Of a DNA stretch of 64,000 nt, positions 1-64,000 are shown piece after piece. The translations under genes and the position numbers were made by a program. The DNA is taken from assembly GCA_965223505.1 (NCBI GenBank), contig CBDCWP010000021.1, positions 384,001-448,000 on the forward strand. The letters run 5' to 3'. The stretch is from Planctomycetota bacterium (GTDB taxonomy: Bacteria > Planctomycetota > PLA2 > JAEUHO01). The notes under the pieces are model-generated. The model had not been told where the DNA came from and ran no database searches. It saw only the letters and a program-made list of their open reading frames with translations. Numbering within the stretch: position 1 is the first letter of the stretch; every line of letters begins with the position of its first letter.

Positions 1-413
1 AGCGTGCGGCCCTTCACGAGCTTCATCGTGAAGAAGAGCTCACCCTCGTCGTCGAGCCCCAGCTCGTGAACCGGCACGACGCCGGGATGGTCGAGCTGGG
101 CCGTGATCTGGGCCTCCTCGAGGAACCGCTGGACGATCGGTGTCGGCGTCGCCGCCTCCTCGGGGAACGTGTCGCCGAGAATCACCTTCATCGCAAGGTC
201 GCGGCGCAGCAGTTCGTCGCGCACGCGGAGGATCGCACCCATGCCGCCCCGCGCGATCTCACCCCGGCGGTGCAAGGAGCCTGTCGAGGAGGCCAGTTGC
301 TGTTGCAGCTCATCGAGTGACGACGTGAACCCGGTCGCGGAAGGGTCGCTAGAGCGGTCGTCGGGTCGGCCGTCGTCGCTGCCCTCCGCCTCTCGTCCGT
401 CGTGACTGCTCAT
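1..413 (-). CDS. Ser/Thr protein kinase, N-terminal part (runs off the window start)
   Basis: Hand translation from ATG 413: GEIARGGMGAILRVRDELLRRDLAMKV...RFLEEAQITAQLDHPGVVPVHELGLDDEGELFFTMKLVKGRT (Hanks subdomains I-V). Not in the ORF track. Confidence 0.9.
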   Translation of the reverse strand, partial: MSSHDGREAEGSDDGRPDDRSSDPSATGFTSSLDELQQQLASSTGSLHRRGEIARGGMGAILRVRDELLRRDLAMKVILGDTFPEEAATPTPIVQRFLEEAQITAQLDHPGVVPVHELGLDDEGELFFTMKLVKGRT

Positions 414-734
414 GGACGCAGTCTGCCGGACAGCAGGCCAACGGGCAACTCGCCATCCGAAGGGTCCGGGATTGCGCGTTCAACGCGCAGCGGCGCGAGG
501 AGGCGAGACCGAGACCGTGATCCTGTTCGACATTGGCGGGTTGGTAGTCCGCGAATATCGAACAGAATTTCCGGTCTCCGTATCTTCTCCGGCGAGGCCT
601 CCTCGCCGCAGCTCACCGCGCCTTGGCTCTCGCGTCCGCGACGACCTCGCGGACCCTCGCCCAGTGGGCCCGCAGCTCGCCTGCGAGCGGCTCGGGAAGC
701 CGCGCGAGACCCTCCTCGTCTCGCAGTCCAGCCA

Positions 735-3700
735 TCAAGGGCCCTCGAGCCAGATGATCATGATGCGCACGACCTCGTGCGGCGCCTCGTTCCGGCGCAT
801 CTCCAGCAGTTCGCGAAGCCACGCGAGACCCTGCGCCCCGACCTCTGCGCGGGCCTTGGCGTCGAGATCCCGGGCGTCATCGAGCCCCAGCACGGCACGC
901 GCGGCGGCGATGCACCCGCCGTAGTGGTTCTCGTATTTGGTGGGGTCCGCCGTGTACTCGCGGTCCGTCTCGAACGCGGCCTTCATCTGTTGCACGGCGG
1001 CGTGCGGCCACTCGCGGCGGGCGCCGACGAGCGCCGCGTCGACCATCTCTTCGGCGCCACGTGCCTGGACGTGCCCCTCCAGGATCGCGATCAGTCGGGG
1101 CTCCGCTTTCGCGCGACGTTCGATCTTCTCCCAGAGCTCGACCAGCTGGGGATGCAGTACCGCCTCCGTAAGCCCAAGCCCCCGTAGGCGCTCGATGCAC
1201 TGGGCCGCCTCGATGTTCCTTCCCTGGAAGAACAGCGCAAACATGAGCTGAAGCCACGCGTCGATCGAGCGGTCGTTGATCCGCGTGGCAGTGCGAAGCT
1301 CTGCGATGCCTTCATCGAGGAACCGCAGCGCGGCCAGGGCCGCGCCGAGAGCGGCGTGCGTCTCCGCGTGTTGCGGTCCGCGGCGCACCGCCTCCCGGGC
1401 GACCTCGATCGCCTCGATCTGGCGCCCCATGGCCGCCATGGTGCGCGTCAGGCTGAGATGGCTCCACGGGGCGGTGGGGTCGAGCTCGACGGCTCGGAGC
1501 GCGGTCTCGTACGCCTTTTTCGTGTCGTTGAGCCACCCGTACGCGGTGCTCGCCATCCATTGGATCTGCGCGACGTCCGGCCCGAGCCGAAGTGCCTCCT
1601 CGACCTGCGCCATTGCCTCTTCTGAGCGGCCTCGTTGCAGCAGGATGAGGCCTCGCTGGGCGCGCACCCATGCGGAGTTCGGCGCGATTCGGACCGCCGC
1701 CTCCGAAGCGGCCTCCGCATCCTCCCCTCGGCCCTGGAGCAGAAGGGCCATTGCGAGCTGCACGTGGAGGATGGCGTCCTCGGGCCACCTTCGGATGCCC
1801 TCGCGGAAGACCGCCTCGGCGCGAGCGGCCTCGCTGACGTTGATCAGCTCCTGCCCCGCCTCGGAGACCGCGACGGGGGAGTCGGGGCGAAGAGCGAGCA
1901 CCGCCATGTAGAAGCTGGCGGAGTCAAGCGGATGCCCCGACTGGTGCAGCGCGCGAGCGAAGTGGAGGCAGATGAGGAAGTCGCGGGGATGGCGGCGGTG
2001 GGCCCGCTCGAGCATCTCGGCCGCCTCGGGGTACGCGCCGACGTTGCGGAGGCCGCTGCCGAGGAGCTGGAGCGTCACGACCGGGAGGTCGAGAAGGTCC
2101 TCTGAAGAGGCGAGGGTCTTCAGGATCTCGGCATCCCTCTCGAGGATGGCGAGGCGGATCCGGTTGCGCTTGGGATCCCCGTCGAGGAGGTCGGCGATGC
2201 GGGAGAGCCGCTCGGCCCCGTCGGCCTCGCCGAGCTCGCTCCGCACGACGACCCAGCCGTCGAGCGCAGCGGCCAACTCCGTCGAGATGCCTCGTGCGCG
2301 GAGCAACTCGGCGGCCTCGGCCGCAGTGCCCTTGTCGACGTCGATCCCCTGGACCTCGAAGGCTCTCGCGCATGCGCGGTTCGTGGCCGACCAGTCCGTG
2401 GGATAGCGAGCGTCGCCCTCGGAGGGGCGGGCCGCCTCGAGCGACTCGAGCAGGCGCCGGTTGTCCGCTCGCAGCTTCACCTCCCGAGCCGCTGCTTCGG
2501 CCTCGCGCGCGACGTTCGCGCGCTCGCTCGCCGCCCGTCGGCGGACGTCCTCCGGAGCCTCCGCTGCCAGCTCCTCGGCGCGCGTCGCCGCGCCGAGTGC
2601 TTCGGGCCAGCGCTCCTGGCCGCGGTGAAGCGTTGCCTCCCTCAGCGCCTCGTCCACCTTGGCCGTGATGCGGTTCTCCCGATTCTGTTGGCGTTGGTCC
2701 AGCCACCACCACGCGCCGCCTGCCCCGACGACCGCCAGCAGGACCACGGCTGCGAGCAAGGCGGTGAGGCGGCGCGCCTTGCGCTCCTCGGCCGCCTTCA
2801 CCTCGGCCTCGGCCGCTTCGATCCTCGCCTCCTGCACGCGATCCTCGACCGAGGTGAGGTACTTCCCGATCCGCTTCGCGACCAGGCCGGCATGTGCGGG
2901 TCGAGCGGTCGGCGCCGGAGAGAGACACTCGGCGGCGAGGTCGATCAGCTCGCGATCGGCGCCGCTGGCCTCGAGGCGGTCGATCGCCTCCTGCACCTCT
3001 CCGCGAGCGGATTTCTGCAGGACCTCCGCGCCGTCGCCGGCGTAGGTGGGCTGGCCCGTCAGGATCGCGCACAGCACGCCGCCGAGGGCAAACACGTCGC
3101 TGCGCTCGTCCACGGCTTCGAGATCGCCTCGCGCCTGCTCGGGCGGCATGTAGCGAGGCGTGCCGAGCACGGAGCCGACCATCGACGCCGATGCGTCGTC
3201 GTCGCTTCGAACGGTCTCGACGATGGTGCGGTCGACCTCGATCGAAGCACGTTTCTCGTCCGCGACGCCGCCGTGCTTCAAGACCTTGCCCATGCCCCAG
3301 TCCACGACGACGACCTCGCCGAACGCGCCGACCATCACGTTGCTCGGCTTGAGGTCGCGGTGAATGACGCCGCGGGCATGTGCATAGCCGACCGTCTGGC
3401 AGACGGACTCGAAGATCGAGAGGTACCGACGACGGCCCTTCGTGATGTCGTCTCGTTCCCCGAGGAGGGCCGCGAGAGTCTTCCCCTTCACGAGCTTCAT
3501 CGTGAAGTAGGGGCGGCTGTCCGCTTTCAGTCCAATTTCGTAGACGGGGACGATTCCCGGGTGTTGGAGCTGGCCGCCGATCTGCGCCTCCTCCACGAAG
3601 CGCTGGACGATCTGGGGATGGTCCGAGTACTCGTCGCGAATCACCTTCATCGCGACGTCGCGGCCCAGATCGACGTCGTGGCCCTTCATGACGATCCCGA

Positions 3701-3890
3701 CGCCGCCACGAGCGATCTCACCGATCACACGGTAGCGCCCCTCCCTCGCTTCTTCGGAGCCCGGGTTGCCGACGCGAACCATGTGGGACGTGTCGCCTTC
3801 CTCGGCTTCCTTGAGAGTCAAGGGGATCAGGTCGGGGCCCGTGCCCTTCAGCTTGGCCAGGATGCTCGGATCGTCCGTTTTCATCGGCAA
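735..3890 (-). CDS. Ser/Thr kinase with hydrophobic helix and TPR repeats; C-terminal ~40 aa appear frameshifted
   Basis: [21 protein letters not shown] and GTPRYMPPEQ motifs; hydrophobic segment LLAAVVLLAVVGAGGAWWW; TPR-like repeats. A plausible C-terminal tail continues in another frame to 613. Confidence 0.92.
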   Translation of the reverse strand: MPMKTDDPSILAKLKGTGPDLIPLTLKEAEEGDTSHMVRVGNPGSEEAREGRYRVIGEIARGGVGIVMKGHDVDLGRDVAMKVIRDEYSDHPQIVQRFVEEAQIGGQLQHPGIVPVYEIGLKADSRPYFTMKLVKGKTLAALLGERDDITKGRRRYLSIFESVCQTVGYAHARGVIHRDLKPSNVMVGAFGEVVVVDWGMGKVLKHGGVADEKRASIEVDRTIVETVRSDDDASASMVGSVLGTPRYMPPEQARGDLEAVDERSDVFALGGVLCAILTGQPTYAGDGAEVLQKSARGEVQEAIDRLEASGADRELIDLAAECLSPAPTARPAHAGLVAKRIGKYLTSVEDRVQEARIEAAEAEVKAAEERKARRLTALLAAVVLLAVVGAGGAWWWLDQRQQNRENRITAKVDEALREATLHRGQERWPEALGAATRAEELAAEAPEDVRRRAASERANVAREAEAAAREVKLRADNRRLLESLEAARPSEGDARYPTDWSATNRACARAFEVQGIDVDKGTAAEAAELLRARGISTELAAALDGWVVVRSELGEADGAERLSRIADLLDGDPKRNRIRLAILERDAEILKTLASSEDLLDLPVVTLQLLGSGLRNVGAYPEAAEMLERAHRRHPRDFLICLHFARALHQSGHPLDSASFYMAVLALRPDSPVAVSEAGQELINVSEAARAEAVFREGIRRWPEDAILHVQLAMALLLQGRGEDAEAASEAAVRIAPNSAWVRAQRGLILLQRGRSEEAMAQVEEALRLGPDVAQIQWMASTAYGWLNDTKKAYETALRAVELDPTAPWSHLSLTRTMAAMGRQIEAIEVAREAVRRGPQHAETHAALGAALAALRFLDEGIAELRTATRINDRSIDAWLQLMFALFFQGRNIEAAQCIERLRGLGLTEAVLHPQLVELWEKIERRAKAEPRLIAILEGHVQARGAEEMVDAALVGARREWPHAAVQQMKAAFETDREYTADPTKYENHYGGCIAAARAVLGLDDARDLDAKARAEVGAQGLAWLRELLEMRRNEAPHEVVRIMIIWLEGP

Positions 3891-4080
3891 CTCCCCCTCT
3901 CAGTCGTCGGGGTACGCGTCCACCGTCAACCGAAGCACCGGGATCGAGGGTAGCGGGAAGCCGATCGCGGCGCACGGTGTGTGTCTCCGCCGCGCGTCCA
4001 CCCGGGTTTTCACGCTTTTCTTCGTCAAGAGCAAGGGCTGACCGGGAAGGGGGAACCGGCCCGACGAGGTCGCCAAGCAG

Positions 4081-4251
4081 GCGGTTCGCGAAGGACGGGC
4101 GCTTCCAACCGGTCGTCTGGCCGTCGGAGGCCGAGTTCGAGCGGTGCTTCCAGCGGAACTTCCTCGACGACATGGTGCGAGCGAAGCGCCTGCGCCCCGA
4201 GACACGGGAGCACCTCCTGGGCTCGCGGCACTCGGGCTTCTCGGTCAAGGG
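4081..4251 (+). pseudogene. IS91-family (Y2) transposase remnant
   Basis: Segment RFAKDGRFQPVVWPSEAEFERCFQRNFLDDMVRAKRLRPETREHLLGSRHSGFSV resembles the LLSWRHSGFSV region of IS91-like transposases (recognised from memory). No full gene or element ends. Confidence 0.55.
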
Positions 4252-5014
4252 TGCATGCACCTCGTGCGCTACTACGGTGCCTAGCCTACGCTCGGCAACT
4301 ACACGACCAGGGCGATCTACCAGCGGGCGGATTCGAGACCCAGTTCACGTTCGCCCAGGCGCTTCGCCTGATCCACCTTCAGCCCGCCGTAATCCCTCTC
4401 CCTCCGCCAAACTTTTGCACCATTGTCGCACTTCGAGCCTTCCAGGTTGGGCATCGCCCTCGCGGCAAGCGCGACCACGGATCACGAGACGCGACGTCGG
4501 AGAACGTCGCCTGATGCGCCAGTGGTGCGCAAGCCAGGTCGCCAGCCGACGCGAGAACGCACGGCGGCCAATCTGCGGTCGGGCCGGGTCCTTGATGTCG
4601 ACGGACGACGGCGAGGAGGACACGCTCGGACGCACTGAACCCGCTGAGGTCGTTGCCCGATCGTTCCAGGGAGCGATCCCGATGGGATGTGTGCAGGCCG
4701 GCAGGTCGAGCCGGGAACGCAGGGCGAAGACCGTCGCAAGGAGTAGGCAGTCCCGGTCAACTGCGATGACCCTCGCTCACCTTTGATCATCCGCGCGCGC
4801 GGGCCAAGAACGTGACCGGGGAGAGCGCGAAGCAAACGCCGCACGTCCCGTCCCATCCCGGACGAAATTCCGGAATTCCTCGTCAGAACGATGCCCGACC
4901 GGGGAGAGGGAGTAGGCGGCTCGTCGGCGCCTCGCGGTCGAGGAACCGCCGGCGAGCCATGGCATCGGCCTCGGCGGGCAGTACGCCCCGCGAGAGGCCA
5001 ACACGGGAGACAAC

Positions 5015-6235
5015 ATGCTGAAGACTCATTGGGTCGTTCTGGTGCTCTTGGCGACGGCGGCGATGCTCGGAGCGACGACCACGACGGCATCCGCCGCGGG
5101 GCCGACGTTCGGCGACACGCTGACGGCCAATACGAAGCTGGACGGCAACCTCAGCGGCTCGGGGACAGGCCTGATCGTCGGCGCCGACGGCATCACGATC
5201 GATCTCGGCGGCTACACGCTGACCCAGACAGCCGGTGCCGGGTGGGGAATCGACAACACCGGCGGCTACGACGACGTCACGATTCGCAACGGCAGCATCG
5301 TGGGGTTCGACGAGGGCGTCCGCGCGATCGGCGCCGATGGCCTGACGCTGCGCGATCTGACGATCGACGGCGCGAGCGGCTCCGGCGCGACCACCGGTGC
5401 GGTGCACGCGTTCGACAGCACGGACGTGACGATTCTGGACTGCTCGATTCTCGTGGTCGCCGGCAACTTCGGGCCACACTGCATCCGTCTGGACAGCGTG
5501 ACCGACGCGAACGTCCGCAGCTGCAGCATCGCCGGCGGGTTCATCGGCGTGAGCTTCGCGAGCATCGGTTTCGCAGGGTCGCCGTCCTCAGGATCCGTCC
5601 AAGACTGCGTGGTGGACACCTGCTTCATCGGCGTGCTCATGGGCAGCGCGACGGACGTCAAGGTGCTCGACAACGTGGTGAAGAACGGCAACGACTTCCC
5701 GGTGTTCGGGAGCCAGGGGATCCGCGTCGGGTTCACAGGTGCAAGCGGGAAGGTCAAGATCAGCGGAAACGAGGTCTTCGGGAATTTCCGGGGCATCCTC
5801 GGCTCGGCCGTCACGGCGACCGTGGCCGACATCACGGACAACGAGGTGTACGACAACACCCTCGGCGGCATCCAGCTGTTCGGTGGGAGCGAGTGCAAGA
5901 TCGCGGACAACGACGTCCACGACAACGCCTTCTTCGGCATCAGCCTCGCCGTGGGGACCAGCGACTGCCACGTCGCCGACAACGATGTTGCAGACAACGG
6001 TCGGCGCGGCATCGTCCTGACCGGGTTCTCGAACGACAACCGGATCACGGGCAACACGGTCACCGGCAACGGCGTCGAGGGCATCACGCTCTTCCAGAAC
6101 GCCAACGTCGGCAACTGGATCTCCGACAACACTGCGTTGGCCAACGGGGTCTACGACCTCTTCCACAACGCGGCGAGCACGCCCAACACGTGGAAGGACA
6201 ACGAATTCGACACCAGCTCGGGCGCGGACATCTAG
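5015..6235 (+). CDS. Secreted right-handed parallel beta-helix (NosD/pectin-lyase-like) protein
   Basis: Signal peptide ending ASA; ITIDLGGYTL motif; repeated I.DN.V.DN...GI.L units; GGGAGA RBS. Confidence 0.88.
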   Translation: MLKTHWVVLVLLATAAMLGATTTTASAAGPTFGDTLTANTKLDGNLSGSGTGLIVGADGITIDLGGYTLTQTAGAGWGIDNTGGYDDVTIRNGSIVGFDEGVRAIGADGLTLRDLTIDGASGSGATTGAVHAFDSTDVTILDCSILVVAGNFGPHCIRLDSVTDANVRSCSIAGGFIGVSFASIGFAGSPSSGSVQDCVVDTCFIGVLMGSATDVKVLDNVVKNGNDFPVFGSQGIRVGFTGASGKVKISGNEVFGNFRGILGSAVTATVADITDNEVYDNTLGGIQLFGGSECKIADNDVHDNAFFGISLAVGTSDCHVADNDVADNGRRGIVLTGFSNDNRITGNTVTGNGVEGITLFQNANVGNWISDNTALANGVYDLFHNAASTPNTWKDNEFDTSSGADI

Positions 6236-6301
6236 CGCTTCCCTGCGGGCGGAGCGGGCACCGGTCCGCTCCGTCCGCCCCGTCCCGGCACGCGGGAAGC
6301 G
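6236..6301 (+). terminator. GC-rich stem-loop after the beta-helix gene
   Basis: GCGGGCGGAGCGGGC pairs with GTCCGCTCCGTCCGC, enclosed by CGCTTCCC/GGGAAGCG; no U-tract. Confidence 0.35.
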
Positions 6302-6322
6302 GCGATGGGCTAGACTCCCACC

Positions 6323-6985
6323 GTGCACGATACGACGTGGTGGACGGTGATCCGTGGTGCGGCCGAAGGGCGCGATGGCGCACGCACCGAGTTCGTCAAG
6401 CGCTACGAGCGCGTCATCCGCACCTATCTACGAGCCCGCTGGCGCGTCGGGCCGCTGCGATCCGAGATCGATGATGCGGCGCAGGAGGTGTTCATCGACT
6501 GCTTCAAGCCCGGCGGCGCGCTTTCAAGGGCGGACCCCACCCGCGCCGGTGGCTTCCGCGCGTACCTCTACGGCGTGGTGCGCAACGTCGCGCGTCGACA
6601 CGAGACGAAGAGGGCGCGCCGACGTGATGTCTCCCCGGTGGACGGCTTCGACATCGAGTCCGACGAGGAGTCGCTCGGGCGCGTCTTCGACCGCGCATGG
6701 GCGCGCGCGGTGCTCAAGCAGGCGGCCGCGTTCCAGGCGGACCGGAGTACCTCTCTGGGACCCGAGGCCGAGCAGCGCGTCGCGCTGCTCAAGCTCCGCT
6801 TCCAGGAAGGTCGCCCCATGCGCGACATCGCGACGGCGTGGCAGATGGACCGACGCAAGTTGCAATACGAATACGACAAGGCGCGCGCGGAGTTCACCGC
6901 GGCCCTCGACCAGGTGCTGAGGGAGCTGTACCCCGAGAGAGCCGTACGCTCCGAGCGCGAACGTCTTCTGGAGCACTTCCGATGA
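6323..6985 (+). CDS. ECF RNA polymerase sigma-70 factor
   Basis: T.W..I..A start, DDAAQEVF and GGFRAYLYGVVRN (region 2), region 4 HTH; stop overlaps the kinase start (ATGA). Confidence 0.9.
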   Translation: MHDTTWWTVIRGAAEGRDGARTEFVKRYERVIRTYLRARWRVGPLRSEIDDAAQEVFIDCFKPGGALSRADPTRAGGFRAYLYGVVRNVARRHETKRARRRDVSPVDGFDIESDEESLGRVFDRAWARAVLKQAAAFQADRSTSLGPEAEQRVALLKLRFQEGRPMRDIATAWQMDRRKLQYEYDKARAEFTAALDQVLRELYPERAVRSERERLLEHFR

Positions 6986-9900
6986 CGCAGGACCAAGACG
7001 CGGGACCGCAGGATCACGAGGGGCGCGACGAACTCGATGCCGCGCTCGCCGAGGCGTTCGGACGCGACGACGATAGCAGCGGCGCGAGCATCCTCGATCG
7101 TCTGGCCGCGCAAGCCCACGTTGCGCCTCGGATCCGGCTCCGGGAGGCCCCATCGGGTCCGGCCACGTCCGCCAGCGACGGGGGCGATGTGACACGGAAC
7201 CGGGGCAAGTACCGCATCCACGGCGAGGTGGCTCGCGGCGGGGTCGGCGTCGTCCTCAAGGGGTACGACGCGGACCTTGGTCGCGACGTCGCAATGAAGT
7301 TGCTGCACACCCAGCACCAGGACAACGGGGAGATGATCGAGCGCTTCGTCGAGGAGGCGCAGATCGGCGCGCAGCTGCAGCACCCGGGCATCGTGCCCGT
7401 TTACGACCTCGGCCTCGACGAGGACCGTCCCTTCTTCACGATGAAGCTGATCCGGGGACGGACGCTGTCCTCGGTACTGCGAGAACGACCGAGCGTGGAG
7501 CGCGGGCAGCGCCGCTTCGTCGGCATCTTCGAGCAGATCTGCCAGACGGTGGCCTACGCGCATGCGCGCGGTGTGATCCACCGCGATCTCAAGCCGAGCA
7601 ACGTCATGGTCGGTGCGTTCGGCGAGGTACAGATCGTCGACTGGGGGCTCGGCAAGGTCCTGCTGGGGGGCGACGACAAGCCGCGCGCCCGGCGGGAGAC
7701 CAAGGAAGGGTCGGTCGCGACCGTGCGCACGCAAGTTGAGGGATCGAGCTCCGCGGTCGGTTCGGCCATGGGCACGCCCGGCTACATGCCCCCAGAGCAG
7801 GCGCTCGGCGCGACCGAGGACATGGACGAGCGCGCCGACGTGTTCTCTCTCGGTGCGATCCTGGCCGAGATCCTGACGGGCCAGCCGCCGTATGCCGCAC
7901 CGGAACCCATGGAACGGCTGCGGATGGCCCGCAACGCCGAGCTCGATGAGTGCATGGCGCGCCTGGACGCCTGCGGCGCCGACGCCGAGCTCGTCGAGCT
8001 CGCGCGCGACTGCCTCGCGCCGGCACGCAACCTCCGACCCCGCCACGCGAAGGAGGTCGCCGACAGGGTCCTCGCACATCTTGAGTCGATCGAGGAACGC
8101 AAGCGCGCCGCCGAGCTGGCGGCGACGGAGCAGCGCATCGTCGCCGACGAGGAGCGCAAGCGCCGCAAGCTGACGGTGGGTCTCGCGGCGGTGATTCTGA
8201 CGGGCGTTCTAGGCGGTGGCTGGCTCGCCAAAGACCGGCTCGACCGACAGCAACGCGACGTGCTCACGGCGAAGGACCGCATCGCGCGCCTGACGACGCT
8301 CGCGGCAGAGGCCCGTGCCTCGGGCAGCTTGGCCGCCTGGGAAGCCGCCGCGGAGGCCGCCACCGGCACGGGCGATCTGCTCGAGCGCCTCGACGTCGCC
8401 CCGGACATCCGCGCGCAGGCCGGCGTCGTGGTCGCCGACATCACAGCCGGCAGGGAAGCCGCCATCGCAGCCGACGCCACCCAGCGGCTCGAGGCACGGA
8501 CCGCCGCCGCTCTCGAGACGATCCGTGCGCGCATCGGAGGCGGCTACGCGCTTGCCGAGGTGGAGGCCCGGTTCCGCGCCGCCTTCGAGGGGCTGGGTCT
8601 CGACGTCGAACACACGGCCGAGGCCGACTGCGCCGAGCGCATCGAGGCGAGCGGCATCCGGGGTGAGCTCTGCGACGCCCTGGACGAGTGGGCCGAGGCC
8701 TGCGTGCGCATGACCGGTGACGGTGCGGAGCGTGCGGCACGCTTCGCACGCATCGCCGACCTCTCCGACTCGGAGCCGCTGCGCCGGCAGCTGCGCGCAG
8801 CACGCGGGGACGCGGCCGCCGTCAAGGCGCTCGTGAACCAGTCGGATCCCGTGGTCCTCAGTCCCGGCTCGGTCGTTCAGCTCGCGGGTGCGTTGGCCGC
8901 GACGGCGGGCCTCGATGAGGCACTCGCCTACATGCGCCGAGCTCAACTTCAGCACCCGGAGGACTTCTGGATCAACTTCCGACTGGGGCGCTGGCTCTCC
9001 GATGCGGGCAAGCAGGCCGACCTGCAGGAGGCCGTTGGGTTCCTGCGGGCCGCCATCGCGGCGCAGCCGGAAAACCCCGTCCCCCACCACGTCCTCGGCA
9101 TCGTGCATCAGCGCCAGCGGGCCTGGGACGAGGCGCTGGCCGCGCTCGAGCTTGCGTTCGCGCTGGAGCCGGAGAATCGCATCCTGAATGCACAGCTGTA
9201 CGAGATTCGCGAGAAGCTCGGCCTGTTGGATCGCACCCTGGCCGACCTGCAGCAGCAGGAGGAGACCGCCCTGACGGCCTGGCGCATCGGCGTGGTGTAT
9301 CGCATCCGGCGCCAGTTCGCCGACGCCGCGAAGCAGTTCCGCCGGGCGACCGAACTGGACGACACGTTCGTTCAGGCATGGCGAGGCCTCGGATTCAGTC
9401 TTCGAAGGCGCGGCCAGCTGAAGGAAGCGTCCGTTGCACTGGCGCGGGCCACGGATCTGGCGCCCGAGAATGCCCATGTCTGGTTGATCCTGGGTGAGAC
9501 CTACGGCGGCCAGCAGCGGTGGGACGAAGCGATCGAGGCGTACGAGCGTGCCGTGCAGGCCGAGCCGACGTGGCCGTGGTTCCGCCTGCGTCTGGCGACC
9601 GTTCTCGTCCGATCGGGCAGGAATCCGAGCGCCGCGCTTGCCCAGTACGAGGAGATGCGCCGCCTGCATCCCGACGCCGAGGGCATGATCGACCTCGAGA
9701 ACGGCCTCGCAAGCGTGCTGAAGGACGCCGGCCGGGACGACGACGCGCGTGCGATCGCCACCCGTTCGATCGGACGCTGCGAGAACCGGCTCAACGACCC
9801 GACGCAGAGCGACGAGCAACGGGCGTCGCTCTGGGAGCTCATCGGGAGCCTGCGGATGAACGTCCTGCAGGACTACCGCGGCGGCGCGGACGCGATGGAG

Positions 9901-10827
9901 CGATCCCTCGGCGTCATCCGGACCCGCGCGCGAGCCCGCATCGGCTACGGCGTGGCGCAGTCGTACCTCGGCGACCTCGAAGGCGCGGAGAGCGTGTTCG
10001 ACGCCGTGGTCGAGGAGCACCCCAAGTTCGCTCTCGCGCGGCGGTGGCTCGCCGACACGCTGGTCGCGCGCGGAAAGCTCGCCGCTGCGATCGAGCACTA
10101 CCGGGCGTACGTGAAATTGGTGTCGGACGCGGATGCGGTCGTCCCCCATCTCCGCCTGGGGATGTTGCTCCTGTCGGTCGGCCGAGCCGATGATGCCGTC
10201 GAGCATCTCGAGGCACATCACCGCCTCGCGTACGGCTCGGAGGGCACAACGGCATCCTCGGCCGCGTGGCAGCGGGATATCGAGACGCTGAAGCGCCTGG
10301 CTACCGACACGTCCGACATCCTCGCGGGCAAGCGCGAGATCGAGGCGAGCGAACAAGTGCTCCTCGGGATGCTGCTGCACGAGTCGAACCGTACGCCGGA
10401 CGCTGCGCGCATCTACCGCGAGGCCCTCGACGCGGACCCGGACCTCGTGGCACGCACGCTGTACGGGTCGACGGCGTGGCGTGTCGGGGCGCTCGCCGCG
10501 CAGGCCGCCGCGCAAGCCGCGTCCGGCAGGGGTCGGGCACCGGGCACGGTCAACGCGGAGGAGGCCGCGCGCCTGCACGCCGAAGCGCGCACCCGTCTGC
10601 GCGCGGAGCTCCAGTGGGCGACGGATGAGCTTGAGGCCCACGGCAGGGAGTCGGCGGCTCACATCGTCACCACACTCCTCGCCTGGCGCAACGGCTTCGC
10701 GAGCGCGTGCTTCGGCGCCGCAGCGGACGCGATGACGCTGGAGGACCGTCAGGCCTGGGACGCACTCTGGCAGGACGTAACCGCCCTCCTACGACACGCC
10801 CATGAGGTGGCACAACCGACCCGATAG
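6982..10827 (+). CDS. Ser/Thr kinase with hydrophobic helix and TPR repeats
   Basis: Start moved to ATG 6982 (ATGA overlap). [18 protein letters not shown] and GTPGYMPPEQ motifs; paralogous to 735-3890. Confidence 0.92.
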   Translation: MTQDQDAGPQDHEGRDELDAALAEAFGRDDDSSGASILDRLAAQAHVAPRIRLREAPSGPATSASDGGDVTRNRGKYRIHGEVARGGVGVVLKGYDADLGRDVAMKLLHTQHQDNGEMIERFVEEAQIGAQLQHPGIVPVYDLGLDEDRPFFTMKLIRGRTLSSVLRERPSVERGQRRFVGIFEQICQTVAYAHARGVIHRDLKPSNVMVGAFGEVQIVDWGLGKVLLGGDDKPRARRETKEGSVATVRTQVEGSSSAVGSAMGTPGYMPPEQALGATEDMDERADVFSLGAILAEILTGQPPYAAPEPMERLRMARNAELDECMARLDACGADAELVELARDCLAPARNLRPRHAKEVADRVLAHLESIEERKRAAELAATEQRIVADEERKRRKLTVGLAAVILTGVLGGGWLAKDRLDRQQRDVLTAKDRIARLTTLAAEARASGSLAAWEAAAEAATGTGDLLERLDVAPDIRAQAGVVVADITAGREAAIAADATQRLEARTAAALETIRARIGGGYALAEVEARFRAAFEGLGLDVEHTAEADCAERIEASGIRGELCDALDEWAEACVRMTGDGAERAARFARIADLSDSEPLRRQLRAARGDAAAVKALVNQSDPVVLSPGSVVQLAGALAATAGLDEALAYMRRAQLQHPEDFWINFRLGRWLSDAGKQADLQEAVGFLRAAIAAQPENPVPHHVLGIVHQRQRAWDEALAALELAFALEPENRILNAQLYEIREKLGLLDRTLADLQQQEETALTAWRIGVVYRIRRQFADAAKQFRRATELDDTFVQAWRGLGFSLRRRGQLKEASVALARATDLAPENAHVWLILGETYGGQQRWDEAIEAYERAVQAEPTWPWFRLRLATVLVRSGRNPSAALAQYEEMRRLHPDAEGMIDLENGLASVLKDAGRDDDARAIATRSIGRCENRLNDPTQSDEQRASLWELIGSLRMNVLQDYRGGADAMERSLGVIRTRARARIGYGVAQSYLGDLEGAESVFDAVVEEHPKFALARRWLADTLVARGKLAAAIEHYRAYVKLVSDADAVVPHLRLGMLLLSVGRADDAVEHLEAHHRLAYGSEGTTASSAAWQRDIETLKRLATDTSDILAGKREIEASEQVLLGMLLHESNRTPDAARIYREALDADPDLVARTLYGSTAWRVGALAAQAAAQAASGRGRAPGTVNAEEAARLHAEARTRLRAELQWATDELEAHGRESAAHIVTTLLAWRNGFASACFGAAADAMTLEDRQAWDALWQDVTALLRHAHEVAQPTR

Positions 10828-11000
10828 CGTCGCGGCGCAGAAGGTGGAACGCACGCTCTGTCCGTCATGTCGGAGTCCACTTCGGCCGGTTGCGCGTCCG
10901 AACTATGCGAACCGTTCGGAGACCCGCGAGTTAGGCAGGGGCGGCACGCCGGGACCCCGGCCGCCCCCCCCTACGACCCTGCCACGACGTGACTCGCTCT

Positions 11001-11534
11001 CTACTCGGCCAAGCAGAGTGTGCCCGTCCATTTGCCGCGAATCAGGTCGTTGTCTTCTCCAGGGATCGTAGCCTGCCCACCCTCGCCGTTGGCCGACCCT
11101 GTGGCTCCGGCGAAGCGCCCGGTTCCTCCGACCACGAGCATGAACAGGTCGAATCGCGGCCAGTTCTCGTCCACGACGTCGAACGCGCCCTGGATGGTTG
11201 AGAGCGCCCACAGCTCATCACCGTTCTTGTCTGTGAACGTGATCTCGGCGAAACCACGGACAATGGGCGCGCCGGTCTTCGGATCGATACCGACGATCAC
11301 ACTCAGGGTCTTGTCCACCTCGAGCCGTGCTGTGAACCTACCCAGGACGGTCGCCACACGCGACATCGCAGCGAGTTCCCTCGTCGGGTCGGGCTGCGGG
11401 ACGATGGTGCCGTGCCCGACTCCGTCGAAGCGAACTGCACCGTCACCACCGGCGTGGGACACGCTCCCACTTGCCGCTACGGCCAGACATACCGAGACAA
11501 ACACTGCACTCTTCAGGACTCTACTGACTATCAC
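11001..11534 (-). CDS. Secreted beta-rich hypothetical protein
   Basis: Signal peptide ending SHA; GGAGG RBS; VVGGTGRFAGATG motif as in dirigent/allene-oxide-cyclase-like barrels. Confidence 0.7.
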   Translation of the reverse strand: MIVSRVLKSAVFVSVCLAVAASGSVSHAGGDGAVRFDGVGHGTIVPQPDPTRELAAMSRVATVLGRFTARLEVDKTLSVIVGIDPKTGAPIVRGFAEITFTDKNGDELWALSTIQGAFDVVDENWPRFDLFMLVVGGTGRFAGATGSANGEGGQATIPGEDNDLIRGKWTGTLCLAE

Positions 11535-11683
11535 TTCATGTCCTCCAGGCAGAGCGTCGTACAGACATACGATCTGACGACGCGACGATGAAATCGTCGT
11601 GCGCGACGCAAACGGTGCTCGGCACCTGAGATCGTCGCGAGCGTTTGCGACTGAGATGCGTGGGGCGGCCCGAAACGGCTACG

Positions 11684-12089
11684 CCGACGTCCGCCCGGTA
11701 CTCGTCCAACACCCGCTCGAGAATCGCGACGTCCGATTCGAACGTCTCGGGTAGCAGCGGGCCGAACGAGAAGCGGAACCAGCTCGCGTATGGCGACACG
11801 TAGGCCGGGTCCTTGTCGTGCGGCCGCGCCATGTCGCAGTCCTTGCCCTCGAGAATCGCGGCGCCGTGCTCGAACAGGCGTCGGTTCAGCTCGCTCGTAT
11901 TCAAGCCCTCCGGCAGCTTCATCCAGTGGTAGAAGCCGCCGTCGCCGGTGAAGACCTCGAGACCCATCCGTTCGAAGGCCTCGCCGTACCGGGCGCGCTG
12001 CCTGTCGTAATGGCGCTCCACCGCCTCGCGCGCCAACGCCACGCGGCTCGGCTCCAGAAGCTCGACTGCATAGTGTTGCTACGGGTGGC
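11684..12089 (-). repeat. Direct repeat copy 1: non-coding 3' fragment of the aminotransferase gene
   Basis: 406 bp match to 22767-23172 with about 8 mismatches counted by eye. One change turns TCG into TAG, and the 5' part of the gene is absent. Confidence 0.95.
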
Positions 12090-12090
12090 C

Positions 12091-14286
12091 TCATGTGGCT
12101 TGCGTGCGCAGCCGTAGGGCGTTGGCGATCACGGAGACGGAACTGAAGCTCATGGCTGCCGCCGCGATCATGGGGCTGAGGAGGATCCCGAACACGGGGT
12201 AGAGGACTCCCGCCGCGATCGGAACTCCCAGCGCGTTGTAGGCGAACGCGAAGAAGAGGTTCTGCTTGATGTTCCGCATCGTGGCGGAGCTCAGTCGTCT
12301 CGCGCGGACGATGCCGCGGAGGTCACCCTTGACGAGCGTGACGCCGGCGCTCTCCATTGCCACGTCCGTCCCCGTACCCATGGCGATCCCGACGTCGGCC
12401 GCGGCCAGCGCCGGCGCGTCGTTGATGCCGTCGCCCGCCATCGCGACGGTGGCTCCGCTGCGCTGGAGCTCCCGGACGGCGTTCACCTTGTCCTCGGGGA
12501 GCACCTCTGCCAGGACCTCGTCGAGCCCTAGCTTCGCGGCCACGGCCTCCGCCGTCTTGCGGCTGTCCCCCGTCAGCATCACGATGCGCAGCCGCTCGGC
12601 GTGAAGGCTCTGGATCGCCTCCGGCGTGGTCTCCTTGATGGGGTCGGCGACCGCAAGCACGCCCGCCGGTTTCCTATCCACGGCCGCGAGCATCACCGTC
12701 TGCCCGCTGGCGCGCATCTCGTCTGCCCGCTCGGCCATGGCCACGGAGTCCACGCCCAGGTCGTCCATCAGCTTGCGATTGCCGAGAGCGACCTCGGAGC
12801 CGGCCACGGTACCGATGACACCGCGCCCGGTCTTCGACTCGAAGCCATCGACGGCGAGGACCTCGATTGCCCTGTCCTCGGCGCCGCGAACGATGGCCTC
12901 GGCCAGGGGGTGCTCGCTCCCCCGTTCCAGGCTGGCGGCGAGTTGGAGGAGCCGTTCCTCGGGTACATCGGACATGGGGTCGACGCCGACGAGGGCGGGG
13001 CGCCCTTCCGTGAGCGTGCCCGTCTTGTCCACCACGAGGGTGTCAACCGTTCGCAGGGTCTCCACCGCCTCGGCGTTCTTGAACAGGACGCCCGCCATCG
13101 CGCCGCGCCCCGTGGCGACCATGATCGACATCGGCGTCGCGAGTCCCAGTGCGCACGGACAGGCGATGATGAGGACGGCGACGGCATTCACGATCGCGTG
13201 GGCCATCCGTGGCTCCGGGCCTACGAGCGACCAGACGACGAAGGTGATCACGGCGACGACGAGTACAGCCGGCACGAAATAGCCGGCGACAATGTCAGCC
13301 AGCTTCTGGATCGGGGCGCGGCTGCGCTGGGCCTCGCCCACCATGTGGACGATCTGCGAGAGCATCGTCTCCGCGCCCACGCGCTCGGCGCGCATCACCA
13401 GCGAACCAGTCCCGTTCACCGTGGCGCCGATGAGCGGGTCTCCGGGCGCTTTGGCAATGGCGATCGACTCGCCCGTCACCATCGACTCGTCCACGGCGCT
13501 GCGGCCATCCTCCACGACGCCGTCCACGGGTACCTTCTCGCCAGGACGGACGCGCAACCGGTCGCCAACCTGGACGTGCTCCAGGGGCACATCGGCCTCG
13601 GTTCCATCGGCCTCGATGCGTCGGGCGGTCTTGGGAGCGAGACCCAGCAGCGCCCTGATCGCAGCGCCAGTCTGGCTCCGCGCGCGCAGCTCGAGCACCT
13701 GTCCCAGGAGGACGAGCGTGACGATCACCGCCGCCGCCTCGAAGTAGACCGCGACGGTCCCGTCTTCTGATCGGAAGGACTCCGGGAAGATCCCCGGTAG
13801 GGCCGTCGCGACGAGGCTGTACGCATACGCGACACCGACGCCCAGCGCGATGAGTGTGAACATGTTGAGGTGGCGCGTTCGCACCGATTGCCAGCCACGC
13901 AGGAAGAAGGGCGCGGCGCCCCAGAGGATCACCGGCGTCGTCAGGACCAACGAGATCCAGGCGACCGTCTGTGCGGAGAAGAGGCCCTCAAATGGGCGGC
14001 CCGGAATGAGATCGCCCATCGCCAGGAGGAACACCGGCACCGTGAGGATGGCGCTCACCCAGAATCGGCGCTGCATGTCGTGCAGCTCGTGGTCAGCCGC
14101 CTCGTCGTCGGCTCCGCCGATGAGCTCGAGGGCCATGCCACAGATCGGGCAGATCCCCGGACCCTCCTCCTGGATCTCTGGATGCATGGGGCAGGTCCAG
14201 ACACCACCCGCTGCCTGCGGGGACGGCTGCGGGATCTGCACGCGGTTCTCGTCGTGGCAACAGTCGTGTTCGTGTGACTCAGCCAC
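12091..14286 (-). CDS. copA: Copper-translocating P1B-type ATPase
   Basis: WTCPMHP...CPICGM metal-binding domain, [38 protein letters not shown] and MSFSS. Confidence 0.96.
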
Positions 14287-14439
14287 GCGACACTCCGATC
14301 GACCCCTTGCGGATCAACAGGGGAGGAAGATGGGAGTGCCGGTGCGGCCAATCCGCGCCGCGGTAGACAACCGCGGACCCGAACCGCAACCCGGAGGCGA
14401 TACACACCGCTCCGACGCCGGCACTCGCCCAAGTCGAAC

Positions 14440-15939
14440 TCACTTCTTCGCCTCCGTAACCGGGCGCCCAACCGCGCCCTCGAGACGGGCCTTCGACGCG
14501 TGGATGTCCCGCACGGCTCGATCGGCCTCGAGCTGGAACCGCAGCCAGCGCCGCAGCGAGTCCACGACGTTCAGGAACTCGACGCGATCCGCCGCGTAGC
14601 CTGCCGCGGCATCCCGGTACGCCTGCTCCGCCTGGGAGAGTTGCACATCGCGGTAGAGCTTGTAGAGCCGTTGCGCCGTCTCGAGTTCGGCGAGAGAGCT
14701 CTGCACGGCGAAGGCGGTCTTGTTCCGTGCGGCCTCCGCACGCGCCTCCGCCGCGCGGGAGGACTCCCGCGCCTCCCTGAGGTACGCTTCCTTGGTCCCG
14801 AACCAGGGATCGGGCTTGATCTTCGGGCGCGTACTGAACGGCTCACGCTCCTTGTCGCTTCCGCCCGTGGCGTGTGACGGATCCTCCATCGTGCTGAGTC
14901 CCGGAGAGAGCGGCGGGTAGGCGGTCTGCTCCGCCAACTCGATCATTGTCTGCATGCGGCGCACCCGAGCCTCTGCGACCTGAACGTCGGGCTGGCTATT
15001 CAGGGCCTTCCCGCGCAGCCGGCTCGGCTCCACCGGCAAGCCGGGAACTGCCGTCGGTGACGGCGGCCCGACCCGGGTGGTGGGGGGGACATCCAGCAGG
15101 CGTGCCATGTCAGCCTGGATCACTTCGCGATCCTGACGAAGCGTGACCAACTTGTTCCTTAGGTTCGAGACCTCGACCTGGACCTGGATGACGGCACCCT
15201 TGCTGCCTGTGCCCGCCTCGAGCTTGCTGCGGGCGGCATCCTCGAGCTGGCCGAGGTACTTGAGCGTGGCCTCCGAGATCCGAATGGCACGGCCGACGAA
15301 CACGTACCTCGCGAACAGGACACGCGCGTTGACGACTACATCGCGCACGGTGCCTGCGTGACGAGCCTGCGCCTCCTCGATGGAGTGCTTTACGAGTGCG
15401 GCCTTGAGCTCCAGGGAGCCGGGGAACGGGAACTTCTCGTCCATGCGCTCACCCGAGAGCGGCATGCCGACCCGCGTGTGCGACGAGCGCTGGAACGAGG
15501 CGTACTGACTCAGGATCGTGTCCAGGTACGTGACCTGGGCGTACTGGTTGACCGCGGCACGTAGCGTCAGGAAGGAGGCCCGGATCCGAGGGTTGCGTTC
15601 AAACGCCGACACCACGAGCTGACGCTCCGAGATGCCCTTGGCGAGGCTCGTCGCGAACTCGTCGCCGGCCGCAGCCCGCTGGAGAACCTCATCTTCTTCC
15701 GTGAGGTCCACGATCAGGGGGAGGCTCCCCGGCTGGGCGAGGCGCTCGTTCCACTCGTCCACGATCGCCTTCGTCTTGGCCTCGAACTCGGAGAGCTCGA
15801 GGTCCTTCGCCGCTGCGTCCGCCGCTACGGACTCGGCGGCCGCGACATGGGCGTCCACCCCCGTGGCGGTCGGAGCGATCCGGCCCGTCTGGCAGGCGGG
15901 TACCAGGAGGATCACTGCGAGAAGTGTCAGGCGTCTCAT
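14440..15939 (-). CDS. TolC-family outer-membrane efflux lipoprotein
   Basis: Lipobox VPAC; PFPGSLELK motif; coiled-coil OEP repeats; ends ARLEGAVG. Confidence 0.85.
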   Translation of the reverse strand: MRRLTLLAVILLVPACQTGRIAPTATGVDAHVAAAESVAADAAAKDLELSEFEAKTKAIVDEWNERLAQPGSLPLIVDLTEEDEVLQRAAAGDEFATSLAKGISERQLVVSAFERNPRIRASFLTLRAAVNQYAQVTYLDTILSQYASFQRSSHTRVGMPLSGERMDEKFPFPGSLELKAALVKHSIEEAQARHAGTVRDVVVNARVLFARYVFVGRAIRISEATLKYLGQLEDAARSKLEAGTGSKGAVIQVQVEVSNLRNKLVTLRQDREVIQADMARLLDVPPTTRVGPPSPTAVPGLPVEPSRLRGKALNSQPDVQVAEARVRRMQTMIELAEQTAYPPLSPGLSTMEDPSHATGGSDKEREPFSTRPKIKPDPWFGTKEAYLREARESSRAAEARAEAARNKTAFAVQSSLAELETAQRLYKLYRDVQLSQAEQAYRDAAAGYAADRVEFLNVVDSLRRWLRFQLEADRAVRDIHASKARLEGAVGRPVTEAKK

Positions 15940-17381
15940 TTCTTGTCCTCCCCGGTGCGTAGGTGACCAAGGCTGATGCCCACGAGCTGTTCGAGGCGGG
16001 CGACCATTTGCTCGTAGTCCACGAGGGCGCGCTGCGAGGCGAGTTGGAAGTTCAGCCAGACCATGCGCGCTTCGAGCAGGCGGCCGTAGGTGTCCCGGCC
16101 CGTGTCATGCCACTGCTCGGCGATCTTCAGTGCCTGCTCGGCCTGCGGGATCAGCGAGCCGTCGTACAGGCGGATGAGCCGGTCCGCGTTCTGGAGCCGG
16201 AAGTAGACCTTGCTGATGCGCGCCATCACGTCGTCGGTCGCGGCGCGCTTCTCGTGCCGGGCGGCACGTTCCAGGTAGCACGCCTCCGCTCGCTTCGCGC
16301 GGTTCTTATGACCCCAGATCGGCAGGGTGAAGCCCAGACGAAGTCCCACCGCGTCGTCGCCACTACCCGACACCGGGCCGGCCGCGTCGCCGATGAACGA
16401 GTACTGCACGCCGATCGAGAAGTCCGGCACCTGACTCAGGCGCGCCAGCCTCGTTGCGTGCTGCGCCCCGCGGATCTTGTGGACCGCTGCCTGGATCTCC
16501 TGCCGCCGGGCGCGCGCGATGCGGAACAAGTCCTCCTGGCCGGCCGAGAGCGGCCTGAAGGCGAGCGGGCGCGGCTTGCCCACGGCCCACTCGGGGCGGC
16601 GGGACAGCAAGGAGTTGATCTTCACCTTCTCGGCCTCGAGGAGCTCCTCCAACGTGATCTTGTCGTAGGCCAACTGCGCCAGCGAGGACTGGGCCTTCAA
16701 CGTGTCGAACAGCGTGAGGGTGTCCTGCTGCTCGCCGCCCTGCCTCGCGTACGCCGCCGCGGCCTTCTCGGAGAGAAGCGTCGCGAGCTTCTGGTTCTGC
16801 TCGACGATCGCGATGGCGCGATGCAGGTAGACGAGCTCCGCGTAGCTCACCTTCACCTCGGCGACCACGTCCCGCAGCGCGATGTGGTACTCGAGCTCCT
16901 TCACGCGGGCATGCTCTGTCGCGACGGCGCCGGCAGCGGAGAGCTTCCCCGGGAATGGAATCGGCTGCATGAGCTGCACCGAGCGTTCGAGCGGCCCGAC
17001 GCGGGTCTGGATCGGCTCGATCATCTCCGTGTAGGTCAGCATGGGATCCGGTAGGGCGCGCGCCTGCGTCGGTCGCTCTCGCGCCGCGAGCCATCGACTC
17101 CGGGCGGCTCCCAGTCGGGTGTTGTGCTTCGCGGCCATGCGGATGAGCTCCGCGAGGTCGAGCGCCGTGCCATCGCTCGCTGGGCGCGGCACGGTTGGCG
17201 TCGTTGCGGTCGGCTGGGCGACATTCGCTGGCGCCGGAGAGCCGTGCTGTCCGCTCACGCTCGCCGTGGGTGGCGGTGGGGGTGTGACGGGAGCCAGCGC
17301 CCCCACGCTGGTCTGGCACCCGGTGAGTACCAGCAGCGCGAGAAGCGCCCAGATCCGAGTTCGGGCTTTGGTGAAGCTCAT
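15936..17381 (-). CDS. TolC-family outer-membrane efflux lipoprotein
   Basis: Start moved to MSFTKAR (17381); lipobox LTGC; ALPDPML and QPIPFPGKL motifs; ends ARLEQLVG. Confidence 0.88.
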   Translation of the reverse strand: MSFTKARTRIWALLALLVLTGCQTSVGALAPVTPPPPPTASVSGQHGSPAPANVAQPTATTPTVPRPASDGTALDLAELIRMAAKHNTRLGAARSRWLAARERPTQARALPDPMLTYTEMIEPIQTRVGPLERSVQLMQPIPFPGKLSAAGAVATEHARVKELEYHIALRDVVAEVKVSYAELVYLHRAIAIVEQNQKLATLLSEKAAAAYARQGGEQQDTLTLFDTLKAQSSLAQLAYDKITLEELLEAEKVKINSLLSRRPEWAVGKPRPLAFRPLSAGQEDLFRIARARRQEIQAAVHKIRGAQHATRLARLSQVPDFSIGVQYSFIGDAAGPVSGSGDDAVGLRLGFTLPIWGHKNRAKRAEACYLERAARHEKRAATDDVMARISKVYFRLQNADRLIRLYDGSLIPQAEQALKIAEQWHDTGRDTYGRLLEARMVWLNFQLASQRALVDYEQMVARLEQLVGISLGHLRTGEDKK

Positions 17382-17424
17382 GTGCTGGCACTCCCTCGAG
17401 CCGCGACTGTTTCTTGAGTTGCGG

Positions 17425-18189
17425 TCAGCGCTTCGGTGGCGTGTAGCCGTAGGCGACGGGCTCCGCGCGCATGCGCCGCATGTACTTCTCCGGATCCTTG
17501 TTGAATTTGGCGATGCACGGCGGACAGCAGAAGCCGATCGTCTGACCCTGGTAGGTGACGGTGCCGCCCTTCGCAACCACGAGCTTGCCCATGACGGGGC
17601 ACTTGCCGTTCGCCGTACCGTGCGTGGTCCGGGCCACGCGCATCTGGGCGTTGGTCGGTCCCGGGCGGTCGTAGGCCCACGCAAGCGGATCGGCCCGCAG
17701 CGCCTTCATGTACTTCTCGGGGTTCTTGACGAATTTCCCACGGCATCCTGGGCAGCAGAACCCGATGTTCTGTCCGCTGTACATCGTCGCACCGCCGCGC
17801 GCGATGATGGCCTTGCCCGTCAGGGGGCACCCGCCATTCGCGCACCGGAACGCGGCCTTCGCCTTCCGCATGTCGGCGACGGACGTGGTCTTCGTGACGT
17901 ACCAATATTTCGGCGGGTTCAGGCGCAGCCGGTCCATGTAGCGCGTGGGATCGGCTTCGAACGCGGCGGCAGCGTCCCTGTGCGAGAACCCGATCTTCTC
18001 GCCCTTGTAGGTGGCCGTGCCGGCGTCCGCGACGACAAGTAGCCGGTTGACGGGGCACAGCCCGTTCACGGTGCCTGCCTTTTTCGCCGCCGCCTGGAGC
18101 TGTTCGCGTGTCGGGGCCTCGCCCCAGGCGGGACCGGTCGCCAGCAGAAGTAGCGCGACAGAAAGTGTGCTGATCAGGGGTACTCGCAT
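17425..18189 (-). CDS. Secreted protein with three YHS/TRASH-like metal-binding repeats
   Basis: Signal peptide ending AWG; three repeats N G.CP(V/L)...Y.G..IGF(CCPxC)..KF..(D/N)P.KY. The first repeat lacks the CCxxC. Confidence 0.85.
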   Translation of the reverse strand: MRVPLISTLSVALLLLATGPAWGEAPTREQLQAAAKKAGTVNGLCPVNRLLVVADAGTATYKGEKIGFSHRDAAAAFEADPTRYMDRLRLNPPKYWYVTKTTSVADMRKAKAAFRCANGGCPLTGKAIIARGGATMYSGQNIGFCCPGCRGKFVKNPEKYMKALRADPLAWAYDRPGPTNAQMRVARTTHGTANGKCPVMGKLVVAKGGTVTYQGQTIGFCCPPCIAKFNKDPEKYMRRMRAEPVAYGYTPPKR

Positions 18190-18206
18190 GGTGTGCGTTC
18201 CTTCCA

Positions 18207-19787
18207 TCAGGATTCGTCTTCGGTGTGGGCCTCGGCCGGCGCGGCTTTGGCCTTGGTCTTGGAGATCGATCGCAGGATTCGGCGTTCTTCGATCGCGGAG
18301 TAGGCCATCGGCACCACGAACCACGTGATCGCGGCGACGATCATTCCCCCGATGGACGGCAGCGCCATCGGGCGCATGACGTCGCTCCCCCTGCCTTCGG
18401 TGAGGAAGATGGGGATCAGTGCGAGGATCGTGGTGACGCTCGTCATGAGCGCAGGGCGAATGCGCTTGCGGCCCGCCTCGAGCACGGCCGCGCGAACGCC
18501 CTCGACCGTGGTCGGCTTGCGTCTGCGGATGACCTGCTGGATGTAGGTGCCGATCACGATCCCGTCGTCGGCTGCGATGCCGAACACCGCGATGAACCCG
18601 ACCCACACGGCCACCGTGAGGTAGGCGCCATAGAAGTCGAGCAGGATGAACCCGCCGGAGAGCGCGACCGGAATGCCCAGAAACACGATCAGCGACGGCC
18701 CGAGCCGCCCGAAGTGGAGGAAATGCAGGAGCAGGTTCGCCAGCAGGCACAACGGAATCAGGATCGACAGCCGTTTCGCGGCCCGTACCTGATTCTGGTA
18801 CCGACCGCGCCAATCCCAGTAGACGCCGTTCGGAATCTCGATGTCGCCGCGCGCGACCATCTCCTGGAGGTGCTTGTCGGCCTCCTCGACGAGGCCGACC
18901 TCGTCTCGCCCTTGCGCGTTGAACATGACGTAGCCGACGAGCTGGCCGCCTTCTCCACGGATCATGGCCGGTCCAGCTGTGACCTCGAAGTCGGCAACGG
19001 CGGACAGGGGCACGTAGGCCCCCTTGCCCACGGGCACCGGCGTGCTGCGAATGACATCGATGTCTTCGCGCCATGCGCGCGCGTAACGCACGCGGATCGG
19101 ATACCGCTCGCGCCCCTCGACGCTGCGGGACTGCGGCATGCCGCCCAGGGCGACTTCGATGATGCGTTGCACGTCCTCGACCCGCAGGCCGTAGCGAGCC
19201 ATGCGGTGCCGGTTCGGCTTGACTTCGAGGTACGGCTTGCCCATCAGCCGCAACGCGGTGACGTCCGAGGCGCCCTTGACGTGCTTCACCACCTCGAACA
19301 GCACCGTTGCGCCGAGCGCAACTGGAAGTAGCACTTCTGCCAAGACGGGGAACTGCTGCGCTGCCGTCAAGGTCAGAGCGATGGCGACACCCGCCTGCGG
19401 AAGCAGCGAAGTCCCCATCCACATGCGAACGACAGGGGATGCCTTGGCTCTCGCGGTACCGAGCGCTGCACCTGCGATTCGCCCCAGCGTTCGCAGGAGG
19501 ACGTAGCCCAGTCCGAGCCACCCCACGGCGGCAAGTGCGTCGAGTTGGAGAGAAGCACCGGACAGGACGAAGAAGAGGATCATGAAGGGCCACTCGATGC
19601 CCTCGATGGTGTGGAACGGGCGCTCGTGGTGCCGAGCCACGTTGGCGACCGTGGCTCCCATGACCACGGCGGCCAGCAGGTACGAGACATGGAGCCACAG
19701 CGCGAGGCCGCCGCACAGAAACACGAAGCCGATGGCCTCGGCCTGCGTCGGCTCGCCCTTGCGTACACGGCCAGCCAGGAAGGCCAT
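18207..19787 (-). pseudogene. In-frame chimera: cation:proton antiporter fragment fused to the C-terminal third of a CusA/CzcA RND permease
   Basis: N part has ILFFVLSGASL and LLPQAGVAIAL (CPA antiporter). C part has ARYGL, VEGRERYPIRVRY, AVWVGFIAVFGIA and RIRPALMT (CusA). Junction near 19287-19295. Confidence 0.85.
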
Positions 19788-20015
19788 CGGGATGCCGAGG
19801 CGATCTTCGAGGATTGAGGTCGGGCTCTCGTCGATCGACCGGCTTCGGGGCCGGTCTCCTGCCGGGGCGGCCCTGCCACCTTCGTGGCGGACTCGTTCCT
19901 GATTCCGTCGTCGTGACGCGGCAATACGCCTCTGGAGGCTGACGATGTCGACATCCGACCTCGACTTGGCGGGGTAGAGTCGGTTGGTCCGGGCCGATGC
20001 CCGGCTTGGGGAGAG

Positions 20016-20750
20016 ATGTCGAGATCGCGTGCCAGGGTGTGGGAGGGCGTGAAGGCGCTTCTGGTCGTAGGGATCTGGATCCCCCTGTTTGCGACCGTGC
20101 CGATGATCCTCGGCGGTTCACTCTGGAAGCGCTTCGGGTTCGAGTCGGATCTTCCGCTGCGTCACATGACGCAGGCCGCCCCTTGCGGCCTGGTCGTGGT
20201 CGCGATCATCGTGGCGACGGGTCGGAGCAGACTCTTCAAGCCCGTCCGTCCGTCCCGCCCGTGGGTCTTCTTGCTCTTCGCTCCCCTCATGGCCGTGAAC
20301 GTCGTTCGCGGCCCCTTCGTGGACGCCAGCGCGGCCTTCTTCGTGGCCGCCGCGGCCGACTGCCTGCTCATCGGTTTCTGGGAGGAGTTCGCCTTCCGCG
20401 GACTCGTGCAGGAGCGCCTCCGGGTTCTGGGTCCGCGTCTCGGACTGCTGACTACGGCGGTCCTCTTCGGGCTGATCCACGCAAACGAGGGCGCGCTCCC
20501 AGTGCTCATCGCGTTCGGGATCGGTCTCGCATTCTCCGTGGCGCGTGACGACATCGGAATGTGGCCGCTCGTCTTGATCCACGCGACGATCGACTTCATG
20601 AGCGACATCTTCGTCAGTGAGTGGGAGCACCAATTCAGAGTCGGGGCAGCCCTCGTGGCGATCTACGGGCTGTTCGCGTTGGTCGTGCTCATGCGCCGAC
20701 GACCGAAGTCGCCTGAGCCCCTGCCTGCGGGAGGGCCCGAAGCCAACTAG
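20016..20750 (+). CDS. CPBP (CAAX/Abi) intramembrane glutamic endopeptidase
   Basis: EEFAFRG, LFGLIH and HATID motifs; multiple TM helices. Confidence 0.9.
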   Translation: MSRSRARVWEGVKALLVVGIWIPLFATVPMILGGSLWKRFGFESDLPLRHMTQAAPCGLVVVAIIVATGRSRLFKPVRPSRPWVFLLFAPLMAVNVVRGPFVDASAAFFVAAAADCLLIGFWEEFAFRGLVQERLRVLGPRLGLLTTAVLFGLIHANEGALPVLIAFGIGLAFSVARDDIGMWPLVLIHATIDFMSDIFVSEWEHQFRVGAALVAIYGLFALVVLMRRRPKSPEPLPAGGPEAN

Positions 20751-20779
20751 CGCCACAGACGCTCCACCCGTGCCGAATC

Positions 20780-20860
20780 ATGACCGAGTGGTCGGAAGCA
20801 CCGCTCGTGCCACCGACGAGGGTCAAACCTACCCGAGGGTTCGAATCCCTCTCCCTCCGC
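20780..20860 (+). pseudogene. Degenerate tRNA-Ser-like remnant
   Basis: D-arm-like GACCGAGTGGTC, long variable arm, intact T-arm GAGGGTTCGAATCCCTC and 3' acceptor strand TCCCTCCG. The 5' acceptor strand and anticodon stem do not pair. Confidence 0.75.
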
Positions 20861-20921
20861 AGCTTCACAGCCGCGAGAGGCAGGTACCTTGTTCGGGTCT
20901 TGGCACCTGGGAGTTGGGCCC

Positions 20922-21335
20922 ATGCGCATCCGCCTCGAGAGCGTCCCCGTCACGGATCAGGACCACGCGCTGCGCTTCTACACGGAGAAGCTCGGATTCG
21001 TGAAGAAGCAGGACATCCCGATGGGCGAGGGAACCCGGTTCCTCACCGTGGTGTCGCCCGACGAGCCGGACGCCTGCGAGCTCATGCTGGAGCCCAATGG
21101 CGAGCATCCGGCCACAAGGGTGTACAAGCAGGCTCTCTATGCCGAGGGGATCCCCGTGACGGCATTCCTCGTGGACGACTGCCAGGCGGAGTACGAGCGG
21201 CTCTTGGGGCTGGGTGTCGAGTTCAAGGGTGAGCCCGTGGACGCCGGCGCGGCCCTCATGGCGACCCTGGACGACACCTGTGGCAACCTGATCATGATCT
21301 ACGAGGAGAAGGCGGGCGACGCCGCATCGGCGTAG
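20922..21335 (+). CDS. VOC/glyoxalase family protein
   Basis: VPVTDQDHALRFYTEKLGF ... DDTCGNLIMI. Confidence 0.92.
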   Translation: MRIRLESVPVTDQDHALRFYTEKLGFVKKQDIPMGEGTRFLTVVSPDEPDACELMLEPNGEHPATRVYKQALYAEGIPVTAFLVDDCQAEYERLLGLGVEFKGEPVDAGAALMATLDDTCGNLIMIYEEKAGDAASA

Positions 21336-21750
21336 GGTACAGGCTCGACCGACTCAAGAAGGAGATGTTCTTGACGGGCGCAGCGGATCGGCGAGATCGA
21401 CTGGGCGTTCGCGGTGGAGTACGGCACTAGGCCAGAGACGCTCGCCTAGCACTCCGTCTGTCGGGGTCCACGTCACCGCATCACCCCTGCCGCGGCTATG
21501 GCAACAACCACGATCCAGAATGTGCGCAAGTCGTGCTCCGCCGGGGCGATGAGCGCCCGCTATCGTTCACACCGCGCATGATAGAGGCGGGTCGCGAATC
21601 GTTGGCGTGGATGGCGCGCTTGCGAAGACATCCGGTGCGGACCGTCCGAATGTCGTAGCAACTCAACGCACTTCGTACCTCGTTGCGGGTTGCGCGGGCG
21701 GGTTGGGCGGTGAGACAATCATGTCATAGGTCGCATTTGGAGGTGATTCA

Positions 21751-22173
21751 ATGAGGACGTTGTTGTCGGTCGTTGCCGCGATGTTGGTAACTTCGGGACT
21801 TGCTCTCGACGCTGCGCACGCAAAGAAGACGCGCGAGATCGTGGTTGTCGGCTCGAAAGTGAAAGACGTGATTCGTGAGGCAGGGCTGCGCTCCGATGGC
21901 GAGCTCGTGCAGGCCATCGACCGCGAGATCCATCGCTGGCTTCAGGAAGCCCATCAGCGTGCGCAAAGGAACGGTCGCAAGACGGAGCTTGCGCACGACC
22001 TTCCGTGCCTGCCGCACGTCACCGGACGCGAGCTCATCGTGATGGCGATCGGACTCCGATCGGACGGCGAACTGGTGCAGGCGGTTTCCGACAAGGTGCA
22101 CGAGATGCTGGGAGCCGCGATTCACCGCTGCACCAGCAACGGCCGGAGCACCGTTCGTCCGTACGACCTCTAG
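21751..22173 (+). CDS. Tandem (doublet) bacterial histone-fold protein with N-terminal signal peptide
   Basis: GGAGGTGA RBS; MRTLLSVVAAMLVTSGLALDAAHA leader; VVVGSKVKDVIRE...AQRNGRKTELAHDL followed by ...CTSNGRSTVRPYDL (histone R-x-T-x-x-x-x-D signature twice). Confidence 0.8.
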   Translation: MRTLLSVVAAMLVTSGLALDAAHAKKTREIVVVGSKVKDVIREAGLRSDGELVQAIDREIHRWLQEAHQRAQRNGRKTELAHDLPCLPHVTGRELIVMAIGLRSDGELVQAVSDKVHEMLGAAIHRCTSNGRSTVRPYDL

Positions 22174-22732
22174 GGGGTCCGTCCGGGTACCGAACCGGGT
22201 GGTAGTTCACCGGACTGTCGGTCGATCGCTACCGGGTACGGATCCGTCATGATTGCGGTGACCTGCACCCATCTCCCCATGTGCATTTCGCCAGACCGGT
22301 GAACTGGTTACGTAGTCGTTGGAATCGAGCCGGTCTCGGCCCCCACCCTCGCAGTCAACTTCATGAGTTGGTCGACGCCCGGCAGTGCTCCAAGCGCCTC
22401 ACGCGCCGTGACGCCCCGTGAGCGCGAGTTCGTATCAAGGCTCCTGCGTGTGCCCAATCACCTTCTGCGCATCGACGTGCACGACCTGGGAGTCGTCAAC
22501 GATGGCGACGCAACGATCCGGGCGCACAACGTCGTTCTCAGGTGCTGCCCAGATTGCGTGGTCCTTCCAGGGCGTGCCGGGGTGCGCCGCCATGAGGCCG
22601 TCGCATACGCCTGAAGACGTAGCCTCCAGGGTTCGTGCTCAACCACCGCTCATACCCGTCTTCGTCTCCTTTGAAGCGGACCACCTTCGACTCGTGGTTC
22701 ACAGTGATCTCCCTTCGGTCCTAGGGCGGCTG

Positions 22733-24001
22733 CTAGCTTCGCGCCGTCGAAGAAGGGCTCCCCGCCCCGACGTCCGCCCGGTACTCGTCCAACACCCGCT
22801 CGAGAATCGCGACGTCCGATTCGAACGTCTCGGGCAGCAGCGGGCCGAACGAGAAGCGGAACCAGTTTGCGTACGGCGACACGTAGGCCGGGTCCTTGTC
22901 GTGCGGCCGCGCCATGTCGCAGTCCTTGCCCTCGAGAATCGCGGCGCCGTGCTCGAACAGGCGTCGGTTCAGCTCGCTCGCATTCAAGCCCTCCGGCAGC
23001 TTCATCCAGTGGTAGAAGCCGCCGTCTCCGGTGAAGACCTCGAGACCCATCCGTTCGAAGGCCTCGCCGTACCGGGCGCGCTGCCTGCCGTAATGGCGCT
23101 CCACCGCCTCGCGCGCCAACGCCACGCGGCTCGGCTCCAGAAGCTCGACTGCATAGTGTTGCGACGGGTGGCTCACGCCGCCCATGCCGAAGCTGGAGAA
23201 GTTCGACAGGGTCTCGACGTTCTTCTTGCTGGCGATGATCCAACCGATGCGGATACCGGGACACTGCAGCCCCTTGGTGCACGCCCCTGCGAGGAACACG
23301 TTGCTGTCATCCAGGTTCTTGACGTATTGGATGCCGCTGACGCCCTTCGACGCGTGGAACATCTCGTAGGCCTCGTCGAGCAGGATGCCGTTGCCCGGCT
23401 GCTCCGCCATGGCGATCAGCTCCTTCAGCTCGGCGCCGGCGCGGGTGTGGCCGGTCGGATTGCCGGGGTTGGAGATGATCGGCATCAGATGGGTCTTGTG
23501 ATTCAGGCCGGCCCGATCGAAGTAGGCCGCGTTGGGCGGATGGAAACCGTTCTCCTCCGTGAACGGCACGACCCGCCAGCTGGTCTGCGTCTGCGTCATG
23601 ATGTCGAGGTACGCCGGCCACTCGGCGTTGCCGATCCGCACCTCGACGTGCTTCTTCATGAACGCCAGGACCGCGAAGATGCCGGGCCGACCCCCGGCGA
23701 ACACCATCACGTTCTCCGGCGTGATGCGCGAGCCGTAGAACGAGTTGTAGTACTCGACGAGCGCCTCTCTGAGCTTCGGATGCCCCCATGCCTTCGGGTA
23801 GAAGCGGTCCTCCCACGTCACCTCGACGCTGCTCGGCAGCGGCGGCCCGCCCTCGAGCTGCGTCGTCAGCGGGAACCCCTGGGACCAGGGGTGTGTGCCC
23901 TCGGTTCCCATGAACCGTCCGAAGCTGTCACGGAAGGCATAGAGGGTCTCGTAGATGCCCATGGGCGGGCAGTCGTCGGACAGGAAGGAGTCACGTTGCA
24001 T
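22733..24001 (-). CDS. PLP-dependent aminotransferase class I/II
   Basis: SNPGNPTG, LLDEAYE and TKGLQCPGIRIGW (PLP lysine); probable start MQRDSF at 24001. Confidence 0.92.
   Translation of the reverse strand: MQRDSFLSDDCPPMGIYETLYAFRDSFGRFMGTEGTHPWSQGFPLTTQLEGGPPLPSSVEVTWEDRFYPKAWGHPKLREALVEYYNSFYGSRITPENVMVFAGGRPGIFAVLAFMKKHVEVRIGNAEWPAYLDIMTQTQTSWRVVPFTEENGFHPPNAAYFDRAGLNHKTHLMPIISNPGNPTGHTRAGAELKELIAMAEQPGNGILLDEAYEMFHASKGVSGIQYVKNLDDSNVFLAGACTKGLQCPGIRIGWIIASKKNVETLSNFSSFGMGGVSHPSQHYAVELLEPSRVALAREAVERHYGRQRARYGEAFERMGLEVFTGDGGFYHWMKLPEGLNASELNRRLFEHGAAILEGKDCDMARPHDKDPAYVSPYANWFRFSFGPLLPETFESDVAILERVLDEYRADVGAGSPSSTARS
22767..23172 (-). repeat. Direct repeat copy 2 (inside the intact aminotransferase gene)
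   Basis: Matches 11684-12089 at a constant offset of 11083. Confidence 0.95.
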
Positions 24002-24241
24002 GAGGTCGGTTGCCGGAACGGTTGGGGCCCCCGAAGGGCGGGAGCCCCGGGGACGGGCGTCGGGCTGGCGTGGCGGATTGTAGCGACCGCAACCTCCGGC
24101 CGCTGCCACCCGTCTCCTTCATGCGATGCGCGCGCATTCCGGAACTGCGGGGATCGGACCTGTCGAGGGGGACGAGACCCTCTCCGTTCGCCACACTCAG
24201 TCCTGCAACTGCAGGAGAAGACGCTCGAGCGCGCCTTCCGC

Positions 24242-24691
24242 TCAGCACGAGACTTGGAGTCTGCCGCCCTCGATGGGCGCGCGAACTCGGTGAAGCGTCA
24301 CGATCGTTCCGCCGATCACGACCGCGGCTCGACTCGCCTTGGACGTCAGCGCCGCGAGCGTCTTGCCGGCCTCGGGACGCAAGGTGAGAAGCAGCGCCGG
24401 CCGTCCGTCGGCCTCGCCCTCGGTCGGCGGCTTCGCCAGCTCGAGCGGTGCATGGCCTCGCACCCGCAAGAGCACGTACTCCGGCGCAAGCTGCGAACCA
24501 CCAGCGATGAACTGCCGATCGTAGGTGAGGACGCGTGTCTCGGCGTCGGGCGTCGGCAGTGCGCCGGGGTCGCCTTCGACGGCCAGTACCTCGTAGACGC
24601 CATCCTTCAACGCAGCGGGCGGCGGAACGGGCTCAGGGTCCGAACACCCGCACGCACCTGCGAGCAGGACAAGGGAGAGACAAAGCCGCAT
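24242..24691 (-). CDS. Lipoprotein with SecDF P1-head-like domain (possible UGA readthrough to 24197)
   Basis: AAGGAGG RBS; lipobox-like LAGAC(G)C; LTLRPEAGKTLAALT...AAVVIGGTIV...APIEGGRLQVS resembles the SecD head. Confidence 0.7.
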   Translation of the reverse strand: MRLCLSLVLLAGACGCSDPEPVPPPAALKDGVYEVLAVEGDPGALPTPDAETRVLTYDRQFIAGGSQLAPEYVLLRVRGHAPLELAKPPTEGEADGRPALLLTLRPEAGKTLAALTSKASRAAVVIGGTIVTLHRVRAPIEGGRLQVSC

Positions 24692-24720
24692 GCGTTCCTC
24701 CTTGCGGCGACGCACCGCCG

Positions 24721-27700
24721 TCATTCGTCGGCATTCGTCAACTCGACGAGCCGCTTGCGCCAGGTGTCGGCTTGCTTCGTCTTGCCCCACGCCTCGTAGA
24801 GCCCGATGATGCGCTCGAGCGCCGCTTTCTTGCGGCGGCCCCAGGGTTCGGGCGGGTCGATCTTCTCGTACGCCTCGAGCAGCATCGACTCCGCCTCGTC
24901 GAACTTCCGTTGCGCAGTGAGGGCTTCCCCCAGGATGCTGCGCACGTTGGCGAGCAGCCAGTGATCCGCCGGCAGGGCCTTCTCACGGATGGAGACGGCC
25001 CTCCGCAGGAGCGCCTCCGCCACCTTCGCCTTGCCCGCGCGCAGCGTTAGGACTCCGGCGAGCAACGCGTGCACGGCATGGTTGGGGTCGTCAGCGCCGA
25101 GACACCTCTCCTGGGTCTCGCGAAGAAGCGTCACCGCCCGTTCGGCTTTGGGATGCTCCGCGTCGACGAGCGCCGAGGCCGCCAAGCGAAGCGTGAGACA
25201 CAGCTCCTCGGGATGCACCGGGAGCCCGCCGAGCTGCTCGAGCAAGGGTGCGAACTTCTGGGCCGCCTCCTTCTGCTCGCCGACCATGGCGAGACGCACC
25301 GCCCAGGCCGTTTCGTACATGCGGGTCTCCACGGATGCCGCGCCGTGCAGCCGCCGGCCGAGCTGGGCAGCTTCGGCCGCGAGCTCGACTGCCTGCTTCG
25401 GAGGCGCCACGAAGGAGAGTTGGTGCGCCGCGGCGGCTACGAGGGCGTGCTCGCCGAGGTGTTCCCGCGCGATGGTCAGAACGTCCTGCCGAACGCGCCG
25501 CGACGCATCGAGCTGTCCGGCTGCGTCGTAGGCCGCGGCAAGCTCGAGCCGTATGCCCAGCAGCTCCGGATTCTGCGCGGGCCAAGCGTCTTGCAGCGTC
25601 GCAACCGCGTTGCTCATCTGCTCGACCGCCTCCGTCAGCTCTCCCGCCGAGAACAACGCGCGTCCAAGTATCATCTGCGCGCCTGCGTTCTCGAGATCCG
25701 CATCGGGGCTGACTTCGGCCGTCAAGGCGACGAGCTCGCGCGCGGCCGCGGATGCCTCGGGATGGGCGGTGGCCACGAGCGACAGGGTCGCATTCAGAAG
25801 CACCGTCCGGCGACTTTCCGGATCCGGGTTGAGCTTGGCCAGATGAGGCAACACGCTCGCAAACAGCGGCGCGGCCTCTTCGTGGCGCCCGGATGCCGCA
25901 AGTGCCATCGCAATATGACGCTCGTAGAGACGCGTGTTCGCGTGGGTCGCTCCCTGCACCCTGCGGCTCATCGCTACGGCCTCCTCCAGAAGCTCGAGCT
26001 GTTCCGAGAGCTCGACGTGAAAGGCGAGGAAAGCCGTGGCCTCCGCCGTGATCGCATGGTCTCCGAGCTTGGTACGCGCCTCTTCGCGCAGGCTTCGCAC
26101 GATGGTTCGCGCGGCTTGGGCGTCGCCTTGCGTTTTGAGCGCCGCCACGAGCACGCCAACCGTGTTCAGGATGTCCCGACCGGGCTTGTCGTAGGCGGCG
26201 CGCAGACCGCGCAGGACCCCGCGCAGCGTACGCACCGCATCGTCCGTGCGACCCTCGGCCAACATCCGTCTTGGTTGGCCGCAACAGCCAGCGCTGCACT
26301 CGGGGAAGTGCTCTTTCCGCACCCGCGCGAAGGCCGTGACGACCGCGTCCACGTCTTTCTTCGGGGAGCCGGCCTGCACCGCGACCAGTGCGCAGCCGAG
26401 CGACTTCGCGCGCTCCGCAGGCTTCGGCAGGAGCGTCTCGAGCTTCGGCAGGACCTCGACGAAGAGCGGCGCCGCGGCCGCGTCGTCGCCGGCGACATGC
26501 AAACGGTCGGCGAGGTCGAGCTTCGCGCGCAGCGTCTGGAGCTCCCCGGGCATCTCGCGCTCCAACCAAGCCAGCGCCTTGCGCTGAAACGCGATGCTCT
26601 CTGCCATCAGTGCAAGCTCCTGGGTTCGGTCCCCGCGGTCGTGTGCGAAACCGGCCAGCTCGTACAGGGCCTTGGAGAGCGGTCTGAGGTCGCTCTCCTC
26701 CTCCGGGTCGAGCAGCTCGCGGGCGCGGGAGTAGGCGCGACGGGACTCGTCGAGGCTCCCGTGGCGTTTCATCGTCCCTCCCAGCCAAGCAAACGCCCAG
26801 CCCCGCGGGGTCTTCTTCAGGCGCCGCTCCAGCGCCGCGCGTGCCTTGGCGGCCTGGGGATGCTTCGTGACCAGCAGCGTGTCGGTCGCTCGGGTGAGGA
26901 CGTGCAGCCACGACTCGTCCGAAAAGCCCCCGAACATCTGGTCGTCCATACGTTCGAGGACGTCGACATAGATCTCGGCGGCTTCGGCGTGGTTCTCGAC
27001 GCCGTGGAGGGCGCTGGCGAGGCGCATGCGCAAGTCCCAAGTCACAGGGTGGTCGGAACCGCGCACTGCGGTGCAGATCTCCAGCGCTTCGCGACAGAGA
27101 CGAACCCCTTCCGCCGGCGAGACGAACACACCCATCGTCGACAGCACCGACGCGGTGAGCATCGGGTCCTGGGACGCGCGCGCCAGCTCGCCTGCCTCTT
27201 CGGCGAGGGAGCGCGCCTCCTGAATGCGCCCCTGCTGGTACACCGAGCGGACGAGGTGGGACAGGGTGTACACGGCGCGGGGACTGCCACGCCCGTGTGC
27301 GCGGCGGTAGATCTCGAGGGCCTTTCGCACGCTCGCCTCCGCCCGGGCCCAGTCACGGGCGGCATTCTGCATCCTGCCTCGTTCGAGGTGGAGGTGCCCC
27401 ACCGTGGGGTGGCCGGCGGGCAGGATGCGGTCCGCCATCTCGAAGGCCTCGTCCAGGTGGCGAATTGCGGCCTCGTCGTCGCCGCGCGAATGCGCGTTGT
27501 AGGCCAAGTTGCTGAGCGCCAGCACGACCTCGGGGTGCTCCCCCCAGTGGGCGCGCTGCATCATGACGCCCTCCTCCAGGATCGGGCGGGCCTCCTCGTG
27601 GCGGCCCATTCGCTCGAGGGACAGCGCGACGTTGCCGAGCGCGACGCCCACGAAGGCGCTGGATTCGCCGTGGGTTCGGCGCTTGATGGCCAGGTCCCGC

Positions 27701-29874
27701 CGGGCAAGCGCGAGGCCCTCTTCGTCCATGTCGAAGTTCGTCACGACCAGATACAGACCATTGACCATGAAGCCGGTCGCGCTGTGGTGCTCGCCGTACT
27801 GCTCCTCCGCAAACGCGAGCGCGCGCCGGGCCATCTCCAACGCCGCCTCCCGCTCGCCCCGAAAGGCAAGCACGAGGGCCAGCTCGCGCAGCGGCGCGCT
27901 TGCTCGCGGGTCGTCGCCGGGAAGCCGTTGCTCGGCGATGGCCAGGGCCTTCCGGAACTCTCGCTCCGCGCCCGTGAGGTCGCCGCGGCGCTTGCGCAGC
28001 CCGCCTTGAAGCACCAACGACTGGATGTGCTCCCGCGGCGCATCGACCGTTTCGAGCGTTGTGAGCGAGGCCGTGACCATCTCCTGCGCCTCGTCCACGC
28101 GAACGAGCTCGAGCAGGGAGCCGACGATGGCGTTGCGGATGCGGACCGCGGCCGCGCTCTCGAGACCAACGCGGCGCGCCGTCAGCTCGAGCGCCTTGCG
28201 GTAGGCAGCTTGGGCTTCCGCCCAGCGGCCGCGTGTGTCGAGCACCCGGCCCGTGGCGACGAGCGCATCGGTGAGGACCTCGTGGTCGGCCGGCAGCACC
28301 CCGTCGGCGTGCTTGCGCGCCAGGTCGAGGTGGCGCTGCCCCTCTTCGATGAGGCCCAGCCGCACGTATACCCCGCCCAGCAGGCCGTGGATGGTCGCAG
28401 CGACCTCCGGTTGATCGGCCAACGCGGCCGGGTCCAGCTCGCGATCGAACTCGTCGAGTAGCTCCTTCACGGTGAAGTTCGCACCGCGCACTTCGTCCGG
28501 ATCCGCCGCTCCGATCAGTCGTTTCATCAGGCCGACCACGGTCGTTGCGCGTTGCGCCTCCGTGCGCGCCTCGCGCTCTCGCGCCTCGGCGCGCTCCCGC
28601 TGGCGATCGGCTTCGACCCAAGCCGTCGTAGAGACGACCAGGCCCACCAGCAGTGCCGCGGTTACGAGTCCCGTCGCGACGACCGCTGCACGGTGGCGTC
28701 GCACGTACTTGCGCGCCCGGTACATCGCGCTCGGAGGCGTCGCCACGACGGCCTGGTCGGACAAGAACCGCTCGACGTCCATGGCGAGCGCATTCGCGGT
28801 CTCGTAGCGGCGGTTGCGGTCCTTCTCGAGCGCGCGCATGACGATCCAGTCGAGGTCGCCGCGCAGCAAGCGGCCGAGCATCTTGGGCTCGGTGTGCCGG
28901 TTGTGGGCAAGGACCGAGGCGTCCGCGCCGAGCGTGCTGACTCGCGTGCTGGGCTTGGGCGGGTCGACCTCGCGGATGTAGCGCAGGATCTCGCCGTAGC
29001 CCTCGCGCATCAGCGTCTCGAAGTCGAAGGGCTTCTTGCCCGTGAGGATCTCGTAGAGCAGGACGCCGAGCGAGTAGATGTCGGCGCGCGTGTCGATGTC
29101 CAGGCCGGAGAGCTCCGCCTGCTCGGGTGCCATGTACTCCGGGGTGCCGACCATCTGGCGGAACTCGGTGAACAGCGTCTTCTCCGTCAGGCGGTGGTCC
29201 GTGGCCTTGGCGATGCCGAAGTCGATCACCTTGGGCACGGGGCGCCCGTCGTGCAGGGTGACCAGGATGTTCGAGGGCTTGAGGTCGCGGTGGATGATTC
29301 CCTTCTGGTGGGCGTGCTGGATCGCGTGGCAGACCGGCTGGAAGAGCTTCAGCCGCTCGCGCGTGTCGAGCTTCGCCTCGTCGGCGTATTGCGTGATGGG
29401 AACGCCTTTCACGAGCTCCATCACGAAGTACGGATGGCCTCGCCGCGTGGTGCCGGCGTCCAGCACGCGCGCGATGTTGGGATGCTCCATCAGCGCCAGC
29501 GCCTGGCGCTCCGCCTCGAAACGGGCGATGACCTGCTTGGTGTCCATGCCGGGCTTGAGCACCTTGAGCGCCACCTTGCGGCGAACGGGCTCGATCTGCT
29601 CGGCCATGTAGACGACGCCGAAGCCGCCCTCACCGATCTGCTGGAGCAGCTTGTAGCGGTCGACGACCGCGCCGGGACCCTCGTCGGGGTGACGATCCTC
29701 GGCGTCTGGGTCGGCGAGGAACGCGCCCAGCTCATCGTGGGCCGCGAGCAGCGCCTCGATGCGCGCGCGCAAGGTCGCGTCCTCGCACGCCTCGTCCAGG
29801 AACGAGGTACGCTGCTCGGCCGGCTTATCGCGCGCCGCCTGGAAGAGCCGCTTGGCCTCGGCTTCGATACTCAT
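24721..29874 (-). CDS. Large Ser/Thr kinase with long TPR array
   Basis: [24 protein letters not shown] and [10 protein letters not shown] motifs; kinesin-light-chain-like TPRs; ATGA overlap with the upstream sigma factor. Confidence 0.94.
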
Positions 29875-30437
29875 GCCAACCTCTCGTAGAGCCACGCCTT
29901 GGCGTACGCCCAGTCACGCTCCACCGTCCGGAGGGGGATTCCCAGGACCTCCGCCGTCTGCGCGAGCTCGAGCCCCGCGAAGAGCCGGATGTGGACGATG
30001 GATCCCGCACGGGGGTCCACCTCTTCTAGGCGGCGGACGGCGTCCTCGACCGCCACGAGGGTCTCGAATTCCCCTCCGGAGACGATCTGGGCCAGGTCCG
30101 CTTGGATCCGAAGCCTCCCCCCGCCTCGCTTCCGCGTCGCGCGGGCGCGGGCGTGGTCGATGAGGATCTGGCGCATGGCGCGCGCTGCCGCTGCGTAGAA
30201 CTGGGCCCGGTCGGTGTACGTACGCCGGCGCTCCGCCTCCAGCTTGAGCCAGACCTCGTGGACGAGGGCCGTCGGCTGCAGCGTGTGGTCCCTCCGCTCG
30301 CCCTGCATGCGGTGCGCGGCCATCGCGCGCAGCTGGCCGTAGACGAGCGGAAGCAGCGCCTGCGGGTCTTCGCCGTCGTCAAGGTCCGCGGCGCGCAGGA
30401 TGCGAGAGATCTCGCCGGCGTCTGTGGGCGTGGTCAA
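29871..30437 (-). CDS. ECF sigma factor (planctomycete TIGR02999-like)
   Basis: [32 protein letters not shown] and [14 protein letters not shown]. Confidence 0.93.
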
Positions 30438-30588
30438 GCGCCTGCCCTCCTCGCTGGGAGTGTGCGGACTCTAGCACGGGGTCGACTCGGCGCTCGAGGC
30501 GGGCGGCCGAAGGGCTCGGGGTTCAGCCTCGAGCGAGGTCGGCGCTAGGTGAAGCGACGGTCGACGCGCCCGACCCGGTGTCGGTACC

Positions 30589-33500
30589 GTGGTGCGCGTG
30601 GACCCGAAGCGGTACCAGCGCATCCGAGAGGTCTTCTACCGCGCGGCCGAGCTCTCCGGAGAGGCCCAACGGGACTATCTGTCAAAGGCCTGTCGCGACG
30701 ACCGTCCCCTGCGCCGTGCCGTCGAAGGACTGCTCGGAGCGGAGCACGGTGCGACGGATACCCCGTCCCTGGCGGTACAGACCGGCGCCGTTCCCGAGAC
30801 GATCGGCGAGTACGAGCTCACGCGCGAGCTCGGCCGCGGCGGTATGGGCGCGGTCTACCTGGCGCGGGACGCGAACGGCCAGCACGTGTGCGTCAAGGTG
30901 ATGCACCCGACGTTGTTCGTTCACGAAACCGCCGGTGAGCGGTTTGCACGAGAAGCGGAGCTCGGTCGCCGGCTGGAACATCCGAACGTCGTTCGCACCC
31001 TCGACCACGGATCCGAGTCCACGCCGGCTGGCGACGTGCGCTACCTCGTCATGGAGTACGTCGATGGCCGCGATCTTCGCGCGATTCTGTCCGAGCACGG
31101 GTCGTTGTCCGATGGCCTCGTCCGGGAGATCGGAAGACAGGTGGCCGACGGCCTGGCTGCGATGCACGCGCACGGGATCGTGCACCGCGATCTGAAACCG
31201 GAAAACGTCATCGTCGACGGCGCGGTGCAAGCGCGGATCGTCGATCTCGGCATCGCGCTCTCAGAGGCGAGGGACACACGGCTGACGACGCCCGGCATGT
31301 TCATCGGTTCGCTTCATTACGCGGCGCCGGAACAGCTCGCCGGCGCGGCGGTCGACGGCCGGGCCGACCTGTACTCGCTTGGGGTCGTGCTGTTCGAGCT
31401 CGCGACGGGCCGGCCGCCCGGAGAGGGACACGATGAGGGGCCGAGCCTGGAGCGGCCGTCCCGGCAGGCGATCGAGGCCGCGTTGGACCAGGTCGATTCG
31501 TTGAGCGACTTCCTGCGGAGCCTCGTGCCCGCCTTGATGGCGGTCAGGCCAGAGGACAGGATCGCGTCCGCGACCGAGCTCGCGACGCTACTCGAAGAAG
31601 GGGAGGCGGGCGCGTGGTGGAAGAAGCAGGCGGAGGCGAGCCGCGGAACGCGCTGGCCCCGCGCGCTGGCACCGGCTCCGGCGGGACGATTCGTTGGGCG
31701 CGAAGGTGCGATGGAGAGGCTTCAGGCAGCGTGGGCCCAGGCGCGGGAAGGTGCCGGAGGGGTCGTGCTCATCGAAGGGGACCTGGGAGCCGGCAAGTCG
31801 AGCCTCGTCAGCGCGTTTCTCGATTCCATCCGGACCCAGGACGCGCAGGCGTTGTACGGCGCGTACGGCGCAGCCGGCACGGGGGCCATCGCCCACGCCG
31901 TACGCACGCGGTTTGGTTCCGCCGATCTCGCCAAGCGCTTGAGTCGCTTTCTCGATGCGGACACGGGCCTCGTGGAGCAGCTCCTTGGTAGCCCCCGGTA
32001 CGCGCCCGCATCCGAGGCCGTTCTCGATCAACTCTGCGTGCGATTGGTAGAGCGGCTTTCTCGCGAGCTTCCGACCGTTTGGGTCGTAGAGGACCTAGAC
32101 AAAGCGGAGCCCCCGTTGAGAGGGCGGATTCTCGGACTCGCGAGCGCACTCCAACGCATGCCGGCGCTCATGCTCGTCACGATCTGCGGCGAAGCACCGA
32201 CATCGTACGATCCTCGCACCAGCGACGCGCTCCGCCGCATCGCGCTGCCGCCGCTCACGACGGAAGAGGTCGAGACGCTGCTCGCCGAGATGATGGACGA
32301 CGCGAGCGCCGCCGCCGACCTCGCGGGCACGGTGTGGCACCGGGCGGCCGGTCTGCCACTCTACGTGCGCGAGTTCGTCGCCGCGCTGCGCCGTTCGTCG
32401 ATCCTGCCGGTGCGAGAAGGCGGCGCCGCGTTGCTCAGCGCCGTGCAGAACGCCGAGCTTCCGATCGGGCTGCGAGCGCTGCTCGAAGCCCGAATCGACA
32501 CACTGTCGGATGAGGATCGCGCCCTGCTCGACGCCGCGTCCGTCGCCGGGGAGGTGTTCGACCCACGGCTCCTTGCGCGTGCATTGGAGAAGCCTCGAAT
32601 TCCCCTGCTCGAACGCCTGGCGCGGCTCGAGCGCATGGGCGGGTTCATTCGATCCGACGGTTCGCACTTCCGGTTCGAGCCCGCGGTTCTGCGAGACGTC
32701 CTCTACGCAGCATCGCCGACCTCGCTTCGCGCGGCGTATCACGGCAACCTCGGAGAGGCGTACGCTGCGGTCTCCGAGAAACCTCCGCGTCCTCGGGAGG
32801 CGGCGCCCATCGCGCGTCATCTCTTGCGCAGTGACGACCCGGCTGCGGCACTGCCCTACGTCGTTGCCGCGACGCAGCATCTCATCGCCGCGGGCCAGAA
32901 GCTCGCCGAGCACGACACGCTCGTGCGGGCACTTCAGGCGCTCGGGGACGACCGCGTGCCTCTGCGACTCCGGCTGCTCGGGTTGCTCGCGAGTGCGCTG
33001 GTACGACTCGACCAGCGGGAAGCCGCAGCGAGGACGTGCGAGCAGGCCGTGACGGAGGCCATCGCGGTAGACGACGTCGACGGGCAAGTCGACCTGTCGT
33101 GCATTTGGGCGTCCATGCTCAATAGCACCGGTCGTCCGCAGGACGCTCTGGGGAAGCTCGAGCGCGTGGCGGTACTCCATGATCGCGTCGAGTCGGCGAA
33201 GGTGCGGGCGCAGTTCCTCCTAGCTCGGGGCAAAGTCTATTGGACCCTCGGCCGCTTCGCGGACGCCGCCGGCGACTTCGACGCGCTCGCGCTTCTCGGC
33301 AAGGAAGAGGGGCTCATCCACGAAGAGGCGCGCGCTCGTGGGATGCGCGGAATTCTCCTGCAAGAGTCCGGGAACAACGATGCCGCGTACGCGGAGTCGA
33401 AGCGCTCCTTGGAACTGACCCGGAAGGTCCGCGACACTTCGAATGAACCCCCCGCGCTGATCACGCTCGCCAACATCTGCGCGGCACGCGGCCATCTGGC

Positions 33501-34200
33501 GGAAGCACTGGACTTTCTCGAGGAAGCCATCCTGTGCTATCGACGTCTCCTGGTTCGAAGTGGTCGGGCCGCCGCTCTGGTCAACAAGGCTGCCATCCTT
33601 CGAATCCTCGGCTGGTTCGAACCGTCCCGGATCGCGGGCAGGGAATCACTCCGCCTTGCCCGAGAGACCAATGCCCGTCGCATCGAGGGCTATGCGCGGG
33701 ACGGCCTCGCGCGCCTGGCATGGGACGCCGGCGACGCCGACGAAGCCATGCGCCACGGCGAGGCCGCCCTGGCACTTCGTCGAGATATCGAAAACATGCC
33801 GGGCGTGGTGAGCTCGTTGCTGTTGCTTGCGGCGATGGCCGCCGACCGAGGCGACAAGGACGACGCATTGCGGCGTCTGCGCGAGGCCGCGGAGATCGCT
33901 GAACGGATGTCCTACGTCTCCGATCGCGTTCGTGCCGCCGTCGAGCGCGCCGCCTTGACGGGCGAAGGCACGGAGACCGCCGTCTCGCTCTTTCGCAGCC
34001 ACAGGGCGCGCCTGCACGGTGAGGATGCCCTCAGGGTGTGTCTGCTTCTCTGGCGGGCAACGGGGGAGCATGACTACCTCGACGAAGCGCGCGCGCGGGC
34101 GCGCGAGATCCTCGAGCATGCGCCGGAGGAGGCAAAGGAAGGGCTCTTCGATCGCTCGCCGCTCCTTCGATCGATTCGCGACGCCTCTGCGGACGCGTAG
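30589..34200 (+). CDS. Ser/Thr kinase fused to AAA/STAND-like ATPase and TPR repeats
   Basis: LGRGGMGAVY and HRDLKPEN; FVGREG, Walker A GDLGAGKS, Walker B VVEDLD and GLPL; C-terminal TPRs. Confidence 0.92.
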   Translation: MVRVDPKRYQRIREVFYRAAELSGEAQRDYLSKACRDDRPLRRAVEGLLGAEHGATDTPSLAVQTGAVPETIGEYELTRELGRGGMGAVYLARDANGQHVCVKVMHPTLFVHETAGERFAREAELGRRLEHPNVVRTLDHGSESTPAGDVRYLVMEYVDGRDLRAILSEHGSLSDGLVREIGRQVADGLAAMHAHGIVHRDLKPENVIVDGAVQARIVDLGIALSEARDTRLTTPGMFIGSLHYAAPEQLAGAAVDGRADLYSLGVVLFELATGRPPGEGHDEGPSLERPSRQAIEAALDQVDSLSDFLRSLVPALMAVRPEDRIASATELATLLEEGEAGAWWKKQAEASRGTRWPRALAPAPAGRFVGREGAMERLQAAWAQAREGAGGVVLIEGDLGAGKSSLVSAFLDSIRTQDAQALYGAYGAAGTGAIAHAVRTRFGSADLAKRLSRFLDADTGLVEQLLGSPRYAPASEAVLDQLCVRLVERLSRELPTVWVVEDLDKAEPPLRGRILGLASALQRMPALMLVTICGEAPTSYDPRTSDALRRIALPPLTTEEVETLLAEMMDDASAAADLAGTVWHRAAGLPLYVREFVAALRRSSILPVREGGAALLSAVQNAELPIGLRALLEARIDTLSDEDRALLDAASVAGEVFDPRLLARALEKPRIPLLERLARLERMGGFIRSDGSHFRFEPAVLRDVLYAASPTSLRAAYHGNLGEAYAAVSEKPPRPREAAPIARHLLRSDDPAAALPYVVAATQHLIAAGQKLAEHDTLVRALQALGDDRVPLRLRLLGLLASALVRLDQREAAARTCEQAVTEAIAVDDVDGQVDLSCIWASMLNSTGRPQDALGKLERVAVLHDRVESAKVRAQFLLARGKVYWTLGRFADAAGDFDALALLGKEEGLIHEEARARGMRGILLQESGNNDAAYAESKRSLELTRKVRDTSNEPPALITLANICAARGHLAEALDFLEEAILCYRRLLVRSGRAAALVNKAAILRILGWFEPSRIAGRESLRLARETNARRIEGYARDGLARLAWDAGDADEAMRHGEAALALRRDIENMPGVVSSLLLLAAMAADRGDKDDALRRLREAAEIAERMSYVSDRVRAAVERAALTGEGTETAVSLFRSHRARLHGEDALRVCLLLWRATGEHDYLDEARARAREILEHAPEEAKEGLFDRSPLLRSIRDASADA

Positions 34201-34213
34201 CTACAATCAGGAG

Positions 34214-34792
34214 GTGGACCCCGCCGAGATCGACATCGAGACGTTGCTGAAAGCCGCACGCAGCGGGGATGATGACGCGGCGGACCGCATCTTCGAGCGC
34301 GCCTACGACGCGTTGCACGGCATCGCCGGACGGATGTTCCGCAGCCAGCGCCGAGACCACACGCTTCAGCCTACCGTGCTCGTTCACGAGGCCTGGATGC
34401 GCATGCATCGACCGGGTGTCGATCTCGGACACGACTCGGCACACTTCCTTGCCATCGCGGCGCGCGCCATGCGTCATGTGCTGGTCAACCACGCGCGCGC
34501 CAAGGACGCCGCGAAGCGCGGGGGCGATCGTCAGCGGGAGCGCCTCACGTTCATCGACCCCGGCACGCCCAACCTCGCCCCCGCCCTGGACACGATCGCC
34601 GTTCACGAAGCGCTCGAACAGCTCTCGAAGCTGGATCCGCGCCAGGCCCAGGTGGCGGAGATGCGCCTTTTCGCCGGTCTCGCGAATCCGCAGATTGCAG
34701 AAGTGCTGAAGGTGTCGCTACGGACCGTCGAGCTGGATTGGCGCATGGCGCGCGAGTGGATGAAGGGCCGGCTGGCGGAGGGCGACGACTGA
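34214..34792 (+). CDS. ECF sigma factor (TIGR02999-like)
   Basis: HTLQPTVLVHEAW, AMRHVLVNHAR and RTVELDWRMAREW; probable GTG start at 34214. Confidence 0.92.
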   Translation: MDPAEIDIETLLKAARSGDDDAADRIFERAYDALHGIAGRMFRSQRRDHTLQPTVLVHEAWMRMHRPGVDLGHDSAHFLAIAARAMRHVLVNHARAKDAAKRGGDRQRERLTFIDPGTPNLAPALDTIAVHEALEQLSKLDPRQAQVAEMRLFAGLANPQIAEVLKVSLRTVELDWRMAREWMKGRLAEGDD

Positions 34793-34797
34793 CGGAA

Positions 34798-34811
34798 GCG
34801 GGAGCTCCCGC
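34798..34811. terminator. Perfect palindrome between convergent genes
   Basis: GCGGGAGCTCCCGC lies between the sigma factor stop (34792) and the ankyrin gene stop (34820). Confidence 0.3.
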
Positions 34812-34819
34812 CGGTCGCC

Positions 34820-35203
34820 TCAGCTTGCTTGGTAGGCCAGGTAGCGTCGCGGTGCTTCGCCACGCGCCCGTCGCCCGCCTGCGAACCGAAGGGCGCCGAT
34901 CGTACGGGTGTGACAAAAGGTGCGGGCCCAATCGAGCGGCGTCGCCCCGAGACCGTCAAGCGCGTTGACATCCGCTCCCTCGTCGAGAAGGAACCGAACC
35001 GCCTCGGCCTGCCCTCGCGTCGCGGCCGCGTGAAGGGCCGTCTGTCCGAGGTGGCCTCGCGCATCGACGTCTGCACCGTTTCGCAACAGAAAGCGGATCG
35101 TCTCGATCTGACCGTGGCGTGCAGCGCGCGCCATCGCGCTCACGGCGGGCGCCGGGCGGCGACGGGCGTTGCGTTGGTGTCGAGTCTCTTTGGGGATCAA
35201 CAT
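34820..35203 (-). CDS. Small ankyrin-repeat protein
   Basis: LLRNGADVDA, GQTALHAAA and GATPLDWA; GAAAGG upstream of ATG 35203. Confidence 0.8.
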   Translation of the reverse strand: MLIPKETRHQRNARRRPAPAVSAMARAARHGQIETIRFLLRNGADVDARGHLGQTALHAAATRGQAEAVRFLLDEGADVNALDGLGATPLDWARTFCHTRTIGALRFAGGRRARGEAPRRYLAYQAS

Positions 35204-35232
35204 CGTTGGGCCTTTCCGGGGTTTCGCCCCCC

Positions 35233-36807
35233 TCAGGAAAGAGAACACGAAACGGTGTCCCCGACCGCAGCGACAAGTGCCTCGACCACCTCGTCGTGGC
35301 CCTCCCGGCGCGCGTCGTCGACGGGCGTGGCCCCCCATCGGTCGACCGGAGCCAGCGCCGCGCCGCGCCGAATGAAGAACTGGACGACGTGGAGGTGCCC
35401 TTCGGAGGCGGCGAGGTGCAGGGGCGTACGACCGTCGTAGTCGGCTGCGTCGAGGCTCGCGCCGGACGCCAGGAGGCTCCGCAAGCCGGCGAGGTCACCT
35501 TCGCTCGCAGCCCAGCAAAGGTCCACGATGCCCGTGCTCTGCGAGGAGCGTTTGGCACGGCGCGGATCCGTCTTCTCGGCGAGTGCGCCGACCAGGTTGT
35601 CGAACTGATGAAAGTTGTAGGTACTCACGAGCTCGCGGCAGTACTCGACACCACGAACGCTGTTGCCATGACGGTCGAGCAGGGGTGACCAGACACACGT
35701 GCCGAGGACGTTCGGGACAACGACCATGACCGCCCCGGACACGCCACTCTTTGCGGGAAGGCCGACGGCGAACGCCCACGCGCCCGAGTAGTCATACATG
35801 CCGCACGTCGACATCAGCGAGAGGCACTTCTGCACCGTCCCGGGCTGCAGGACCCGCTCCCCTGTCGTGGGACAGACACCGCCGTTGGCGAGCGTCGCCG
35901 CGAGGATGGACAGGCCTTCGGCGGTCATCTCCATCGAGCAGCACTGGAAGTAGAACTCCAGCGTCTCGACGAGGTCGGCATCGTCGGGAAAGCCCTTGTT
36001 CTCGCGAATCATGTGTCCGAGCGCGAAGTTGCGATCGGCGGTGCCCCGCTCGGAGAGATAGGTCGGATTGCTGAAACCGGGCTTGCGCCCGCCGGCCAGC
36101 CGCCGATAGCAGTCCATGACGTGGTCGAAGCGGTCGGCCGCCGACCGGTCCTTCAGGATCATCGCGGAGCTCACGATCGCGCCCGCGTTGATCATCGGAT
36201 TGTGGGGCCGGCCGTGCACGTTCAACTCGAGTTCGTTGAAGCTCGCTCCGCTCGGTTCGCATCCGATGAACTCGTGGACACGATCCGCACCGTGTTCCTC
36301 GAGCGCGAGGCAGTAATTGACGGGCTTGCAGCAGGACTGCACGCAGAACTCCACGTCGGCGTCGCCGAGCGCGAGCCGCTGCCCGTCAACCGTGCAGACA
36401 CCGACGCCGAATTGCTCGGGATCGACCCGCGCGAGCTGCGGGATGTAGTCCGCAACGGCGCCGTCGCGGTTCGCCCGGACGCGGCCGAAGATCGCGTCGA
36501 GCTCCGTCGAGAACGCATCGAACTCGGGGATGACGAGTCGTCCCTGCAAGGCCTTTTCGACGAGCAGTGCCGCGGGCTGTACGGCGCGATGAAACGCGTC
36601 GTAGTCGAGCGGCGGCTCGACGGGCTCGTTCAAGACCTGGTAGACGCTCGCGAGTCGAGGGTCGTCGGCGCGCAGACCGGAGCGCTCGAGGGCGTCCCGA
36701 AGAACGCCCCTCGAGACCGTCTCCTCCGAGCCGTCTCGGAGCGCGTCGAACAGAGGGCGCACGCGATCTGTCGAGTCGATCACAGCTCGTCGATCAGATG
36801 CGGACAT
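35233..36807 (-). CDS. glsA: Glutaminase A with N-terminal EF-hand-like region and C-terminal ankyrin repeats
   Basis: VADYIPQLA, QSCCKP (catalytic S-x-x-K), PHNPMINAGAI, CGMYDYSG and PAKSGVSG; DYDGRTPLHLAASEGH. Confidence 0.95.
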   Translation of the reverse strand: MSASDRRAVIDSTDRVRPLFDALRDGSEETVSRGVLRDALERSGLRADDPRLASVYQVLNEPVEPPLDYDAFHRAVQPAALLVEKALQGRLVIPEFDAFSTELDAIFGRVRANRDGAVADYIPQLARVDPEQFGVGVCTVDGQRLALGDADVEFCVQSCCKPVNYCLALEEHGADRVHEFIGCEPSGASFNELELNVHGRPHNPMINAGAIVSSAMILKDRSAADRFDHVMDCYRRLAGGRKPGFSNPTYLSERGTADRNFALGHMIRENKGFPDDADLVETLEFYFQCCSMEMTAEGLSILAATLANGGVCPTTGERVLQPGTVQKCLSLMSTCGMYDYSGAWAFAVGLPAKSGVSGAVMVVVPNVLGTCVWSPLLDRHGNSVRGVEYCRELVSTYNFHQFDNLVGALAEKTDPRRAKRSSQSTGIVDLCWAASEGDLAGLRSLLASGASLDAADYDGRTPLHLAASEGHLHVVQFFIRRGAALAPVDRWGATPVDDARREGHDEVVEALVAAVGDTVSCSLS

Positions 36808-38095
36808 CTTGCACCTCCCAAAGCTCGGTCTGCGCGACTGCGGCTTCGGTAATGAGCTCTTCGGGGGCGTAGGCGCGCTCGGAGTGCTCGGTGAGATCGA
36901 TGCCGACCTCCTCGGCGTACGGGGAGGGCCGCAGCTTCATGAAGCGCCGCATCGCCAGCAGGATGCCCGCGGTGCCGAGCGCCGCCAGCAGCGCCGCTGC
37001 CAGGATCCCGACGATCTGGGCACCCAGGAGCGAGGCATCACCGGCAAGCAGGCCGTCCGCTCCGTCCGGATTGACGGCGGTCGTCGCGAACACGCCCGTC
37101 AGGAGCGCTCCACTGAGCCCGCCGAGACCGTGGCAGGCAAACACGTCGAGCGTGTCGTCCACCCGAGCGCGCTTCAGGAGCGCGCACGCAACGTAGCTGA
37201 CCAGGGTCGCGAGAACGCCGATCGCGATGGCGGCCATCGGCGTGACGAAGCCGGCGGCGGGGGTGATCGCCACCAGGCCGACGACCGCGGCGATGGACGC
37301 GTTGACGGCGGTCGGCTTCTTGTCGCGCAGGAGATCGACGACGACCCACGTCGTCACGGCGGCTGCCGCGGAGAGCATGGTCGTCACGACGGCGAGCGCG
37401 GCGAGTCCGTCGGCAGCCAGCGCGGACCCGGCGTTGAAGCCGAACCACCCGAACCAGAGCAGTCCTGCGCCGAGGACGACGAGCGGCACGTTGTGGGGTT
37501 CGTCCGACGCGGCCAGGTCCCTGGCGTTCCGCCGCTCCTTGCGGCGGGGCCCCAGGATCATCGCGGCCACGAGCGCCGAGACACCGGCGCTGATGTGCAC
37601 GACGGTTCCGCCCGCGAAGTCGAGAGCGCCCAACTCGCCGATCCAGCCGCCGGGGCCCCAGACCCAATGGGCCAACGGCGCATAGACGAGCAGGCTCCAG
37701 AACAGGATGAACAAAACGTAGGCCTTGAACCGCATGCGGCCCACGACGGCGCCGGAGATGAGCGCCGGTGTGATGATGGCGAACATCATTTGGAATGCCA
37801 TGAAGGCCAGGTGCGGAATCGTCTCTGCGTAGGCCTCATTCGGCTCCATGCCGACCCCGTCCAGGCCGAGGAAGGCAAAGCCGCCGATCAGGGCGTTGCC
37901 CGGCGCGAACGACAGCGAGTAGCCGATCGTGGCCCAGAGGAGAGCGATCACGCCGAGGGCGATGAAGCTCATCTTGATGGTGTTGATGACGTTGCGCTCG
38001 CGAACGAGGCCGCCGTAGAAGAAAGCGAGTCCGGGCGTCATGAGCATCACGAGTGCGACGCTGATGAGGCTCCATGCGGTGTCTCCGGAGTTCAT
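36794..38095 (-). CDS. amtB: Ammonium transporter
   Basis: MTPGLAFFYGG, FQMMFAIITPAL, DFAGGTVVH, WFGWFGFNAGS and DDTLDVFACHG. Confidence 0.97.
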   Translation of the reverse strand: MNSGDTAWSLISVALVMLMTPGLAFFYGGLVRERNVINTIKMSFIALGVIALLWATIGYSLSFAPGNALIGGFAFLGLDGVGMEPNEAYAETIPHLAFMAFQMMFAIITPALISGAVVGRMRFKAYVLFILFWSLLVYAPLAHWVWGPGGWIGELGALDFAGGTVVHISAGVSALVAAMILGPRRKERRNARDLAASDEPHNVPLVVLGAGLLWFGWFGFNAGSALAADGLAALAVVTTMLSAAAAVTTWVVVDLLRDKKPTAVNASIAAVVGLVAITPAAGFVTPMAAIAIGVLATLVSYVACALLKRARVDDTLDVFACHGLGGLSGALLTGVFATTAVNPDGADGLLAGDASLLGAQIVGILAAALLAALGTAGILLAMRRFMKLRPSPYAEEVGIDLTEHSERAYAPEELITEAAVAQTELWEVQDVRI

Positions 38096-38200
38096 GGCAA
38101 GTTCCTTGCGTTGGGCTCGTCGTGCGACGAGCCGAGAGAGGGAGTGAGTCGATGTGGGGTGAGCGCGCCCCGCGGATGTCGAAGGGCGCGCCGGAGAGGG

Positions 38201-39304
38201 CTACGCCACCTGCGCAGCAGGCAGCTCGAGGAGGCCGCGAAACTCGTCCTCGTCGGTGCACACCGAGCGCATGAGCTCGCTGCATACCTCGTAGGGATTG
38301 CTGTTCGCACCCGGTCGTCGGTCTTCGAGGTAGCCGTGGCCGGCCTCGCGCACCTGGCGCGGTACGCGCACTGATGCGCCGCGATCGGCGACGCCGTGCC
38401 GGAACTGGTTGATGTCACAGGTCTCGTGAAGACCCGTGAGACGCTTCTCGAGACCCGCGCCGTAACGGGCGATGTGGCGCTCGTGCCTCTGCTTGAGCCG
38501 CCCCACGGCCGTCCAGATCGCATCCAGGCCGCCTTCGGGATCGCGCGTCGCGTTGGTCGACCAGTTCGTGTGCATGCCGGCGCCGTTCCAGTCACCCTGC
38601 ATGGGCTTGTTGTCGTAGCTGACGACGACGTCCGACTCGGCCGCGATGCGCTCGAGAAGGTACCGGGCGATCCAAACGTGGTCGGAGACTTCCAGCGGAT
38701 CACCACCTTCCCCTTCGAAGCCGCGGTAGCCCATTTGGAACTCCCACTGGCCGGGCATGACCTCCGCGTTCACACCGAACAGAAGGAGTCCGGCCTCGAG
38801 GCATGCCCGGGCATGGGTCTCGACGATTTCGCGGCCATACACGGCATCGGCGCCGACGCCGCAGTAGTACGGTCCCTGCGGAGCCGGGAAGCCGTCTTCC
38901 GGGAAGCCCAGCGGTCGTCCGGCGCTGAGCAGCGTGTACTCCTGTTCGAAGCCCACGTAGGGATCGAACGCGCCGCCGTTGGCGGCACAGAGCGCTCGCA
39001 GCTCGGCGCGCTGGTTGGTCGCGTGGGGCCGGCCGTCCGCCTGGAACACCTCGCACAGCACGAGGATGTTCGCGCCGCCGCGGATGGGATCGCGAACGAC
39101 GCGTACCGGCTCGAGGATCAGGTCGGAGTCCGCGCCGTCCGCCTGGTTCGTCGAGGAGCCGTCGAAGCTCCACGAAGGCAGGGAGTCCGGCGCAGGCAGC
39201 TCGGCGCCAGCGACCTGGAGAATACGAGTCTTGGACCGCAGCCTCTGGGTGGGCGAAGCGCCGTCGAGCCAGAGGTATTCGGCGAGGAGGGTGTGGGCTG
39301 ACAT
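38201..39304 (-). CDS. glnII: Glutamine synthetase type II
   Basis: AEYLWLDG, LRSKTR, WSFDGSST, PQGPYYCGVG, NAEVMPGQWEFQ, GDWNGAGMHTN, RLTGLHET and YLEDRRP; 367 aa, GSII size. Confidence 0.93.
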   Translation of the reverse strand: MSAHTLLAEYLWLDGASPTQRLRSKTRILQVAGAELPAPDSLPSWSFDGSSTNQADGADSDLILEPVRVVRDPIRGGANILVLCEVFQADGRPHATNQRAELRALCAANGGAFDPYVGFEQEYTLLSAGRPLGFPEDGFPAPQGPYYCGVGADAVYGREIVETHARACLEAGLLLFGVNAEVMPGQWEFQMGYRGFEGEGGDPLEVSDHVWIARYLLERIAAESDVVVSYDNKPMQGDWNGAGMHTNWSTNATRDPEGGLDAIWTAVGRLKQRHERHIARYGAGLEKRLTGLHETCDINQFRHGVADRGASVRVPRQVREAGHGYLEDRRPGANSNPYEVCSELMRSVCTDEDEFRGLLELPAAQVA

Positions 39305-39489
39305 GGGTATTTCCTTCGATAGGGGTGGTTGAGCGGGGGTCGCCCCGCGCTTGTCCGTCGAAGGGGAGAACACGAATGAGGCGCAGCGACCGCAATCGGG
39401 ATGCGAGACGGCCCGGTGTTCGAAATGCATGCGGTGAGAAGGAACCGTTCGTGTTCTCGCTGACGGGATCGGTGGGCTCGGAGAACGCC

Positions 39490-39942
39490 ATGCAAGACGA
39501 CGATCTGCTGACCTCGTTCGAGCGCGCCGAGATCCCCCGGTCGGCTTGGAATCACAAGATGCACGTTCGTGTGGCTTGGTGCTTGATCCAGCGCTACGGC
39601 TACCGTGCCGGACTTGCGCGCATGCGAAAGGGCATCACGGCGCTCAACCGGGCGCATGGCGTCGCTTCGACGCCCACGGGTGGATTTCATGAGACGATTA
39701 CGGTCGCGTTCTTCCGGGTCATTCACGCCGTGTGTGATCGGGACACGCCGGCCCCGGACTCGCTGAGCTTCTGTGACAAACACCTCCACGCACTGGGTCG
39801 TCCGTCCCTGCTGCGCCACTACAGTCCTCAGCACTTGCGGTCGCCAGGTGCGCGCGTCAACTTCGCCGAGCCCGACCGGCTGCCGCTGCCGATCACCGTC
39901 GGCCCGAAGCGCGGCCGCAGGGTCGCCACACCCGACCTGTAG
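39490..39942 (+). CDS. Conserved hypothetical protein (H-x-x-H-x-R-x-AW / FHETIT type)
   Basis: GGAGA RBS; WNHKMHVRVAW, FHETIT, HYS and F.EPD motifs. Confidence 0.75.
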   Translation: MQDDDLLTSFERAEIPRSAWNHKMHVRVAWCLIQRYGYRAGLARMRKGITALNRAHGVASTPTGGFHETITVAFFRVIHAVCDRDTPAPDSLSFCDKHLHALGRPSLLRHYSPQHLRSPGARVNFAEPDRLPLPITVGPKRGRRVATPDL

Positions 39943-40211
39943 CCGCGACCGGACGGAAGCGCGACGCCTCGTCGACGGCCGTTGCATGACATCCGGCACT
40001 CGGCGTCGCGTCACGCGGGGGCGCGCACGCTCGTTCAGGAGCGACCCGGGACGGTTTCGTGTCAACGTTCCCGTCTTGTTGCAGAATCGCTGACCGAGCG
40101 AGTCGTCGGGTGGGCCCGGGATCCCTAGTACGCCCCCCTTGCTGCGACGCGAGCGATGAGCGAAAACGCCGGCCTCCGTACCGGGCGTTGGCCCGTTGCT
40201 AGACTGCCCGT

Positions 40212-43133
40212 ATGTGGAAGCGATTGGCGCTCCTCGCAGTGCTCATCTCCGTGGGGACACCGGCCCTCGCACGGCCGGACTCGCAGGAGCTCCTGAAGCG
40301 ATTGCTCGAAGCCCATGAGAGCGGCGACGTCGAAACCATGCAGCGGATCGTGCGGGATCCCCGCTTCGATGCGTGGCTCCTCGTCGAAGGGCTCTACGAG
40401 CGCGGCCACGCCGAGGCTGCGACCGCGTGTGCGCAGGCGACGGGCTGGCCCAAGTTGGTCGCGTACGCCAAGTGGCGCGCGGAGCATCCGCCGTTGCGCG
40501 AGGTGATCGAGGCGTTGAACGCGGTCGCCGAGCCGGACGCCGACCGCAAGGCCTGGTTGGACAAGTACCAGTCCCTTTCCGAACAGGAAGGGCAGGGCAT
40601 CCGGTTCTTCCGCTTCCTGGGCCGGGTCGGGCAGTCGCTCCACATCCTCGAGCGCTTCGACGAAGCCATCCCCATGTACGAGCGGGCGGCACGGGGCGCC
40701 CTCGATCTCGGTTGGCATGCGAGCGCAATCCGGATGTACGGGTTCGCGGGCAATGCAAGCCGCACCGCGAAGCGCTACGACGACTTCGAGCGATTGACGG
40801 CCCTGCGCGTCGAGCTGGCCGCGGACTCCGGACAGCACGCCCTGCACTTCCAGGTGCTGCGCCAGTCTTCCTATGAGTACAAGCGCATGGGACGTCCGCG
40901 CGACGCCCGCGCGTACTCGAGTGAAGCGGTGAAGATCGCCAAGTCGCCGTCCGAGTTGCGTGCCGCGCTGCGCGACCTCGCCTTCGTGGAGATCGATCTG
41001 GGCGAGACCCACGCCGCGGTCCGTTCGTTGACCCGGCTCCGCGAGCTCGAGGTGCAGGCCGATCGCCCGCTGAACGTCGCGCAGTGCGATCTGCAGCTCG
41101 CGATCGCCGAGGCCATGCTCGGGCGCTTCGAGCACGTGCTCGGCCGCGTCGCGAGTGCGATCGCCTACTTCGAGGAGCATGGAGACGACAAGAGCCGCTA
41201 CCTCGCGCACATCTCCGCCGGCAAGGCACACCTGATCATGCGCGACAGCAATCGCGCGTTGCATCACGTCGAAGAGGCGCGCAAGGCGATCGGCGGGGCG
41301 CGCGCCATGCAGGACCTCTCGCTCGAGGCCAGCGCGTTGTCCTACCTGGGCCGCATCGAGGAAGCCATTCCGGTCTTCGAGACGACGCTGCGGCTGAAGC
41401 GTTCGGCCAGGCCGGAGCACCGGGTGGCGGCGTACATCAATCTCGCCAACCTGCTTTCCTTCGTCAAACGGCCGCAGGAAGCGGAGTCGTATCTCGCCGA
41501 GGCGCGCAAGCTGCTGCCGGAGGTGAACGACCAGTCTGTCCATGCGCACGCCTACGCCGCCGAGAGCCTGGTGTTCGCCGAGAGCGGGCAGTGGGACCGC
41601 GCGATCGAAGCCGCCACGAAGGCGAGCGGGATCAACGGCGAGATGCTCAACCGGGAGCTCGGTGCCGCGAACGAAGTCATGCTGGCGCGCTGCTGGCTCG
41701 AGAAGGGCGATCCCAAACGGGCGATGGTCCACGCGTCGAACGCGCTGAAGTTCGTGCTCGAGCGATCGGCGGCGCTGCCGGCGCGGCTCGGAGCGCAGTA
41801 CCGATCGTCCCTCCGTAGCGCATTCCAGTACGCGGTGCTCGCGGCGGTTCGCGCGAACAACGAAGCCGACGTGTTCCAATTCGCCGAGCAGGCGGCCGCG
41901 GTCGCGCTTCGCAACCGTCTGGGGGCGCAAGAGGTCGTGCTGTACGCCTTCTCGGACGAGCTGCGAGAACGCGAGCTCGAGTTGCAGGAAGCCGAGACGC
42001 ACGCCATGGCGGCGCTGCGCGCGTCGCTGCAGACGCGCGACGCGACTACCCGCCGAAGCTCACTCGCCGCGGTCGGCAAGGTGCGCGAACAGCTGGACCG
42101 GCATCGTGAGCGGGTGCGCGCGGAGCAGGTCGCCGCCGGCCAGGTCGTCGATCCGGAGGTGGACGACCTCGCTTCGACGCAGGCTCGGCTCGGCAAGGAC
42201 GAAGCTCTCCTCATGTTCGTGCAGGGCGTGCACGAGATCTACGCGTACCGCGTCACGAAGACGGACGCGCAAACGGTTCGTCTCGGCTCCCGCGACGAGA
42301 TCCAAGCCCTGCTCGACGGCCTCGTGCTGGAAGATCCTCATGCGCCGGCGAAAGACATGGTGAGCGAGCTGCGCGAGAAGATCGCGAAGCCGCTCGGTCT
42401 CCCCTCCGTCGTCAAGCGTCTCGTGATCGTGCCGACCGGACGGGTCGCGCACTTGCCTTTCTCCGCGATCTGGCCCGCGCGTTCGATCCGTCTCGCCTCG
42501 TCCGCGACGATCGATCGGCTGCTCAAGACGCGCGACCCCAAGCCCGGCAAGGGCGTGCTCGCGATCGGCGACCCCGAAGGCGCCGACGGACGTCGCTTGC
42601 CGGGCGCGCGTGAAGAAGCGAAGGCGATCGGCGACGAGGTGCTGCTGGGCGCGGATGCGACCGAGGAGCGCCTGGAGAAGGCAATCGCGAGCCGCGAGCG
42701 CTGGCACGCGGTGCACATCGCCTGTCACGCGTTGATCGATCCGAACCACCCCCTTCGTTCCGCCCTGTCGCTCTCGCCCGCGGACAAACGCGACGGCCTT
42801 TGGACCGTGTCGGAGATCCTGCAGGCGTCGGTCTCGACGGATCTCGTCGCGCTCGGCGCGTGCTCGACGGGTCGCGGCAAGACGTTCGACCAGGAAGGCG
42901 CGCTGGGCTTCGTGCAGGCCTTCTTCGTCGCCGGTGCGAAGCGCGTGTTGGTGAGCCTGTGGGACGTGGACGACAAGGCGACGTCGGCTTTGCTCCAGCA
43001 GTTCCACGCGGAGTGGAAGCCGGGCGTGTCTCCGGCGCGTGCGCTCGCAACGGCGCAAGCGAAGATTCGCGAACAGCCGCGCTGGCGTCATCCGGCGTAC
43101 TGGGCGGCCTGGCAGCTGTGGGGGCCCGAGTAG
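40212..43133 (+). CDS. TPR + CHAT (caspase-like) domain protein with signal peptide
   Basis: Leader MWKRLALLAVLISVGTPALA; LVIVPTG, LPGAREEA, VHIACHA, LGACSTG, SLWDVDD and HPAYWAAW. Confidence 0.92.
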   Translation: MWKRLALLAVLISVGTPALARPDSQELLKRLLEAHESGDVETMQRIVRDPRFDAWLLVEGLYERGHAEAATACAQATGWPKLVAYAKWRAEHPPLREVIEALNAVAEPDADRKAWLDKYQSLSEQEGQGIRFFRFLGRVGQSLHILERFDEAIPMYERAARGALDLGWHASAIRMYGFAGNASRTAKRYDDFERLTALRVELAADSGQHALHFQVLRQSSYEYKRMGRPRDARAYSSEAVKIAKSPSELRAALRDLAFVEIDLGETHAAVRSLTRLRELEVQADRPLNVAQCDLQLAIAEAMLGRFEHVLGRVASAIAYFEEHGDDKSRYLAHISAGKAHLIMRDSNRALHHVEEARKAIGGARAMQDLSLEASALSYLGRIEEAIPVFETTLRLKRSARPEHRVAAYINLANLLSFVKRPQEAESYLAEARKLLPEVNDQSVHAHAYAAESLVFAESGQWDRAIEAATKASGINGEMLNRELGAANEVMLARCWLEKGDPKRAMVHASNALKFVLERSAALPARLGAQYRSSLRSAFQYAVLAAVRANNEADVFQFAEQAAAVALRNRLGAQEVVLYAFSDELRERELELQEAETHAMAALRASLQTRDATTRRSSLAAVGKVREQLDRHRERVRAEQVAAGQVVDPEVDDLASTQARLGKDEALLMFVQGVHEIYAYRVTKTDAQTVRLGSRDEIQALLDGLVLEDPHAPAKDMVSELREKIAKPLGLPSVVKRLVIVPTGRVAHLPFSAIWPARSIRLASSATIDRLLKTRDPKPGKGVLAIGDPEGADGRRLPGAREEAKAIGDEVLLGADATEERLEKAIASRERWHAVHIACHALIDPNHPLRSALSLSPADKRDGLWTVSEILQASVSTDLVALGACSTGRGKTFDQEGALGFVQAFFVAGAKRVLVSLWDVDDKATSALLQQFHAEWKPGVSPARALATAQAKIREQPRWRHPAYWAAWQLWGPE

Positions 43134-43256
43134 GCTCCGCGCGCGTGCCGCCCGGCAGCGTTCCGGTGCTTGTGTCCCGGTTACGACAACGCATTCCCTC
43201 GGTGGCAAACGACCGGCGACGACGTTGACAGCAATACGATTGGACGGACTGCTCTC

Positions 43257-43874
43257 ATGCGCACCTCGAACCTCTGTCTCCTGGGTTTTCTCATCGTCCT
43301 TGCCGGCTGCGGTGACGCGCCGAAGCCGACCGCAGCCGGCCCGGCAGGCCGAGGCATCCGTCCGGCATCCCTGGCCGAACGCGTCGCGGCATCGATGACG
43401 GAGGCCTTGCAGCAGACCCTGGAAGCGCGTGCGGATGCACGCATGCTCGCGGCGATGAGCGCGGCGGAGGAGGTCGAGATCCTCGCACTGCACCCGTGGT
43501 CCGTGGAGGAGCTCTCGGAGTCCGATGAGGAAGAGGAGCGGGAGATGGCCAAGCGGGAGTCGTTTCACGGCTATCCGATCCTCGGGCGCAAGACGCTCTC
43601 CGATCCGGCGGATCGCGAGCGCATCGTGACGCTCGTGGCCGAGGGCATCGCGCGCAGCGATGAGGAGGTCGCCGAGTGCTTCTATCCGCGCCACGGTTTG
43701 CGCATCCGAGGCGCCGGTCATTCGATCGACCTCGTGATCTGCTACGAGTGCATCCAGATGCACGTCCACGGGTTGCCGGCCGAGGCGAGGAGTAACGCCA
43801 ACACGACGGACGCTGTCGAGCCGCGCGTCTCCGCCTTCTTCCGCGAGCACGGCCTCGAGATCAGCGAGAACTGA
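43257..43874 (+). CDS. Hypothetical lipoprotein
   Basis: Lipobox LAGC; CFYPRHG and ICYEC motifs. Confidence 0.75.
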   Translation: MRTSNLCLLGFLIVLAGCGDAPKPTAAGPAGRGIRPASLAERVAASMTEALQQTLEARADARMLAAMSAAEEVEILALHPWSVEELSESDEEEEREMAKRESFHGYPILGRKTLSDPADRERIVTLVAEGIARSDEEVAECFYPRHGLRIRGAGHSIDLVICYECIQMHVHGLPAEARSNANTTDAVEPRVSAFFREHGLEISEN

Positions 43875-44073
43875 GCTCTACGAAGGTTCCTCTGCGCGTC
43901 GGTTGTGGAGGTGCTTCCCGTATCGACCCCGGCGCGTCGAGGATCCCGCGCGTGAGCTGGTAGTGGCTCGTGTCCTCGAGGCCGATGTCGGGCAGCTGCG
44001 GATCGTCGAAGTTCGCGATCTGAGCGCCGGGACCGTCATCAGGACGGGCGAGAAGGAACCACAGAGCCGAACC

Positions 44074-47031
44074 CTATTCCTCCACGAACCGGTTCACGCC
44101 CTGGATGCCCATGCGGCCGCCCGGAACGTCGAGCTTCAATCGCGCGCCGGCGCGCCAGAGCTCGATCGCGACGGCGTCGATCGGGTCGGTGTCCTGAATC
44201 GCCGTGACCAGATCCACGACATTGCGTACCCGCGCACCCCTGTAGACGAGCAGGACGTCGCCGACCCGGACGCCGGCTTCCTTCGCCCGGCTCGTCGGCG
44301 CGAAGCCCACCACCTCGACGCCGTTCGACGGATGGAGCTTCACCGTCTGCTCCGCCTTCCTCGCGTCCGGCGTGATCTCGACCGTCAGCGCCTTCGCCAC
44401 GTAGCCCGGCGCTCGCAGCACGTACTCGTGCGTTCCGATCGCGAGATCGCGGTCGTCGACCACCGACCCCTGCGCCAGGCCGCCGCCGCTCATCTCGCGC
44501 GAACGGTACGCATACGAAGCGTCGGGAACGGGCTTGCTCGTCAGCGCGTCGACGATGCGAAACACGGCTTGCCCGTCACGTGGGTCCGAGACGATCCGGA
44601 TCTCGATCGGCCCCTCGACCTCGGCGGGGTTGATCCGTGGCGCGTCGTGCACGCGGTAGTCGCTGAACGCGCTCACGATCTCATAGACGCGTGCCTGCGG
44701 CAGCGGGAGCTCGAAGCTGCCGTCGTCCTTCAGGCGTGTGGAGACGCGGAACCCCGCGCCCTCGACCGGCCGAGCAAGCAAGGACGGATTGCCGAGCGAC
44801 GACGCCCCCTCGTCCGTCTTCTTCCACTCCGTCGTGCCGCGCAGCGGGTAGGCGAGGTCGATGTCGAAGCGCCGCACCTTGCCCTCCTCGCACTCGAAGG
44901 CGCGTTGGAGGAACACCTGCGGATGGTCGCTGGAGATGCCGATCCCGTGCGCTCCGGGCTCGAGACCGTCGAACCGGAACGCGCCGTTCTCATCGGTGGC
45001 GATCTGCACGCGGCGCCGCCGGGGCGTGTCGAGACTGACCCACGCGCCGCCGATCGGTTCACCGTTCACCCGAAGCACGCCCGCAACCGCCGTCTGGTCG
45101 GGGCCGCCCAGCGTGATCTCCCGCGTCTCGCCGGGAGCGAGCGTCACGGGAAGCACGGATACGATCGACAACGTGCGCGCGTTCAGCACGACCAGCTCGA
45201 TGGGTTCGCCCGCCGGTACGTTCGTCGCGGAGGCACGACCGCCGGCGTCCAACGTCGCGCGGTCGATCAGGATGCGGTCGCTGTCGCGCCGAATGATCAG
45301 CGTGCTCCCGGCGGCGGGTCGGCCGTCGGGACGCAGGACCGTCACCGTCAGCTGCGCCGAACGCGCCATGCGCACGTCAATGCGCGTTCCGTTCGCGTGT
45401 CCGGACAGGCTCAGTCCCTGCGACCCGTAACCGGGCTTCGAGATGCGCAGGTCGGTGCTGAGCAGGCGTCCCTTCGCGATCGCGACGGGCACCACGTACA
45501 CGCCCTGTCGACCGCGGGCGTCGACCTCGACGGGCCACGGGTAGGACCGTCCATTGACTTCGGTCTGCCCCACGATCCTGACGTCCTCCAGCAGCTGTTC
45601 GGTCTCCGCGTCCACGACGCCGAGCTCGAGCTCGCCGACCTCGGGTAGCTCGACGTCGCCGATGTTCGTCGTCTTGCCGGGAGCGACGTCGATGCCGCGC
45701 TGGTCGTAGTACGCCGCGCCGTTCGCCTCGAAGAGCGGCGGATGACCGTCTGCCTGGAACAGCAGCACGTGCGCACCCGGTTCGAGCGGGCCGATCCGGA
45801 AGGCGCCGTCCGCATCGTCCACGTCGGCCACGCGATCGACGGTGAGTTCCTCCGGCAATACCGCGCCCGCGGACGCCACGCTCTGGTCGACGGTCTCGCC
45901 CGGGGGGAAGAGTCGGCCCACCGCAAGGACGCGGTAGCGGCGCATCGGTGCGCCGCCGGCGTCGATCAAGCGGCCCTCGATGAAGCCACCCTCGAGGCGA
46001 ATGAGCGTGATCGGCTCCGCGGAAGGCCGCGCGGCTCGAACGACGTTGCGCGCGTGCTCCGGATGTTCGACGACCAGATGGAACGCGCCGGTCCGATCAC
46101 GCGAGTTCGTCAGATCGAACCGGCCGTCCGCGTCCGTCTCGGCGGTAATCGATCGAAGCTGCTGGAAGTCGAACGCGATGACGCGCGCGCCGGTGACGGG
46201 TTCGCCCGTGACCGGATCCACGACCCGGCCGAAGACGCGCGGCGTGCGATCGATGACGTCGTCGTTCGCCTCCGGCGGAGTCGTTTCGGCGGTCACGAGG
46301 CCCGGCGCTGCGCCGGCTTCGCCATCCGAGACGAGCGCCTTGCCGTCGTCGGCAGGCGTTCGTTGCGCTTCGTCCTCCGAGCGCGCGTCGTCGAACATCC
46401 ACCACACGGCGAGTCCGATCACCAAGGCGACCGCGACGACGACCATCTTCTTGCCCACGAGAAGTCCTCCGAGAGTGAGCCCGCCTTCGCGGATGGGGAG
46501 CATGGGAACGAGCGCGCCCAGCGCGCCGCGCCAGCGCTTGTCGTCACCGCCGTACGTCGAGGCGAGCCGCGCGCGCATCCGCGCGAGGCCGCTCCGGAGT
46601 CGGTTGTGGACGGTGTGCACCGGTACGTCGAGCGCTTCGGCGACCTTGCGCGGAGGAAGACCCTCGTCGTAACGAAGCAGCACGACGTCGCGCTCCGCGT
46701 CGGGCAGGCGGAGAATGGCGTCGATCAGGTTGCGGCGCGTCGCTTCGCGCTCGAGGATGGCCTCGGGCGAACGGTCCTCCGGACTGCGCCGGGCGCGATC
46801 TTCGTGTACCTGCCGTCGCCGTTCTCCGCGCCGGGTGTTGCGCACGACGTTTCGAAGCGTGCGTGACAGCCAGCCGCGCGGACTGCTGACGTCCGGACGC
46901 TTCTGCCACGCGAGGGCGAGCGTTTCCTGGACGGCGTCGTCCGCCAGATCGGGCGAGCGCAGCAGACGAACCGCGAGCCGTCGCAGGAAGTCGGCGTGAA
47001 CCGAGAGGTCTTCGGGGGTCAGGGCAGCCAT
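44074..47031 (-). CDS. ECF sigma factor fused to TM helix, carboxypeptidase-regulatory-like repeats and PDZ domain
   Basis: ADDAVQET and LRYDEGL...VHNRLRSG (sigma regions 2/4); TM VVVAVALVIGLAVWW; GRVVD...TDADGRF repeats; AKEAGVRVGDVLL PDZ. Confidence 0.9.
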   Translation of the reverse strand: MAALTPEDLSVHADFLRRLAVRLLRSPDLADDAVQETLALAWQKRPDVSSPRGWLSRTLRNVVRNTRRGERRRQVHEDRARRSPEDRSPEAILEREATRRNLIDAILRLPDAERDVVLLRYDEGLPPRKVAEALDVPVHTVHNRLRSGLARMRARLASTYGGDDKRWRGALGALVPMLPIREGGLTLGGLLVGKKMVVVAVALVIGLAVWWMFDDARSEDEAQRTPADDGKALVSDGEAGAAPGLVTAETTPPEANDDVIDRTPRVFGRVVDPVTGEPVTGARVIAFDFQQLRSITAETDADGRFDLTNSRDRTGAFHLVVEHPEHARNVVRAARPSAEPITLIRLEGGFIEGRLIDAGGAPMRRYRVLAVGRLFPPGETVDQSVASAGAVLPEELTVDRVADVDDADGAFRIGPLEPGAHVLLFQADGHPPLFEANGAAYYDQRGIDVAPGKTTNIGDVELPEVGELELGVVDAETEQLLEDVRIVGQTEVNGRSYPWPVEVDARGRQGVYVVPVAIAKGRLLSTDLRISKPGYGSQGLSLSGHANGTRIDVRMARSAQLTVTVLRPDGRPAAGSTLIIRRDSDRILIDRATLDAGGRASATNVPAGEPIELVVLNARTLSIVSVLPVTLAPGETREITLGGPDQTAVAGVLRVNGEPIGGAWVSLDTPRRRRVQIATDENGAFRFDGLEPGAHGIGISSDHPQVFLQRAFECEEGKVRRFDIDLAYPLRGTTEWKKTDEGASSLGNPSLLARPVEGAGFRVSTRLKDDGSFELPLPQARVYEIVSAFSDYRVHDAPRINPAEVEGPIEIRIVSDPRDGQAVFRIVDALTSKPVPDASYAYRSREMSGGGLAQGSVVDDRDLAIGTHEYVLRAPGYVAKALTVEITPDARKAEQTVKLHPSNGVEVVGFAPTSRAKEAGVRVGDVLLVYRGARVRNVVDLVTAIQDTDPIDAVAIELWRAGARLKLDVPGGRMGIQGVNRFVEE

Positions 47032-47133
47032 GGAGCGGTGGTCTCCACTCCATTGTGTCCGCTCGGCAAGGATCCTGTTGATCGCCCGCATCCAGGAGGC
47101 TCGCGGGTCGCGCGCTCCCGCGGGCCGAAGCGA

Positions 47134-47739
47134 TCAGTCGCCCGAGGTCGCGTCGAGCAGGCGACGCACGGTCTCGTCCGATAGCAGGCCGCCGAGGCGC
47201 GACCTGGTGCGATCGACGAGCTCGTCGTACGCGTCGCGAAGCGCCTTCCGCTCTGCCGCATCCGCGTTCTCCTTGCCCTCGTAGAGATCGCGTACGGCCT
47301 GCGCGTGGGCGGCCAGGATCGCGGCTGCTTCCTCGCGATCCTCCGACGCGACCTCGTTGTCGATCCGCTCGATCTGCCGTTCGAATCGAGCAAGATCCTG
47401 CGCGCGGGCGTTCTCCTGCGCCCGCTTGCGCGCCTCGAGAATCACGCGCGGCGTCTCGCCTTCCGGCTCCGCCCCGTCGGTCGTGCTCGGGAGAACGCGC
47501 GACTCGACCGCGCGGAGACGCGCTCCCATCCGTTCGAGCTCGAGCGCGGCGTCGGGCCCCTCGAGAGACGGCGTCGGTTCCGCACGCTCGACGGCGCGCA
47601 TGCGGCGGCCCAGCCGCTCGAGGGACTCCCTCGTCTCTGTCCGCGCTGCTCGCAGGTCGGGCGCGACGAAGAGATGGTGGTAGAGCGCGACCAATGCCAC
47701 GGTGGTCACAGCGCTCGCGAACGTGTGTTTGAACGTCAT
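47134..47739 (-). CDS. Membrane-anchored coiled-coil hypothetical protein
   Basis: N-terminal hydrophobic helix followed by charged helical sequence. Confidence 0.65.
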   Translation of the reverse strand: MTFKHTFASAVTTVALVALYHHLFVAPDLRAARTETRESLERLGRRMRAVERAEPTPSLEGPDAALELERMGARLRAVESRVLPSTTDGAEPEGETPRVILEARKRAQENARAQDLARFERQIERIDNEVASEDREEAAAILAAHAQAVRDLYEGKENADAAERKALRDAYDELVDRTRSRLGGLLSDETVRRLLDATSGD

Positions 47740-47786
47740 CGGAGGCTCGGTCCGCACCCGCTGCTCGCGGGCGCCGACGGCGTCGG

Positions 47787-48293
47787 CTACTGCGGTCCGA
47801 CGCTGATGAAGAAGAAGCCGTCGTCCACCGGGTTGCCGGCGGCGTCGTTCACCGTGAACGAGAAGCTCCCGGCGCCGTCGAATCCGTTGGTGTGATAGAC
47901 GGGCGATGCCGAGTTGGCGTGATCGACGACGAACGACGGACGGCCACCGAAGGGCTGGGTGTACGTCACGGTGTAGCTCCCGACGCCGTTGCGCGTCGCG
48001 GTGAACCCGTCTCCGTGGGAGACGACCCCGGTGGAGGTCACGCCGCCCCATACGACGCGCAGATCCGTGCCGGAATCCCGTACGTAGCGCGCGTCGTGGT
48101 CGTGCGCGTTGCCCGTGTCCGCGATGTGCGCTTCGAGCGCGGCGGTATTGGTGGCCTGTTGCGCCTCGAGCGCCGCGACACGGCTGCCCAGGTCGGTGCC
48201 GGTGCGCGTGCGTGCCTGGACGAACGAGGGCACGATCAGCACCCCCACGACGGCGGCTACGAACAAGATGAGAGAAGTGCGTTTGCGTGTCAT
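47787..48293 (-). CDS. Secreted protein with tail-fibre-like motifs
   Basis: AAGGAGG RBS; signal peptide ending VQA; short coiled coil, AHIADTGNAH, HDHDARY and a beta-rich C-terminus. Confidence 0.7.
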   Translation of the reverse strand: MTRKRTSLILFVAAVVGVLIVPSFVQARTRTGTDLGSRVAALEAQQATNTAALEAHIADTGNAHDHDARYVRDSGTDLRVVWGGVTSTGVVSHGDGFTATRNGVGSYTVTYTQPFGGRPSFVVDHANSASPVYHTNGFDGAGSFSFTVNDAAGNPVDDGFFFISVGPQ

Positions 48294-48473
48294 CGAATCC
48301 CTCCTTCCCGATGGAGTCTGTGTGCCGTAGATCATGTCGAATGCGCGGTTCGCTGCGCAATCAGAATGTGCCTCCAGCGATCGAATAGGGCAGTTTCAGG
48401 GCATCTTGAGGCCGTTACGTGTCAAGTCGTGGCCCCGCCGGACGGGCGATGCCCCGTGCGGTACGCTCTCGCG

Positions 48474-49613
48474 ATGCGCAGAACCCTCTCGATTTGGCTC
48501 CTGCTTCTCGCTGCATTCGGCAACGTTCACGGGAACCCGGACGAGAACGCTCCCGTCCTTCGACCGTTGCCGCTCGTCGAGGGCGTGCGAGACGTGTTGA
48601 ATCGCAAAGGCGACCTTGCGGCGCTGAAGAAGACCGACGAGTACCGCCGCGCCAAGCACGTCGGTCTGGACCTGGCCGACTACGACGGCGATCCCGTCGT
48701 CGCGCACGGGATGCGCGATGGAACACTGTTCTACGTCTTCTACAAGAAGATCGAGCGCGCCTACGCACGGCGTGTTTGGGTCGTGCAGCGCATCAAACGC
48801 ACCGAGCGCAACTGGCGGAAGGGCGTCGACGAGCCGGAGACGAAGGTCACCTACCAGGTCGAGGCGTTCAAGCTCTTCAGCGGTGAGCAGAAGCGCGGTG
48901 ACCAGCATCACGGCGGCTACGGGATCAAGGACTTCGTTCGACGGGAGATCGTCAAGGAGTACGAGATCGGGTTCGCCGACATTCCGGGGCTCGCGGAAGG
49001 CGATCCGTGGCCCTGGAAGAAATCGACGCTGTTCGAGTACATCGCCCGCTACGGCCGAAGTGACGAGGTCTATCGAAAGGTCTCGTTCCACCGCTCGGTG
49101 ACGTGGTCGCTGACGGTCACGCTCGACGCGGCCGGCAATTATCGCGTCTTGGCGCCCGAGCTGGGAATCGACGTGCCCGTGAAACGCACGGACCCCGCCC
49201 GCACGTTGCCCGAGCCCCTGACCGTCGGAGCGTCGCTGGTGCTCGTTCGCGGCGTCGGGCTCGAAGGCACGCGCGCGGACGAGGGCTGGTTCGACGACTA
49301 CGTCGAGCGGGCGGGCAAGGTGCTGCAGGAGGAGCGCTTCGCGTCGGGCCACTCGAACACGATTCTCGCCGCCGGGTTGATGGCGAACCGGCGCAAGGAC
49401 GGCTCGCTCAACACGCTGCAGACCCGGGCGGGCTTCGCCGGCCGCACCAAGGAAGGGATCGCCGTCGGTTCGCCGCGTTGGGCGGTGCTCAAGGCCTACG
49501 GCCAGCCGAAGGACGCGAAGGTCGGCGCGGCATGGTGGCACTACGGCGACATCGGGTTCTGGTTCGACGGATTGGACCGTGTGGGGCGCTTCTACGTTCG
49601 GGCGAAACGCTAG
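48474..49613 (+). CDS. Secreted hypothetical protein
   Basis: Signal peptide MRRTLSIWLLLLAAFGNVHG; GC3-rich coding bias. Confidence 0.75.
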   Translation: MRRTLSIWLLLLAAFGNVHGNPDENAPVLRPLPLVEGVRDVLNRKGDLAALKKTDEYRRAKHVGLDLADYDGDPVVAHGMRDGTLFYVFYKKIERAYARRVWVVQRIKRTERNWRKGVDEPETKVTYQVEAFKLFSGEQKRGDQHHGGYGIKDFVRREIVKEYEIGFADIPGLAEGDPWPWKKSTLFEYIARYGRSDEVYRKVSFHRSVTWSLTVTLDAAGNYRVLAPELGIDVPVKRTDPARTLPEPLTVGASLVLVRGVGLEGTRADEGWFDDYVERAGKVLQEERFASGHSNTILAAGLMANRRKDGSLNTLQTRAGFAGRTKEGIAVGSPRWAVLKAYGQPKDAKVGAAWWHYGDIGFWFDGLDRVGRFYVRAKR

Positions 49614-49790
49614 GTCCTCTATCGCCGGTTCTCAAGCGCCGTCGGGCTTGCCATCCGTTTCCGGCTTCGGCGCGAACTGGAAGGGGACCGTCAAGTCGCC
49701 ATTCATTTCGAAGGGCGTCGGTGCCGGGAGCGCGATCTTCGCGTGCGTCGTTCCCTCGGGGGGCTGCACCGCAGCCCCGGCGGCGCCGCC

Positions 49791-50579
49791 TCACCCATAC
49801 CGCATCGCCCCCTCGGCGAGCACGTCGCCGTCGGCGTTCAAGCACTGCCACGTCAGGCCGATGCGCTTGCCCCTGCGGTAGAGCGTGTTGCCCAGCCGCT
49901 TCTCCGCCTGGAAGACGACGCCGATCCGGTGCTGCCCCTTGCGCTCGAACGCACGCGCCTTCACCACGAGGCCGGTCCGCACGGCGCAGTGCGTCGTTTC
50001 GTCGGCCGTCACCTCGATTTCGCGGAAGGACGGCGAGGTCGTGGACCAGATCCACTCGGTTCCGTCCTTCTCCGCCTCGATGTGCCGGTAGCCGGTCACC
50101 TGGTACGAACCCACGGGCAACGGACGCTCGCGTTGCTCGTCATCGGGCGACCACCGCAGGCGGTACGTCTGTGACCTGTCGCCCTTGCGGAAGAGGAACA
50201 GCTCTCCATTGGCGATGGTCGACGTCACGAGCCCCGTCGGCGTCTCGTCGCCGTGCGAGGCCGTCGCAGACACGACGCAGGTCGGCTTGCCCTCTGCGTC
50301 GTTCTCGAGGTACTTGATCAAGGCCTCACGGGCCTCGGGCGGGGTGCCCGTTCACGAGGTTTCGGTCACCTGCCGCAGGAACGCGCGATCGGTCTCGAAG
50401 GTCGTGTCCGGCACGGTGTGGCACTTGGCGCAGGTGTGATGCCACGCTTCCTTCGCCTTGGCCGTCCAATCGACCGCGTCCTCGTCGGTCTTGTCGTCGG
50501 CGGCGAGCTCCATCATGCCGATGGAGAACCACGTGGCGACGACGACGGCGAGCATGCTTGCGCGTACCGGAATGCTCAT
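49791..50579 (-). CDS. Exported monoheme c-type cytochrome domain protein with in-frame UGA (putative selenocysteine 76)
   Basis: GGAGGT RBS, signal peptide and CAKCH (aa 50-54). TGA at 50352-50354 is in frame with ORF 49791-50321; readthrough gives ...VTETS-U-TGTPPEAREALIKYL, 262 aa. Confidence 0.75.
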
Positions 50580-50866
50580 GACGACCTCCGGCTTCCACGA
50601 TAGCAGCCTGGTGCGGCGGCCCCGGAGGCGCGGCTGCGGACGGAGGCGAGGCTCGCCGCCGCCGCGGTGGGGGCGCCTCCCGCGCCGGCGGACAGGCCGT
50701 AGCCGCCCGTTAGGGCTCACGTGGAATTCAGCGGTCATCGCGAGTGGCCGCTGCCGAGAACTTCGGACAGACTCCCGTTGCCGGTGCTCCTCTCTCACCC
50801 GGAGGAGCGCCGGTGTGGACTTGTCAGTGTGGGTTTGCGGTGCGTCTCCTAGGGGGGGACACACCC

Positions 50867-51484
50867 GTGTCAGTTGAGACAATCGCCACTGCGCGGCCCC
50901 GGCCTGCGCAGAGTGGCTTCAGTTTGCTCGAGGTGCTCATCGGCGCCGTCGTGCTCGCCGTCGCGTTGCTGGGCCATCTCGCCAGCACCGGAACCGAGCA
51001 CCGTCTGGCGGAGCAGCAGCGCGTTCGCAGCCAGATGCTGCAGACGACGCGCCAGTTCATGGAGCGGCTGCGCTCCGACGAGAACTGGGACACGCTCTAC
51101 GATCGCCTGCGGACCGCGCAGTTCTCGCTGACCGTCGACGGCAAGGCCGGCACGGCGCTCGACAGCGGGAAGCTCGCGTGGCAGTTGACCGACTACTACC
51201 CGGAGATCGTCGTCCCCGAAACGCTCAGCGACATGCGAGTCCGCGTGGAGGTCCCCGCGACGCCCACGATGGTCAGTGGGGCACTCGGCATGCGGCTGCG
51301 CGAGGACGCGAGTCTCGAACAGTTCGGGCTCCCCGCGGATCTCGACGGAACCGGGACGATTACGTCCGATGTGTGCGACGACAGCTACGTCGCGCTGCCG
51401 GTGGTCGTCACGTTTCGCTGGGAGCTTCGCGGCCAAGCGGCGCGTGAGATGCGGGTCGCCACGTGGCTCAGGGGGAATCGATAG
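50867..51484 (+). CDS. Prepilin-type N-methylation domain protein (PilV-like minor pilin)
   Basis: QSG|FSLLEVLIGAVVLAVALL; probable GTG start at 50867. Confidence 0.85.
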   Translation: MSVETIATARPRPAQSGFSLLEVLIGAVVLAVALLGHLASTGTEHRLAEQQRVRSQMLQTTRQFMERLRSDENWDTLYDRLRTAQFSLTVDGKAGTALDSGKLAWQLTDYYPEIVVPETLSDMRVRVEVPATPTMVSGALGMRLREDASLEQFGLPADLDGTGTITSDVCDDSYVALPVVVTFRWELRGQAAREMRVATWLRGNR

Positions 51485-52069
51485 ATGTCCAAGTCCACTG
51501 CTTCACAGCGCGGCTTCACGTACCTCGAAGTGCTGATCGTCATGGTGATCGCGGGAACGGCGCTCGCCGGTCTCGGCAAGTCCCTCACGACCGCTCAGGA
51601 TCTCTCGAGCGAGACGCACCTTCTGGGGCAGGCGCATGCCGAGCATCGCAGGAATTTCGAGGCGATCGGCAACGCGTTGCGCTCCGTCGACATCAACACC
51701 CTCACCGGTTTCGTCGACAAGACGGTGGACGGCGACGTGATCAGCGTCGCCGCCAACCCGACGTTCGCCCGCGTCATCGGCACGCAGGACGACGCTCGTG
51801 TCTACAGCGACACCGAAGAACTTCGCTGGGAGAGCGTTCCCACGGTCATCGACGGCATCGCGAACCCCGGCCAAGTGAGCTTGGTCACGCTCAACAACGA
51901 CGGAACCGTCAAGAGCAAGGTCATGATCGGCAAGAACGTACCGTCCGGCGGTTTCCTGCTGCGCCAGGAAGGGCGCACGCTCGTCATCGCACTCACCACC
52001 TACTACGTCCTTCCCGGCCGCGAGCCGTATGTCGTGAGCAGCGAAAGCGCTGTGTCGCTGAGGAACTAG
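51485..52069 (+). CDS. Prepilin-type N-methylation domain protein (PilW-like minor pilin)
   Basis: QRG|FTYLEVLIVMVI; ends V.LRN. Confidence 0.85.
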   Translation: MSKSTASQRGFTYLEVLIVMVIAGTALAGLGKSLTTAQDLSSETHLLGQAHAEHRRNFEAIGNALRSVDINTLTGFVDKTVDGDVISVAANPTFARVIGTQDDARVYSDTEELRWESVPTVIDGIANPGQVSLVTLNNDGTVKSKVMIGKNVPSGGFLLRQEGRTLVIALTTYYVLPGREPYVVSSESAVSLRN

Positions 52070-52071
52070 TC

Positions 52072-53316
52072 ATGGACACCAAATCGAAGAGCCGCCGGAC
52101 CACCGAGTCGGGGATGATGATCGTGGTCGTCGCGTTCGTCGTCGTCTTGATGGCGGGCCTTTCCCTCGGCTTCTTGACCACGGGCCTTTCCGAGCGGCAG
52201 TCCGTCATCCACCACGAAACCAGCATGGAGGCCCTCGAGATCACGGAGATGGGTCTCGTGAAAGCCGAGTCGATGATCCGCGGACAGACCGCCAAGGACA
52301 GCGACTCGATCAGCGGCGCGTACGCCGACGGGACGTTCGAGGTGGGGATGGAGCACGACCCCGACCGGCCCCGTCGCTGGGTGCTGACCGGCGAGGCCTC
52401 GAAGGGGCACAGCCAGCGTCGCGTCGAGGTGGAGCTGCGCATCTTCTTCGACGGGCTGTTCAACCACGGCATGTTCGGGAAGCGCTCGCTGGACATCCGC
52501 TCGACCTCGACGACCGACTCCTACGACAGCCGTCTGGGTACCTATGCCTCGCAGGCCGTCAATGTCGACGCATACGGCGTGCACGCGGACGGCGATGCGC
52601 ACGTCGGCAGCAACGGGAGCGTCACGCTGAGCGGTACGGGAATCGTGCGCGGTGACGCCATCCCGGGTCCGCTGAGCACGACGACGGTGAACGGTACTTC
52701 CTCGGTCGATGGGGATCAGATCCCCCTGCAAGACGAGCTGGACGTCCCCGACATCCGCTACGCCGTGTTCGCCGACGCGCTGGCGAACAACAACAACGCG
52801 TCCATCGACGGCACGCTGCCCGGCGTGACCTACAACGCCGCAACCTACAAGCTCAGCGTGAAGGCCGGCGCGACCCTCGTGCTCGACCCGGGGACGTACT
52901 TCTTCACCGATCTCGTCCTCACGGGCGGTTCCAACATCGTTCTGACCGGCCCGGTCAAGTTCTACGTGACGGGACGCTTCAACCTGGGCGGCGGTTCCAT
53001 CCTCAATAGCAGCATGCGGGCCAAGGACCTTCAGGTGTACGCGCACCCGTATGCGTTGCCCGCGGGCCACGCACCGGGCACCCACCAGCTGATCGTGAAC
53101 GGCCAGTCCGCCACGGCGATGGCCGTGTACGCGCCCGAGCGCGACGTGCTGATCGACGGCGGCGCGCCGTTCTTCGGCGCCGTGGTCGGCCGCGACGTCG
53201 TCATCCAGGGTGATTCGCAATTCCACTACGACCGGGAGCTGGGCGACATCTTCGGCGAGAGCACGGCGACCGTCGAGCGCCTCTACTGGCGCGAGCTCTC
53301 GGTACCTGCACGGTAG
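52072..53316 (+). CDS. PilX-like minor pilin with C-terminal beta-solenoid domain
   Basis: ESG|MMIVVVAFVVV (no E5, as in PilX); TDSYDS, GSNG, VYAP and FHYD motifs. Confidence 0.8.
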   Translation: MDTKSKSRRTTESGMMIVVVAFVVVLMAGLSLGFLTTGLSERQSVIHHETSMEALEITEMGLVKAESMIRGQTAKDSDSISGAYADGTFEVGMEHDPDRPRRWVLTGEASKGHSQRRVEVELRIFFDGLFNHGMFGKRSLDIRSTSTTDSYDSRLGTYASQAVNVDAYGVHADGDAHVGSNGSVTLSGTGIVRGDAIPGPLSTTTVNGTSSVDGDQIPLQDELDVPDIRYAVFADALANNNNASIDGTLPGVTYNAATYKLSVKAGATLVLDPGTYFFTDLVLTGGSNIVLTGPVKFYVTGRFNLGGGSILNSSMRAKDLQVYAHPYALPAGHAPGTHQLIVNGQSATAMAVYAPERDVLIDGGAPFFGAVVGRDVVIQGDSQFHYDRELGDIFGESTATVERLYWRELSVPAR

Positions 53317-53318
53317 AC

Positions 53319-54200
53319 GTGCGCGCGTTCGCCCGCCTCCTTCTGGTCATGCTCGCCGCGGCGCCCTCCTGGGCTTCGCCGGTGTCGGCGAAACCGCTTG
53401 CTACGGCCGAGGTGCGCACGGCACTGGCGAAGGCGTACCGCCAGGGCCCCGACGCCATGGTCGCGCTCTGCGCCGAGCTCGGCCGTGCCGGCGGCGTAGC
53501 GGCCGTCGAGGGTCTGGTCGAGCTGCACGACCATCGCTCGGGCCGTGAGTACGAGAAGGCCCGCATCGCGGCGCTCGAAGCGCTGGCGCAGATCGGACTT
53601 CGAAGCGAACGCGCCCACAAGCGTCTCGCCGAGTCGCTTGCCGGCTCCACGAGCGAGCGCCTGGCGGCGATCACCGCGCTGGGCCGGCTCGGCGACGGCC
53701 GCGACATGCGTACGCTGCTCACCTTCGCTCGCGACGAAAGCCGGGAGATCAAGCTCGCGGCGTTTCGTTCTCTCAAGACCCTCACGGGCGCCTCGGTTCC
53801 GTTCGTCTACGCCAGGTGGACACACTGGTGGCGTACGACGAAGAGGAGCGGCATGGGCCCGCTCTACGCCGCACTCGACGCGCTCGAAGAGGACCCGAAA
53901 GACGAAGAGCACTGGCAGAAGCACGTCACCACGATCGCCGAGAACGGTTGGATCGACCTCGCCGAGGTCGAGATGGCCATCGAGGAATGGCTGGCCGGCT
54001 CCGACGCGCTGCTACAAGCCGCCGCCAGTCACCTGGCCGGCAAGTTCCGTCTCCTCGACTACGGGCCGCGCATCGCCAAGATCCGCGTGCACGGCTTCGA
54101 TCCGCCTCGGCTCGAGGACGAGATCCGGAAGGCGCTGAAGGACCTCGGCATGACAGCGGCGCTCGACGCGCGCGTCGCCGCCGAGAAGCTCCCGAAGTAG
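53319..54200 (+). CDS. Secreted HEAT-repeat protein
   Basis: Signal peptide ending SWA; RIAALEALAQIG, RLAAITALGRLGD and LKTLTG. Confidence 0.8.
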   Translation: MRAFARLLLVMLAAAPSWASPVSAKPLATAEVRTALAKAYRQGPDAMVALCAELGRAGGVAAVEGLVELHDHRSGREYEKARIAALEALAQIGLRSERAHKRLAESLAGSTSERLAAITALGRLGDGRDMRTLLTFARDESREIKLAAFRSLKTLTGASVPFVYARWTHWWRTTKRSGMGPLYAALDALEEDPKDEEHWQKHVTTIAENGWIDLAEVEMAIEEWLAGSDALLQAAASHLAGKFRLLDYGPRIAKIRVHGFDPPRLEDEIRKALKDLGMTAALDARVAAEKLPK

Positions 54201-54206
54201 CGCGTC

Positions 54207-55157
54207 TCAATCCCAGAGCGACGCGAGCGAGTACGGCGATCCTTCCGGCGCCCAGAAGCTGCCGTCGATGTAGCGGTGGCCGGCGTCGAGCGCCAAGATC
54301 TGCGTCATGTCGTCTTCGTCGAGCTCGAGCGACGCCGCGGCGAGGTTCTGCGCCATGCGCTCTTTGTTGACCGACTTGGGGATCACGCTCGTTCCGCGGC
54401 AAACGGCCCACGCGAGCAGCACCTGTGCGTGGGTGACGCCGTGTCGCGCCGCCACCTCGCCGATGACCGGGTGCGTCAGCAGATCGGGGTCGTCTGCCTT
54501 GCGCAGCACCTCGGGCCGGTCCGGGGAGCCGAGCGGCGAGTAGGCCGTGACGTGGACACCGCGCTCGGCGCAGCGGGCGAGCAGGTCCTCTTGCGCCAGG
54601 TAGGGGTGCAGCTCGACCTGGTTGACGGCGACGGGAACCTCGGCTTGGTCGGCGAGCGCTTCGACCTTCTTCGCGCTGAAGTTCGAGACGCCCAGGTGCC
54701 GCACCAGTCCGCCCTTCTTGCACGCCTCCATCGCACGCCAGGTCTCCAGCAACGGAACCTCGTCGAGGCTCACGAGATCGGCCGCCGACTCGGGAAAGAA
54801 CACGCCCGGCTTCAACGCGACCGGCCAGTGCATCAGGTAGAGGTCGAGCTCGTCGAGCTTCAGATCCCCGAGCGTCTTCTCGAGCGCGGGACGCACGTCG
54901 CTCTCGCGGTGCGCGTCGTTCCAGAGCTTGGAGGTGATGAACAAGTCCTCGCGTGTGACGTCGCCGTCCTCGATGGCCGCGCGAATCGCCTCGCCGATCT
55001 CGGCTTCGTTGGCGTACGCCGCGGCGCAGTCGAAGTGCCGGTAGCCGAGGCGAATCGCCGTTCGGATGACGGGTGCGACCTCGCCGGGGTCCGACTTCCA
55101 GGTGCCGAGGCCCAGGGCGGGAATGGTGCCACCGTCCGACAGGTCATGGTGCTTCAC
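54207..55157 (-). CDS. Aldo/keto reductase
   Basis: LGLGTW, GYRHFDCAAAYANE, FITSKLW, DLYLMHWP, GVSNFS, NQVELHPYL and IPKS; GTG start at 55157 after GAGGAG. Confidence 0.95.
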   Translation of the reverse strand: MKHHDLSDGGTIPALGLGTWKSDPGEVAPVIRTAIRLGYRHFDCAAAYANEAEIGEAIRAAIEDGDVTREDLFITSKLWNDAHRESDVRPALEKTLGDLKLDELDLYLMHWPVALKPGVFFPESAADLVSLDEVPLLETWRAMEACKKGGLVRHLGVSNFSAKKVEALADQAEVPVAVNQVELHPYLAQEDLLARCAERGVHVTAYSPLGSPDRPEVLRKADDPDLLTHPVIGEVAARHGVTHAQVLLAWAVCRGTSVIPKSVNKERMAQNLAAASLELDEDDMTQILALDAGHRYIDGSFWAPEGSPYSLASLWD

Positions 55158-55278
55158 GGGAGCTCTCCTCTCGCCCGCGTTGTACTCCGGAACCGAGCGT
55201 CGAATGAAGTCCTTGCCACGACGAAGGAACACGACGCGTTCCACGCGCGTCTCCTGGTTTCGCGAATGGAGGTGCGCC

Positions 55279-55530
55279 ATGTCCAGACGAAACAGCCCCG
55301 ACGATCTCCCGTCCTTTCGATCGGACGAGCAAGCGTAGAAGGGGGTTCCCTTCCGAGACCCGCGTCGGCCGCGGCGTGCGCGTGGTGCACGGCAACAAGG
55401 AGCTTCTCGAGAAGCTCGGCCGCAACGACCTGTGTCCGTGCGGCTCCGGTCGGCGCTTTCAAGCGCTGCTGCCTTCGTAGCGGCCGCTTTCGACGGCTCG
55501 CAGCGGAACGACTACTTCCGCGACGAGTGA
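55279..55530 (+). CDS. SEC-C (SecA-type zinc-knuckle) protein encoded across three +1 frameshifts
   Basis: GGAGGT RBS and ATG 55279. Shifting at TTT-C 55315, 55457 and 55488 gives [82 protein letters not shown] (82 aa). Confidence 0.75.
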
Positions 55531-55596
55531 ACCTGCGCTCCACGGGCTCCGGCCCGTGGAGCATGTCTTCGGAACGGCGATCGCTCGAGTCTGCCG

Positions 55597-56670
55597 CTAT
55601 TTGTCCGTGATCGCCTGAATCTCGGACAATAGCGCGTCCGCGACGATGCGGTTCCCGAGCTCGTTCCAGTGCGGGTCCCGGTCGAACTGCGTCGGTTCGG
55701 ACGATGCCAACTTGGGACGCTCGAAGTACGGAACGAGATCGATGAACGGGATGCCGAGCGTCTCGCACGCCTGCGCCGCACGCTGTCCGCCGTACGGTGC
55801 CGCGATCCAGAGCGGCAGCGAGTGCTCGCCGCAAAGATCGCGCAGTCGTTCATAGACGAACTCGAGGGCGACTTGCTCGTCGTCCTCGAAGCGGGCCGGT
55901 AGCGCAGGCGCAGCTCCGGACGCCGGCACCACTGCCGGCTGATCGGTCCGACGTGCCGCACTGACGTAGAAGTGCAGGTAGTTGTAGACCATCGAGTTGT
56001 TGACCAGCCAGCCCTCGATCGTGCGTCCGAACTGCTGCTCGACTTGCTCGTTCTCGATGCGTGCCCGGCCGTTCTCGACGACGACGTACGGCCGCGTGCG
56101 CCGAACATCGACGTTCTCCCCTGCGTCGTTGTGGCAGAACATCAGGAGCACCGCATCCGGCCGTTCGCCGCGATCGAGGCGCTCGCGCAAGAGCAAGTAC
56201 TCCTGCAGCGAGGAGTACCCGGGCGCACCCAGGTTGCGGTACACCCGGCCGTCCGAACCCAGATTCATGTGATCGACCCAGGTTCGACCGTCCCGTACAC
56301 CCCAGCCCCACGTCAGCGAGTCGCCGAGGCACCACACCACGTCGACCGTGGACGTGGCATCCTCGGCGATGCGCGACCCGATGTTGCAGCGGCGAAAGCC
56401 GTCTTCGTCGTGCGTGATCTCCACGTCGAACTCCGTCGTGGTGAATCGGGCATCGGCATCGGGACGTCCGACCCAGCCGATACGGGGATGGAACTCGAAG
56501 TAGGCGACGAGCACCGTGGGGGTGCGCGGTGCGACGCCGGCGATGCGCAGGCCGACCTCCGCGAGCAACACGACGAACAGGAGCGAGCCGAGAAGCAACC
56601 CAACCCGTGCCGCGACGTATCGAACGCGTGACAGGAGCCCCTTCTTCGGTATCGGCTCCGACGCGTTCAT
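55597..56670 (-). CDS. SGNH/GDSL hydrolase family protein, membrane-anchored
   Basis: LGDSLTWG, NLGAPGYS, HND and DPHWNELG. Confidence 0.9.
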   Translation of the reverse strand: MNASEPIPKKGLLSRVRYVAARVGLLLGSLLFVVLLAEVGLRIAGVAPRTPTVLVAYFEFHPRIGWVGRPDADARFTTTEFDVEITHDEDGFRRCNIGSRIAEDATSTVDVVWCLGDSLTWGWGVRDGRTWVDHMNLGSDGRVYRNLGAPGYSSLQEYLLLRERLDRGERPDAVLLMFCHNDAGENVDVRRTRPYVVVENGRARIENEQVEQQFGRTIEGWLVNNSMVYNYLHFYVSAARRTDQPAVVPASGAAPALPARFEDDEQVALEFVYERLRDLCGEHSLPLWIAAPYGGQRAAQACETLGIPFIDLVPYFERPKLASSEPTQFDRDPHWNELGNRIVADALLSEIQAITDK

Positions 56671-56806
56671 TCACCCTCCGTGCGTTTCCGGGACTCTACC
56701 GCCGAGGACTGAGAATCCGCTGTTCGTGCCGGGCTCGTCGGCACGTTGGCCGTCTTGCGAGGCCCGGGCTGTTTGTTCGGCGGTCCGCCGACCGTAAGGT
56801 GTCGCG

Positions 56807-57217
56807 ATGCAGCTGGATCTCACCGACGTCGACGGCGGCGACGACTTCGACGCCGTGCAGAACGGCCTGCAGGCGTTCAACGACGCGGTCGCCTCCGACC
56901 CGCAGGTGTGCCCGTTGAACGTCTATGCGCGTGAAGGCGACGTGCTGGTCGGCGGCCTCTGCGGCCGGACGGTTTGGAACTGGCTCTTCGTCGGACAGGT
57001 CTGGGTCGAGGAGGCGCGCCGGCGGTCCGGCATCGGTCGCCGGCTCATGGATGCTGCGGAGGCGGCGGCGAAGGGACGCGGCTGCAACCACGCGTTCCTG
57101 GACACCATCAGCCTGCAAGCGCCGGGTTTCTACGCGAAGCTGGGCTACCGCGTCATCGGCACGCTCGAGGACTTTCCCCCCGGCGAGCGCAAGTTCTTCA
57201 TGACGAAGGAGTTGTAG
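56807..57217 (+). CDS. GNAT acetyltransferase
   Basis: WVEEARRRSGIGRRLM and QAPGFYAKLGY. Confidence 0.92.
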   Translation: MQLDLTDVDGGDDFDAVQNGLQAFNDAVASDPQVCPLNVYAREGDVLVGGLCGRTVWNWLFVGQVWVEEARRRSGIGRRLMDAAEAAAKGRGCNHAFLDTISLQAPGFYAKLGYRVIGTLEDFPPGERKFFMTKEL

Positions 57218-57308
57218 GCGACTGTCATCCGCACCTACACGGGTGTCGGACGCGATGACAGGGGCGCCATGCGGTTCGCGGCCGCTCGATCCGACGTAGG
57301 CTGGCCGC

Positions 57309-58067
57309 ATGGCCGCCAACGCATTCATGCCCAAGCTCGCGATCGCGTTGCTCGGGTGCCTCGTTCTCATCGGAGTCGTCATGGGCGATACCCACGTTCC
57401 CGTCGCCATCGAACCCGACGCCAAGCTGCCGGAGGGTGTCGAGGTCGCGACCTTCGCGCTCGGGTGATTCTGGGGCCCCGACACCCGGTTCGGGAGTCGC
57501 CCTGGTGTTCTTCGCACGCGCGTCGGCTATGCCGGCGGAACGAAGGACAAGCCGACGTACCGCAACCTCGGGGATCACACCGAGGCCATTCAGATCGAGT
57601 TCGATCCGAAGAAGATCAAGTACGAGGAGCTGCTCGACATCTTCTGGTCGTCGCACGATCCCTTCGGGCGCTCGTGGTCGACGCAGTACAAAGCCGTGCT
57701 CTGGACCCACGACGAGGCGCAGGAGAAGGCCGCCAAGAATTCCATCGAGGCGCTCGCCAAGAAACACCAGGGGCGCCAGCCGACCACCGAGGTCGCCAAG
57801 GCCACCAAGTTCTGGATCGCCGAGGACTACCATCAGAAATACTCGCTGCGCCGTCACAAGGCGCTCATCGATGCGTTGCTCGACGGCGACGTCACCGAGG
57901 AGAAGATCCGCGAGAGCACAGTGACTACGCGTGCGAACGGTTGGGTCGCCGGCCACGGCACGAAGGCCGAGATCGAGGCCGAAGCCAAGGCGCTCGGCCT
58001 GAGCGAGAAGGCGCTCGAGGCGCTGCGCCGCGTGCTCGGGGAGCGAATGCCCGTCGGCTGCGGGTAG
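57309..58067 (+). CDS. msrA: Peptide-methionine (S)-S-oxide reductase, selenocysteine form, with signal peptide
   Basis: ATFALG-[TGA 57465-57467]-FWG replaces GCFWG, followed in frame by TRVGYAGG, HTEAIQIEFDP, QY and FWIAEDYHQKY. Start is 57309 or 57327. Confidence 0.93.
57479..57499 (+). promoter_or_regulatory. Candidate bacterial SECIS hairpin of msrA
   Basis: GAC-A-CCCG-GTT-CGGG-A-GTC stem-loop with G/GU in the apical loop about 20 nt after the UGA. Confidence 0.6.
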
Positions 58068-58072
58068 CGAGC

Positions 58073-58608
58073 CTAGTGGCGCCGCATCGCGGCGCGCTGC
58101 ACCGAGCCGAGCTCGTAGCTCGCCACGCGCGGCACCTTGCCGTTGCCGCCCGAGAGGTGCACGGGCTTCGCGCCGAAGGTCGTCAGCGTCACGATCATCT
58201 GATGGCCGGCGCGTGCGTAGGTCGACTCGATTACGGTGTCGCCGATCCAGAACCGGCTGTGCAGCGTGTCGTTCTCGAAGAACGCGGCGATGAGGATGCC
58301 GTTCTTCTCGTCGATCTGATAGTGGTTCATCTCTTCCCGGACGGGGATCAGCTCGTACGGCCGCGTCTGCTGCTTCTCGCCTTCGCCGTAGAGGATCTTC
58401 CAGCTCCAGCCCTTGCCTTCCTTCAGCGGCGCGATGTGGAGCTCCATCGGGAACTCCAGGACGGTCTTGTTGTTCCGGATGATCTTGGAAGGCCCTTTCC
58501 AGACGCCTTCCCACGACGCTGGGAAGACCTTCTGCTTGAGAACGTCCTCCTCGGCACGCAGCGATGAGGGGACAACGAGGAAGAGGGCGATGATGACGAA
58601 GATGCGCA
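58073..58608 (-). CDS. Secreted hypothetical protein
   Basis: Signal peptide MRIFVIIALFLVVPSSLRA; FPASWEGVWKG, RPYEL and IDEKNGI. Confidence 0.75.
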
Positions 58609-58651
58609 TGGCTCTAGGGTGGCAGATGGAGCCCACGCCTGCCAGGCTGCG

Positions 58652-59488
58652 TTACCCGGCGTCTTGCTCGAGGAACGGTGTGCGCTCTTTCTGCGCCATC
58701 AGGATGAGCGTGCGGCCCCAGAGCACGGGGCGGGACAGCATGTTCCGTCCGATCTCACGCAGTGTGCGCTCGATCCGCTCGACGTCCGCCGCGTTCTTCT
58801 TGCGCGCCTTCTTCACCGCGAACCACTCCGAGCGCCGCTGCGAGAGCCAAAGCAGGGGATAGAGCGGCACGGACATGATCGCCGAGCTGAGCGAGTACTT
58901 GGCCGGAAGCGGCGGTGCGACGTCGAATCCAGCCAGCCGCAGCGCGTAGCGAAGCACCGGGTACCGCCAGTGCCACGCGTGGCCGTGGTACAGATCGTCG
59001 CCGTCTCGGCCGAGCAGTGTCGTGTACTCGTTGACGTACCCGCGCCGCGCCGTGCGGTGACCGGTTCGGAAGTACGACCAGCGCGCGCTGAGGTGCAGGA
59101 CGTTCGGTGTCGTGATCAGGAGCTTGCCGCCGACCTCGAGGACGCGCGCGCATTCCCGTAGAAACGCGAGCGGCGCCTCGATGTGCTCGATGCCCTCCTG
59201 GCACAGCATGTAGTCGAACGTCGCGTCGCCGAACGGCAGCGGCTTGGCCATGTCGGCCTTGACGCAATCGATTTGGCAGTGGTCCGGGAGAAGGTCGGCC
59301 GCGGTGACGTCGAATCCGATCTCGCGCAGCGCCAGCGCCGTGTTGCCGAAGCCCGCCGGGAGATCGAGCAGCCGGCCGCGGCCGGTCTCGGCCGCGAGAA
59401 CACGTACGACGTCGCCCGTCGCCTGTGCAGGACGCCGGAAGCGGCGCTGGGACTCGTCCGTCCCGGTGACCCGCTGTGTCTTCGTCAC
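58652..59488 (-). CDS. Class I SAM-dependent methyltransferase
   Basis: LLDLPAGFG, LPFGDATFD, EGIEHI and GGKLLITTPN. Confidence 0.92.
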   Translation of the reverse strand: MTKTQRVTGTDESQRRFRRPAQATGDVVRVLAAETGRGRLLDLPAGFGNTALALREIGFDVTAADLLPDHCQIDCVKADMAKPLPFGDATFDYMLCQEGIEHIEAPLAFLRECARVLEVGGKLLITTPNVLHLSARWSYFRTGHRTARRGYVNEYTTLLGRDGDDLYHGHAWHWRYPVLRYALRLAGFDVAPPLPAKYSLSSAIMSVPLYPLLWLSQRRSEWFAVKKARKKNAADVERIERTLREIGRNMLSRPVLWGRTLILMAQKERTPFLEQDAG

Positions 59489-59529
59489 GACCGCCCTCCT
59501 GCGGTGGACGGTTGTACCGCGCCCTGGAC

Positions 59530-60639
59530 CTAGAACGGGCGCTTCGTTAGTCCGATCTTGTAGTTCCCGGTCTTCGACTTGTAGTAGTGGCGCACGCGGG
59601 CGTAGTACGTCCCCGGCATCAGCAGCTCTTCGATCTTGGGGTTGTAGCCGTATCCACTGTCGTCGTCCTCGGCGATGCGCCGCGTCTGGGAGTCCGGACC
59701 GAGCAGGATCATCACGACGTCCGTGACGCCGCTCGTCGAGATGCGATAGCGCCCCGCCTCTTCGATCTCGAACTTGAAGAGATCCTCTTCACCGCGCTTG
59801 CCGATCCGGGCCTCGATCCGGGGCGCCCCGACGACGAGGTCGACCGGGCGCTCGGCGCGCCCGGGGTACATCGTCTTGATGAACGACTTGTCGTTGGCCG
59901 AGAGGACCCGGTTCCAGCCCACCGCGTAGTTGCCCACGGTGAGCGCCTGCGGGACCGCGTACAGCATGATCGACTTCTTGTCGAACTTCGAGAAGCTCGT
60001 GTGCGACTTGCTGTACCGGAAGAACACCTGGTCATCCACCTCGTCCTTCGTCCAGCCGTCCTTCTCCTTGTAGTAGGCGTAGACCTTCGGCTTGTCCCAC
60101 GGGATCCCGTGCTCGGGGTGAGAGTGCTCGTGAATGCACCCGAGCGCGTGGCCGAACTCGTGCAGCACGACGCGGCTGTACTCGGCGGCGGACGTGTTGT
60201 CGTAGAGCCAGCCGTAGTTCATCGTCGCCTTGTTCTTGTTGATCGAGAGGGCGTCCGTCCCGAGATACGACCAGGATCCGTCGTCGCGGTCGAAGGCGAT
60301 GCGGATCTCGGCGTTCGACGACTGCTTGAAGACCAGATCGACGTTGGCGAACTCCATCCACTTGCGGGCGTACTTCTCGATCTTCTTGCGCACCGTCGAC
60401 GAGCCGCCCTTGAAGCTCACGGTGAGCTTGCGCCCCGGCGCCCAGCGCTTGCCCGTGACCAAAGCCATGCGTGCGCGCTCGTTCGACGGCGGCGCTCCCA
60501 TGGCCGGGCGCGGCGACCGGCCGAGCGACGGGACGTTTGCGGGATTCTCGCTCAACGCCCGACTGGCGGCCGTCATCTGCTTCGCCATCGGAAGCACTTT
60601 CTCACGACAGAGCTTGATGTGTTTGCGGCGCACGGCCAT
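59530..60639 (-). CDS. M12A (astacin-like) zinc metallopeptidase with C-terminal PPC-type domain
   Basis: HEFGHALGCIHEH, Met-turn SIMLY and EDDDSG...PGTYY; GAGGGG RBS. Confidence 0.9.
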   Translation of the reverse strand: MAVRRKHIKLCREKVLPMAKQMTAASRALSENPANVPSLGRSPRPAMGAPPSNERARMALVTGKRWAPGRKLTVSFKGGSSTVRKKIEKYARKWMEFANVDLVFKQSSNAEIRIAFDRDDGSWSYLGTDALSINKNKATMNYGWLYDNTSAAEYSRVVLHEFGHALGCIHEHSHPEHGIPWDKPKVYAYYKEKDGWTKDEVDDQVFFRYSKSHTSFSKFDKKSIMLYAVPQALTVGNYAVGWNRVLSANDKSFIKTMYPGRAERPVDLVVGAPRIEARIGKRGEEDLFKFEIEEAGRYRISTSGVTDVVMILLGPDSQTRRIAEDDDSGYGYNPKIEELLMPGTYYARVRHYYKSKTGNYKIGLTKRPF

Positions 60640-60690
60640 GGCGTCCCCCTCTCGTCAATCACTCACATCAGTAGGCTGAAACGCTAGCAA

Positions 60691-60710
60691 GTTGTTTCCG
60701 CCGTAACAAC
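60691..60710. promoter_or_regulatory. Inverted repeat between divergent peptidase genes
   Basis: GTTGTT-N8-AACAAC, with a TTGACA hexamer at 60723-60728. Confidence 0.35.
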
Positions 60711-60847
60711 GGCGCAGTCACCTTGACAACGCGACCTGCGGTTCGCTACAAGACCGTCGCGCGAATGAACGCGCGGTTGATGTGTTTGTTTGGGGATGTC
60801 GGCGCGTGCTGGACGCGCTCGCTGCGTTTCCGCGAGGGGGATTCGAG

Positions 60848-62863
60848 ATGCCGAAAGCCAAGAAGGTGGGTGGAAAGTTCCGCACGTTCGATGCGAGGCC
60901 GGACACGCCCGACTTTCGAGACCGGATGTACGTGCCGACCCTCGTCGAGGTGCCGGTCCACATCACGTTGGACCAGTACCGCGCGCAGTATCCCGACAAC
61001 GACGTTCCGGTTCTCAATCAGGGTCGGGAGGGCGCCTGCACGGGGTTCGCCGCGGCGGCCACGGTCCACTTCCTGCTGCGGTCGCGCGCCGTCGTGCCCG
61101 ACGACGTCGAGGTGAGCCCCCGCATGCTCTACGAGATGGCGAAGCGCTACGACGAGTGGGAGGGCGTGAAGTACGACGGCTCCAGCGTGCGGGGCGCCAT
61201 GAAGGGCTGGCACAAGCACGGCGTCTGCTCGGCCAAGAACTGGCCGTACCGCCGCAAGCCCGACCGGCGGCTGACCAACAAGCGGGCGGTCGACGGCCTG
61301 CGCCGGCCGCTGGGGGCCTACTTCCGTGTGAACCACCGCGACATCGTCGCCATGCACACGGCTCTCGCGGAGGTCGGCATCCTCAACGTGTCCGCACTCG
61401 TCCACACCGGCTGGGGCGACGTCGAAGACGACGGCCTGATCGAGCCCGGCGGCGCGCAGATGGGCGGTCACGCCTTCGTGATCGTGGCCTACGACCAGCG
61501 CGGCTTCTGGATCCAGAACTCCTGGGGCAAGTCGTGGGGGCGGGGTGGCTTCGCGCTGCTCACCTACGACGACTGGCTCGAGAACGGGCGCGATGTCTGG
61601 GTCGCGCGCTTGGGAGCGCCGATCGAGCTGCGCACCGGGCGGGGTTCGGCCGCGGCCAACGCGGGCGCCCGATCCAAGGCGAGTGTCGAGACCATCGCCG
61701 ATCTGCGGCCCCACATCGTGAGCCTCGGCAACGACGGGCAGCTCAGCGAGAAGGGACCGTTCGCGACGACACGCGAGGATCTCAAGAACATCTTCGAAGA
61801 CGACATCCCGCGCATCACGAAGGGCTGGGCCAAGAAGCGCATCCTGCTCTACGCTCACGGCGGACTCACCCCCGCGAAGACGGCGACCCAGCGTGTCGCG
61901 GAGTACCGTGCCGCGCTGCTTGCGAACCAGGTCTATCCCCTGGCGTTCGTCTGGCGGTCCGACCTCTGGAGCACGCTCGAGAACATCTTGAAGGATGCGC
62001 TCTCGCGGCGCCGGGACGAAGGGGTCTTCGACGACATCAAGGACTTCATGCTCGACCGGCTGGACGACGCGCTCGAGCCCATCGCCCGCATCGTCGGCGG
62101 CCGTGCGCTGTGGAGCGAGATGAAGGAAAACGCCACGATGGCGACGACGAGCCGCGCCGGCGGCGCGAGGCTCGCCGCACAGCATCTGGCGAAGCTGGTC
62201 GCGGGCACCTCGAACGTGGAGATCCACCTCGCCGGTCACAGCGCCGGAGGCGTGTTCATGGCGCCGCTCGCGCAGCTGCTCGCGTCGAAGGGCGTGATTC
62301 GCTCCGGCCCGATGAGAAGCAAGAAGGGCCTGGGCCTGCGCGTGAGCTCGAGCACGCTCTGGGCGCCCGCCTGTACGACGCAGCTCTTCAAGGATGCCTT
62401 TCTTCCGCTCATCACGAAGAAGACGCTCCGGAACTTCGCGCTGTTCACCTTGACCGACGAGGCCGAGCAGGACGACCACTGCGCCAAGATCTACAACAAG
62501 TCCTTGCTCTATCTCGTGTCGAACGCGTTCGAGGATCGATTCCGGGTCCCGCTGCTTCGGGACGGCGAGCCGATTCTCGGCATGGAGAAGTGGATCAACG
62601 ACGATCCCGAGCTCAAGCAGACCTTCAGTGCGCGCGGCCCGGCCGACTGGGTCCTCTCGCCCAACACGTTCAAGCTCGGAAGCCCGAAGGCCGCACGGGC
62701 GCGAACTCATGGTGCGTTCGACGACGACACGTTCACGGTGCGCGCAACGCTTGCGCGCATCCTCGGCGTTTCCGGGCCGAAGAAGACCTCGCAGGAGGTG
62801 ACCTTCTTCGAGACACCGCGGCGATTGGAGAGCAGGCTTCGCGATCTGGCGCAGCGCACGTAG
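60848..62863 (+). CDS. C1 (papain-like) cysteine peptidase fused to an alpha/beta-hydrolase-like domain
   Basis: QGREGACTGF, GGHAFVIV and QNSWG; C-terminal YAHGGL and GHSAG. Confidence 0.9.
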   Translation: MPKAKKVGGKFRTFDARPDTPDFRDRMYVPTLVEVPVHITLDQYRAQYPDNDVPVLNQGREGACTGFAAAATVHFLLRSRAVVPDDVEVSPRMLYEMAKRYDEWEGVKYDGSSVRGAMKGWHKHGVCSAKNWPYRRKPDRRLTNKRAVDGLRRPLGAYFRVNHRDIVAMHTALAEVGILNVSALVHTGWGDVEDDGLIEPGGAQMGGHAFVIVAYDQRGFWIQNSWGKSWGRGGFALLTYDDWLENGRDVWVARLGAPIELRTGRGSAAANAGARSKASVETIADLRPHIVSLGNDGQLSEKGPFATTREDLKNIFEDDIPRITKGWAKKRILLYAHGGLTPAKTATQRVAEYRAALLANQVYPLAFVWRSDLWSTLENILKDALSRRRDEGVFDDIKDFMLDRLDDALEPIARIVGGRALWSEMKENATMATTSRAGGARLAAQHLAKLVAGTSNVEIHLAGHSAGGVFMAPLAQLLASKGVIRSGPMRSKKGLGLRVSSSTLWAPACTTQLFKDAFLPLITKKTLRNFALFTLTDEAEQDDHCAKIYNKSLLYLVSNAFEDRFRVPLLRDGEPILGMEKWINDDPELKQTFSARGPADWVLSPNTFKLGSPKAARARTHGAFDDDTFTVRATLARILGVSGPKKTSQEVTFFETPRRLESRLRDLAQRT

Positions 62864-62929
62864 CCGCCTTCGAGGTGCTCTGCATGCCGGCAGGCTGCAC
62901 GGCGGCGGCGGGATCGCTACACTGCGGGC

Positions 62930-63226
62930 ATGTGCCGCAACATCAAGACGCTCTACAACTTCGCTCCCCCCGCAACCGAGGAGGAGGTGCGCGCTTCCGC
63001 CCTGCAGTACGTCCGCAAGATCAGCGGGATGAACAAGCCGTCCAAGGCCAACGAGGCGACGTTTCGCCGCGCGCTGGAGGAGGTCGTGGCCGCGTCGCAC
63101 CGGCTCCTCGACGACCTGGTGACGAAGGCCGAGCCGCGCAACCGCGAGGCGGAGCGCGAGAAGGCGAGGGAGCGCGGCCGGAAGCGCGAGGCGGCCCTGC
63201 GAGCCCGCTATGCGCAGCGGGAGTGA
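62930..63226 (+). CDS. DUF2277 family protein
   Basis: MCRNIKTLYNFAPPATEEEVRASALQYVRKISG signature. Confidence 0.9.
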   Translation: MCRNIKTLYNFAPPATEEEVRASALQYVRKISGMNKPSKANEATFRRALEEVVAASHRLLDDLVTKAEPRNREAEREKARERGRKREAALRARYAQRE

Positions 63227-63229
63227 GCC

Positions 63230-63811
63230 ATGGGTAGATTCGCAGCGCTCGTACTCCTCGGCTTGGTCGCGACGGGCTGCTCCGTCCCCGTGGCGGATGT
63301 CACGCCCGGTCCGCCGGAGCTCGGCGACGCGATGGTCGTCGAAGTCACCGCCAACGGGACCGGCGGCCGCGTCGAGCTCGTCAAGACGAACGTTCACGCT
63401 CGTGCACGGGGAGCCGCGTTGGACCGCTATGCGGTCGCGATCAAGCGCTGGGAGCAAGACCGCCTCGACACCGGTTTGTTCACGGAGTACGCGGACCTCG
63501 AGCCGGGACAGACCGCATCGAACCTCGTCTATCACGACTGGATGCCCGGCGAGCCCATGGTGCTCGACATCCGCTTCGACGGCGTGTCGTACTGGAAGGG
63601 GCGCGTCGGCACGAAGGACGGCGGGCCGAACCACGTCAAGCTCGTGTTCGAAAACGGCGAGCTGACCCGGCGCGTCGTGGAGACGGTCGACGGTCTGATG
63701 ACCGACGGGAGCTGGATCGGCGGCGCCACCTGGACGCCCCCAGACGATCACGTGCCGTTCGAGCTCGGCAAGACCCGGCCCGATCTCAATCCGCGCCCCG
63801 TGCCTCGATGA
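63230..63811 (+). CDS. Hypothetical lipoprotein
   Basis: Lipobox ATGC; GGGAG RBS. Confidence 0.7.
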   Translation: MGRFAALVLLGLVATGCSVPVADVTPGPPELGDAMVVEVTANGTGGRVELVKTNVHARARGAALDRYAVAIKRWEQDRLDTGLFTEYADLEPGQTASNLVYHDWMPGEPMVLDIRFDGVSYWKGRVGTKDGGPNHVKLVFENGELTRRVVETVDGLMTDGSWIGGATWTPPDDHVPFELGKTRPDLNPRPVPR

Positions 63812-64000
63812 TCTTCTGAAGCCCGCGCGCGCCGCGTCGCCTCGCGCCTGTGATCGCCTCGGCTTGTTCTCGCTGCTTCGTGTTGCAGAAGCTTTGCCAA
63901 CGCTTTGCGGGCTTTGGACAACTGCACGCGGCGCTCTCCGTTTGACTGGCCGGTACGGAAACGGAGCGCTTCATGACGGTCGGAGCCGCGTCGATCGAAC

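Follow-up and report, generated by a model that had tools for sequence, protein, structure and literature searches.

The question raised by this locus is whether a gene for an apparently exported c-type cytochrome continues through an in-frame TGA codon, and, if it does, which residue is placed near the heme and what it might do there. The coordinates of all features are positions in the window, i.e., the whole stretch of 64,000 nucleotides that was analysed, and the gene is located on its minus strand. With good probability, judged from the sequence, window positions 50579-49635 (minus strand) constitute a single gene that encodes an exported monoheme c-type cytochrome with two selenocysteines. 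A sequence-only reading of the same DNA had proposed a monoheme selenocytochrome, based on a signal peptide, a CAKCH motif, a TGA 22 codons 3′ of the His (His54) and 186 subsequent open codons beginning TGTPPEAREALIKYL. All of these elements are indeed present on the minus strand. That reading ended the gene at 49791, which has to be revised: the TGA at 49793-49791 is a second conserved in-frame TGA, after which the frame continues for 52 further codons up to the true stop codon, the TGA at 49634-49632, with homologues terminating at the equivalent place. The proposed selenoprotein gene is therefore retained, with two selenocysteines instead of one and a precursor of 315 residues instead of 262.

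The complete coding sequence (49635-50579) has in-frame TGA codons at codons 76 and 263, and its homologues are collinear over the full length. It starts with an ATG at 50579-50577, which is preceded at a distance of 5 nt by a Shine–Dalgarno-like GGAGG read from the sequence (50585-50589). The first 26 residues or so, MSIPVRASMLAVVVATWFSIGMMELA (50502-50579), resemble a signal peptide. Export is suggested by this hydrophobic N-terminus, which was read by eye, and the N-termini of the homologues are all hydrophobic as well. As had been claimed, the middle open reading frame that follows codon 76 has no other table-11 start than a TTG, at 50321. A convergent open reading frame ends at 49613, beyond the true stop of the gene. 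Both TGAs are reproduced with 0 differences in contigs from other samples (all from one study).

The conservation of the two TGA codons was determined in a census of 54 homologous loci in Planctomycetota genomes, of which 51 were resolved and 3 are cut by contig ends. Codon 76 (site 1; 50352-50354) is TGA in 33 of the 51 resolved loci and Cys in the remaining 18. This is a positive outcome for the suggestion that homologues would show either Cys or TGA at residue 76, and it bears out the claim that this TGA is not a product of chance. Trp or any other residue besides Sec and Cys, which the sequence-only reading had named as the observation that would count against it, occurs at this site in 0 of 41 aligned sequences and 0 of 51 loci. 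Codon 263 (site 2; 49791-49793), located in the Gly-rich loop YG-U-GGAAG, is TGA in 51/51 loci and Cys in none. The resolved loci are consequently divided into 33 Sec/Sec and 18 Cys/Sec forms (sites 1/2), and none of the 51 combines Sec at site 1 with another residue at site 2. The TGA codons occupy the same two columns across dozens of genera and the protein is conserved on either side of them. This includes the 35-65 codons 3′ of site 2, with a TGPF...G motif; the tail of the homologues ends 35-49 codons past site 2 at TAA or TAG in 29/51 loci, and at TGA in 20/51.

A first survey of 61 relatives yielded 14 homologous places, with the site-1 TGA only in 10, an extra TGA in 1 and none (Cys) in 3. 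In the sample of the phylum, all 49 near-full-length places contain an in-frame TGA; they originate from 46 of the 401 sampled Planctomycetota species genomes. On the family tree, Sec and Cys were exchanged at site 1 at least two times, and the Cys form L081 is the sister of the Sec form L074 with support 100/99. In public data, 1039 representative proteins match the family. The 26 database matches to the window protein itself are all middle pieces of 161-182 aa. Among the distant homologues that are present in databases at full length, Cys occupies site 1 in 9/9, and the residue of the same nine at site 2 varies among G/S, S, R, P, N, E and A. As site 2 is never Cys and is another residue in all nine distant forms, the usual Sec/Cys signature is absent at this site. 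Moreover, since the distant forms lack Sec at site 2, a mechanism that requires two residues cannot hold for the family as a whole. Taken together, these sequence comparisons support the view that the gene is a genuine selenoprotein gene.

The presence of selA, selB, selC and selD, which the sequence-only reading had proposed to verify, could be confirmed for the host genome. It contains a tRNA-Sec (69 bits) as well as SelA, SelB and SelD, with SelD adjoining SelA and itself bearing a TGA. When tables were read by eye, SelA was found in 53 of the 55 genomes that have a homologue containing a TGA, versus 290 of 401 genomes overall, and the four genomes with TGA-less partial matches only were all without SelA.

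The bacterial SECIS consensus is a stem-loop shortly downstream of the UGA, in which the apical loop contains a G and is located at a distance of about 16-37 nt. A SECIS-like hairpin follows each of the two UGAs. The one of site 1, GAGGCC-CGUGA-GGCCUU, had been noticed before and is present at 50336-50320; an added C-G pair extends it to 50337-50319, giving a 7 bp stem with a loop, CGUGA, that begins 21 nt after the UGA. The hairpin of site 2, GGGGCUGC-GGU-GCAGCCCC (49760-49778), has its GGU loop at 20 nt. Both hairpins are supported by covariation. At site 1, 92.2% of the alignment cells are paired versus 84.8% in shuffles, and at site 2 91.9% versus 68.4%; in either case 0 of 500 shuffles reached a value as high, and slid controls gave 37-61% at site 1 and 38-57% at site 2. 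Compensatory changes are found in 3/7 pairs at site 1 and in 6/8 pairs at site 2. Two members have an insert of 4 residues, and in these the hairpin is shifted and still present. The mean fold energy after site 1 is -18.7 kcal/mol in Sec forms versus -15.5 kcal/mol in Cys forms (one-sided MWU p=0.02), and after site 2 it is -19.8 versus -13.4 after the real stop (p=6e-8), in regions with an unequal G+C content of 0.74 versus 0.65. The z-scores of the hairpins relative to shuffles are modest, about -1.1, in this DNA of 70% G+C. As the stem of site 1 overlaps conserved Ala-Arg-x-Ala-Leu codons, conservation of this hairpin could partly reflect the protein. An Rfam scan with E up to 10 matched no SECIS family, and a scan for promoters and terminators found none.

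Two explanations would dispense with selenocysteine altogether. The gene could be decayed or could consist of three separate open reading frames, with the TGAs terminating translation and the long frame arising by chance from the high G+C content. Gene callers do split the gene, leaving the middle pieces mentioned above in the databases, and chance long open reading frames are common in the window DNA. However, decay would not be expected to retain both TGA columns across dozens of genera amid conserved flanking protein, to substitute Cys for TGA at site 1, or to produce covarying hairpins. Given in addition that a good start codon is lacking for the middle piece and that the bases are identical in contigs from other samples, this explanation is highly improbable. 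Still further from being credible is a variant genetic code in which TGA is read as Trp or as another standard residue. The gene's own stop is a TGA where homologues have TAA or TAG, site 1 alternates with Cys and never with Trp, Sec machinery is present in the genome, and SelA and other genes are open with no internal TGA. These observations outweigh the one homologue, L012, that has a TGA at a position where all others have Trp.

The protein's N-terminal region, residues ~35-95 (50295-50477), is predicted to be a small class-I-like cytochrome c domain. It contains the CAKCH heme c attachment motif (C50, C53 and H54; codons 50-54, 50418-50432), and CxxCH is conserved in 41/41 aligned sequences. 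C50, C53, H54 and Sec/Cys76 are the only invariant columns among these 41 family members. The gap between H54 and Sec/Cys76 is 21 residues in 32/32 members, and in known class I cytochromes the distance from the His to the distal ligand is much longer. No conserved Met or second His that could act as distal ligand was found in the 41 sequences. In the window protein, no Met is located between CAKCH and the following helix, in agreement with the sequence-only reading. In the AF2 model (pLDDT 88.9, pTM 0.82) the domain consists of three helices (38-48, 62-73 and 81-92), with Sec76 between helices 2 and 3. According to this model and the domain profile, Sec76 has the position that the distal Met loop takes up in class I cytochromes c, before the C-terminal helix. 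The profile matched mitochondrial-type cytochromes c in the PDB with E=5e-4; the aligned parts are the CxxCH-bearing N-helix and the C-terminal helix. Of 32 members, 26 matched PF13442 weakly, the best of them (E=0.0013) being under the Pfam gathering score. Nothing exceeded the thresholds when the full-length protein, its fragments and six homologues were scanned with Pfam and NCBIfam. Like class I cytochromes c (PF00034/PF13442), the domain has an N-terminal helix ending in CxxCH, a C-terminal amphipathic helix that aligns as (A/E)R..L(I/V).(Y/W)L and a candidate distal residue in the loop ahead of this helix. It differs from them by the absence of a distal Met, the 21-residue gap, the scores under the cut-offs and the fusion to two beta-sandwich domains. 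The host genome encodes CcsA and ResB, the pair for system II cytochrome c maturation.

From these sequence features, C50 and C53 very probably carry the covalently attached heme and H54 is its proximal ligand. Sec76 would be the distal ligand and/or a catalytic residue, being the sole other invariant residue, at a fixed gap of 21 residues and in the stretch that connects helix 2 to the C-terminal helix. Alignment and model together make it likely that Sec76 is located at the distal site of the heme in one of these two capacities. Binding of Sec76 to the heme iron is plausible in view of its invariance, the fixed spacing, the lack of an alternative ligand and its topological position; the chance that it is a true axial ligand is put at even or slightly below.

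Downstream of the heme domain, the sequence-only reading had proposed an unknown beta-rich domain. The region is indeed beta-rich, and comprises two beta-sandwich domains rather than a single one. The first spans residues ~100-200 (49980-50282), as delineated from AF2 secondary structure with pLDDT >90. The second, at residues ~202-305 (49665-49976), is Ig-like or MG-like and bears Sec263, in a loop between the AF2 strands 253-258 and 266-271. The best VIA-align match, to the MG1 domain of E. coli alpha-2-macroglobulin, has a Z of 8.2 for residues 202-305 (rmsd 2.8, 76 aligned). The VIA-align matches overall are generic Ig, MG and FN3 folds, to the same residues, and do not indicate a function; neither do the matches of Foldseek against the PDB, which are only weak tandem Ig-like ones with TM 0.2-0.3. 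Structures of MccSep (9WT8 and others), which the libraries searched may not include, are absent from the matches listed by either method. Paralogues of the Sec-bearing Ig-like module also exist without a heme domain. These have a Cys four residues after the Sec, which suggests that the Ig-like module is a self-contained redox loop.

Several known heme proteins can be compared with the window protein. By analogy of domain arrangement, its closest analogue is MccSep/ExtKL (GSU2937-2936; NCBIfam NF040886), a pentaheme cytochrome c selenoprotein that acts as a polysulfide reductase in Geobacter sulfurreducens. As described in the preprint, heme 2 of MccSep is ligated by His122 and Cys239, and Sec325, carried by an Ig-like domain at the C-terminus, is 3.6 A away from Cys239 (bioRxiv 10.1101/2025.11.18.688581). 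Both proteins are exported c-type cytochromes in which a Cys-type residue is conserved on the distal side of a heme (Cys239 in MccSep, candidate Sec/Cys76 here), and both carry a Sec on an Ig-like domain, which in MccSep is C-terminal and reaches the heme site. Both genes are also split at the TGA by gene callers and have a SECIS-like hairpin just 3′ of it. However, MccSep has five hemes and CxxCH motifs and the window protein has a single CxxCH. The heme-side residue, Cys in the MccSep described, is Sec in most members of the window family, giving two Sec per protein, and the Sec motif differs (PDG-U-P versus YG-U-GGG). Site 2 of the window family is never Cys. No sequence relationship was detected either, as NF040886 was not among the NCBIfam matches of the window protein with E up to 10.

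Cys-type ligation of a c-type heme occurs in NaxLS of anammox Planctomycetes, a His/Cys-ligated cytochrome. The MccSep preprint lists TsdA and SoxAX as His/Cys-ligated c-type cytochromes (bioRxiv 10.1101/2025.11.18.688581). TsdA and SoxAX share with the window family a CxxCH with a conserved Cys-type residue, the lack of a Met or second His and a periplasmic or exported location; their ligand Cys is also catalytic in sulfur chemistry. The Cys forms of the family (18/51 loci) would be of this ordinary His/Cys-ligated kind, whereas the residue is Sec in 33/51. Sequence matches to His/Cys-ligated cytochromes were found neither with Pfam and NCBIfam nor with the profile against the PDB, and literature searches did not turn up any cytochrome c described as ligated by His and Sec. 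A native Sec-ligated heme protein does exist in subfamily M of the ncCYP cytochromes P450 (bioRxiv 10.1101/2024.12.22.630014, PMC11703216). According to that report, it is likewise a natural heme protein with TGA/Sec at the usual position of a Cys iron ligand (a candidate position here), and it was found from truncated open reading frames read through to the next stop. There, the heme is of the b type, the fold is that of a P450 and the only ligand from the protein is Sec, on the proximal side; the window protein has an unrelated fold, in which a covalent c-type heme would be ligated by His and Sec.

From these comparisons a working model can be proposed. SelB and tRNA-Sec would insert Sec at both UGAs by means of the conserved hairpins located about 20 nt downstream. 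Sec76 would serve as distal axial ligand and/or catalytic residue, like the Cys in His/Cys-ligated cytochromes. Sec263 may reach the Sec76 site and form a Se-Se redox pair with it (Se-S in the Cys forms), so that the heme-Cys-Sec site in the polysulfide reductase MccSep would have a minimal counterpart here, with a single heme. The most likely role would be that of an extracytoplasmic redox enzyme or carrier, with sulfur, selenium or another small redox-active compound as substrate. In one subfamily, an adjacent tetraheme cytochrome c may be the electron donor. In its complete form, the proposal is tentative and less likely than not: the protein would be the first natural His/selenolate-ligated c-type cytochrome, with Sec263 from the Ig-like domain completing a heme-Se-Se centre, and would represent a minimal class of monoheme enzymes that is convergent with MccSep and in wide use in Planctomycetota, for extracytoplasmic sulfur or selenium redox chemistry.

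The protein may also be a real two-Sec heme protein in which Sec76 is not an iron ligand, the heme being five-coordinate or having water or another sixth ligand. Sec76 and Sec263 would then form a diselenide/selenol couple beside the heme, or Sec76 would be a lone nucleophile, and the heme would only relay electrons. This agrees with the joint retention of both Sec in 33 of 51 loci, where site-1 Sec never occurs without site-2 Sec, and with the heme-less paralogues in which a Cys follows the Sec at four residues. It also agrees with MccSep, the Sec of which is catalytic and not a ligand (bioRxiv 10.1101/2025.11.18.688581). It accounts less well for the invariance of site 1 in a family whose distant members can do without site 2, for the lack of any other conserved ligand candidate across the family and for the position of site 1 in the distal ligand loop of class I cytochromes, and such a non-ligand role is held to be somewhat unlikely. 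A protein without any cofactor, in which CxxCH is not a heme site and CxxC, Sec76 and Sec263 serve a thiol/selenol oxidoreductase, would fit the Pfam cytochrome models scoring under threshold and the fact that bacterial selenoproteins are mostly thiol-type redox proteins (review PMC13188914). However, the His after CxxC is invariant in 41/41 sequences, and the alignment to cytochrome c, with the E-value of 5e-4 given above, includes both the CxxCHTV-bearing N-helix and the C-terminal helix. The signal-peptide-like N-terminus, the CcsA and ResB pair in the genome and the adjoining tetraheme cytochrome gene in one subfamily also argue for heme, which makes the cofactor-free protein improbable.

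The sequence-only reading had suggested an undescribed selenoprotein family, and the family was not found in any library or list checked. A 2026 review that covers 119 families does not include it, and BSepDB, deep-Sep and the literature do not describe it, although supplementary sets of the MccSep preprint and of selenoproteome papers could list it. Most likely, it is a widespread double-selenoprotein family that is new to the catalogues checked. The systematic cutting of the gene by gene callers means that annotation of the phylum misses the family. With Sec at the sole never-changing position besides CxxCH, the protein is a concrete candidate from nature for a c-type heme that is ligated by a selenolate, and the coexistence of natural Sec and Cys forms makes the effect of Se versus S on the heme site directly comparable. 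The heme-Cys-Sec arrangement of MccSep may have a second, independent and far simpler embodiment. More generally, the presence of SelA in 290 of the 401 sampled genomes points to selenium-dependent extracytoplasmic redox chemistry in the phylum.

The gene neighbourhood is not conserved in the subfamily to which the window gene belongs. Pfam searches with 54 neighbouring open reading frames from the window and six loci revealed no common partner except frequent TPR/HEAT proteins, and tblastn of seven window neighbours against the homologous loci, with flanks of mostly 1.5 kb only, gave no matches. In one Cys-form subfamily, a tetraheme cytochrome c gene is located directly upstream and co-oriented in 9/9 loci. 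Elsewhere in the window, at 57447-57860 on the plus strand, a PMSR match (msrA) with one in-frame TGA is present, corresponding to the Sec-type msrA that the sequence-only reading had reported.

The gene (50579 to 49635, minus strand) encodes an exported cytochrome-type precursor of 315 residues with two in-frame TGA codons, codon 76 (site 1, Sec76) and codon 263 (site 2, Sec263). Translation from the ATG at 50579, which is preceded by a ribosome-site-like GGAGG 5 nt on its 5′ side, with TGA read as U yields a hydrophobic N-terminus, CAKCH at residues 50–54 and U at residue 76. This is followed by 186 open codons, the first of which encode TGTPPEAREALIKYL. Under translation table 11, the sole possible start of the downstream piece is a TTG within the helix encoded there. 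All elements listed in the sequence-only reading, including the signal-like N-terminus, CAKCH, the TGA, the open frame and the TTG-only start, are present on the minus strand. The TGA at 49793–49791 had been taken as the stop. It is not the gene end, as the frame continues for 52 more codons up to the TGA at 49634–49632, which adjoins the end of a convergent ORF. The selenoprotein claim is real and, as the protein has two Sec residues instead of one, the finding surpasses its description. Contigs from other samples of one study have both TGAs, with 0 differences. Divergent from the gene, at 50744–53316 (plus strand), lies a cluster of pseudopilin-like genes, which encode a DUF7305 protein and proteins bearing the PF07963 motif of prepilin-type N-terminal methylation.

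When the 262-residue reading was used as query against 61 related genomes, a six-frame search identified 14 homologous places, distributed over 12 genomes: 10 places have one in-frame TGA, one has two and three have none. In the translations, the TGA column corresponds to residue 76, in the context ..T[ST]-U-[TS]xTP.., and the three TGA-less places have Cys in this column, in agreement with the expectation of Cys or TGA at this residue. A second in-frame TGA, in the context ..YG-U-GGG.., is present at the supposed stop in all 14 places, Cys forms included. The tail behind it is conserved, with a TGPF..G motif, and ends 35–65 codons further on.

Across the phylum, a profile search of 401 Planctomycetota genomes, all metagenome-assembled, detected the family in 59 (E ≤ 1e-5), and each of the 49 near-full-length places, located in 46 genomes, contains an in-frame TGA. 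A census of 54 loci comprises 33 with Sec at both sites (Sec/Sec), 18 with Cys at site 1 and Sec at site 2 (Cys/Sec) and three truncated at contig ends. Beyond site 2, TAA or TAG closes the frame in 29 loci and TGA in 20; in two, the frame extends past the available sequence. A profile search of 1.84 billion representative proteins gave 1039 matches at E ≤ 1e-3 (320 at E ≤ 1e-10); among the 150 matches listed of these 1039, most begin right after site 1 or end at site 2, because gene callers split the gene there. Eleven of 14 proteins retrieved continue through site 2, and the nine full-length ones among them were included in the 41-sequence family alignment. Without exception, these nine pair Cys at site 1 with a residue other than Cys at site 2 (G/S, S, R, P, N, E or A). 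A maximum-likelihood tree built from 50 members requires at least two switches between Sec and Cys at site 1.

Two family paralogues occur in each of three genomes, as one Sec/Sec and one Cys/Sec copy in G032 and G243 and as two Cys/Sec copies in G071. One locus (L012:1438–2355, plus strand) has a third in-frame TGA at codon 144, where all others have Trp (YRLR-W-SPDD); the explanation may be a sequencing error, decay of this copy or a polymorphism. In a single genus, two paralogues (L020:1408–2337 and L023:1333–2262) have the 3′ end ...KGC-TGA-GK-stop, not seen in related loci, which resembles the GCUG end of thioredoxin reductase. This TGA might encode a third Sec or simply be a stop.

Both TGAs are followed by a SECIS-like hairpin. 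The one 3′ of site 2 has 8 bp and a GGU loop (ungapped alignment of 32 sequences), with 91.9% of its cells paired versus 68.4% in shuffles (0 of 500 reach this value) and 38–57% when slid. Compensatory changes occur in six of the eight pairs, and the hairpin is kept even where the peptide differs much (GSYSHPW versus GGGGWAS). The site-1 hairpin has 7 bp and a CGUGN loop (22 Sec-form sequences), with 92.2% of cells paired versus 84.8% in shuffles (again reached by 0 of 500) and 37–61% when slid, and compensatory changes in three of the seven pairs; in two members with a 4-residue insert, it lies at a different place. In the Cys forms, no hairpin was found at a common position after site 1, and this region is less stably folded than in the Sec forms. 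The site-1 stem partly overlaps conserved Ala-Arg-x-Ala-Leu codons, the alanines of which are not conserved in the Cys forms. Limitation of this conservation to the Sec forms fits an RNA constraint on the stem.

The machinery for Sec insertion, the presence of which had been suggested, was found in the window's genome, i.e., tRNA-Sec (69 bits, above the cut-off), SelA, SelB and SelD. There, selA adjoins a selD with its own in-frame TGA (G000:C8:37088–39232; L010, L064). SelA is present in 290 of the 401 sampled genomes and, by eye comparison of two tables, in 53 of the 55 with a TGA-bearing homologue; the assemblies of the other two are fragmented (410 contigs at 90% completeness and 990 contigs at 84%). 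It is absent from all four genomes whose sole hits are TGA-less and partial. A PMSR (methionine sulfoxide reductase A) homologue with one in-frame TGA, at 57447–57860 (plus strand), is probably the Sec-type msrA mentioned in the sequence-only reading.

No Pfam or NCBIfam model matches the protein or six homologues. The AlphaFold2 model built from the 41 sequences (pLDDT 88.9, pTM 0.82) has helices at 38–48, 62–73 and 81–92, followed by beta strands over residues 100–300. An N-terminal 70-residue profile hits mitochondrial-type cytochromes c of the PDB (E = 5e-4), with both the CxxCHTV-bearing N-helix and the C-terminal helix aligned, and 26 of 32 members match PF13442 weakly. The window's genome has the cytochrome c maturation genes CcsA and ResB. 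Of all columns in the 41-sequence alignment, just C50, C53, H54 and Sec/Cys76 are invariant, and there is no conserved Met or second His. His and site 1 are separated by 21 residues in 32 of 32 loci, and the length of the loop behind site 1 varies. Model and cytochrome c alignment place site 1 directly after helix 2 and before the C-terminal helix, where the loop of class I cytochromes c bears the distal Met. With these elements, Sec76 becomes the natural candidate for sixth heme ligand or for a combined ligand and catalytic residue like that of TsdA; ligation of the heme iron by Sec76, the central chemical claim, is plausible.

Residues 202–305 adopt a generic Ig-like/MG-like sandwich fold (best Z 8.2, rmsd 2.8, 76 aligned), with Sec263 modeled in a Gly-rich loop between strands 253–258 and 266–271. 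A comparable arrangement is known from ExtKL of Geobacter sulfurreducens, first noticed in 2007 as a split cytochrome gene (PMC1914089) and now described as the pentaheme polysulfide reductase MccSep. In MccSep, heme 2 is His122/Cys239-ligated, and Sec325 is carried by a C-terminal Ig-like domain at a distance of 3.6 Å from Cys239 (bioRxiv 10.1101/2025.11.18.688581). Both families combine a c-type heme with a conserved Cys-type residue in the heme domain and with a Sec located on an Ig-like domain at the C-terminus. However, the present family is far smaller, no sequence relationship is detectable, and the heme-side residue is Sec in most of its members but Cys in MccSep. Sec ligation of heme has a natural precedent in a native Sec-ligated P450 (PMC11703216). 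Of the 119 prokaryotic selenoprotein families compiled in a 2026 review (PMC13188914, Table 1), those related to heme are ExtKL (NF040886), the GSU2204 family (NF041027) and an octaheme tetrathionate-reductase-type cytochrome (TIGR04315), and the window protein matches none of the three. The family was found in none of the libraries and family lists checked. Literature searches and term look-ups in BSepDB and deep-Sep, supplementary lists apart, brought up no report of Sec ligation in a c-type cytochrome and no description of the family. The finding belongs with the heme selenoproteins and the His/Cys cytochromes.

Within the flanking DNA examined, no neighbours are conserved for the window's own subfamily. 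One Cys-form subfamily, with the signature CxxCHC...TCI, ..T-U-GS.., has a co-oriented gene for a small tetraheme cytochrome c (Paired_CXXCH_1/c3/c7-like) directly upstream in nine of nine loci (L020, L023/L031, L077, L078, L079, L082, L084, L085 and L086); no such gene was found in the other loci examined. This neighbour fits an electron-transfer or enzymatic role and, together with the heme-site evidence, suggests that the protein is an extracytoplasmic redox enzyme or carrier. Its active site would consist of the heme and Sec76, to which most members would add Sec263 in a supporting role. The best guess for its substrate, drawn from the analogy to TsdA, SoxAX and MccSep, would be sulfur or selenium compounds.

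Other ORFs of Planctomycetota, exported and about 330–500 aa long, contain the Sec-bearing Ig-like module but no cytochrome domain: L087 (G223:C592), L088 (G143:C147), L089 (G084:C15), L090 (G395:C190), L091 (G093:C97), L092 and L093. In their motif, FEYG-U-G(G/F)(S/T)C, the Sec is followed four residues later by a Cys, and five genomes have these heme-less module genes on the selA contig, at a distance of 1.5–9 kb from selA.

Follow-up and report, generated by a model that had tools for sequence, protein, structure and literature searches.

A small SEC-C zinc-knuckle gene of a Planctomycetota bacterium that probably depends on three successive +1 ribosomal frameshifts

Results

The gene and its reading frames

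The window, that is, the whole stretch of 64,000 nucleotides that was analysed, carries a small gene that stands alone on the plus strand. The gap around it measures about 440 nt and is bounded by an aldo/keto reductase gene and a GDSL/SGNH hydrolase gene, both on the minus strand. When each TTTC of this gene is counted as one Phe step, the reading proceeds from an ATG without a stop along its whole length and gives an 82-residue basic protein ending with TGA 55530. The features are as follows.

55268..55273, plus strand: Shine-Dalgarno sequence GGAGGT, 5 nt ahead of the ATG
55279-55281, plus strand: start codon ATG, opening a 19-codon frame
55279..55317, plus strand: segment 1, frame 0, residues 1-13, terminating in shift site 1
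55312-55318, plus strand: shift site 1, in-frame TCC_TTT_C (TTT, 55315-55317; skipped C, 55318; zero-frame A-site codon, CGA)
55336..55338, plus strand: TAG closing the unshifted ATG frame, 19 codons being read before this stop
55319..55459, plus strand: segment 2, +1 frame, residues 14-60, terminating in shift site 2
55454-55460, plus strand: shift site 2, CGC_TTT_C (TTT, 55457-55459; skipped C, 55460; zero-frame A-site codon, CAA)
55478..55480, plus strand: TAG met on failure of shift 2, the product then being without the final two Cys
55461..55490, plus strand: segment 3, +2 frame, residues 61-70, completing the Cys4 SEC-C knuckle and terminating in shift site 3
55485-55491, plus strand: shift site 3, CGC_TTT_C (TTT, 55488-55490; skipped C, 55491; zero-frame A-site codon, CGA)
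55492..55530, plus strand: segment 4, again in the ATG frame, residues 71-82, with the stop TGA at 55528-55530
55537..55562, plus strand: G+C-rich hairpin of 11 bp, GCTCCACGGGC-TCCG-GCCCGTGGAGC, 6 nt past the stop and within the MFE fold

An earlier note, made from the sequence alone, had described the ribosome-binding site (RBS), the ATG, the 19-codon frame and the three in-frame TTT_C words, and all were found where it had placed them. The remaining two Phe codons are TTC, as it had also claimed (55346-55348 and 55516-55518), and the third shift does restore the original frame, segment 4 lying in the ATG frame up to TGA 55528-55530. Thus TTT makes up three of the five Phe codons of the gene, compared with 6.7% in a sample of long ORF parts of this genome (2423/36014), for which the chance is about 0.003. 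The hairpin, which has no T tail, is a possible terminator, maybe shared with the convergent GDSL gene; it was not called by the consensus terminator scan, and a sigma-70 promoter scan gave no matches. Without any shift, a 34-aa ORF can be read from GTG 55376 (translation table 11), with no RBS ahead of it; the stretch 5' of this GTG is start-less in its own frame back to TGA 55205.

The reconstructed protein and its family

The 82-residue reconstruction matched the Pfam model PF02810 with 37.9 bits (cut-off, 20.4) over model positions 1-19 of 19, including the four Cys, whereas the unshifted 34-aa ORF scored 30 bits over positions 1-14 of 19, the CC pair being missing; the earlier claim that only the second shift completes the SEC-C motif is thereby upheld. 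Against natural proteins, the reconstruction (P0001) gave E = 1.8e-30 with coverage of up to 99%, across the three junctions. Of 2012 candidate proteins in this search, 2000 had E <= 0.001, with identities of 63-85% for the best matches in the search table, and 558 representative clusters of a 1.84-billion-protein library matched a natural member at E <= 1e-10. P0001 was aligned with 19 proteins picked by hand among the 120 matches listed, to which its identity is 62-82%. In these 20 sequences, F13 and F60 are nearly invariant and S17, K18, R19, P24, S25, E26 and T27 are invariant; a tail DGxxRxxYFR[DE] is common to the family. Several relatives are continuous ORFs covering 96-99% of P0001 over the three junctions, for example, P0004 (81 aa); at the place of site 1 the continuous relatives read ...[PSA]F-E, and they have a single Phe at residue 60. 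A -2 shift would add a second Phe. These alignments place the window gene, over its full length, in a large and widespread family of small SEC-C proteins.

No Pfam or NCBIfam model matched the conserved N-terminal 45 residues, and NCBIfam models matched the reconstruction in the SEC-C motif only, below threshold. Matches in a PDB sequence search were likewise restricted to the SEC-C motif (the YchJ C-terminal peptide, 9l6b, and SecA, 1sx0). An AlphaFold2 model of P0004, built from a 119-sequence alignment, was poor (mean pLDDT, 64.3; pTM, 0.34). A viral origin of the gene was considered and rejected: the nearest atlas clusters are mostly labelled 'Viruses', yet only 4 loci were found in the viral contig collection.

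Shift sites in relatives of the same order

When 40 genomes of the order were searched at the DNA level, six contained the gene (G000, G018, G041, G032, G015 and G031; E <= 7e-31), all other matches spanning the SEC-C motif only, and a protein search gave paired matches in two frames in G018, G015 and G032. In the five-genome DNA alignment, which omits the later-found G041, CTTTCGA (site 1) and CGCTTTC (site 2) are invariant in 5/5 of the aligned order genomes. Site 3 is peculiar to the window within the order, its relatives showing TAC or CTG at that place. The relatives, for their part, carry TAC_TTT_C where the window has TAC_TTC, and G032 and G031 have an extra GGC_TTT_C where the window has GGG_TTC; that is, the window codon TTC for F23 corresponds to a TTT_C site in G032 and G031, and that for F79 to a TTT_C site in G018, G041, G015 and G032. 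Hence, when the window and its relatives are taken together, a TTT_C shift site is found at all five Phe positions, and the sequences without one at a given position carry TTC or a non-Phe codon there. The expectation of the earlier note that TTT-C would be conserved at the same three positions was therefore borne out for sites 1 and 2 (5/5 aligned) and failed within the order for site 3, which is nevertheless the commonest shift position of the family (53/86 loci; see below).

Reading by the TTTC rule from an RBS-preceded ATG gave homologous proteins of 82-83 aa in G032 (4 sites) and G015 (3 sites), and a restricted reading of G041 (3 sites; the restriction is defined below) likewise yielded a homologous protein. 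GGAGG or GAGG followed by ATG lies ahead of the gene in G015, G041 and G032. In G018 the sites are present and the leader frame near GGAGG has no ATG, GTG or TTG; at a guess, this gene may initiate at CTG. The occurrence of the gene in the order is patchy (6/40 genomes) and its neighbourhoods are unrelated, no conserved neighbourhood having been found within the order. A further genome of the same family as the window, G001, contains a truncated, degenerate copy.

The proposed frameshift design across phyla

Among 584 candidate stretches in species-representative genomes, 575 encode a relative, and the best 80 of these 575 were analysed. They come from Planctomycetota, Verrucomicrobiota, Acidobacteriota, Gemmatimonadota, Cyanobacteria, Massilia and others, and together with the 6 loci from the window's order they make up 86 loci. 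P0001 was aligned to these 86 loci with a frameshift-aware script, in an unrestricted version and in a restricted version permitting a +1 shift only after an in-frame TTT or CTT that precedes Y. The restricted YUU_Y reading covered residues 17-79 in 79 of the 86 loci (best 80 of 575 plus 6), although in one of the 79, L075, it crosses a stop. Numbers of shifts per locus in this reading of the same set were none in 5 loci, one in 21, two in 38, three in 13 and four in 2. The 7 loci outside the rule comprise contig-end cuts (L030, L098 and L099), CUG_UGA_U (L088, L108 and L120) and L103. The shift positions, numbered as in P0001, are as follows.

Positions 12/13: 32 of 86 loci (15 TTT_CGA, 5 TTT_TGA, 2 TTT_CAC, 10 in TTT_TTT runs)
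Position 23: 2 of 86 loci (TTT_CCC)
Position 60: 13 of 86 loci (7 TTT_CAA, 3 TTT_CCA, 2 TTT_CCG, 1 TTT_TAA)
Position 65: 3 of 86 loci (CTT_CGG, Acidobacteriota)
Position 70 (site 3 of the window): 53 of 86 loci (45 TTT_TGA, 6 TTT_CGA, 2 CTT_TGA)
Positions 78/79: 48 of 86 loci (30 TTT_TAG, 7 TTT_CCG, 5 TTT_CAG, 5 TTT_TTT, 1 TTT_CTT)

Position 70 is thus the commonest among the 86 loci (best 80 of 575 plus 6). The extra base is T in genomes of moderate GC content, where a stop in the previous frame arises from it automatically, and C in GC-rich genomes. At the position of site 1, which is shifted in 30/86 loci in the restricted reading, an upstream in-frame ATG is present in 29 and a GTG in one; in about 20 of those 30, as read by eye from the list, an SD-like GGAGG or GAGG lies just ahead of the ATG and a leader of 10-17 codons ends in the site-1 TTT. 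TCC is the preceding codon in 13/22 of the shifts placed at family position 13. Such sites are also borne by cultured isolates, namely Massilia, Stieleria, Novipirellula and Acidobacteriaceae KBS 96.

In the unrestricted alignment, the skipped base of 77 out of 125 +1 events lies inside TTTY, and 30 more of the events sit 1-4 nt upstream of TTTY, a placement of equal score; TTTY occupies 5.7% of the aligned positions as background. This position test (77 + 30 of 125 versus 5.7%) replaced a codon control that proved non-discriminating, because skipping the first T of TTTY yields the same protein: allowing shifts after all codons except TTT/CTT covered 83/86 loci, and after the preceding codons 81/86, against 79/86 for YUU_Y. 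In a tally of Phe codons, TTT followed by a purine never shifts, but this carries no weight, since the following residue dictates the base after TTT. A corresponding picture came from 119 gene-caller proteins sampled independently, the alignment of which omits P0019: F70 is the exact last residue of 74 and F79 that of 17, and only 25 continue through [FYL]DGxx[RK]. Judging from these alignments, the design of +1 shifts at YUU_Y holds family-wide over many phyla.

Selection on the shifted frames

Nei-Gojobori comparisons along the shifted path were made for six sequences, namely the window, G018, G041, G032, G015 and the Gemmatimonadales locus L078, G031 being omitted because its contig ends inside the gene. 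For both the segment from site 1 to site 2 and that from site 2 to the end, pN was lower than pS in 15/15 pairs; between the window and its 5 relatives, segment 2 gave pN of 0.08-0.21 and pS of 0.38-0.57. The leader before site 1 is only weakly constrained, with pN > pS in 3/15 pairs. Moreover, over the eight codons past the TTT shift at position 70 in 51 loci, diversity at codon positions 1/2/3 was 0.27/0.19/0.50, compared with 0.18/0.16/0.59 in the core; 34 loci have a stop directly after residue 81. The post-shift segments are under purifying selection, each in its own frame.

TTT_C in ordinary genes

Codon statistics were taken from a sample of 2775 long ORF parts of the window genome. An in-frame TTT is followed by C in 1711/2423 cases (70.6%) in ordinary genes, other NNT codons being biased alike, and TTT_CGA (61) and TTT_CAA (36) showed no depletion there, their rates being about those of other NNT codons. 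Since TTT_C is freely used in ordinary genes, plain TTT_C is not a very efficient shifter in this organism, and three such sites in series would then give little product unless there is gene-specific help. No SD-like run was seen by eye within 15 nt upstream of any of the three sites. Switches to the +1 frame at TTT_Y in long genes amounted to 3/18250 occurrences, with no excess over control words. This lack of a genome-wide excess, with TTT_C undepleted, indicates that the shift is gene-specific and not intrinsically efficient at bare TTT_C. Either the mRNA would bear stimulators, or the full-length protein would be made rarely or conditionally.

The genome has two ordinary tRNA-Phe genes, both with the anticodon GAA. 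CGA, with 7.9% of Arg codons, and CAA, with 13.9% of Gln codons, are only moderately rare, and the tRNAs with tcg, acg and ttg are present.

Alternative explanations

A sequencing or assembly error that inserted a spurious T into three CTTC words might be suspected, as the genome, 5.15 Mb in 44 contigs, is a draft with 92% completeness and the depth of the relevant runs is just 2-7. These runs, X1, X2 and X4 of one sample, which may be the source of the window assembly, were consulted as Logan contigs and not as reads; X1 spans the whole stretch and X2 and X4 cover the three sites in pieces, and they showed 0 differences and 0 indels relative to the stretch (runs X5-X20 held a 0.04 share of the sampled words). 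The agreement of three separate contig sets, the recurrence of the first two sites in the order genomes aligned, and the analogous sites in 74/80 loci of other phyla (best 80 of 575), complete isolate genomes included, make the chance of such an error practically negligible. Another view would be that the gene is a decaying pseudogene, derived from an ancestral continuous SEC-C gene by three 1-bp insertions and no longer expressed whole; the existence of continuous relatives (5/86 loci need no shift), the truncated, degenerate copy in G001 of the same family and the patchy presence in 6/40 order genomes would all agree with this. Yet two of the three 'insertions' occupy the same place and are the same base in order relatives of two families, the shifted path is stop-free with RBS, ATG, stop and hairpin intact, and pN is below pS in the post-shift segments. 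The extra bases, moreover, are all Y after a Phe TTT, unlike random indels, so that decay of this kind appears very improbable. The earlier note had regarded continuous homologs as a mark against frameshifting; those found are a distant minority (5/86) and not among the close relatives.

It is also unlikely, to a similarly high degree, that only the unshifted pieces (the 19-aa leader or the 34-aa ORF from GTG 55376) are made and that the full frame is a historical leftover. These ORFs do exist in table 11, the 34-aa ORF alone clears the Pfam SEC-C cut-off with its 30 bits, and the free use of TTT_C in ordinary genes suggests a low intrinsic efficiency of shifting; but the start-less stretch 5' of GTG 55376 is still conserved as protein (the seven invariant residues listed above), the KRCC and the C-terminal 12 residues are conserved in their own frames, and GTG 55376 is without an RBS. 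More difficult to separate is the possibility that the extra bases are bypassed otherwise, by quadruplet decoding of UUUC, transcriptional slippage or RNA editing, because the same protein results from each route and sequence alone cannot tell them apart; ARAGORN, moreover, lists three odd 'tRNA-???' with 2- or 4-base anticodons (catc, tg and tcgg). Nonetheless, its 67 calls include no tRNA with a GAAA-type anticodon or an enlarged loop for UUUC, a general quadruplet reader would misread the 1711 in-frame TTT_C of ordinary genes, and frame switches at TTT_Y in long genes (3/18250) are not above control words. Runs of T3-T4 are, furthermore, far below the length of known polymerase slippage tracts. 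We accordingly assign these routes a very low probability, and programmed +1 frameshifting on the ribosome is the preferred reading.

Genomic neighbours of the family

Within about 1.5 kb of the SEC-C gene, tRNA genes were found in 16/84 loci scanned (9/60 + 7/24; the set from other phyla being the best 80 of 575). In six loci the order on the same strand is tRNA-Arg(tcg), tRNA-Arg(gcg), SEC-C gene and tRNA-Cys(gca). A scan of 150 flanking ORFs, for which the longest ORF on either side of 80 loci (best 80 of 575) was taken if it reached 80 aa, showed that the downstream same-strand neighbour in 11/80 of these loci is RtcB (2), Hen1 (3), a Thg1-like protein (4), Tpt1 (1) or an RF-1-domain protein (1). 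The link to tRNA or RNA-repair genes is absent at the window and in its order.

Discussion

The comparative data make it likely, with good confidence, that the gene in the window is intact and encodes a basic SEC-C zinc-knuckle protein of 82 aa, the expression of which would need three successive programmed +1 ribosomal frameshifts. The proposal of the earlier note, a programmed triple +1 cassette at C-UUU-C, is supported by the conservation of sites, by purifying selection and by continuous relatives that align over the junctions. Its rating of shifts 1 and 3 as weaker than shift 2 can be dropped, all three being equally well supported by the comparative data.

Serial P-site slippage of tRNA-Phe is the best reading of the three sites. 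Peptidyl-tRNA-Phe (anticodon GAA) on UUU in the P site would re-pair +1 on UUC while the zero-frame A-site codon (CGA, CAA and CGA, respectively) is undecoded; across the family, the tRNA would leave UUU and re-pair with the UUC or UUU that starts one base further on, the A site being empty, and UGA or UAG is the A-site codon in loci of other phyla. A failed shift would give a truncated or wrong-tailed product of 19 aa, of 66 aa without the last two Cys, or of 110 aa, and nested products from the window gene are therefore possible. The full-length output would be the product of three slippage efficiencies and hence a steep function of whatever sets slippage. This may be how fast the A site is decoded, the condition of tRNA-Phe or some factor that acts on the ribosome; the SEC-C protein itself might be such a factor, in the way that RF2 is for prfB.

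Programmed +1 shifting in bacterial cellular genes has essentially prfB alone as its textbook case, in which the mRNA of release factor 2 is shifted at CUU_UGA_C with an SD-like stimulator 3 nt upstream. The proposed slip resembles that of prfB in that the P-site tRNA would slip forward by one base onto UUY during slow decoding at the A site, and the family carries at residue 70 UUU_UGA (45 of 86 loci) or CUU_UGA (2), mostly followed by C; by this analogy, a prfB-like autoregulatory logic is conceivable for the family. Unlike in prfB, the A-site codons of the window are all sense codons, no SD-like element lies upstream of the sites, three sites (up to four in relatives) stand in series instead of one, and the product is no release factor. 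The window genome's own prfB appears unshifted, with model positions 12-353 in one open 367-aa frame. Several obligatory +1 sites per gene are known from Euplotes, at AAA_UAA/UAG; there they occur genome-wide and are tied to the reassignment of stop codons, whereas the shifts proposed here, likewise more than one and obligatory, are gene-specific and bacterial.

PA-X of influenza A arises at UCC_UUU_CGU, where tRNA-Phe is proposed to slip while a rarely used Arg codon occupies the A site (Firth et al. 2012, PMC3498833). UCC_UUU_CGA, which is site 1 of the window, is of the same form, and the same slip of tRNA-Phe on UUU_C is suggested here. PA-X is viral, is made on eukaryotic ribosomes from a single site and is a minor accessory product, whereas the shift in the window is repeated and would be obligatory for the only conserved product. 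In bacteria, UUU_Ynn is known as shift-prone (PMC5009743), a tendency with which the UUU_C sites of the window fit. The UUU_Ynn sites and the YopN-TyeA fusion described there share with the window the tetranucleotide, the direction and the lack of a stop codon; they are, however, error-prone or serve a single-site fusion of two genes, not a conserved small multi-site ORF.

The protein carries the motif GRNDxCPCGSGxxFKxCC (PF02810) of the SecA C-terminus, YchJ and YecA, from which it differs by the conserved N-terminal 45 residues. To our knowledge, none of these three proteins requires frameshifting. According to a preprint (bioRxiv 10.1101/613315), the metal-binding domain (MBD) of SecA has zinc or iron as well as SecB and ribosomes as its ligands.

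For the family as a whole, we tentatively consider a role that is rather less likely to be right than wrong, namely that the gene is a meter of reading-frame maintenance or of tRNA damage, with feedback restoring decoding. The protein would appear only after slips at two to four UUU_Y, so that its level would rise as a power of the slippage rate; slippage would increase upon depletion of, or damage to, A-site tRNAs or release factors, and also upon under-modification of tRNA-Phe; and the protein would act with RtcB, Hen1/Pnkp, Thg1-like proteins or Tpt1, or on the ribosome, in a loop analogous to RF2/prfB.

No paper on frameshifting in the small SEC-C family was found in a literature search, subscription journals lying outside its coverage, and the main text of the GeneTack survey (Antonov et al. 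2013, PMC3711429) contains none of the terms 'SEC-C', 'zinc', 'TTTC' and 'TTTT'. The multi-shift design of the family is apparently undescribed so far.

What emerges is a family of small proteins, spread over many phyla, for which between one and four +1 shifts would be needed, always at set codons for Phe or, in some cases, Leu. With its three sites at sense codons, the window gene is among the most demanding versions. Should the frameshifts be real, gene callers truncate or miss the family systematically, 91/119 proteins stopping at a shift-site Phe. Phe codons would then gain and lose shift sites under a conserved protein sequence, which would point to selection for frameshift-dependence itself, and the link with tRNA arrays and RNA-repair operons would offer a testable idea of the purpose of frameshift-gated expression.

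Coding context of the SEC-C gene in the window

The start codon of the SEC-C zinc-knuckle gene (ATG 55279) is overlapped on the opposite strand by that of an aldo/keto reductase, when the latter is taken as its longest open reading frame:
54207-55280, minus strand, aldo/keto reductase, longest ORF, with its ATG overlapping the SEC-C ATG
The Pfam match of this ORF begins only at residue 56. Translation of the reductase probably begins in reality at a GTG close to 55154 (VKHHDLSDGG...).

Decoding genes of the same genome

Outside the window, ARAGORN called three tRNA-??? genes in the window's own genome (G000), where L124 is the extracted prfB locus:
C13:102042-102132, tRNA-???, four-base anticodon catc
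C14:20110-20181, tRNA-???, two-base anticodon tg
C21:479064-479147, tRNA-???, four-base anticodon tcgg
C39:287756-288781 (L124), prfB, model positions 12-353 in a single open 367-aa frame
None of the three tRNA-??? calls in G000 could read UUUC, and all three may be false. The prfB match runs through one open frame with no internal stop, and the gene seems to be without the classical CUU_UGA frameshift.

Variant and apparently decayed homologs

At residue 70, the commonest shift position of the family, three Pirellulaceae/Novipirellula loci (L088, L108, and L120) carry CGT_CTG_TGA_TGG and keep the DGVNRDDYF frame downstream of CTG_TGA; other loci have TTT_TGA or CTT_TGA. Re-pairing at CUG_U has no obvious option in these three. 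In the natural family protein P0019, the unshifted frame replaces KRCC for five codons before the family frame resumes, which implies that a +1 site is accompanied by a change that compensates for it. Both a +2 and a +1 step were needed by L075 and L103 in the free alignment, which allows shifts anywhere.

A copy on contig C14 of G001 (L010), in the same family of genomes, still has a leader of the RBS type and a 16-residue protein stretch, and its site 1 (residue 13) is TCC_TTT_TGA. This copy looks decayed, because similarity is gone past about residue 43 and the SEC-C motif is absent. Run X3 belongs to a second sample from the same study; one of its contigs, with a loose end at window position 55327, carries another organism's homolog with site 1 in T-run form (…CCATTTTTTTCGAGACGAT), which indicates that several versions of the gene coexist in that study's habitat.

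Genomic neighborhoods of the SEC-C gene

In six planctomycete loci, the gene lies within a same-strand tRNA array of fixed order, tRNA-Arg(tcg), tRNA-Arg(gcg), SEC-C gene, tRNA-Cys(gca):
about 1500-1740, SEC-C gene in L087, L088, L108, L116, and L119
about 1115-1300, SEC-C gene in L063
CGA, read by tRNA-Arg(UCG), is the 0-frame A-site codon in TTT_CGA, the commonest form of site 1.

The next downstream ORF on the same strand encodes an RNA-repair or tRNA-end enzyme in 11 of the 80 SEC-C loci:
RtcB, L056 and L101
Hen1, L069, L086, and L094
Thg1-like, L068, L079, L097, and L109
Tpt1, L091
RF-1 domain, L049
Given this arrangement, the SEC-C gene would be the first cistron of RNA-repair or tRNA-end operons at those 11 loci.
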